Shown here: piece by piece, positions 1 to 15,879 of the stretch
How the letters are laid out: the number at the start of each line of letters is the position of its first letter
How positions within the stretch are numbered: position 1 is the first letter of the stretch
Virus record (IMG/VR): IMGVR_UViG_2872158770_000005
Strand: one strand, 5' to 3'
DNA length: 15,879 bases
Origin: a virus
Lineage: Duplodnaviria > Heunggongvirae > Uroviricota > Caudoviricetes
Program-made: the position numbers and the translations under genes
The notes under the pieces: generated by a model
What the model was told of the DNA's origin: nothing
The model's input: the letters and a program-made list of their open reading frames with translations, nothing else
The model's database searches: none

Positions 1-504
1 TTATTGATAGTGTTTTATGTTCAGATAATGCCCGATGACTTTGTCATGCAGCTCCACCGATTTTGAGAACGACAGCGACTTCCGTCCCAGCCGTGCCAGG
101 TGCTGCCTCAGATTCAGGTTATGCCGCTCAATTCGCTGCGTATATCGCTTGCTGATTACGTGCAGCTTTCCCTTCAGGCGGGATTCATACAGCGGCCAGC
201 CATCCGTCATCCATATCACCACGTCAAAGGGTGACAGCAGGCTCATAAGACGCCCCAGCGTCGCCATAGTGCGTTCACCGAATACGTGCGCAACAACCGT
301 CTTCCGGAGACTGTCATACGCGTAAAACAGCCAGCGCTGGCGCGATTTAGCCCCGACATAGCCCCACTGTTCGTCCATTTCCGCGCAGACGATGACGTCA
401 CTGCCCGGCTGTATGCGCGAGGTTACCGACTGCGGCCTGAGTTTTTTAAGTGACGTAAAATCGTGTTGAGGCCAACGCCCATAATGCGTGCTGTTGCCCG
501 GCAT
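1..504 (-). CDS. insB: IS1 transposase InsB reading frame (InsAB' made by -1 frameshift)
   Basis: 167-aa ORF recognised as IS1 InsB; A6C slippery run (rc of 441-449) in the insA/insB overlap; residue 5 is Ser here versus Cys in copies B and C. Confidence 0.9.
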
Positions 505-698
505 CCAACGCCATTCATGGCCATATCAATGATTTTCTGGTGCGTACCGGGTTGAGAAGCGGTGTAAGTGAACTGCAGTTGCCATGTTTTACGGCAGTGA
601 GAGCAGAGATAGCGCTGATGTCCGGCAGTGCTTTTGCCGTTACGCACCACCCCGTCAGTAGCTGAACAGGAGGGACAGCTGATAGAAACAGAAGCCAC
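423..698 (-). CDS. insA: IS1 InsA (transposition inhibitor, N-terminal part of transposase)
   Basis: 91-aa ORF with Cys-rich zinc-finger N-terminus (CPSCSATDG...CSHCRK) characteristic of IS1 InsA. Confidence 0.9.
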
Positions 699-905
699 TG
701 GAGCACCTCAAAAACACCATCATACACTAAATCAGTAAGTTGGCAGCATCACCCCGCCACAGAACAATTATTGCTTTTGCCGTTGATGACAATAAAGTTT
801 TTATCGCAGGCGTATACCACGGTGGGCAAATCTATGAAACCGATTTTTTATCCAGTGCACCGTAAAACCCCCATCCTTCAGGGCGTGGCGGATATCAAAC
901 TTTGG

Positions 906-1988
906 TCATTTTCTCTGGCTGATCTTTACCGGATAACCATCCCGAAGATCAATTAAGTGCTCCGGTTCAGAAGCAAACCATGCATAAGATCCCCACGCCA
1001 ATTCTGGTATTGCCTTTTTAAAAGGCAGAGCACTTCTGTCCATAAATGCCGTAAGGAATGCAAGATTTTTCTCGCTGAACCCAGCGTCAATAGCCAAATG
1101 AGTGAGAGTAACTTTTCGTTCCCTGTTTATAGGCCCATCTGTCGCAACTACTTCAGTGAAAACTACAAGCATGTCCGAACCCGTTCGGTCCTCTCCCAAA
1201 TCAATCAAAATAATATCTGGAAGTGCTTTTGAGGCATCAATATTCAGCCCCAATGCTTTTGCCAATACATCATCCTGAGCAACAACTTTATTCCCGGATT
1301 CAGACAACCAGAGCACAGTTGGATTCTTAAGAAAATTAGGAGCAAAAACTTCGATGACGGCCTTAGCTATTGTACTTGACGGGCCCGGAGCTAAAGTTCT
1401 CTTCTCTCCATTTGGGAAAGTGACGACTACGGCATCAGCAGCAATCACTGCCCCTGATTTCAATAAACGCAACCTAGCAAGAGCGGCTTTGTTCAAATGA
1501 TTTTCTTGCCAGGAACTTATTGCACTCAGCAGCGAATCTCCTTCAAGCCCGGCATCAAAGAGTGCTGCAAAAGAGCGATTCAAACTGTAACGAGGACGAG
1601 AGGATGTGGTGGGTATACCTTTACGCTCAACAATTGCATTGCAAGGTATTAGGCCATTTTTTATAGTTTCATCACGTATTGGCTCACGCGTATTTTCCGC
1701 ATACCATGCATCAGCAGGCCTTATCTTTTGTTTAGAGAAAGTCATCTTTACCCAGCTTTCTCTGGACGCATCATCAGTAAGAGCAGCCTGCGAATCTCCC
1801 ATACTTACAACCTGGCTGGGCCTTATCCATCGCCCCAGCCCCTCAACCGCACCAGCATAAAACATGACAAAAATTGTTTTTGCAGCTATTTCCCGAATTA
1901 AATATCCACGATTCTCAGTCCCTTCAGGGAAAATTAATTGTAATCTTTCCCGGATAACATTCAATGGGGGAACAACAGGCAGATTCAT
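906..1988 (-). CDS. Putative Type II restriction endonuclease (cognate partner of the adjacent methyltransferase; family not assignable from sequence alone)
   Basis: 360-aa ORF directly downstream of the methyltransferase with a 4-nt ATGA stop/start overlap (1985-1988) and a GGAG SD; size and position typical of an R gene. No catalytic motif could be assigned by eye. Confidence 0.5.
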   Translation of the reverse strand: MNLPVVPPLNVIRERLQLIFPEGTENRGYLIREIAAKTIFVMFYAGAVEGLGRWIRPSQVVSMGDSQAALTDDASRESWVKMTFSKQKIRPADAWYAENTREPIRDETIKNGLIPCNAIVERKGIPTTSSRPRYSLNRSFAALFDAGLEGDSLLSAISSWQENHLNKAALARLRLLKSGAVIAADAVVVTFPNGEKRTLAPGPSSTIAKAVIEVFAPNFLKNPTVLWLSESGNKVVAQDDVLAKALGLNIDASKALPDIILIDLGEDRTGSDMLVVFTEVVATDGPINRERKVTLTHLAIDAGFSEKNLAFLTAFMDRSALPFKKAIPELAWGSYAWFASEPEHLIDLRDGYPVKISQRK

Positions 1989-3817
1989 GCAATCATCACT
2001 CCATAGAAACCAGCGATAGTTCTCTCAATAATCCGTCTGTGGACGCCAGCATCAATTAACGATTGAATCTCCATCACCTGCTCCAGAGAAGGCAACGGGA
2101 TTGAATTCAATTCATAGGCCGAAACAGCAACACTTCCGCTTATACACCTGAACGCCCGATCGACAACATGCGAATTAAGTAGCATATCAATAACATCAGG
2201 GCGAACCGCAGAGAACAATCCGTTTGAATATACAATATTAATATGGTTTTCAACTACTACGCCACCAGTTTCATCTATAAATCCCTGAGGTAAAATTGCC
2301 GCTAAAATCCTTCTGTCCTGTTCCTTCGATGTTGTCCGCTGAACAAGCACACATTCAGATTTTGTCACAAGGAAACCCTGTTGTGGGGTTATATCGATAT
2401 AGGGAACATGATTTTTTCTGTCTGCACTAAAACGAAAACCAGCTGAAGTTATTGATTCCGCCCAGACTAATGGGTAGCTATTTTTTCCTTTCGTCGTACG
2501 CAACTGCGACTTAAATCGATTCCAGACTAACTGACCTGTAGAGACTGAGTATCCCAGATCAGCTAAACGCGTAGACATCTGTTTTAATACATTAAGAAAA
2601 CAGGCATCATCTTTAACGCGTGGCAAAAGCCACGTTGCTCCACCTTTTTCTATATCAACATTACCTATTTTCTCAATTTTTGCTTTGTTCAACCCCTTAG
2701 GGACAAGTGAGGATACCTGGGCCCGAACTTTATGTTCTCCCGCCTTGAATGCTGTCAACATTGTTTCCTGGAGAACATCGTCAAAGACCCCATCCCTGTC
2801 AGTGACGAAATCAAGGGCATACGGAGTAGTTTTTTCGGTCAAAAGGGTTCGCAGCGCGGTGAAATACTGCCCACCAAGAAAAGAAGTTGGCGTAAGAAAT
2901 GCAATAACTCCTGTTTTCTCTTTAACCATGCGAACAGCTAAGTCGGTGAACAATCCATATAGATTTGCATGACCAAATAACGAACGAGAATATTTTTCTC
3001 TCGTTTTAATATCGAGAGTGACACGTCCGTAAGGCGGATTCCCTACCACAAGATCATAACCAGAAAATTTATCTTGCTGAAGCGCATCAGCAACAATAAT
3101 TGTATCTTCAGGCAATCTACGTTTTACCTTTACACATAGTGGCATTAGTACAGATTCGAGCAATACCAAACTCATCCAAGCCGCAAATGGATCGATTTCT
3201 ATCCCCTTTAAACGACGACTGATTCTCCTCAACATCCATTCAGGGGAAGACCCCTTGTCTTTTTTTAACATTCGAATGGCTACTGGTGCCAAAAATGCAC
3301 CGCCACCACACGCAGGATCAATAACCGATGCATGAGAAAAATCAACACCAGACTTTTCAGCCAGGTCCAAGAGACGCGCTACCAAAGGTGGGGGGGTATA
3401 GTAAGCCCCCAATTCCGAACGGTAAGCGGATGGCAGCATTACCGTATAAATTGACCCAATCAGATATCCAGCGTCCTCCGCCGGAAATTGAGCAATAAGC
3501 TCACCTGTTCGTTCAGCGAGCTCGCGTGCATCACATGGAATGTCTTCTATGTAAACAGTGTGCGGTACTGCCCTCATTTTAATGCTGCTTTTTTGCTTTT
3601 TTGCAAGGGTATCCCAATATGCAGCTACGATGCTGAAGCAGTATGAGCGGGCATGCATCAACCTTGACTGCCCGGTTTTGTAATTGCCCGCATAACCTTT
3701 GGCCATGGCTTTACAAGTTTGATATCTTTCCAGATTAGAAAACTCATTATCTGTAAAAAAATCAAAATGTTGCACATTCATAATGTAAAATCCTAATGTA
3801 TCAAACATGCGGGCCAT
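1985..3817 (-). CDS. N6-adenine DNA methyltransferase, gamma class (Type II modification methylase)
   Basis: Motif order X-I-IV: GAYYTPP, then DPACGGGAFL (AdoMet binding), then NPPYG (catalytic); about 340 aa follow motif IV, consistent with a target-recognition domain. Alternative start at 3784 (MNVQHF...) has a better AGGA SD. Confidence 0.85.
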   Translation of the reverse strand: MARMFDTLGFYIMNVQHFDFFTDNEFSNLERYQTCKAMAKGYAGNYKTGQSRLMHARSYCFSIVAAYWDTLAKKQKSSIKMRAVPHTVYIEDIPCDARELAERTGELIAQFPAEDAGYLIGSIYTVMLPSAYRSELGAYYTPPPLVARLLDLAEKSGVDFSHASVIDPACGGGAFLAPVAIRMLKKDKGSSPEWMLRRISRRLKGIEIDPFAAWMSLVLLESVLMPLCVKVKRRLPEDTIIVADALQQDKFSGYDLVVGNPPYGRVTLDIKTREKYSRSLFGHANLYGLFTDLAVRMVKEKTGVIAFLTPTSFLGGQYFTALRTLLTEKTTPYALDFVTDRDGVFDDVLQETMLTAFKAGEHKVRAQVSSLVPKGLNKAKIEKIGNVDIEKGGATWLLPRVKDDACFLNVLKQMSTRLADLGYSVSTGQLVWNRFKSQLRTTKGKNSYPLVWAESITSAGFRFSADRKNHVPYIDITPQQGFLVTKSECVLVQRTTSKEQDRRILAAILPQGFIDETGGVVVENHINIVYSNGLFSAVRPDVIDMLLNSHVVDRAFRCISGSVAVSAYELNSIPLPSLEQVMEIQSLIDAGVHRRIIERTIAGFYGVMIA

Positions 3818-4031
3818 AACATCTCATGGTGGCGCATAGCAAACTGGCCCGAAGAATATCACGCACCAAGTCGATCTCATAACCCGTTATGACAATAAAT
3901 CTTTGTAGCTGAACTCACTTGGTGATTTGTCAATCATTCCTGGCCTCCAGTTCGTCCTGAATCTCTTTATCGAGTTCACCGTATTTGTTAGTCCTCATCA
4001 CTCACGACTTGACTTCCAGAAATAACCTTGA

Positions 4032-4445
4032 TTATTCGGGGCTATATTTTGTCACCCTGCGTATCCGCGCTTTCGCATTACGCTCAATCTGGATTAGCTT
4101 TTCTATATTTTTTCGCCTTTCCCGCTCCTCCTGGCGCAAGAGCCTTACATCATCTGCCAGTCTGGTTTCTCTTTTCGCCACAGAGAGCATCCAGTCAAAT
4201 GGCTCCACAACTGCACCGCAAATTTTACAGCGGACCTGACGCTCTTTTTCGTCAACCCGGACAGAAGCGTGATGGCAATATGGTCTTTCCGATGGCTCAT
4301 AAAGAAAATTAACCTGATTACGAGGGTTATCCTCTTTTACCGGAAATAAAACAATATTGCTTAACTCATCTTCTGGTTTTATTTCCATGCTCCTCTCCTT
4401 TGATGCGAATGCCAGCGGTAATTGAAGCCTGATAGCTAATTTCAC
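4032..4445 (-). CDS. Hypothetical prophage protein with Cys/His cluster (possible zinc ribbon)
   Basis: ORF with C-H-H...C-x2-C cluster (CHHASVRVDEKERQVRCKICG). Track start at 4445 is GTG; an in-frame ATG at 4388 (MEIKPEDEL...) has a strong SD (AAAGGAGAGGAG). Confidence 0.5.
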   Translation of the reverse strand: MKLAIRLQLPLAFASKERSMEIKPEDELSNIVLFPVKEDNPRNQVNFLYEPSERPYCHHASVRVDEKERQVRCKICGAVVEPFDWMLSVAKRETRLADDVRLLRQEERERRKNIEKLIQIERNAKARIRRVTKYSPE

Positions 4446-4868
4446 TCACAGTACCGCCTCCTGAAAATCACCCTGATAGAAAGCCGGTACACGCTGCATA
4501 ACTTCACTCTTCCGGCACTCGCGACAGATTATGTTCTGATGTCTGTCGTAGCGGCGTATTTCTCCGTCTGGTAATGACCAGATAAGGTCCGGATCAACCA
4601 CAGATGGTTTCTTCAGCTTTGCCCTCGAGAGTTTTTTGCGGGCGTTTTGCCAGTCCTTACGAGCCTGTTCAGACGGGAATAACCCGTAGCCAGAGTTGTA
4701 TACATCCCCACTGGCAACCAGCTCTCTGGCGAGAACGCTTATTAAATATCTTGTCGCCCCGGTTTTAGCTTCCAGTTGTCGTAACGTCTCGCGCCCACTC
4801 TGGCGTACGAGTTCAACAACCTGCCCCTTAATTTTTTCCCGCTCTTCCTGTGTAAATACTTTTGCCAT
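4446..4868 (-). CDS. Hypothetical prophage early protein
   Basis: ORF in operon with neighbours; track start is TTG at 4883, first ATG (MAKVFTQEE...) at 4868; contains a CRECRK motif. Function not recognisable. Confidence 0.5.
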   Translation of the reverse strand: MAKVFTQEEREKIKGQVVELVRQSGRETLRQLEAKTGATRYLISVLARELVASGDVYNSGYGLFPSEQARKDWQNARKKLSRAKLKKPSVVDPDLIWSLPDGEIRRYDRHQNIICRECRKSEVMQRVPAFYQGDFQEAVL

Positions 4869-4883
4869 AAGCGCCCCCGGCAA

Positions 4884-5609
4884 TCACTTTTCCGACACAA
4901 TACGACCGGAGGAATCGACAATCTGTCGAACAATATCCCGGTGCTTGTTCAGCTCCCGCAACGCGGCGCAGACACGCTCCCACTTCTGGACATGACTTTT
5001 CGCCCGACGCAGTTCGCGGTTTGCCATATGCAGCGATGGTAAAACCAGGTCATCCGCTTGCGTTTCGGTGAACGATGGCAACGACTGCACAATGTCCGCC
5101 ACAGTTTCTGTTTTAATTTCTTCCTGTGTTGCAGCTTCCTGTACCGGTAACGCAACACCTGCTGGCTGAGGAAAGACTTTACCATCCGTTTCCGCTATGG
5201 ATGCGGCTTTCGGCTCTGCCGGTAAATCAGCGCCCGGTATGCAGTACCGAAATTTACCGCCCTGATTCACGCGAATCAGACGCCCTTTGCTGATTGCCAT
5301 GGCCAGCGATGAATTCGCCCGGCGGGAGGTAATCCCGAACATCAGTGCCAGCTCATCCGCCGTTTGTGGGCCATGTTGTTCAATCGCCTCAGTCAGCATT
5401 TGCGCTGTCACTTTCGGTACCGGTGACACTGGTTCACTTTCACCAGCCTGAATCAGCCACCACATCGAACCCTTGTTATCCGCTTCACCACGGCGCTTCA
5501 GTTTCCACAGTTCGTTGACCGCATCTTCACGGCTGATTCCAAGGCGGGACGCCACCACATGTGAAGAGGCTCTTTTCAGTGCTTTCAGTGCGTCAAATAC
5601 AGTTTCCAT
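4884..5609 (-). CDS. Hypothetical prophage protein (position matches ydaW-type genes downstream of the DnaC-like gene in Rac-like prophages)
   Basis: ORF with first ATG at 5609 ([11 protein letters not shown]...) preceded by a GGAGGA SD; track start at 5627 is TTG. Gene order as in Rac-like prophages (recalled). Confidence 0.55.
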
Positions 5610-5630
5610 TAAAACATCCTCCAACAAAAA

Positions 5631-6377
5631 TTACTTCACAACTCCCGGAAAGCTGACATTTGAACGCCAGCTATCCCAGTTAAACGTCACCCACCGACAA
5701 CCGTTCATGGTCATGCGGTCCATAATCCTCTCACCAAGAAGCGTGCTCATTGCGGCATGATTCAGGTTTGTTAACATCCCGACACTGCACAGTGATGCTG
5801 TCCGGCGATCAATTATCTGGTGCAATACCACCTGCTCGTTTTTCGTCTCCCGCTGAATGCCTATTTCATCCAGGACCAGCAAATCAACCCCGCAAAGCTC
5901 CTGTAAAAATTTTTCACCGGATTTGCCGTTGTCGTAGCTGTCATGCAACACGCTCATGACATCAGACTCGGTGACGATAATCACGCTGCGCCCCTTCGCC
6001 ATCAGCCGGTTACCCATCGCCGCTGCAAGGTGATTTTTCCCGGTGCCGGTTTTACCGCTGAACACAAAATTCGTGCACCCGGTCATCAGTTCGTCAGCTA
6101 TGGATTTGGCCTGGCTCAGCGCGTATTTTTGCCCGTCGTTCTGCACCTGATAATTCGCAAACGAGCATTTGCTGTGCAGAGGCTGGATGCCCGAACGATT
6201 CAGGATTTTTTCCACCCGCAACTGGCGATTCTGGCGGTTAATCTCCTCGCTGCGTTTTCGTCCTTCAGCAAGTTGCCATTCCCGCCACTCCTCCACCGTC
6301 CGGTACGGTGGAACCGCCCCCTGTGGTGCAAGTCTGTGAATACGTTCAAGAACCCCGGCTGCCGCAATGTTTTTCAT
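5631..6377 (-). CDS. Phage replication protein, DnaC-like helicase loader (AAA+ ATPase)
   Basis: Walker A GKTGTGKNHLAAAMG and Walker B DLLVLDEIG in the arrangement typical of DnaC; lies immediately downstream of the O-like initiator. Confidence 0.85.
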   Translation of the reverse strand: MKNIAAAGVLERIHRLAPQGAVPPYRTVEEWREWQLAEGRKRSEEINRQNRQLRVEKILNRSGIQPLHSKCSFANYQVQNDGQKYALSQAKSIADELMTGCTNFVFSGKTGTGKNHLAAAMGNRLMAKGRSVIIVTESDVMSVLHDSYDNGKSGEKFLQELCGVDLLVLDEIGIQRETKNEQVVLHQIIDRRTASLCSVGMLTNLNHAAMSTLLGERIMDRMTMNGCRWVTFNWDSWRSNVSFPGVVK

Positions 6378-6383
6378 GCCACA

Positions 6384-7448
6384 TCACCCCCTGAATCCCG
6401 GCGGAATTTCGGTATCCGGTTCAGAAATATGATTCACACAACGCTGGTTGTTCGTGCCGCTTACCGGGAGCAACCAGGGGTTTTCAAAATTCCGGTCCGG
6501 CCCAAAAAACGTCGTCGCTCGCTGAACAAATTCCGTTCCCGCTTTCCCGGTCGCCGCCAGGTATCTCGCGTAACGCCTCACACCATCCAGCATGGTCTCT
6601 GGTGGCACCCCCTCGCGCAATCTGGCCTTCCAGGCACTGAATGCGGATTTCTTCGGGTTTGCCCCGGCACGCAACGGGTATTCCCGCCAGACCTGTTCGA
6701 ACACATCCGGATAATCCACTCGTCCCACAGGCTGCCCGGTGTTTTCCGGGGCTACCCGATCGGCTTCCCGCTGAATGGCGGAATCGGCTTCAGGCTGCTG
6801 CAGTTGGAGTGATTGCTCCGGCCTTGCGGTCATCACCTGCTGCACAGCGCCCGAATCGGCTTTCAGCGCATACGCTGAATCGGCTTCCGGTGTCGAGCCT
6901 GCTGGCTGACCAGGATTGACGGTCTGAACATCCCCTGCCTGGTTCGTGGCGTTTTTTACGCCATGGACCATAGTGTTTTGATCTTCTTTATCTGTATCTT
7001 TATCTGTATCTGTCGTGACTCGTCGTGACATGTGCGTGACATTTCGTGACGCGCCGTGACAATCGCCATTTTGTTCCCGCTTTCTTTCCCTCTCTCGCTG
7101 CGCCCTCTTGCGCTCTGCAGGAGATTTTGCGGTTTGCGAAATATTGCCGTTGTCCTCTTTAAGCACCTGGCGTTTTTCCCATCCAGTGATTAAATCACCA
7201 TCAAGTACCCGCCCCTGCATCGTCTGCAAAATTGAATCAATTACCTCTTCTGTCACGTCGAGCGCACTTGCCAAATCTTCTGTCGTGACATCAATGTGAC
7301 CTCGCGTGACATTTCGTGACGCGCTCACCAGGAGGTGGATATACACTGCCATCACTGTTGCAATTGGCTGCCCTGACACCCTGGCAATTGTTCGCCACTT
7401 AGGGTCATTTGGCATGTCATGCCATAATCTGAGCCAGGCGTTAGCCAT
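6384..7448 (-). CDS. Phage replication initiation protein (lambda O-like / YdaU-like)
   Basis: N-terminus MANAWLRLWHDMPNDPKWR and position upstream of the DnaC-like gene; ATG at 7448 with GAGGTGA SD (track start 7454 is GTG); carries internal iteron-like repeats. Confidence 0.7.
   Translation of the reverse strand: MANAWLRLWHDMPNDPKWRTIARVSGQPIATVMAVYIHLLVSASRNVTRGHIDVTTEDLASALDVTEEVIDSILQTMQGRVLDGDLITGWEKRQVLKEDNGNISQTAKSPAERKRAQRERERKREQNGDCHGASRNVTHMSRRVTTDTDKDTDKEDQNTMVHGVKNATNQAGDVQTVNPGQPAGSTPEADSAYALKADSGAVQQVMTARPEQSLQLQQPEADSAIQREADRVAPENTGQPVGRVDYPDVFEQVWREYPLRAGANPKKSAFSAWKARLREGVPPETMLDGVRRYARYLAATGKAGTEFVQRATTFFGPDRNFENPWLLPVSGTNNQRCVNHISEPDTEIPPGFRG
6986..7060. repeat. Tandem 12-bp duplication (CTTTATCTGTAT x2, 6986-7009) followed by five CGTGAC repeats at about 10-bp spacing (7014-7060); candidate replication-origin iterons
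   Basis: Read directly: tgtCGTGACtcgtCGTGACatgtgCGTGACatttCGTGACgcgcCGTGACaat. Lies inside the O-like gene, as ori-lambda lies inside O. Confidence 0.45.
7284..7320. repeat. Second cluster of CGTGAC-type repeats (iteron-like), also inside the O-like gene
   Basis: tgtCGTGACatcaatGTGACctcgCGTGACatttCGTGAC; the 16-mer CGTGACATTTCGTGAC is shared with the first cluster. Confidence 0.4.
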
Positions 7449-7519
7449 ACTCACCTCTTCTGATACCGAATCTTTTTACTCACGAGTTGCCGGGAGCGAT
7501 TCGATATGGCTATTGTCAG

Positions 7520-7945
7520 TCAATGTACTGCCACAGCATTTCCTGCCGGGCCACCACGGTTCATCTGATTGAAACCGGCGATTGCCACTGCGACAAAATC
7601 ATCAGCGTCTCTCACCAGTCGTTCATGCGTCTCCACCAGTTCCCGAAAATAAGCTGAACTGTGGCTGCGCATTCGAGCCACCAGCGGAGGTGGCATTGCC
7701 CTTTCGATCGCAGGTAACAACGCCTGAATTTTTTCAACAGCGTCAGGGGTGTCTTTATCCAGCCAACGGAAAATCTTTTGGGTGTTGAGATAAAGCGTGT
7801 TGTGCTTGCTGTCGTTATGCAGAACCGGAAACGTCATTCCCAGTTCGAAATAAACCCTGGTTATTTCAGCTGCCGGAACTTTTTCACCGTCCGGATGCGC
7901 CCAGGCTTTCATCGCCATGCGGATGTGTTCATGCTTGATTTTCAT
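7520..7945 (-). CDS. YdaT-like prophage protein (Rac-type toxic/regulatory protein)
   Basis: 141-aa ORF starting MKIKHEHI, same size and position as Rac YdaT (recalled); start overlaps the upstream Cro-like stop as ATGA (7942-7945). Confidence 0.6.
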   Translation of the reverse strand: MKIKHEHIRMAMKAWAHPDGEKVPAAEITRVYFELGMTFPVLHNDSKHNTLYLNTQKIFRWLDKDTPDAVEKIQALLPAIERAMPPPLVARMRSHSSAYFRELVETHERLVRDADDFVAVAIAGFNQMNRGGPAGNAVAVH

Positions 7946-8205
7946 GAATCAACCCCCGCCGATGGTTGTGTGTTAGCCTGAAACTCAGCAGGCAAGCCGT
8001 CAGTTGGGTTGGGGTAGGTTTTACTGTCAATCTCATGTGGGGTCACCACCCATCCCGTTGCTTCACACCAACGTAATATTTTTTCTCCTGTAAGTTTTGC
8101 ACGCCCCGTTATAACGTGGCTGACCATCCCTTGGGATGCGCCAACAATCTCAGCAAATGAACTCTGGGTTATATGAAAATGATGCAAATATTCTCCAAGA
8201 TTCAT
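7942..8205 (-). CDS. Cro/YdaS-like HTH DNA-binding protein
   Basis: Helix-turn-helix segment QSSFAEIVGASQGMVSHVITG; divergent from the repressor gene; ATG at 8205 (MNLGEYLHHF...) with SD; track start 8232 is TTG. Confidence 0.65.
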   Translation of the reverse strand: MNLGEYLHHFHITQSSFAEIVGASQGMVSHVITGRAKLTGEKILRWCEATGWVVTPHEIDSKTYPNPTDGLPAEFQANTQPSAGVDS

Positions 8206-8316
8206 AATCCGCCCTATGTGATGTGTTACCAATGCATAATTAATAGCACTGTTATTTTTAAAAGTAAATAGTGATGCTATTTCAAAGTGATTAGCAATCT
8301 TATTAGAATTGGATGT
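8206..8316. promoter_or_regulatory. Divergent promoter/operator region between the Cro-like and CI-like genes (OR-like)
   Basis: Contains near-palindrome AATAGTGATGCTATT (8266-8280), related half-palindrome AATAGCACTGTTATT (8242-8256) and palindrome GATTAGCAATC (8289-8299); possible -35 TTCAAA (8282-8287) and -10 TAGAAT (8305-8310) ending 7 nt before the repressor ATG. Confidence 0.5.
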
Positions 8317-8817
8317 ATGAAAAGAAAATCATTGTCAGACACCGACCTCAACGCCGCCAGAAGACTGAAAGAAATCTGGATGGCAAAGAAATCTCAGTTG
8401 GGATTGACTCAGGAACGTGCGGCGGAAATTATGGGGTTTTCAACACAAGGGGCGGTAAGTCACTACCTAAATGGTCAAACCCCACTAAACCTTGAGGCTG
8501 TTCTAAAGTTTGCTGGCTTACTGAAAGTTCCCCCTGAGTCAATCAGGCCAGACATGGTAGATTTGCTGCAAATTGCAAGGATGTATTGTCGAGAACCACA
8601 GCAAGATAACATAGTCGCATTACCAGCAGACACAGAACAAACAGAGGATGAACTACCGTTTGCCGTAGAGCCGATGGAACGAGATTTAATCCATACGTTC
8701 AGAGCTTTTCCGAAAGAAGATCAAGAACACATGCTTCAGGAGATGAAAGATAAAAAAGAATCAATGGATCGTACGGTTGCGCGGTGGTTAGCTGCACAAA
8801 AAGGCCGTCGCGCCTAA
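8317..8817 (+). CDS. CI-type HTH (XRE family) prophage repressor, RacR/PaaR2-like; no recognisable S24 peptidase domain
   Basis: HTH LGLTQERAAEIMGFSTQGAVSHYLNG; divergent from the Cro-like gene; first gene of the repressor-antitoxin-toxin unit. Start set to ATG 8317 (MKRKSLSDT...) rather than the longer track ORF. Confidence 0.8.
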   Translation: MKRKSLSDTDLNAARRLKEIWMAKKSQLGLTQERAAEIMGFSTQGAVSHYLNGQTPLNLEAVLKFAGLLKVPPESIRPDMVDLLQIARMYCREPQQDNIVALPADTEQTEDELPFAVEPMERDLIHTFRAFPKEDQEHMLQEMKDKKESMDRTVARWLAAQKGRRA

Positions 8818-8836
8818 ATCAGAGGAGATATGTAAA

Positions 8837-9031
8837 ATGAGTACAGTCCTTTCCCCAATGGTTTCAGAATTTGAGACAGTTGAGCAAGAAAATAGTTACA
8901 ACGAATGGCTGCGGGCCAAAGTAGCAGCAAGCCTCGCGGATCCCCGCCCGGCGATTCCGCATGATGAGGTAATGGCGGAAATGGAACAAATTATTGCCCA
9001 AATTGCTGCTGCAACTCACAGAGGTGAATAA
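8837..9031 (+). CDS. Type II antitoxin, PaaA2/ParD-like
   Basis: 64-aa ORF directly upstream of and overlapping (TAATG) a ParE/RelE toxin gene; AGAGGAG SD; sequence matches my recollection of PaaA2. Confidence 0.65.
   Translation: MSTVLSPMVSEFETVEQENSYNEWLRAKVAASLADPRPAIPHDEVMAEMEQIIAQIAAATHRGE

Positions 9032-15879: not shown

Follow-up and report, generated by a model that had tools for sequence, protein, structure and literature searches.

EcoGIII, a PstI-type restriction-modification (R-M) system carried by Stx2-converting prophages of Escherichia coli O104:H4, O145 and O111, has CTGCAG as its site of methylation and cleavage and confers protection against lambda-like phages (PMC6602927, PMC3893438). 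This Type II system of lambdoid prophages comprises two genes, the methylase gene preceding the nuclease gene with a 4-nt overlap. The founders of the two Pfam domains found in such nucleases (PF06616 and PF17728) are PstI and BsuBI, both specific for CTGCAG, and a structurally characterized member is SdaI (PDB 2IXS; CCTGCAGG), an 8-bp cutter from Streptomyces. On the modification side, M.PstI and M.TaqI are monomeric gamma-class methylases with a C-terminal specificity domain (PMC3874165).

Here we analyze a window of 15,879 nucleotides (IMG/VR record IMGVR_UViG_2872158770_000005, to which all positions refer) from a prophage remnant of Shigella sonnei. Its minus strand carries two ORFs, 1985-3817 (610 aa) and 906-1988 (360 aa), which a first-pass annotation made from the letters alone had read as a Type II methylase paired with an unclassified endonuclease and carried as cargo at the end of the prophage early operon. 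We consider it very likely that they constitute a Type IIP two-gene R-M cassette of the PstI/BsuBI/SdaI lineage, a prophage "moron" whose activity is predicted. The system is already known in kind, being an ordinary, annotated R-M pair with a nuclease of a well-known family: RefSeq (WP_001053102.1 and WP_000113425.1) names the identical proteins as an R-M methylase, labelled "HsdM family", and a BsuBI/PstI-type nuclease. Together with their relatives the two proteins appear to make up a proteobacterial subfamily of their own, with nucleases of ~360 aa and methylases of ~598 aa, and a literature search returned neither a methylome of S. sonnei nor a characterised member of this subfamily.

A predicted methylase-nuclease gene pair

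Direct reading of the sequence confirmed the arrangement of the two ORFs, including their coupling by an ATGA overlap. The overlap comprises 4 bases (1985..1988, minus strand; ...GCATGAATC...), with the ATG of the nuclease gene at 1988-1986 and the TGA of the methylase gene at 1987-1985, and a GGAG is found 10 nt upstream of the nuclease ATG. All related loci that we examined likewise have the methylase followed by the nuclease, with a 4-nt overlap or a gap of at most 2 nt. With the methylase gene placed first and overlapping its partner by ATGA, synthesis of the nuclease would be coupled to prior translation of the methylase.

The nuclease gene (906..1988, minus strand) can be assigned to the BsuBI/PstI/SdaI family on the combined results of Pfam, phmmer, Foldseek and PADLOC searches, so that the epithet "unclassified" no longer applies. 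Residues 188-349 of the protein match positions 2-152 of the 154 in PF06616 (BsuBI_PstI_RE; 9.3e-45, 152.2 bits against a cut-off of 27), and residues 10-172 match the winged-HTH DNA-binding domain PF17728 (1e-31 to 1.2e-30, 106.6 bits against a cut-off of 27); both domains of the family founded by PstI and BsuBI are represented above threshold. The PADLOC model REase_II PDLC03589 matches the entire length of the protein (2.8e-128), and phmmer aligned it with SdaI at 1.8e-16. In a Foldseek search with its AlphaFold model (mean pLDDT 76) SdaI was the sole significant PDB match (E 4.3e-15, probability 1.00), though with a global TM of just 0.39-0.44, a poor superposition of the kind to be expected when a protein consists of two flexibly linked domains and its model is of moderate confidence. 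In view of these values we placed the catalytic residues by sequence alignment.

The nuclease is only ~22% identical to SdaI but shares its two-domain layout and its PD...E-x-V motif; identity to the EcoGIII nuclease, which belongs to the same Pfam family and is shorter by about 40 N-terminal residues, is just 27%. Residues held in common with SdaI and/or the EcoGIII-type enzyme are E213, K234, P257-D258, E279-x-V281 and G285-P286, and a segment of the form W95-Y-A-x-N-T-R-E-x-I-R-x-E-T is common to all three proteins. P257-D258, E279-V280-V281 and K234 align with both enzymes and are invariant in 34 homologues; the protein is full length and retains every residue that is invariant in this set. 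The alignment points to a PD...E-x-V variant of the PD-(D/E)XK active site, with E213, D258 and E279 as the proposed catalytic residues. V281, a family-wide valine, would occupy the position of the canonical lysine, which the invariant K234 probably supplies. We accordingly classify the 360-aa protein as a predicted full-length endonuclease of the BsuBI/PstI/SdaI family, in which the N-terminal winged-HTH domain would read the sequence, as in the SdaI architecture, and the C-terminal PD-(D/E)XK-variant domain would cut unmodified sites.

The methylase displays, in 610-aa numbering, a motif X-like GAYYTPPPL (aa 137-145), motif I VIDPACGGGAFL (aa 165-176; core DPACGGGAF) and motif IV GNPPYG (aa 259-264), followed by ~345 aa; the three motifs and a long extension after motif IV had been noted from the letters. 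The order X, I, IV is that of the gamma class, and the protein aligns to M.TaqI across the NPPY region. Its Pfam matches are to Eco57I (PF07669, 1.7e-13) and N6_Mtase (PF02384, 2.1e-9). Its homology to the BsuBI/EcoGIII-type methylase of Stx2 phages, which is about 100 residues shorter, takes in motif IV as well as the C-terminal recognition region, at only 26% identity over 355 aa. These features identify a putative gamma-class N6-adenine enzyme whose catalytic domain precedes a C-terminal target-recognition domain; like M.PstI it is of the monomeric type, and it would methylate an adenine of the recognition site on both strands. Nearly all homologues are ~598 aa long, and in relatives the stretch from the ATG at 3817 to that at 3781 contains indels that break the frame; hence translation most likely begins at the ATG at 3781 rather than at that of the longest ORF at 3817, and the gene, at 1985..3781 (minus strand), encodes 598 aa.

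That the two activities belong together is indicated by the profiles PADLOC PDLC03359 and phrog_1639, which we take to represent YenI-like fused methylase-nuclease proteins: the methylase matches the N-terminal part and the nuclease the C-terminal part of these ~830-840-aa profiles, whereas in the window two separate, translationally overlapping genes are found. The pair further has the hallmarks of a Type II system, namely adjoining, separate and co-inherited M and R genes devoid of specificity or translocase subunits. One might instead derive the methylase from a system of a different type (Type I HsdM, Type IIG, BREX PglX or MADS) and regard the 360-aa protein as unrelated cargo, in keeping with the RefSeq name "HsdM family" and with weak NCBIfam/PADLOC matches to PglX, mad2 and Type IIG models. 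However, these matches cover the shared methylase core only and lie far below the cut-offs (e.g. 37 bits vs 900), while the best full-length match is the Type II methylase model MTase_II PDLC03338 (3.1e-299); HsdS/HsdR/Res-like, PglZ/BrxC and helicase genes are absent nearby, and the nuclease partner is strictly co-inherited. We therefore reject the BREX, Type I, Type IIG and MADS readings on score and gene context, and deem an origin of this sort exceedingly improbable.

Upstream region and expression

The homology of the Type II cassette to its counterpart in a Kluyvera prophage is limited to 3940..901 and thus includes ~160 nt upstream of the methylase gene (3782..3940, minus strand). The last ~105 nt of this leader are nearly invariant across six enterobacterial cassettes despite saturated synonymous sites (Ks 1-2). 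Comparative alignment revealed in it a conserved TGnTATTCT motif (3861-3853), ~72 nt upstream of the start codon, which is retained in eight distinct cassettes compared, in differing genomic contexts, the Serratia version (CGACATTCT) being weaker. An AGGA ribosome-binding site lies at 3794-3791. The motif resembles an extended -10 promoter element, and the upstream region would probably provide a weak promoter of this type and a ~65-nt leader; a scan of the leader for consensus sigma-70 -35/-10 elements gave no promoter match. With an upstream region of its own the cassette could be active in the lysogen even under repression of the early operon.

The placement of the cassette inside the early operon, as first proposed, accordingly holds in that it lies on the same strand as the early genes and directly downstream of them, but must be modified in that it brings along its own conserved upstream region. 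An alternative reading would make the cassette promoterless and dependent on read-through from the early (pR-like) operon upon induction, with a lytic role in modifying progeny and degrading competitor or host DNA instead of a role in the lysogen. The shared strand agrees with this, and the minus strand of the 3818-4031 gap between cassette and early operon contains no terminator-like site; together with the lack of a consensus promoter in the leader this leaves room for read-through alone. On the other hand, TGnTATTCT is retained in cassettes residing in P2-like prophages and non-phage islands, the ~105-nt leader is far better conserved than synonymous sites, and a nuclease made in a never-methylated cell would be self-destructive. 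The Burkholderia cassette, moreover, has a small HTH gene of its own: alone among those compared, it has a 78-aa ORF adjoining the methylase gene, with XRE-HTH matches that fall below threshold. On this evidence exclusive read-through seems improbable to us.

In the window no small HTH ORF of the kind expected for a C-protein controller occurs in 3818-4031 or elsewhere. We raise, as a tentative suggestion that is more doubtful than probable, that either the leader, with its TGnTATTCT motif and a possible helix involving the ribosome-binding site and start codon, would serve as a controller-independent device timing methylase and nuclease upon entry into a new cell, or the recognition sequence would differ from CTGCAG. 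An RNAalifold consensus of six leaders was weak (-8.6 kcal/mol), with an unfavourable covariation term and few compensatory pairs, and an Rfam search of the cassette returned nothing. A scan of 596 Gb of genome contigs with the leader 16-mer TATGCGCCACCATGAG, too short a query for this purpose, gave chance matches alone, in unrelated phyla. CTGCAG occurs 0 times in the 3-kb cassette and 6 times in the window, a sample too small for inferring specificity.

The predicted R-M pair would shield the lysogen against phage and plasmid DNA that enters unmodified, and would make loss of the element costly, in line with the roles in defence and addiction that may be expected of it. In S. sonnei it may hinder transformation and phage infection and may yield an m6A methylation motif; its recognition site would matter to anyone engineering or phage-typing strains that carry the cassette.

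Genomic context, mobility and selection

The cassette is co-oriented with, and directly downstream of, the prophage early/replication genes (4032..8232, minus strand), which we delineated with Pfam, PHROGs and the RefSeq annotation of a near-identical E. coli prophage. They encode a phrog_1621 Zn-ribbon protein, a Ren-like DUF977 protein, a DUF1627 protein, a DnaC-like loader, a replication initiator, and cII/YdaT-like and Cro-like proteins. Its position after the replication genes differs from that of EcoGIII, which adjoins cI, and would correspond to a moron slot in a Rac-like lambdoid prophage remnant, with the replication module on one side and the nin/Q module on the other. In other E. 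coli prophages different genes occupy this slot. The impression that the block is AT-richer than its surroundings is borne out by a GC content of 43.6% for the cassette (901-3940) as against 52.4% for the early genes (4446-8232) and 53.1% for IS1, and by a GC3 of 0.36-0.37 vs 0.56-0.62.

On its other side the cassette is flanked by an IS1 (copy A, 1..753, minus strand) that is cut by the window edge and was recognized by its InsA/InsB ORFs and by repeats identical to those of further copies at ~10263-11030 and 12276-13043. Adjoining it at 755..865 (plus strand), convergent with the nuclease gene, is a parE toxin remnant of the last 36 codons and the stop, whose translation equals the C-terminus of the 103-aa ParE of E. 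coli FDAARGOS_943. In that strain the same cassette (99.4-99.8% identity) occupies the corresponding prophage slot, IS1 is absent and the flanking parD-parE is intact; homology to this relative begins at 754. The comparison indicates that IS1 inserted later, truncating parE, and is not part of the cassette. The IS1 copy taken at first as a boundary does abut the block, but nothing links it to the arrival of the genes: delivery by IS1 is ruled out because the IS1-free E. coli relative carries the same cassette.

The methylase-nuclease arrangement recurs in all 12 distinct relatives examined (17 fetched loci), which come from Kluyvera, Klebsiella, Citrobacter, Salmonella, Enterobacter, Serratia, Erwinia, Burkholderia, Pseudomonas and E. 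coli; the methylase is thus no orphan, and the family matched by its 360-aa partner is one of nucleases. These cassettes sit in the same slot of lambdoid prophages, in P2-like prophages and in chromosomal islands, which, along with the foreign base composition, upholds the earlier view of the pair as horizontally acquired, mobile cargo. Across Proteobacteria, one and the same cassette hops between this variable lambdoid slot, P2-like prophages and chromosomal islands. The exact protein sequences are present in at least 1000 S. sonnei contigs, and 2 of 5426 complete E. coli genomes carry the cassette, so that a PstI-family R-M cassette is a feature of S. sonnei and, rarely, of E. coli.

Both genes are under strong purifying selection, with Ka/Ks of 0.045-0.073 at Ks >1. 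This bears on the possibility that the pair, intact in sequence, is silent or nuclease-dead in S. sonnei, leaving an effectively solitary methylase or nothing expressed at all. The prophage is in an advanced state of decay (three IS1 copies, one IS3-family element, the truncated parE); a related nuclease gene in phage ArgO145 is frameshifted; and methylation by M.EcoGIII has been reported to alter the expression of ~1900 genes (PMC6602927), all of which would fit such a state. Yet we regard it as quite unlikely: the nuclease ORF is full length and lacks none of the family-invariant residues, its Ka/Ks of 0.05-0.07 is as low as that of the methylase, and the identical nuclease sequence has been kept throughout the S. 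sonnei contigs.

A cognate and mobile gene pair

Two minus-strand ORFs, a methylase gene whose longest frame spans 1985-3817 (610 aa) and a nuclease gene at 906-1988 (360 aa), lie exactly where the first-pass annotation had placed them, and their coupling through a tetranucleotide ATGA is borne out by the sequence, the nuclease ATG (1988-1986) overlapping the methylase TGA (1987-1985). A GGAG stands 10 nt upstream of the nuclease start. At every related locus examined a gene for a ~598-aa methylase is directly followed by one for a ~360-aa nuclease, the junction being either a 4-nt overlap or a gap of at most 2 nt. These loci reside in lambdoid prophages (Kluyvera, Klebsiella, Citrobacter, Salmonella, Enterobacter and E. 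coli FDAARGOS_943), in P2-like prophages (Serratia, Erwinia) and in non-phage islands (Burkholderia, Pseudomonas, Klebsiella africana). In the lambdoid prophages its position is constant: the replication, PerC and DUF977 genes precede the pair, and it is followed by the DinI or ParDE, RusA, DUF968 and Q genes; other E. coli prophages hold different genes in the slot occupied here by the cassette. Only 3940..901 of the window is homologous to the Kluyvera prophage (81% identity), and these limits give the cassette a length of ~3.04 kb. Purifying selection on both genes is strong (Ka/Ks 0.045-0.073 at Ks 1-2); synonymous sites are saturated between cassettes. At least 1000 contigs that bear the name Shigella sonnei encode methylase and nuclease proteins of exactly these sequences, and of 5426 complete E. 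coli genomes only 2 have the cassette. The central reading of the first-pass annotation, that of a Type II restriction-modification pair carried as prophage cargo, is right; the system is of a known kind, and the two genes form a cognate, mobile pair. The block had also been described as AT-richer than the replication genes, and the cassette (901-3940) indeed has 43.6% GC against 52.4% in the early genes (4446-8232), with GC3 of 0.36-0.37 versus 0.56-0.62 in the comparison genes.

Family assignment of the nuclease

The fold of the 360-aa protein had initially been left unassigned. Profile searches recovered, each far above its gathering score, both domains that Pfam defines for BsuBI/PstI restriction endonucleases: a helix-turn-helix domain at the N-terminus (PF17728; 1.2e-30, aa 10-172) and a catalytic one (PF06616; 9.3e-45, aa 188-349). 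Among solved structures its only relative by sequence is SdaI, a Streptomyces 8-bp cutter (PDB 2IXS; 1.8e-16 over aa 96-349). Structure prediction with AlphaFold from 34 homologues (mean pLDDT 76) led to SdaI as well, the sole PDB entry that Foldseek matched significantly (4.3e-15, probability 1.0); global TM-scores came out low (0.39-0.44), which a two-domain architecture would lead one to expect. The PADLOC Type II REase profile covers the protein end to end (2.8e-128), and the identical RefSeq entry WP_001053102.1 is already named "BsuBI/PstI family type II restriction endonuclease". Judged by sequence and predicted structure, the nuclease is unambiguously a textbook member of the BsuBI/PstI/SdaI family.

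Alignment with SdaI and with an intact EcoGIII-type nuclease from an Stx2a phage revealed the family motif P257-D258...E279-x-V281...G285-P286, together with E213 and K234, all of these residues being invariant among the 34 homologues. The position of the canonical PD-(D/E)XK lysine is a valine in all three aligned enzymes, so that its loss characterises the family and does not mark a defective enzyme; K234 may act as the replacement lysine. A segment of the N-terminal domain, W-Y-A-x-N-T-R-E-x-I-R, recurs in EcoGIII (CTGCAG) and SdaI (CCTGCAGG), and hints at a recognition site with a related core. That the site actually contains CTGCAG is possible but less likely than not.

The methylase and its start

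The methylase displays, in order, the motifs GAYYTPPPL, VIDPACGGGAFL and GNPPYG, with ~345 residues after the last, in keeping with its initial identification by motifs and with the long extension reported after motif IV. It matched the Pfam families Eco57I and N6_Mtase, aligned with M.TaqI around NPPY, and was matched by the full-length PADLOC Type II MTase profile (3.1e-299). Stx2 phages encode a 489-aa methylase of the BsuBI/EcoGIII type that aligns with the window's enzyme from motif IV to the C-terminus (26% identity over 355 residues). The extension thus comprises the rest of the catalytic domain and a C-terminal target-recognition domain, the usual layout in monomeric gamma methylases, among them M.TaqI and M.PstI (PMC3874165). 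Readings as BREX PglX, MADS or Type IIG gave weak matches, confined to the common core and far below the cut-offs.

Both RefSeq and the longest-ORF rule set the start at 3817 (610 aa). Because nearly all homologues are ~598 aa (98% query coverage), and because frame-breaking 1-3-nt indels lie between ATG 3817 and ATG 3781 in related cassettes, the true start is almost certainly 3781 (598 aa); an AGGA (3794-3791) precedes it.

The closest functional precedent is EcoGIII, a PstI-type system of Stx2 prophages with CTGCAG as the site of both methylation and cleavage; it confers protection against lambda-like phages (PMC6602927, PMC3893438). Identity to EcoGIII-type proteins is only 27% for the nuclease and 26% for the methylase, and the window pair occupies a different prophage slot. 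Its proteins are members of a distinct, widespread proteobacterial subfamily, for which a literature search found no methylome or biochemical data. In phage ArgO145 the EcoGIII-type nuclease gene (5824-6778 of the locus) carries, according to its annotation, a frameshift and in-frame stops, and the methylase gene is intact, an example of nuclease decay that leaves a solitary prophage methylase.

Expression signals

The cassette shares the orientation of the early operon, with no terminator-like site in between, so read-through upon induction is possible. The cassette also comes with an upstream region of its own. The ~105 nt before the methylase start are nearly invariant in six enterobacterial cassettes, and far more conserved than synonymous sites. 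Within them, TG-n-TATTCT (3861-3853), ~72 nt ahead of the start codon, persists in the eight distinct cassettes of the comparison, which come from varied contexts, the Serratia version being weaker. The motif looks like an extended -10 promoter; a standard -35/-10 scan gave no match in the leader. RNAalifold support for leader structure is weak; the ribosome-binding site and the start codon may lie within a helix, in which a few changes are compensatory. The leader (3782-3897, minus strand) also holds repeated GTTATG/ATGAGAT words and an inverted repeat CATAAC-GG-GTTATG, conserved only within enterobacterial lambdoid cassettes. The window contains no controller-protein gene. At the Burkholderia cepacia locus a 78-aa ORF (5965-6201) with sub-threshold XRE-type HTH matches terminates 4 nt short of the methylase gene, and may encode a controller protein absent from the enterobacterial cassettes; AT-rich inverted repeats precede it.

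IS1 insertion and prophage decay

IS1 copy A (1-753, minus strand) adjoins the cassette block and bounds it as first noted, but its interpretation as a sign of acquisition does not hold. E. coli FDAARGOS_943 carries the cassette at 99.4-99.8% identity, without IS1, in an otherwise complete prophage where an intact toxin-antitoxin pair, parD-parE, adjoins it. Homology of the window to this prophage begins at 754, positions 755-865 (plus strand) code for precisely the 36 C-terminal residues of its ParE, and parD and the 5' part of parE are replaced by IS1. It follows that IS1 inserted later into parE, and that it is incidental and no clue to the arrival of the restriction-modification genes.

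The DnaC-like, Cro-like and Q genes of the FDAARGOS_943 prophage are annotated as frameshifted; the DnaC-like (5631-6377) and Cro-like (7942-8232) ORFs of the window are open. A 289-aa ORF (5943-6812, plus strand), antisense to the replication genes in a GC-rich stretch, is probably a spurious shadow ORF. The window holds three IS1 copies (1-753, ~10263-11030 and ~12276-13043), identical over their first 300 nt and with InsB differing by one or two residues between copies; with an IS3-family transposase orfB (14723-15541), all within 16 kb, they fit a heavily decayed Shigella sonnei prophage. Rfam matches above the gathering score to the Hfq-binding RNA isrK (11559-11635, plus strand, 61 bits) and to C4 antisense RNA (11661-11748, plus strand, 77 bits) both overlap the beginning of a long plus-strand ORF (11524-12297), whose C-terminal half resembles Rha-family regulator ORFs of Stx2 phages and whose end overlaps the third IS1 copy.

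Follow-up and report, generated by a model that had tools for sequence, protein, structure and literature searches.

Three genes between the replication genes and a restriction-modification pair probably form the ordinary end of a lambdoid early-right operon in a decayed prophage

The block of three genes at positions 4032 to 5609 of a 15,879-nucleotide caudoviricete sequence (IMG/VR record IMGVR_UViG_2872158770_000005, hereafter the window) very probably represents the ordinary distal end of an early-right (pR-type) operon, in a Rac/Qin-type lambdoid prophage that persists, most likely in Shigella sonnei, as a decayed, IS-riddled remnant. The block comprises three intact minus-strand genes, referred to here as gp1, gp2 and gp3, directly 3' of the replication genes. 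Since a 95%-identical gp3 sits in the early-left operon of a Stx phage, the block is better described as a ydaW-ren pair accompanied by a separately shuffling accessory gene, gp3. The block and its surroundings were as follows.

6384-7454, minus strand: replisome organizer (phrog_3729, 3e-250), same operon, upstream of the block
5631-6377, minus strand: DnaC/IstB-like loader (PF01695 and phrog_50), same operon, upstream of the block
4884-5609, minus strand: gp1, 241 aa, ATG start
4446-4868, minus strand: gp2, 140 aa, ATG start
4032-4388, minus strand: gp3, 118 aa, ATG start
754-4027, minus strand: inserted restriction-modification (R-M) and ParDE cassette, outside the block
1985-3817, minus strand: N6-adenine methyltransferase (M), separated from gp3 by a 214-nt spacer
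906-1988, minus strand: BsuBI/PstI-family endonuclease (R) with BsuBI_PstI_RE domains
754-865, plus strand: ParE remnant, cut by IS1

The first-pass annotation had described three genes tightly packed on the minus strand, and this was borne out by the open reading frames (ORFs), which are spaced by gaps of 21 nt (loader to gp1), 15 nt (gp1 to gp2) and 57 nt (gp2 to gp3). Its claim of a strong Shine-Dalgarno sequence before each gene held for gp1 (GGAGG, 8 nt upstream) and gp3 (AAGGAG, 6 nt upstream) but was overstated for gp2, which has only the G-run GGGGG upstream. The longest ORF of gp3 would open at a GTG at position 4445 in a mechanical call; the predicted start at 4388 is supported by the RefSeq annotation of near-identical genes and by the N-termini of 33 homologues. 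A simple consensus scan from 8300 to 3700 found no sigma-70-like promoter on the minus strand and no intrinsic terminator and, because none was predicted in between, the three genes would be co-transcribed on induction with the cro-like, cII/YdaT-like and replication genes.

Pfam and PHROG matches of the three proteins reached E values of 1e-30 to 1e-121, and dN/dS values across the three genes ranged from 0.08 to 0.46 (0.13-0.32 for gp2 and 0.08-0.17 for gp3), each gene being compared with four or so diverged copies. As judged from sequence comparison, gp1, gp2 and gp3 are all under purifying selection, and the profile matches together with the dN/dS values indicated that they are more than chance ORFs. 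Two plus-strand ORFs overlapping the block (4028-4312 and 4696-4995) were rejected as antisense shadows of genes under purifying selection.

Against PF07789 (DUF1627), gp1 scored 309.2 bits (cut-off 28.1) and covered positions 1-155 of the 155-position profile, which identifies it at the sequence level as a DUF1627 protein, the full-length form of Rac YdaW. The predicted protein has a first winged helix at about residues 4-50 and a second at residues 69-123, a disordered Pro/Ala/Glu-rich linker (132-191) and a long C-terminal helix (193-240) bearing an invariant motif. In the structure model, a three-helix bundle with a beta-hairpin wing superposes on solved winged helices, which points to membership of that fold, in a model whose overall pLDDT was low (62) and whose alignment was shallow because the homologue search listed only 82-99% identical sequences. 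The sequences listed in the gp2 search were likewise only 82-99% identical.

The second protein, gp2, matched PF06163 (DUF977) at 105.9 bits (cut-off 22.1; residues 1-136 against profile positions 1-134 of 134) and phrog_142, a 'Ren-like exclusion protein' family (2e-46) that lambda Ren also matched (1.6e-41). An hhalign comparison aligned the gp2 family with Ren colinearly (17-132 against 7-93; probability 93%, E 2.7e-7), and the C-terminal motif of gp2 matched lambda Ren by BLASTP (E 1e-5). By these alignments gp2 is a DUF977/LygF member and a homologue of lambda Ren located at the ren position. It consists of an N-terminal winged helix, a basic linker and the C-terminal motif LPDGEIRRYDR..NIICxECRxSExMxR. 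An hhalign comparison between the gp1 and gp2 families gave a probability of 2%, so that paralogy of their winged helices was unsupported. The LygF/DUF977 annotation of the gp2 type is present in 24 phage records, and the name LygF comes from the lyg genes of S. Enteritidis (PMC4490851). Far from being anonymous cargo, the block turned out to include these two established families.

Two of the proteins had also been proposed to carry Cys/His zinc ribbons, and this remained valid for gp3 but not for gp2. Of a possible ligand set gp2 has only C115xxC118, and lambda Ren carries Phe in place of the first of these Cys residues; H110 is not conserved, nor is any other third or fourth ligand, so that a zinc ribbon was rejected for this protein. 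A predicted zinc ribbon is present in gp3, the only protein of the block with a full set of zinc ligands (C38-x-H40...C54-x-x-C57), which are modelled around two short beta-strands (43-46 and 51-54). Among 98 distant relatives C38, C54 and C57 were invariant; H40 was kept in 93, and Cys took its place in 4. A DPFD-like turn, EPFD in this copy, and a long helix (63-115) with the basic motif IERNAKARIRR at its end complete the predicted protein, and the AF2 model had a pLDDT of 74 overall and above 90 in the helix.

The best match of gp3 was to phrog_1621 (E 1.1e-54; residues 1-115 against 1-118 of 134), a family without annotated function, and a profile search placed at least 1651 clusters of 50% identity in its family at E<=1e-3. 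No Pfam family was assigned, the best being Zn_Ribbon_TF with 21.6 bits against a cut-off of 29. Subthreshold matches to PF08271 were seen in only 13 of the 98 relatives, and Pfam searches of these relatives for a named family or an informative fusion returned only subthreshold zinc-ribbon and coiled-coil noise. With the gp3 model as query, Foldseek found nothing below E 0.1 in PDB or BFVD. The cluster names of ten distant relatives were all 'hypothetical' save for one apparently mixed cluster, and at one distant-relative locus (L009) the neighbours were anonymous early phage genes only. Two further candidates for gp3 were discarded: a Lar/Ral-type restriction-alleviation protein had no profile support, and a C-protein of the R-M system is contradicted by the distribution described below and by the lack of a helix-turn-helix (HTH).

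Sequence searches of PDB chains with the three proteins gave nothing below E 0.3, NCBIfam returned nothing relevant and the PADLOC defence models gave no significant match (best E 0.0099). The NinB, NinG, RusA, NinH and Q families were absent from the three proteins in Pfam, PHROGs and NCBIfam, and the first-pass observation that the block has no Q-like or nuclease signature was upheld by these searches and by PADLOC. In relatives, DUF968, RusA and Q sit further downstream.

The position after the replication genes was the same in lambda, Rac, O157 SS17, the Stx phage 75/02 and 64 of 70 IMG/VR contigs, the IMG/VR neighbour counts being drawn from close relatives only. In the explanation that we favour, an ordinary early-operon end, gp1 and gp2 are non-enzymatic winged-helix proteins, and their genes directly follow the last replication gene, whatever the type of replication module. 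We tentatively propose that they may serve as accessory factors which the phage can do without and which bind, in or near its replication complex, either DNA or a partner protein; by analogy with Ren, they may also blunt abortive-infection or exclusion systems. In one preprint, Ren is described as 'likely involved in DNA replication' and as interacting with the Rex proteins in a two-hybrid assay (10.1101/2021.04.19.439022). A literature search for functional studies of LygF, DUF977, DUF1627, YdaW and Ren yielded none beyond the work cited here. The third gene, gp3, would be a separate, freely shuffling small accessory gene. Its product combines a zinc-stabilised ribbon with a long, basic-tipped helix that probably dimerises, and would most likely bind nucleic acid or a host protein.

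Alternatively, instead of being accessories of replication or anti-exclusion, gp1 and gp2 could be classical sequence-specific transcription factors that repress or activate promoters of the phage or of the host, which we regard as unlikely. Their folds resemble winged-helix ArsR/MarR regulators and there were weak profile matches to MarR, TrmB and AbiEi-type HTH families. Earlier work counts K-12 YdaW as a predicted transcription factor whose function is unknown (PMC9308461), and assigns DUF977 a winged-helix fold and describes its fusion to Fic domains, where it is presumed to be a regulatory HTH (Kinch et al. 2009; PMC2686095). However, no operator-like targets are known, and the fixed post-replication position across immunity and replication types fits a replication-linked or host-directed role equally well or better. 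Ren is not known to regulate transcription.

A bolder extension of the early-operon reading, which we consider quite unlikely, is that the post-replication genes of Rac/lambda-type phages constitute an unrecognised counter-defence locus in which gp2 and gp1 neutralise abortive-infection or toxin immunity, while gp3 represents a very large, unnamed phage family of the CHCC zinc-ribbon/coiled-coil type with a specific host or nucleic-acid target. Two glimpses of such activity would be the action of lambda Ren on Rex exclusion and that of K-12 ydaW on the retron-Sen2 toxin. The gp3-type family, for its part, recurs beside Ea22-like and hok genes.

It is also improbable, to our minds, that the block is a functionless relic whose ORFs are intact only through the recency of prophage decay and from which the host gains nothing. 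The prophage is heavily degraded: it contains three IS1 copies and one IS3-family element, IS1 interrupts the ParE gene, and late genes are missing from the window. Many relatives in databases are truncated or chimeric fusions. Nevertheless, none of the three ORFs is disrupted, and independent contigs from S. sonnei and IMG/VR carry them at 99-100% identity. The families as a whole are under purifying selection, which demonstrates a function in phages but not in this remnant. In this decayed prophage, the block genes might never be usefully expressed, even if the block is the ordinary operon end that we propose.

A link between the block and the neighbouring R-M pair had been suggested, and the distribution of the genes contradicted this. 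The R-M pair was found in 2 of 5426 complete E. coli genomes, compared with 1680 for gp3 and 4280 for gp1/gp2-like DNA, and in only 4 of the 61 IMG/VR contigs with a near-identical gp3 and enough downstream DNA. Homology to R-M-free prophages covers gp3 and begins at window position 4028, 4 nt past its stop codon, and GC content drops from 50-55% in gp2, gp1 and the replication genes to 43-44% in the cassette. At locus L001 a 3.8-kb parDE and R-M segment occupies the place of the 1.6-kb hokD and small-gene segment of locus L003. Window positions 754-4721 were 99.1% identical to FDAARGOS_943, which has the same R-M pair and lacks gp1; in the other R-M-bearing relative, VL7S7, extra, unrelated genes separate gp2 from gp3. 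The R-M pair and ParDE together form a rare low-GC cassette, acquired independently of the block, whose insertion point is just past the stop codon of gp3. PstI-type R-M cassettes occur elsewhere in Stx prophages as independent morons (PMC3893438). That the block supplies a controller, an anti-restriction or self-protection function, or the rest of a co-mobilised defence island to the R-M pair is scarcely credible and already largely refuted by these distributions. In its favour, the block directly precedes M and R, is transcribed in their direction and has no terminator predicted in the interval from gp3 to M; gp3, at 44.5% GC, is as poor in GC as the R-M genes and adjoins this R-M pair in the other two E. 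coli genomes that carry it. Co-occurrence and PADLOC, however, gave no sign of an accessory, controller or defence component, and no Xre-type C-protein HTH was found. As part of an ordinary early operon, the block would neither control the R-M pair nor depend on it. The homologues recovered were those of an ordinary lambdoid early region with no R-M link, the outcome that the first-pass annotation had itself named as speaking against its view.

The block belongs to the standard lambdoid prophage content that most E. coli genomes carry, and is no new defence-associated module. Reading DUF977/LygF as the Ren family offers a testable phenotype for thousands of 'DUF' genes, namely Rex-type exclusion resistance or interaction with replication proteins. 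The gp3-type proteins are a large, well-conserved phage family without a Pfam model and would be an inexpensive first target for functional work.

Among known systems, lambda Ren and gp2 both have an N-terminal winged helix, share the C-terminal motif N-[IL]-[IV]-x-x-E-C-R-x-S-x-x-M-x-R-V and are encoded just after the replication genes of the pR operon, Ren (96 aa) directly after P. In contrast, gp2 is 44 residues longer and contains the LPDGEIRRYDR segment and a basic linker of some 30 aa. It also shows CxxC at the site of FxxC in Ren, and reaches the Pfam DUF977 model, which Ren does not. Lambda ren mutants reportedly become sensitive to Rex exclusion (Toothman & Herskowitz 1980); no rexAB-like genes were present in the window, so that a Ren-like protein would have nothing there to counter. 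Compared with LygF/DUF977 of the Salmonella Enteritidis Sdr I element and E. coli prophages, gp2 is an ordinary member with no substantive difference.

The gp1 protein is 80% identical to YdaW of the intact phage Rac, where the gene order ydaV (DnaC-like), ydaW, lygF is that of the gp1 locus. K-12 YdaW (b1361) is 57% identical to gp1 across both winged-helix domains but is a truncated allele without the linker and conserved C-terminal helix of gp1. In a preprint, K-12 ydaW scored as a blocker of the retron-Sen2 toxin RcaT in an overexpression screen (10.1101/2020.06.22.160242), an activity observed with this truncated allele.

The neighbouring cassette resembles EcoGIII of O104:H4, a PstI/BsuBI-type system also found in O145:H28 Stx2a prophages, as both combine BsuBI_PstI_RE domains with an N6-adenine methyltransferase on a lambdoid prophage; this likeness concerns the neighbour and not the block. 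The TFIIB-type zinc ribbon (PF08271) is the best Pfam and Foldseek resemblance of gp3, yet scored below the cut-off (21.6 against 29 bits; Foldseek E 0.37). Both have four ligands in two knuckles about 14 residues apart, but the gp3 ligands are CxH...CxxC rather than CxxC...CxxC and only gp3 has a 50-residue helix after the ribbon, so that the resemblance holds at the fold level only. The closest known counterparts of gp3 are the 95%-identical ArgO145 gp17 in the early-left operon of its Stx phage and the distant relative 933W p77 (31% identity), which has the ribbon-plus-helix core in common. Each comes directly after an Ea22-like gene and is followed by small genes or a hok toxin, the arrangement that gp3 has in R-M-free prophages. 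These copies, however, are located in the early-left operon or close to the attachment-site end of the genome, whereas gp3 here follows the replication module.

A decayed lambdoid prophage makes up the window, and near-identical proteins and contigs carry the label Shigella sonnei. The first-pass annotation was accurate in describing three minus-strand genes (gp1, gp2 and gp3) between the replication module and the restriction-modification (R-M) pair, and their starts match the RefSeq annotation of near-identical genes and the N-termini of homologues. Strong Shine-Dalgarno sequences had been assigned to all three starts, which holds for gp1 and gp3, while gp2 has a G-run only. The features are as follows; on the minus strand, the early-right operon runs from the cro-like gene through gp1–gp3 to the R-M pair.

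7942–8232, minus strand: cro-like gene, early-right operon
7520–7945, minus strand: YdaT/cII-like gene, early-right operon
6384–7454, minus strand: replisome organizer, early-right operon
5631–6377, minus strand: DnaC/IstB-like loader, early-right operon
5609–4884, minus strand: gp1, 241 aa
4868–4446, minus strand: gp2, 140 aa
4388–4032, minus strand: gp3, 118 aa
1985–3817, minus strand: methyltransferase (M), 3' of gp3
906–1988, minus strand: BsuBI/PstI-family endonuclease (R), 3' of gp3
754–865, plus strand: ParE C-terminal remnant
8287–9321, plus strand: immunity region with HTH_3 repressor-like gene (176 aa), then PaaA2 antitoxin (64 aa) and ParE toxin (96 aa)
11524–12297, plus strand: Ash/Rha-type antirepressor ORF
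11559–11748, plus strand: isrK Hfq-binding sRNA (61 bits) and C4 antisense RNA (77 bits), Rfam matches
1–770, 10278–11050 and 12291–13060: IS1, three near-identical copies (InsA/InsB ORFs)
14723–15879: IS3-family element, rve integrase with HTH ORF upstream

As a consensus scan found no minus-strand promoter or terminator within 8300–3700, the simplest reading is that gp1–gp3 would be transcribed together with the replication genes. All three are under purifying selection (dN/dS 0.08–0.46 relative to diverged copies whose dS reached 1.3). Homology searches showed that the genes, whose functions had been left open, are not anonymous but ordinary and already catalogued; thousands of genomes have annotations for near-identical proteins. 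gp1 is a DUF1627 member of full length (PF07789, 309 bits; phrog_630, 1.7e-121), gp2 is DUF977 (PF06163, 106 bits) and gp3 belongs to phrog_1621, a PHROG without annotated function.

Elsewhere in the window, an IS load of this kind is usual for Shigella; W58S distinguishes one InsB copy, and residue 5 is S in the first IS1 copy and C in both others. The HTH_3/PaaA2/ParE order probably resembles the three-component paaR2-paaA2-parE2 system of O157:H7 prophages, sited here at the immunity region. The isrK and C4 RNAs lie directly upstream of and inside the antirepressor ORF, and together with this ORF, between two IS1 copies, they form a P1/P7-like c4-ant immunity element. ORFs of 353 aa (13621–14682, plus strand) and 125 aa (9753–10130, plus strand) had no Pfam match at E≤0.001.

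The suggested connection of the three genes to the R-M pair was refuted by distribution and by a cassette boundary. Of 5426 complete E. coli genomes searched by megablast, 2 matched the R-M pair, 1680 gp3 and 4280 gp1+gp2, the latter with a median of two copies per genome and up to nine. The 80 IMG/VR contigs whose gp3 was most similar formed a second sample, biased towards this window: M+R occurred in 4 of 61 contigs with sufficient downstream sequence, DUF977 lay upstream of gp3 in 64 of 70 (43 directly adjacent) and DUF1627 was present in 31 of 64. E. coli FDAARGOS_943 is 99.1% identical to window 754–4721, and the homology of two prophages lacking R-M (AREA_487 and O157 SS17) starts 4 nt beyond the stop codon of gp3, at window 4028. 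Between gp3 and the DUF968/RusA/Q region, FDAARGOS_943 has a 3.8-kb parDE+R-M segment in place of the 1.6-kb hokD/small-gene segment of AREA_487. GC content drops from 50–55% in gp2, gp1 and the replication genes to 43–44% in the cassette, with gp3 at 44.5%. The R-M pair is an independent moron, and there are precedents for PstI-type R-M cassettes in lambdoid prophages, e.g. EcoGIII (PMC3893438). R-M and ParD/ParE toxin-antitoxin genes form a single low-GC cassette (window 754–4027; FDAARGOS_943 locus 5407–9228). In the window, parD and most of parE have been lost through an IS1 insertion near 754.

The three genes themselves are a block in a loose sense only. gp1 is missing from FDAARGOS_943, which carries gp2, gp3 and R-M; in AREA_487 gp2 and gp3 immediately follow the gene of an HTH replication protein, and both loader and gp1 are absent; phage 75/02 Stx has gp1 and gp2 without gp3; and in VL7S7 DUF4406 and Ea22-like genes separate gp2 from gp3. 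Stx phage ArgO145 carries a 95%-identical gp3 in the early-left operon, directly after an Ea22-like gene and followed by small genes of 213, 183 and 177 nt, the sizes found 3' of gp3 in AREA_487 and SS17; in 933W a distant relative lies after an Ea22-like gene and before hok/sok. In many chimeric database entries gp3 is fused to Ea22-like, DUF977, DUF1627 or Q-like sequences, and recombination at gp3 borders is therefore frequent. The stable unit is an optional ydaW plus a ren-like gene after the replication module, and a variable accessory region begins with gp3.

Zinc ribbons had been proposed for two of the proteins, and only that of gp3 was upheld. C38-x-H40...C54-x-x-C57, a DPFD turn and a C-terminal L(K/R)RxERNxKARxRR show no or almost no variation across 34 enterobacterial and then 98 distant homologues. 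None of the 98 has a Pfam family; gp3 itself has a subthreshold TFIIB zinc ribbon as its sole Pfam match. The model consists of a small ribbon followed by a single helix (63–115), and Foldseek of this model against PDB and BFVD returned nothing significant. This predicted zinc-stabilised ribbon and probably dimeric basic helix suggest binding of nucleic acid or a host protein. When 1.84 billion representative proteins were searched with a profile, at least 1651 clusters (50% identity) matched at E≤1e-3, of which 269 reached E≤1e-10, and gp3-type proteins are a large unnamed phage family; the genes around one distant member, in an unrelated phage, are anonymous early genes. The family (CxH...CxxC, DPFD, coiled coil, ERNxKARxRR; relatives P0369–P0494) is without a Pfam model, and its genes repeatedly stand beside Ead/Ea22-like genes and hok toxins (loci L008, L091). 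The P0369 cluster (90% identity) contains both gp3-like Serratia proteins of 146 aa and RusA-named proteins of 127 aa, a mixture that may reflect a clustering or fusion artefact or true gp3-like/rusA adjacency in Serratia prophages.

gp1 lacks any Cys/His cluster. The ydaW of an intact phage Rac is 80% identical to it, and the truncated K-12 YdaW allele shows 57% identity across gp1 residues 1–139. The gp1 AlphaFold model, of modest confidence (pLDDT 62, shallow alignment), begins with an N-terminal domain of three helices, continues with a well-predicted winged helix (69–123) and a disordered linker (132–191), and ends in a long C-terminal helix that holds the most conserved sequence of the DUF1627 family. 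In an overexpression screen, K-12 ydaW was a blocker of the retron-Sen2 toxin RcaT (10.1101/2020.06.22.160242).

gp2 is called LygF in many phage records, a name originating from Salmonella Enteritidis (PMC4490851), and a winged-helix fold was predicted for DUF977 by Kinch et al. 2009 (PMC2686095). It is a Ren homologue at the ren position, because gp2 (2e-46) and lambda Ren (1.6e-41) both match phrog_142 'Ren-like exclusion protein', the gp2-family profile is colinear with Ren in hhalign (probability 93%, E 2.7e-7), a C-terminal motif is common to both (gp2 NIICRECRKSEVMQRV, Ren NLVFKECRQSAAMKRV) and gp2 follows the replication genes. As a zinc ribbon gp2 was rejected: it has a single CxxC, Ren carries Phe in place of the first of these Cys, and further ligands are not conserved.

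A 2021 preprint described ren as 'likely involved in DNA replication', with O and Ren as interactors of Rex proteins in a two-hybrid assay (10.1101/2021.04.19.439022). Fold and family, gene position, conservation and independence from the R-M pair are established for the genes. gp1 and gp2 would be early non-enzymatic winged-helix proteins that may target host exclusion systems, or DNA or protein partners in the vicinity of the phage replication complex. Their winged helices could also be those of plain transcription factors, which we consider unlikely; a Ren-type accessory or anti-exclusion role is tentatively proposed from the Ren homology, the lambda ren/Rex data and the ydaW screen against RcaT. 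What remains of interest is the gp3-type family and the Ren reading of DUF977, which gives DUF977 a testable phenotype. Toothman and Herskowitz reportedly found in 1980 that lambda ren mutants are sensitive to Rex exclusion. In lambda, ren lies directly after P, and gp2 occupies the equivalent place in the window, differing from Ren by an additional basic linker.

Follow-up and report, generated by a model that had tools for sequence, protein, structure and literature searches.

Gene organization of the locus

The initiator gene lies between a YdaT/cII-like gene and a DnaC-like gene in the window, by which we mean the whole 15,879-nucleotide stretch of DNA that was analysed. Coordinates refer to the plus strand. 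As the gene runs on the minus strand, plus-strand CGTGAC reads GTCACG on the gene strand. The genes of this region are as follows.

5631..6377, minus strand: DnaC-like helicase-loader gene, directly downstream of the initiator gene (Pfam IstB_IS21 and Bac_DnaA)
6384..7448, minus strand: initiator gene, 354 aa, ATG at 7448 (open reading frame and translation)
6387..6458, minus strand: initiator C-terminal tail, residues 331-354, ending in NHISEPDTEIPPGFRG
7520-7945, minus strand: YdaT/cII-like gene (Pfam, PHROG)
7942-8232, minus strand: Cro-like gene (Pfam, PHROG)
8287-8817, plus strand: CI-like repressor gene (Pfam, PHROG)

The immunity and early-regulation genes at 7520..8817 place the initiator in an early-right operon of the lambdoid or Rac type. 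Gene order around the initiator is identical in the loci L081-L084. The loader matches PRK12377 (E 2e-150), DnaC (E 2e-88) and PHROG 50, and its gene is missing from the loci of some relatives. The prophage in the window contains many IS1 copies and is possibly defective; the element described below may therefore have ceased to fire in this genome.

The initiator is of the 'phage replisome organizer' type by its NCBI name and matches PHROG 3729, 'replication initiation protein', with an E-value of 3e-250. A Pfam family above threshold (E<0.01) was not found for the full-length protein. PF09681 aligns residues 5-123 with profile positions 1-119 of 121 at a sub-threshold 15.9 bits (E 0.013; the Pfam cut-off is 23.3 bits) and appears at E<1 in 7 of 22 relatives. 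The matches to PHROG 4880 and 5968, 'replisome organizer', are weak (E 2e-5 and 4e-4), and an hhalign profile comparison with SPP1 gp38 and TP901-1 Rep was not significant. By these matches, all below threshold or weak, the initiator may be distantly related to phage replisome organizers. The earlier note had called the gene O-like; this holds for its position and logic but not for homology, as Pfam scans of the full protein and of the N-domain gave no Phage_rep_O (PF04492) match. An ATPase domain was not found with Pfam or PHROG.

In the AF2 model, which is of low confidence (mean pLDDT 53), an N-terminal domain (residues 1 to ~128) is followed by a predicted disordered linker (129-243), a helical C-terminal domain (244-330) and the tail. 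A Foldseek search of the model against the PDB returned nothing at E<2, and the N-terminal domain had no significant match to a DNA-binding fold; the weak matches were mostly winged-helix regulators and are unusable as evidence. The tail is near-identical to the one at the C-terminus of DnaT, a primosomal protein of the host (6aep, E 5e-4; 2ru8; 9zbt). Homology of the globular C-terminal domain to DnaT was rejected because the match is limited to the last ~21 residues. The DnaC-like loader downstream and the DnaT-like tail together give the gene the context of an initiator.

Hexamer arrays within the initiator gene

Two arrays of the hexamer GTCACG, here named A and B in gene direction, lie within the initiator gene, together with an inverted copy and an A-rich tract.

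7284..7320, minus strand: putative iteron array A, GTCACG at 7315-7320, 7305-7310 and 7284-7289, degenerate GTCACA at 7295-7300
7252..7257, plus strand: single inverted hexamer copy, 26 bp after array A in gene direction, in codons D64-V65-T66
7014..7060, minus strand: putative iteron array B, five GTCACG copies with plus-strand starts at 7055, 7045, 7035, 7024 and 7014
6972..7013, gene strand (minus): A-rich, purine-rich tract, ACAGATACAGATAAAGATACAGATAAAGAAGATCAAAACAC, with GATC at 6980-6983
6940..6970, no strand assigned: imperfect inverted repeat with 13-nt arms and a 5-nt loop, just beyond the A-rich tract

Five CGTGAC copies at helical spacing beside a tandem 12-bp unit had been noticed before, and they are present as described: the copies of array B are spaced 10, 11, 10 and 10 bp apart and directly adjoin a 12-bp tandem repeat (2.2 copies, 100% match, 6985-7011) within the A-rich tract. 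A second cluster sharing a 16-mer was likewise recovered. It is array A, whose spacing is 10, 10 and 11 bp; the 16-mer CGTGACATTTCGTGAC occurs at 7305-7320 and 7035-7050, and the full exact match between the arrays extends to the 21-mer GCGTGACATTTCGTGACGCGC (7304-7324 and 7034-7054). Among the nine exact copies of the arrays and the inverted site, eight share one direction, as does the degenerate copy.

The repeats do encode reiterated peptide segments, as the earlier note had said; those read from the translation are VT, SR, CH and DTDK. Its placement of the repeats in a linker-like region fits array B, which encodes CHGASRNVTHMSRRVT in the predicted disordered linker, and the tract. It does not fit array A. 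The residues encoded there, 43-55 (ASRNVTRGHIDVT), form a loop of the N-terminal domain that the AF2 model places, with low confidence, between helices 29-45 and 56-63. Both arrays thus fall in segments predicted to be structurally permissive, a loop for A and a disordered linker for B.

CGTGAC occurs 11 times in the window against 6.6 expected, a count that 13 of 200 shuffles reach and that is not significant alone. The clustering is significant, with 9 of the 11 copies inside 307 bp. Homopolymers aside, CGTGAC is the only hexamer with at least four copies per 60 bp anywhere in the 15.9-kb window, and its chain of five copies at successive 10/11-bp steps compares with a maximum of two in 300 dinucleotide-preserving shuffles.

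The GC content near the 12-bp repeat is 0.35-0.375 (0.35 at 6980-7019), compared with ~0.6 in the 3' half of the gene, and the tract at 6972-7013 is a candidate DNA-unwinding element. The inverted repeat at 6940-6970 scores as terminator-like on the plus strand, and its core, TGGCG-N5/6-CGCCA, is kept in L081-L084. Promoter and terminator counts are at chance level. A promoter or terminator reading was therefore rejected; the sole promoter-like match consists of the iterons themselves.

Conservation of the layout in related genes

The layout is kept in ~30 genes from gamma- and beta-proteobacteria, namely Enterobacteriaceae, Pseudomonas, Aquitalea, Bordetella, Acidovorax, Castellaniella, Chromobacterium, Gilvimarinus and D3-like Pseudomonas phages. 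In these relatives, array A lies at gene nucleotides ~129-165, and array B starts 188-340 nt (median 229) past the last copy of array A. Homologues of array B in 25 related genes have one to six exact copies, mostly three to six. They are followed by an A-rich (GATAAA/GATACA)n tract, which begins right after the last exact hexamer in most related genes and after one or two extra degenerate repeat units in six (L088, L089, L096, L098, L105 and L116). The tract is purine-rich, and its AT content is typically 0.60-0.78 even where the GC content of the gene is 65-68%. Relatives also contain the full palindromes GTCACGTGAC and GTAACGTTAC. Obvious 10/11-bp arrays are absent in some family members (L111, L113, L118, L122, L124 and L126), so either the layout is not universal or the origins of these members lie elsewhere.

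In a complete 40-kb phage genome, the hexamer is clustered in the initiator gene only, which holds 9 of 26 copies; the other 17 compare with a chance expectation of 17.9 genome-wide. A plasmid search for an autonomous replicon with this initiator found only large plasmids bearing prophages, mis-filed chromosomes and phage-like records. The phage-like records are two of ~51 kb from Pseudomonas.

Constraint on the DNA and variation of the repeat

Codon usage was compared among 18 genes of different genera whose N-terminus is free of gaps. Synonymous codons have a mean entropy of 0.12 bit within hexamers, compared with 1.46 bit outside them (p = 7.6e-6). The array A codons GTC, ACG, GGT and CAC are each found in all 18 genes, whereas the spacer codon Arg49 uses four codons freely. 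At the inverted copy, Val65 is GTG in 16 of the 16 genes having Val there. The hexamer is used in all three reading frames of the related genes (frames 0/1/2: 48/25/18 in array A and 28/27/32 in array B), and spacer positions 8-10 are variable. Near-identical alleles (n=78), which came from a viral-contig search and are useful for polymorphism only, have their SNPs in the spacers and differ in the copy number of the 12-bp unit of the tract. Synonymous freezing, three-frame use, variable spacers and the position of the SNPs therefore show, for the genes compared, that the repeats are conserved as DNA and not as peptide.

Arrays A and B of one gene share the same hexamer variant, apart from a few mixed cases. 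GTCACG is the variant of most genes, GTAACG that of L081-083, 104, 107, 115 and 117, and CGAACG that of L112, 114 and 116. The three variants end in the same three bases (ACG) and deviate from one another at one, two or all of the first three, so any 'specificity switching' may be weak. The concerted pattern may also owe something to homogenisation, whether by slippage or by gene conversion. We found no convincing residues tracking the hexamer variant outside the iteron-encoded positions; the H/N/R residue after the invariant Arg-Gly is itself hexamer-encoded.

The members L119-L125 have the same C-terminal domain, an unrelated N-terminal domain and no GTCACG arrays. Their repeat is a different one (AGGGGCT): at two sites, separated by 255 bp, GAAGGGGCT stands twice with 11-bp spacing, and the second site is followed by a low-complexity tract. 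Flanking regulators, loader and C-terminal domain are all swapped among loci keeping GTCACG arrays. The repeat type thus appears to go with the N-terminal domain. This co-inheritance is partly trivial, since the arrays sit inside the coding sequence of that domain.

Comparison with known origins

The lambda origin, iterons with an AT-rich tract, is located centrally within gene O (PMC7466680). As in lambda, the candidate origin lies inside the initiator gene of an early-right operon and consists of direct repeats and then a promoter-distal, A-rich, purine-skewed tract encoding an acidic/basic linker. Past the tract there is an inverted repeat, the next gene downstream codes for a helicase loader, and the protein has modular N-terminal (origin-side) and C-terminal (loader-side) domains. 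Unlike in lambda, the initiator is not an O homologue by the PF04492 scans, and the repeat is a 6-bp core at 10/11 bp rather than a 19-bp dyad-symmetric iteron. There are two arrays ~230 bp apart instead of one, with array A inside a loop of the N-terminal domain, and the loader is DnaC-like rather than lambda P.

SPP1 gp38 binds direct repeats beside an AT-rich unwinding element inside gene 38 (PMC6316719), and the organizers of TP901-1 and Tuc2009 bind repeats within their own genes (PMC8965321). These PF09681 proteins (SPP1 gp38 with oriL, TP901-1 ORF13 and Tuc2009 Rep2009) are two-domain initiators with repeats in their own gene beside an AT-rich element and a hand-over to a loader (PMC6316719, PMC8965321). 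The gene studied here resembles them in having repeats and an AT-rich element within it and a loader gene directly after it, as well as in its NCBI name, the sub-threshold full-length PF09681 match and the weak PHROG matches. It differs in that its hosts are proteobacteria rather than Firmicutes and in that the similarity is below the Pfam cut-off. The repeat sequences also differ, and the period is 10/11 bp here compared with 15 nt in TP901-1 rep and 9 nt in SPP1 gene 38.

In staphylococcal pathogenicity islands (SaPIs), winged-helix domains of the initiators read 5-6-nt iterons, and such very short iterons in two sets are a further likeness (PMC9371898). The SaPI sets are found downstream of rep on either side of an AT-rich region and in opposite directions, and their initiator is a self-loading helicase. 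In the present element, both sets have the same direction and are inside the gene, the A-rich tract comes after array B, and the Pfam and PHROG searches gave no ATPase domain. In iteron plasmids (RepA/pi/TrfA), a plasmid-specific initiator acts on direct repeats with an adjacent AT-rich region, and inverted copies possibly serve control; their iterons are 17-22 bp long, at about two-turn spacing and outside the rep gene. The present element differs in its 6-bp core and in-gene repeats, and Pfam gave no Rep_3-type (WH1-WH2) match for its initiator.

A proposed model of the probable origin and alternative explanations

We consider it likely that the repeats are initiator-binding iterons of a phage origin embedded in the initiator gene. 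This reading is supported by arrays at equal gene positions in distant genera, synonymous codons frozen inside the hexamers, the use of the hexamer in all three reading frames, the concerted change of the two arrays of a gene and the A-rich tract directly after array B. The best-supported explanation is thus the one proposed earlier, a prophage origin within the initiator gene with the repeats as its iterons, and comparison with relatives strengthens it well beyond what the single sequence could offer; its origin activity we infer from sequence.

The layout parallels known origins inside initiator genes and suggests the following course for binding by the initiator, looping, melting and helicase recruitment. 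Transcription from the Cro-side early promoter would lead to synthesis of the initiator, whose N-terminal domain would bind the GTCACG hexamers. Hexamers one helical turn apart all lie on the same face of the DNA. Arrays A (with the inverted copy) and B would both be occupied, and the ~230 bp between them would probably be bent or looped into a nucleoprotein complex. The stress may be released by melting of the A-rich tract at 6972-7013, directly after array B. The C-terminal part of the initiator, which ends in a copy of the host DnaT tail, would then recruit the DnaB helicase with the phage DnaC-like loader, and host DnaC would act as loader in phages that have no DnaC-like gene. The searchable literature holds no experimental report of replication by the segment or binding by the protein.

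The arrays may instead be initiator-binding sites for control (autorepression through a block of transcription across the gene, titration or handcuffing), with strand opening elsewhere, which seems unlikely. A control role would agree with there being two separate arrays and, towards the 5' part of the gene, an inverted copy, and also with the position of array A, which is not beside any AT-rich tract. In iteron plasmids, inverted half-sites serve autorepression, and handcuffing occurs. However, array B has a conserved A-rich, purine-rich tract next to it, in direct contact in most relatives, an arrangement also seen in known origins (PMC7466680, PMC6316719), and the complete phage genome has no other hexamer cluster to be the real origin. 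Control and initiation are, moreover, compatible roles.

Less probable again is binding by another protein, such as a host nucleoid or replication factor, CI, Cro, YdaT or a ParR-like centromere binder. Sites made of short direct repeats one turn apart are common for cooperative binders generally, and parC of plasmid R1 has two sets of 11-bp repeats. Yet most of the loci retaining GTCACG arrays have replacements for all of CI, Cro, YdaT, the DnaC-like gene and the C-terminal domain, and a different N-terminal domain comes with a different repeat. Enterobacterial hosts that are related have different variants, and one variant can be shared by beta- and gamma-proteobacteria, which argues against a host factor; a DnaA box with at most one mismatch was not found near the initiator gene. 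The features of a ParR/parC-type centromere, adjacent genes for a partition ATPase and an adaptor with the repeats around their promoter, are not seen either, as the repeats are inside coding sequence and neither the window nor the complete phage Evi genome has partition genes.

We give little credence to a role of the repeats in RNA (protein binding or translational pausing) or to selection on a repetitive peptide. Both transcription and translation run through the repeats, and the loop peptide (A)S(R/Q)NVTRGH..VT is conserved within the GTCACG group. However, the three frames yield unrelated peptides (VT, xSR and (C/G)H), and synonymous positions are fixed next to a spacer codon that varies freely; on frame usage and this freezing, the peptide-repeat explanation was rejected. 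The inverted copy is also frozen, which together with the palindromes in relatives fits recognition of double-stranded DNA, and the 10/11-nt spacing matches the helical repeat of DNA. Rfam gave nothing but a chance miRNA match far below threshold, and RNA folding was no better than in shuffles (z = -1.4). Chance or neutral slippage with no function, for which the slippage-variable copy number of the adjacent 12-bp tract and the non-significant whole-window count might speak, is effectively refuted by the shuffled-chain control and the frozen synonymous codons; the clustering of this hexamer alone in the window and the fixed gene positions across bacterial classes also speak against it.

Returning to the origin reading, we tentatively extend it to a general design, a bipartite in-gene origin, although this broader proposal may well prove wrong. 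Array A would lie in a surface loop of the DNA-binding domain and array B in the interdomain linker ~230-260 bp downstream, and initiator oligomers wrapping the DNA would join the arrays and melt the (GATAAA)n tract beside array B. At least two unrelated N-terminal families would each have their own repeat, and within one family the repeat would drift in concert (GTCACG, GTAACG, CGAACG).

Implications

Origins inside initiator genes are textbook knowledge for lambda, so the general kind is known and no principle is overturned; this layout is undescribed in the searchable literature. Searches for GTCACG iterons, proteobacterial prophage organizer origins, D3 origin repeats and the 'Eru' regions of Stx phages found the element undescribed in the openly readable literature.

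If the element is an origin, a very common replication module would have its origin defined. Some ~5,800 E. coli/Shigella sequences fall into the 90%-identity cluster of the initiator alone, and relatives are also found in D3-like phages of Pseudomonas and in many prophages of beta- and gamma-proteobacteria. The initiator gene of this module is usually vaguely annotated or unannotated; in phage phi1 it is unannotated. The arrays cleanly illustrate how a DNA signal can be superimposed on a coding sequence in each of the three frames, and codons frozen across bacterial classes call for caution in codon-based analyses and in recoding such genes. The hexamer variants and the second domain family provide material for testing the co-evolution of initiator and origin specificity, and they may be useful for building compatible mini-replicons. 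If the bipartite design is true, these genes would form a natural set of origin/initiator pairs.

Gene neighbourhood and initiator protein

The clustered CGTGAC repeats of the window lie in the initiator gene, where they read GTCACG on the gene strand. The CI-Cro-YdaT/cII-initiator-DnaC order is that of a Rac/lambdoid early-right operon, and the same order is found around relatives that are 46-56% identical. The features are listed here with + strand coordinates.

8287-8817 (+): CI-like repressor
7942-8232 (-): Cro-like gene
7520-7945 (-): YdaT/cII-like gene
6384-7448 (-): initiator gene, 354 aa, ATG at 7448, enclosing both arrays
7320 down to 7284 (gene strand, -): array A, GCGC-GTCACG-aaat-GTCACG-cgag-GTCACa-ttgat-GTCACG
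7252-7257 (opposite orientation): single inverted hexamer copy, 26 bp beyond array A in gene direction
7060 down to 7014 (gene strand, -): array B, GTCACG-gcgc-GTCACG-aaat-GTCACG-cacat-GTCACG-acga-GTCACG
7013 down to ~6972 (gene strand, -): A-rich tract, ACAGATACAGATAAAGATACAGATAAAGAAGATCAAAACAC, directly abutting array B
6940-6970: imperfect inverted repeat with 13-nt arms, beyond the A-rich tract, terminator-like score on +
5631-6377 (-): DnaC-like loader, directly after the initiator gene
Beyond the loader in gene order: DUF1627 and DUF977 genes

The initiator hits PHROG 3729 ('replication initiation protein') at E 3e-250, and its NCBI name is 'phage replisome organizer'. The earlier note called the gene O-like. 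By homology it falls outside the lambda O family, as the Pfam search gave nothing above threshold and no lambda O match. The N-terminal 125 residues align with PF09681 (phage replisome organiser N-domain) over the full profile length at 15.9 bits, against a cut-off of 23.3, and profile comparison with SPP1 gp38 and TP901-1 Rep was not significant. Residues 1-~160 and ~198-354 occur separately with other partners, for example DnaT-like PF17948 C-domains (PHROG matches and homologue list), indicating that the initiator is modular.

An AlphaFold2 model from 17 sequences (mean pLDDT 53) is weak overall but internally sensible. N-domain helices are predicted at residues 2-14, 16-25, 29-45, 56-63, and 67-78, with a basic helix at 110-126. 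Residues 129-243 are modelled as long and disordered, and residues 248-300 as a three-helix C-domain. Foldseek with this model found nothing significant. In the weak model, array A encodes a low-confidence loop of the N-domain (46-55), whereas array B and the A-rich tract encode the beginning of the predicted disordered linker. The repeats had been assigned to a linker-like region, which suits array B only.

The initiator ends in the tail ...RCVNHISEPDTEIPPGFRG (residues 331-354; window 6387-6458, - strand). Over its last 21 residues, ...ISEPDTEIPPGFRG, it is near-identical to the C-terminus of host DnaT, RDVNTVSEPDSQIPPGFRG, and matches the DnaT tail in PDB 6aep, 2ru8, and 9zbt; the globular C-domain gave no such match to DnaT. 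Loci L119-L125, relatives whose N-domain is different, keep the tail as well. At the sequence level, this suggests mimicry of the docking peptide of the host replication-restart protein DnaT, which belongs to the preprimosome and is believed to recruit DnaB/DnaC (PMC13377028).

Repeats and A-rich tract

Approximately 190 bp of ordinary coding sequence separates the inverted copy from array B, and an exact 21-mer is common to the two arrays (7034-7054 and 7304-7324). The A-rich tract holds a 12-bp tandem repeat (2.2 copies, 100% match, TRF) and one GATC (6980-6983). Its local GC is 0.35-0.375, compared with ~0.6 for the gene's 3' half. The CGTGAC repeats, tandem duplication, and second cluster reported earlier were thereby confirmed in all particulars. 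Over the whole window, the hexamer count does not stand out (11 copies, 6.6 expected), but nine of the 11 copies fall within 307 bp. No other non-homopolymer hexamer in the window has at least four copies in any 60-bp stretch. Five copies follow one another at 10/11-bp spacing, whereas the longest such chain in 300 dinucleotide-preserving shuffles had two.

Two further repeats were observed in the gene. At the tract edge, 6940-6970 (+) forms a 13-pair hairpin and then a T-rich tail, antisense to the initiator gene, and its stem core TGGCG...CGCCA is kept in the diverged relatives L081-L084. This hairpin may be an origin element, an antisense terminator, or a feature kept only through the peptide HGxKxA. 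Lambda likewise has a palindrome beyond its AT-rich tract. In the linker, 36-nt direct repeats (6759-6794 and 6855-6890) encode PEADSA-type segments. The alleles P0003, P0004, P0008, and P0018 differ by deletions ending at these repeats or at array B, so the length of the disordered linker varies via repeat-mediated deletion.

Selection on the nucleotide sequence

Codon usage was compared in 18 genes from different genera, aligned without gaps over the first 118 codons. Conserved residues outside the hexamers use synonymous codons freely (mean entropy 1.46 bit, 49 codons), whereas the mean entropy of codons inside the hexamers is 0.12 bit (8 codons; Mann-Whitney p = 7.6e-6 vs elsewhere). Val47 GTC, Thr48 ACG, Gly50 GGT, His51 CAC, Val54 GTC, and Thr55 ACG are each frozen in 18/18 genes, and Val65 within the inverted copy is GTG in 16/16. 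The spacer codon between two hexamers, Arg49, uses CGA, CGT, CGC, and CGG. Across 25 genes, the hexamers occupy frames 0/1/2 in 48/25/18 cases in array A and 28/27/32 in array B, giving unrelated peptides (VT, xSR, and (C/G)H). The repeat unit varies at its spacer positions 8-10. In a set of 78 near-identical E. coli/Shigella alleles, array SNPs sit in spacers, and the 12-bp tract ranges from ~1.5 to 4.5 copies. Frozen hexamer codons, free spacers, and the use of all frames together exclude a peptide-level explanation. As read from these alignments, the pattern shows that selection acts on the nucleotide sequence itself, with the DNA helical repeat as its period.

Conservation across relatives

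The comparison set comprised 44 loci from a scan (one genome per species) and four from exact protein look-ups. The N-terminal module of the relatives is marked by an invariant WLRLWHDMPNDPKWRT, and nearly all such genes show a common layout. Array A has 2-6 exact hexamers at gene nt ~129/139/149/160, followed ~30 nt later by an inverted copy. Array B has 1-6 exact copies, mostly 3-6, and starts 188-340 nt (median 229) past the last array A copy. A (GATAAA/GATACA)n A-rich tract directly follows the last exact hexamer in most genes; in six relatives, 1-2 further degenerate repeat units precede it. Its AT content is typically 60-78%, even where the gene GC is 65-68%. Recognisable arrays are missing in the family members L111, L113, L118, L122, L124, and L126.

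Hosts with the layout are Enterobacteriaceae, Pseudomonas, Entomomonas, Gilvimarinus, Aquitalea, Chromobacterium, Bordetella, Acidovorax, Castellaniella, and Pseudothauera, and it is also found in D3-like Pseudomonas phages. Across the complete phage Evi genome (40 kb), hexamer clusters occur only in the initiator gene (9/26 copies), and the remaining 17 copies match the 17.9 expected genome-wide by chance. The record of the D3-like Pseudomonas phage phi1 (KT887557) leaves the initiator gene (L130 4001-4897), which has both GTCACG arrays, wholly unannotated; the gene occupies the gap in front of the one labelled 'replication protein P'. Enterobacterial tracts hold one or two GATC (Dam) sites (the window, L081, L082, L090, L098, L105, and L117), and none was seen in the tracts of the beta-proteobacterial loci inspected, e.g. 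L091 and L093. These sites may link the origin to Dam/SeqA control.

Hexamer variants and the N-terminal domain

Most genes have the core GTCACG, with GTAACG in loci L081-083, 104, 107, 115, and 117 and CGAACG in L112, 114, and 116. The three variants all end in ACG and differ at between one and three of the preceding three bases. Arrays A and B of one gene carry the matching variant, L104, L107, and L109 being mixed or switched. In the protein alignment, loop and linker peptides accordingly match within a protein and differ between proteins (GNAGVTQSNA at both sites in the homologue P0060). Any specificity differences among the variants may be weak, and part of the concerted pattern may come from slippage or conversion homogenising the copies. 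In one subclade, L083, L104, L107, and L109 have extra hexamers at gene nt ~213-230, in the helix after the loop (DVTE-R/S-H/N-V), where His or Asn is set by the C or A distinguishing GTCACG from GTAACG. L109 has GTCACG though its closest relatives have GTAACG, and L104 and L107 are mixed, which looks like a recent switch of repeat variant.

Loci L119-L125 (Pluralibacter, Citrobacter, Raoultella) have the same C-domain and an unrelated N-domain (MRDYATVAPQFWLG...) with no Pfam match, and GTCACG arrays are absent. Two copies of the word GAAGGGGCT (GAAAGGGTT in L119), spaced by 11 bp, stand at nt ~186, and another such pair lies 255 bp downstream (sites at gene nt ~177-205 and ~409-460), and a (GATCAGGAACAG)n tract follows the second pair. 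Since these loci share the layout with another word and another domain, the two-site layout extends beyond the GTCACG family. In most loci that retain GTCACG arrays, replacement has affected the CI, Cro, YdaT, and DnaC-like genes and the C-domain alike. Given these replacements and the linkage between repeat and N-domain, the simplest candidate binder is the N-terminal domain; the arrays lie inside its coding sequence, making the linkage partly automatic.

Proposed origin and alternatives

In ori-lambda, iterons and an AT-rich tract lie in the middle of O (PMC7466680). In SPP1 oriL, gp38 binds direct repeats that lie with an AT-rich unwinding element in gene 38 (PMC6316719), and lactococcal organizers bind repeats within their own genes (PMC8965321). 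By analogy with these systems, array B and the A-rich tract would form the core origin, with putative initiator-binding sites beside a DNA-unwinding element. Array A and the inverted copy may be an auxiliary set, either forming a wrapped or looped complex with array B or serving control. The one-turn spacing would place all sites on one helix face and favor a cooperative filament, and the C-terminal part of the initiator would bring in DnaB with the DnaC-like loader. Initiator binding and all later steps are inferred. The phage loader is missing altogether in some relatives, which fits reliance on host factors. In phage Evi (L129, LR597642) and locus L084, DUF977/LygF directly follows the initiator and there is no DnaC-like gene; the loader is thus optional in the initiator module.

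Control-only sites with an origin elsewhere are possible for array A but unlikely for array B, considering the adjoining tract and the lack of any other hexamer cluster in the phage Evi genome. Binding by a host factor, a phage regulator, or a partition protein is disfavoured by the replaced neighbours in array-keeping loci and by the different repeat that comes with the different N-domain of L119-L125. It is further disfavoured by the spread of the hexamer variants, which differ between related enterobacterial hosts yet recur across beta- and gamma-proteobacteria, by the lack of partition genes in the window and in phage Evi, and by the lack near the gene of any DnaA box with at most one mismatch. 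An RNA-level function is likewise disfavoured: an inverted hexamer copy exists, relatives have the palindromic forms GTCACGTGAC and GTAACGTTAC, the repeat period is helical, and the repeat region gave no Rfam match and no structure. Chance is excluded by the frozen hexamer codons and the shuffle controls.

State of the prophage

Three IS1-like copies (window 1-~770, ~10278-11000, and ~12291-13020) are visible as a recurring pair of ORFs (167 aa and 91 aa). Heavily interrupted in this way, as is typical of Shigella, the prophage is probably cryptic and may be defective. Identical initiator alleles are labelled Shigella sonnei. The candidate origin segment is 97% identical to those of sequenced phages. 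The prophage also contains a restriction-modification pair (906-3817, - strand), located downstream of the replication module at a distance of a few genes. Its members are a BsuBI/PstI-type endonuclease (906-1988, -) and an Eco57I/N6-adenine methylase-like protein (1985-3817, -).

Comparison with known systems

The principle of an in-gene origin is already textbook. We found no description of these iterons in the openly accessible literature. Compared with lambda, SPP1, TP901-1, SaPI, and iteron plasmids, the present arrangement differs in its 6-bp core at one-turn spacing and in its two same-orientation arrays, which are separated by ~230 bp and one of which falls in a modelled loop of the putative DNA-binding domain. 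Its conservation is notably broad and strict, and its two-site layout recurs in a second N-domain family.

Follow-up and report, generated by a model that had tools for sequence, protein, structure and literature searches.

A cro-position gene and an overlapping ydaT gene as probable first genes of a CP-933P/Sp12-type lambdoid early operon

We analysed a 15,879-nucleotide stretch of DNA from a virus of the Caudoviricetes (IMG/VR record IMGVR_UViG_2872158770_000005), referred to here as the window, with a focus on two genes at positions 7520-8205 (Table 1). Both genes are read from the minus strand. The first encodes an XRE-type HTH regulator, starts with the ATG at 8205 and ends with a TGA stop codon at 7944-7942. 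The second, ydaT, runs from an ATG at 7945-7943 to a stop codon at 7520-7522. Positions 7942-7945 are TCAT on the plus strand and hence ATGA in the direction of the two genes, so that the stop of the cro-like gene and the start of ydaT overlap by 4 nt. This overlap had been pointed out in an earlier sequence-only reading of the locus and was confirmed on inspection of both open reading frames, as was the arrangement of a Cro-position HTH gene and a YdaT-family gene divergent from a repressor gene on the opposite strand.

Table 1. Genes and sites of the window in and around the cro/ydaT pair.
Feature	Position	Strand	Basis or remark
DnaC-like helicase loader	5631-6377	-	IstB/DnaC Pfam match
O-like replication initiator, iterons	6384-7454	-	phrog_3729, E 3e-250
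ydaT, 141-aa YdaT-family, CII-like transcriptional activator	7520..7945	-	ORF, PF06254
YdaT-box (OM), perfect inverted repeat TTGATT-N6-AATCAA, ATGA in 6-bp spacer	7935..7952	.	exact match
ATGA, overlapping cro-like TGA stop and ydaT ATG start	7942..7945	-	sequence read directly
cro-position gene, 87-aa XRE-type HTH regulator	7942..8205	-	ORF
Shine-Dalgarno-like GGGGG, 7 nt upstream of ydaT ATG, within last codons of cro-like gene	7953..7957	-	sequence
Candidate PRE -10, TGtTAGCCT (hexamer TAGCCT, 7974-7979), toward repressor	7971..7979	+	predicted; start near 7986
Candidate PR, TTTACT-17-TATTAA, for cro-like gene, ydaT and replication genes	8240..8268	-	predicted
OR region, three operator-like sites, ATAGCAnnnnTATT	8243-8256, 8267-8281, 8291-8304	.	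about 24 bp apart
Candidate PRM, TTCAAA-17-TAGAAT	8281..8309	+	promoter scan
Repressor (CI analogue), 166 aa	8317..8817	+	HTH_3/HTH_31, lambda-CI-like N-terminus
paaA2	8837-9031	+	PF21217, E 3e-23
parE2	9031-9321	+	PF05016, E 2e-17
OL-like operators	9378-9392, 9405-9418	.	after hairpin and T-run at 9340-9360
PL candidate, -35 TTTACA	9391-9396		read by eye, below scan threshold

The cro-like gene occupies the cro position, that is the first position of the operon divergent from the repressor. Its product is 100% identical to E. coli WP_001048456.1 and 51-53% identical to the proteins encoded at the cro position in phage Rac-SA53 and in Stx2a phages. It matched phrog_35 ('transcriptional repressor') with an E value of 8e-17; for HTH_3 it scored 20.8 bits, short of the 23-bit cut-off. 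The sequence-only reading had likened the two genes to ydaS and ydaT of the Rac prophage, and alignment upheld this likeness for one protein of the pair: YdaT was similar to its Rac counterpart (33% identity, E 3e-16), whereas no similarity to YdaS could be detected. BLASTP gave no alignment between the Cro-like protein and YdaS of either Rac or Sp12/CP-933P (prophage CP-933P of E. coli O157:H7 EDL933 is reported to be identical to Sp12 of strain Sakai; PMC8630535, PMC9986795). PF15943 likewise had no match in the protein even at E<=10, while the controls scored above the cut-off of 30 (46.5 bits for Sp12 YdaS and 107.7 bits for Rac YdaS). On these grounds we rejected the cro-like gene as a YdaS homologue. 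The protein is a Cro analogue by position and lies outside the YdaS family (PF15943/COG4197).

YdaT was recognised by PF06254 (36.9 bits at a cut-off of 21) and by phrog_163 ('CII-like transcriptional activator', E 3e-40). Its alignment to solved YdaT-family proteins, which have a POU-type domain and a long alpha6 helix for tetramerisation, was full-length with zero indels, covering residues 1-141 against PDB 3C4R (E 4e-79, 87% identity) and residues 2-141 against PDB 8BT1 (E 3e-70, 76% identity). Identity to the Sp12/CP-933P YdaT was 76.6%. The protein has the F59-R60-W61 motif, and no residue from 54 to 61 varies across 113 clusters. This stretch includes the arginine of the recognition helix, whose role is known from earlier work (Arg60 in CP-933P YdaT, R57 in Rac YdaT; PMC9986795, PMC11879457). 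By inspection of the sequences, residues 54-71 are identical to those of CP-933P YdaT. The alpha2-alpha3 loop (residues 41-53, VLHNDSKHNTLYL) is a minority allele found in roughly 10% of related clusters, and could alter the specificity of the protein. A compensated frameshift as the source of the divergent loop was rejected, since the DNA alignment consisted of substitutions only, with no indels. The DNA of the loop allele had no exact match in one-genome-per-species GTDB contigs; among YdaT clusters the closest, at 99% identity, comprises 51 sequences and takes its name from Shigella sonnei.

Near-identical E. coli loci are annotated by NCBI with genes of 264 nt and 426 nt and the same 4-nt overlap as in the window, and a 4-nt overlap is also annotated in Sakai Sp12, Tritos and 606R7. 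Among the compared loci the overlap was 4 nt in seven and 17 nt in two, where the next TGA is used; Rac and Rac-SA53 have gaps of 22 nt and 10 nt instead. A 4-nt ATGA is the commonest type of bacterial gene overlap and is unremarkable in itself. In this family it is conserved because ydaT starts with ATG-AAA inside a conserved 18-bp operator. The pair had also been described as translationally coupled. The overlap is compatible with coupling, but coupling is unnecessary in the family, as each allele has its own Shine-Dalgarno sequence (a purine-rich run at this position in all compared alleles) and the Rac genes are separated by a gap. Around the ATGA, we found no RNA structure that would hide the ydaT start or enforce coupling: the z-score of the 101-nt fold was -0.78, and 38 of 200 shuffled sequences folded as well or better.

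The pair was placed in context by comparison with other genomes. Related ydaT DNA was present in 3049 of 5426 complete E. coli genomes (56%), and the five-gene immunity module with the immunity type of the window was found in 69 complete E. coli genomes. Isolated temperate phages carry YdaT (86-87% identity) and members of the Cro-like family (51-53%) at matching positions; phages with such relatives include Tritos, Evi, the vB_Eco series, Stx2a phages and Rac-SA53. In the compared loci ydaT keeps its place, with the cro analogue before it and the replication initiator gene after it, and the order repressor-TA, cro, ydaT, O, DnaC in the window is that of Sp12. The dN/dS values for cro and ydaT were 0.14-0.22, which measures purifying selection at the level of the family and not selection in the lineage of the window.

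On the other strand, the repressor is 99.4% identical to E. coli copies and combines a lambda-CI-like N-terminal HTH domain (E 3e-9) with a PaaR2/DicA-like C-terminal domain. Only the C-terminal 44 amino acids align with PaaR2 (52% identity, E 5e-15), so that homology does not extend over the full length. Within its 166 amino acids the only domains found were HTH_3/HTH_31, with no S24 peptidase domain. Absence of the S24 domain is typical of DicA/PaaR2-type variants and not of lambda itself. PaaR2 is likewise devoid of it (PMC8630535). A relationship to RacR was rejected, as the two proteins have no similarity. Directly downstream of the repressor and co-oriented with it lie paaA2 and parE2, in the order of a paaR-paaA-parE operon. 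PaaA2 shares 75% and ParE2 67% identity with its Sp12 counterpart, and ParE2 matched the ParE2 of PDB 5CW7 with an E value of 7e-37. Downstream of the cro/ydaT pair and on the same strand are the O-like gene, which holds two clusters of TCGTGAC iterons, and the DnaC-like gene, whose product is 87% identical to that of Sp12 and 80% identical to Rac YdaV. Both genes are intact.

Three OR and two OL sites follow one consensus, and exact matches to this consensus in the 15.9-kb window are confined to OR and OL. The region therefore has the layout of a lambdoid switch, with divergent promoters that share repeated operators and, at a distance, a leftward promoter with an operator set of its own. Use of the operators is predicted from these repeats themselves, because the Cro-like protein and the repressor's DNA-binding domain are unrelated to YdaS and PaaR2. 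The consensus promoter scan reported no PR, and both PR and PL are below-threshold candidates read by eye; the PR candidate agrees with the consensus at 8 of 12 positions and overlaps OR sites 1 and 2. The -10 element of the PRM candidate ends 8 nt before the ATG of the repressor, which implies a leaderless mRNA. Leaderless messages were shown experimentally for paaR2 and lambda cI, and the PRM arrangement is parallel (PMC8630535).

The YdaT-box has a single match in the window, at the cro/ydaT junction and over the ydaT start codon. The box is identical to the Sp12 sequence, its core is conserved in nine loci, and it is perfect in the window, while that of the closest E. coli locus is mutated (TTGGTT). 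Footprinting showed it to be the high-affinity YdaT site of both CP-933P (PMC9986795) and Rac (PMC11879457), and reporter assays on the box are likewise published for the two systems (PMC9986795, PMC8630535, PMC11879457). The junction GATTC-ATGAAAATCAAGCATGA is conserved beside seven unrelated cro alleles. On the opposite strand a TAnnnT hexamer follows the box after 20-21 nt in all nine loci, which again carry seven unrelated cro alleles; in Sp12 the hexamer at the offset of the window's -10 candidate is TACAAT. Such fixed spacing fits a PRE-type promoter. We therefore predict one with its -10 element at 7971..7979, with the conserved spacing as a check; the PRE933P reporter fragment of PMC8630535, as defined by its primers, covers the region of this candidate. 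The hexamer TAGCCT of the window is weak (3/6 consensus positions, plus a TG extension), and PRE may be positioned differently because the YdaT-dependent promoter of Rac maps ~190 bp from the box (PMC11879457). The 18-bp junction is conserved across heteroimmune phages because the cro stop, the Shine-Dalgarno sequence and start of ydaT, the YdaT operator and the upstream region of PRE are packed there. For phage annotators, the junction is also a marker of the mosaic border at which unrelated cro alleles adjoin ydaT, and the -10-like hexamer offers a second landmark at a fixed distance from the box.

An OOP-like antisense RNA ending within ydaT at a terminator-like site (7711-7734, plus strand) was considered and rejected. 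The site is weak, with a 5-bp stem; its T-run is forced by conserved E-K-I codons, its hairpin is broken in Sp12, and the number of terminator-like sites equals chance expectation. The sole Rfam match to known RNA families in 7300-9800 had an E value of 0.25, far under the gathering score.

These features make it very probable that the two genes at 7520-8205 open the rightward early (PR) operon in a lambdoid immunity region of the CP-933P/Sp12 type, built as a Cro/CII-analogue switch. By analogy with the published experiments on its homologues, the switch would work as follows. At the three OR operators (8243-8304) the XRE-type Cro analogue and the repressor most likely compete for binding, giving a bistable switch. 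YdaT, as the CII analogue, would bind as a tetramer to the box at the cro/ydaT junction and activate the leftward PRE-type promoter, the -10 element of which is expected in the 3' end of the cro-like gene (~7974-7979, plus strand). The PRE transcript would be antisense to cro and would feed the repressor-paaA2-parE2 operon. DNA binding, PRE activation and bistability are all carried over here from the homologous systems. Since the pair closely resembles the system dissected in E. coli O157:H7, it is very probably a heteroimmune member of a regulatory module already known, and not a hidden second toxin.

The sequence-only reading had seen in the pair a second toxic module like Rac ydaS-ydaT, silenced by the repressor and thereby selecting for repressor retention in a defective prophage. 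We consider this improbable. The idea rests on the 2017 Rac papers. In Rac, racR is essential and expression of YdaT leads to filamentation and death (PMC5700373, PMC5700377, PMC11014345, PMC11879457), prolonged overexpression of YdaS and PaaR2 of CP-933P causes growth defects (PMC8630535), overexpression of lambda CII is toxic as cited in PMC5917428, and the YdaT of the window is a Rac YdaT homologue with a minority loop allele. However, later work established Rac YdaT as a CII-like transcription factor whose toxicity is due to off-target activation of rcsA (PMC11014345, PMC11879457), and Rac YdaS as neither toxic nor a modifier of YdaT toxicity (PMC11014345); the Cro-like protein of the window is in any case no YdaS homologue. 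The closest characterised protein is the YdaT of CP-933P, which is much closer to that of the window and is published as a non-toxic lambda CII analogue that fails to switch on the host rcsA promoter, through which Rac YdaT exerts its toxicity (PMC8630535, PMC11879457). In the CP-933P reporter, the ydaST-on state was the majority state, and it is stable, heritable and viable (PMC8630535, PMC11879457). Viable temperate phages carry these same genes, TA behaviour was absent in Christensen-Dalsgaard 2010 as cited in PMC5917428, and those who did the CP-933P work and the later work on Rac explicitly reject the TA reading. By homology to these experiments the pair in the window should be non-toxic. 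Retention of the repressor is explained more directly by its place as the first gene of a predicted operon with the co-oriented paaA2-parE2 addiction module. The addiction element relevant to defective-prophage biology in the window is paaA2-parE2, predicted to be co-transcribed with the repressor. Entries named 'toxin YdaT family protein' or 'YdaS antitoxin/toxin' in the databases suggest a TA reading of what is very probably a lambda-type CI/Cro/CII switch of the CP-933P kind, which has been characterised by experiment.

One route back to toxicity would be the loop allele, if it retargeted YdaT to one or more host promoters as happens with Rac YdaT at rcsA. We regard this as very unlikely. 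If it were true, derepression of the PR operon would be toxic or reprogramming for the host, probably Shigella, and the repressor would in effect be indispensable even apart from ParE2. Harm from PR derepression could also come from the genes downstream of the pair, through unscheduled firing of the O-like and DnaC-like functions and over-replication in situ, with ParE2 addiction adding to the pressure to keep the repressor; this we offer as a tentative possibility, on the unlikely side. The two replication genes are intact, directly downstream and on the same strand, and the iteron clusters inside the O-like gene make it a candidate for bearing the origin. The arms of the prophage are interrupted by IS1 and IS600-like elements, as in a prophage that can no longer excise. 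Escape replication of non-excisable lambda prophages kills the cell. The paaA2-parE2 genes are co-oriented with the repressor, and a homologous locus stabilises plasmids (PMC8630535). Such harm from replication is compatible with a Cro/CII-analogue switch and provides no alternative to the identity of the pair.

The state of the prophage bears on whether the switch is still in use. Three IS1 copies, an IS3-family element and a truncated Rha gene mark the prophage around the pair as fragmented, and the switch may no longer serve a life cycle because the IS elements break the prophage. It could be argued from this fragmentation that the two genes are in decay and without function, and have stayed intact only by chance, and the dN/dS values, which reflect the family, do not speak against decay in this lineage. 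Even so, we give this account little credence. Both open reading frames run their full length, the Cro-like protein matches E. coli copies exactly and the repressor nearly so, the YdaT-box is perfect where that of the closest E. coli locus is mutated, the operators and promoter candidates are intact, and the closest YdaT cluster holds 51 sequences.

The nearest known system is the immunity region of CP-933P/Sp12, with ydaS-ydaT and paaR2-paaA2-parE2 (Jurenas et al. 2021, PMC8630535; Prolic-Kalinsek et al. 2023, PMC9986795). Both regions have repressor, antitoxin and toxin on one strand and cro analogue, ydaT, O and DnaC on the other, and they share the 4-nt ATGA, the YdaT-box TTGATTCATGAAAATCAA, the distance to the -10-like hexamer and a repressor free of S24. 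In contrast, the Cro analogue is an XRE/HTH_3-like protein of 87 aa in the window and an unrelated YdaS-family protein (PF15943) of 100 aa in CP-933P/Sp12, the N-terminal DNA-binding domain of the repressor is lambda-CI-like rather than PaaR2-like, the intergenic region measures 111 bp rather than 97 bp, and the alpha2-alpha3 loop of YdaT is another allele. The operator consensus also differs (ATAGCAnnnnTATT in the window, GTTTAGTAA in CP-933P/Sp12), and the immunity specificity is therefore different.

Rac of E. coli K-12 shares the divergent arrangement of repressor, cro analogue, YdaT and replication genes, and has a YdaT-box over the ydaT start codon as well (ATGATTCATGAAAATCAA in Rac). 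In Rac, YdaT activates transcription of the repressor gene in the manner of CII (PMC11879457). The systems differ in that the YdaT proteins are only 33% identical, the Cro-like protein and YdaS are without similarity, as are the repressors, and Rac ydaS and ydaT do not overlap and are not accompanied by paaA2-parE2. Rac YdaT also carries an additional histidine (H56) ahead of the conserved Arg-Trp and, unlike CP-933P-type YdaT, activates host rcsA.

Comparison with lambda cI and cro-cII shows where the parts depart from the plan and where they keep to it. The repressor of the window has no RecA-dependent autocleavage domain, paaA2-parE2 takes the place of rexAB, and the window yielded no cIII gene. 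In overall structure YdaT has no relation to lambda CII, with a POU-type domain, a 222-symmetric tetramer and an inverted instead of a direct repeat as its site (PMC9986795). The plan itself is that of lambda: divergent PR/PRM, three operators with a second set at PL, a leaderless-type repressor mRNA and a repressor N-terminal domain resembling that of lambda CI. O/P-type replication genes lie downstream, with iterons within the O gene. As in lambda, the activator gene comes right after cro, and its candidate site overlaps its own 5' end and would drive a leftward promoter antisense to cro.

Positions 7942-7945 of the plus strand read TCAT, so that the minus strand, on which both frames of the gene pair are read, carries an ATGA common to the cro-like stop and the ydaT start, exactly as the sequence-only reading had placed it. 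RefSeq annotation of the nearest E. coli loci places the gene boundaries identically, 4-nt overlap included. The 141-aa product of the downstream gene matched Pfam PF06254 (YdaT_toxin) at 36.9 bits (cut-off 21) and PHROG 163 'CII-like transcriptional activator' at E 3e-40, and it aligned end to end with crystal structure 3C4R (E 4e-79, 87% identity) and with 8BT1, the structure of CP-933P YdaT (E 3e-70). It is 76.6% identical to the copy in Sp12, a prophage of E. coli O157:H7 Sakai, which Jurenas et al. gave as identical to that of CP-933P (PMC8630535). The proposed relation to YdaT of Rac, the cryptic prophage of E. coli K-12, also holds (33% identity, E 3e-16). The protein has R60 and W61 of the recognition helix, positions 54-61 do not vary among 113 clusters of related proteins, and inspection of the printed sequences showed residues 54-71, recognition helix included, to be identical in the window and CP-933P proteins. 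The nearest cluster (99% identity) carries the name Shigella sonnei, which agrees with the IS1 and IS3-family elements of the window, related ydaT DNA was found in 3049 of 5426 complete E. coli genomes, and isolated temperate phages carry a YdaT of 86-87% identity at the same position.

The upstream gene did not bear out the homology to YdaS that had been proposed for it. BLASTP of the 87-aa protein against Rac and CP-933P YdaS gave no alignment, and the PF15943 profile gave no match to it even at E<=10, whereas both YdaS controls scored above cut-off. The protein is therefore a Cro analogue by position, outside the YdaS family. It is a generic XRE-type HTH protein (20.8 bits against HTH_3, under the cut-off; E 8e-17 against phrog_35), and its relatives at 51-53% identity sit at the cro position both in Stx2a-converting phages and in Rac-SA53, a Rac-like phage in which ydaT comes next.

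Features of the immunity region and their positions in the window
Feature	Position	Strand	Remarks
cro-like gene, 87 aa	ATG 8205 to TGA 7944-7942	minus	ORF
ydaT, 141 aa	ATG 7945-7943 to stop 7520-7522	minus	ORF
SD-like GGGGG	7953-7957	minus	7 nt upstream of ydaT ATG
Candidate PRE -10	7974-7979	plus	implied start near 7986
OR operator-like sites	8243-8256, 8267-8281, 8291-8304		intergenic region; consensus ATAGCAnnnnTATT
PRM-like promoter, TTCAAA-17-TAGAAT	8281-8319	plus	ends 8 nt ahead of repressor ATG
Repressor-like gene	8317-8817	plus	across 111-bp intergenic region from cro-like gene
paaA2			3' of repressor gene; PF21217, E 3e-23
parE2			3' of repressor gene, toxin-antitoxin pair with paaA2; PF05016; PDB 5CW7, E 7e-37
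Two further operator copies	9378-9392, 9405-9418		OR consensus; just past hairpin and T-run after parE2
O-like initiator gene with TCGTGAC iterons, DnaC-like loader gene		minus	downstream of ydaT

The inverted repeat TTGATT-N6-AATCAA, footprinted as the high-affinity operator (OM) of CP-933P YdaT (PMC9986795), has exactly one match in the window, at 7935-7952, and the ATGA lies inside its 6-bp spacer. On the ydaT strand this YdaT-box reads TTGATTCATGAAAATCAA, as it does in Sp12. We compared the junction in nine loci that between them have seven cro alleles unrelated to one another (window type, Sp12, Tritos, 813R8, 606R7, Klebsiella phage and Rac). All nine conserve GATTC-ATGAAAATCA(A/G)GCATGA, ahead of which their sequences are unrelated. 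The window Cro-like protein and Sp12 (CP-933P) YdaS share a C-terminal GVDS and are otherwise unrelated; the codons for these residues (7946-7957 in the window, 10264-10275 in the Sp12 locus) are formed by the box's left half together with the SD, and cro alleles meet ydaT at a mosaic boundary just upstream of them. The stop of the cro analogue is the TGA within ATGA in Sp12, Tritos and 606R7 as well as in the window and three E. coli loci; 813R8 and the Klebsiella phage use the following TGA, giving a 17-nt overlap, and in Rac and Rac-SA53 the cro-position gene stops ahead of the box, leaving gaps of 22 and 10 nt. Since the overlap varies around a conserved regulatory junction, the ATGA follows from that junction and is not peculiar to this locus. 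The genes had been called translationally coupled, and the overlap permits it: termination-reinitiation at the ATGA is possible from the arrangement of the frames, but coupling is not required in the YdaT family. Each compared ydaT allele has a purine-rich SD of its own, the Rac genes are separated by their 22-nt gap, and a folding test found no unusual mRNA structure around the junction (z = -0.78).

In all nine loci a TAnnnT hexamer starts 20-21 nt past the YdaT-box on the strand toward the repressor: TAGCCT, preceded by TGt, in the window type, TACAAT in Sp12, TAGTTT in Tritos, TATCCT in 606R7, TATGAT in 813R8 and Rac, and TAGCAT in the Klebsiella phage. Because this spacing is fixed while the flanks are unrelated, a chance origin is unlikely (an estimated ~3% per independent allele). 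We infer a leftward PRE-type promoter with the centre of the box near -42. The PRE933P reporter fragment, which YdaT activates in vivo, covers exactly the box-to-hexamer interval as judged by its primers (PMC8630535). The mapped YdaT-dependent promoter of Rac lies ~190 bp away from the box (PMC11879457).

The history of the ydaT segment differs from that of the rest of the module, since the closest E. coli relative (the RMDEC465 locus) has Cro-like, repressor and toxin-antitoxin proteins 99-100% identical to those of the window and a YdaT (start at locus position 9546) just 86.5% identical, with an imperfect box (TTGGTT) through an I3T codon change. The alpha2-alpha3 loop of the window YdaT (residues 41-53; 7787-7825, minus strand) reads VLHNDSKHNTLYL, a minority allele of ~6-14% of clusters, where most relatives have ELYDDSHPEA(L/M)AR. 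It is a short, heavily substituted patch without indels adjoining the invariant recognition helix. The loop is thought to contact DNA, and its divergence could stem from mosaic recombination or from diversifying selection at a site of DNA contact. Antisense to ydaT, a terminator-like hairpin and T-run (7711-7734, plus strand) is nucleotide-invariant in six ydaT alleles; we rejected it as an OOP-like terminator, its stem being weak and broken in Sp12 and its T-run forced by conserved E-K-I codons.

By its matches, the 166-aa repressor is a domain chimera relative to characterised proteins. Its N-terminal HTH domain is lambda-CI-like (E 3e-9), and its C-terminal 44 aa, the only part resembling PaaR2, are 52% identical to PaaR2 and also DicA-like. 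A domain search found no S24 peptidase (autocleavage) domain in it, so SOS induction of the switch is unlikely. Exact matches to the operator consensus occur in the 15.9 kb at the two operator regions and nowhere else. The hairpin 3' of parE2 (CCACC-TTAG-GGTGG, then a T-run, within 9340-9418) was unlisted by the terminator scan, and the operator copies after it suggest an OL/PL region. The mRNAs of paaR2 and lambda cI were shown experimentally to be leaderless (PMC8630535), and the comparable PRM geometry implies that the repressor mRNA would be leaderless as well.

All five genes of the immunity module are intact, and the module in this immunity type is present in 69 complete E. coli genomes. 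Measured against an E. coli locus with 83% DNA identity, dN/dS was 0.14 for cro-like, 0.20 for ydaT, 0.08 for the repressor and 0.06 for parE2; these values show purifying selection on the gene family, and speak for the family rather than the window's own lineage. Two clusters of TCGTGAC-type direct repeats within the O-like gene (7013-7060, 7283-7320) account for 5 of the window's 7 exact copies; the repeats resemble origin iterons, which in lambda ori likewise lie inside gene O. Elsewhere, a minus-strand restriction-modification pair (906-3817), comprising an Eco57I/N6-methylase-type protein (610 aa) and a BsuBI/PstI-family endonuclease (360 aa), has the early-right genes of the prophage on one side and an IS1 on the other. 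Three IS1 copies (InsA/InsB ORFs) and an IS3-family element (rve-domain OrfB) occupy 1-698, 10278-10975, 12291-12988 and 14723-15879; a Rha-family ORF (11524-12297) has one of the IS1 copies immediately at its 3' end, and the leftward arm of the prophage is fragmented.

The suggestion that the pair forms a second toxic module, kept silent by the repressor, drew on the 2017 Rac papers (PMC5700373, PMC5700377), a picture that later work has changed. Jobling argued for YdaS as an analogue of Cro and YdaT as one of CII (PMC5917428). Gucwa et al. found viability lowered by Rac YdaT alone, not YdaS, and the toxicity relieved by inactive rcsA (PMC11014345); Rac YdaT binds the rcsA promoter, which the CP-933P homologue cannot activate although it cross-activates a YdaT-box promoter (Wons et al., PMC11879457). 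Jurenas et al. saw no toxicity of CP-933P YdaT, growth defects solely under prolonged YdaS or PaaR2 overexpression, and a ydaST-on state that was stable, heritable, viable and the majority state of their reporter (PMC8630535). Since the window YdaT is far nearer to CP-933P than to Rac and shares its residues 54-71, its partner is no YdaS homologue, and isolated temperate phages hold both families at the same positions, we consider a toxic module improbable, the minority loop allele being the sole loose end. The window offers more direct explanations for retention of the repressor than a toxic pair. The operon with the ParE2 addiction module, a homologue of which stabilises plasmids (PMC8630535), starts with the repressor gene, and derepression would also turn on an intact replication module in an IS-fragmented prophage that may have lost the ability to excise.

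Sp12/CP-933P has the same gene order as the window (repressor-antitoxin-toxin / cro analogue-ydaT-O-DnaC), but its operators, GTTTAGTAA, are unlike the window consensus. Since the operators differ and both the Cro-like protein and the repressor DNA-binding domain are unrelated, the window carries a heteroimmune variant of the CP-933P module. The locus is thus a new heteroimmune member of an already characterised, ordinary and widespread type of lambdoid immunity module, that of CP-933P.
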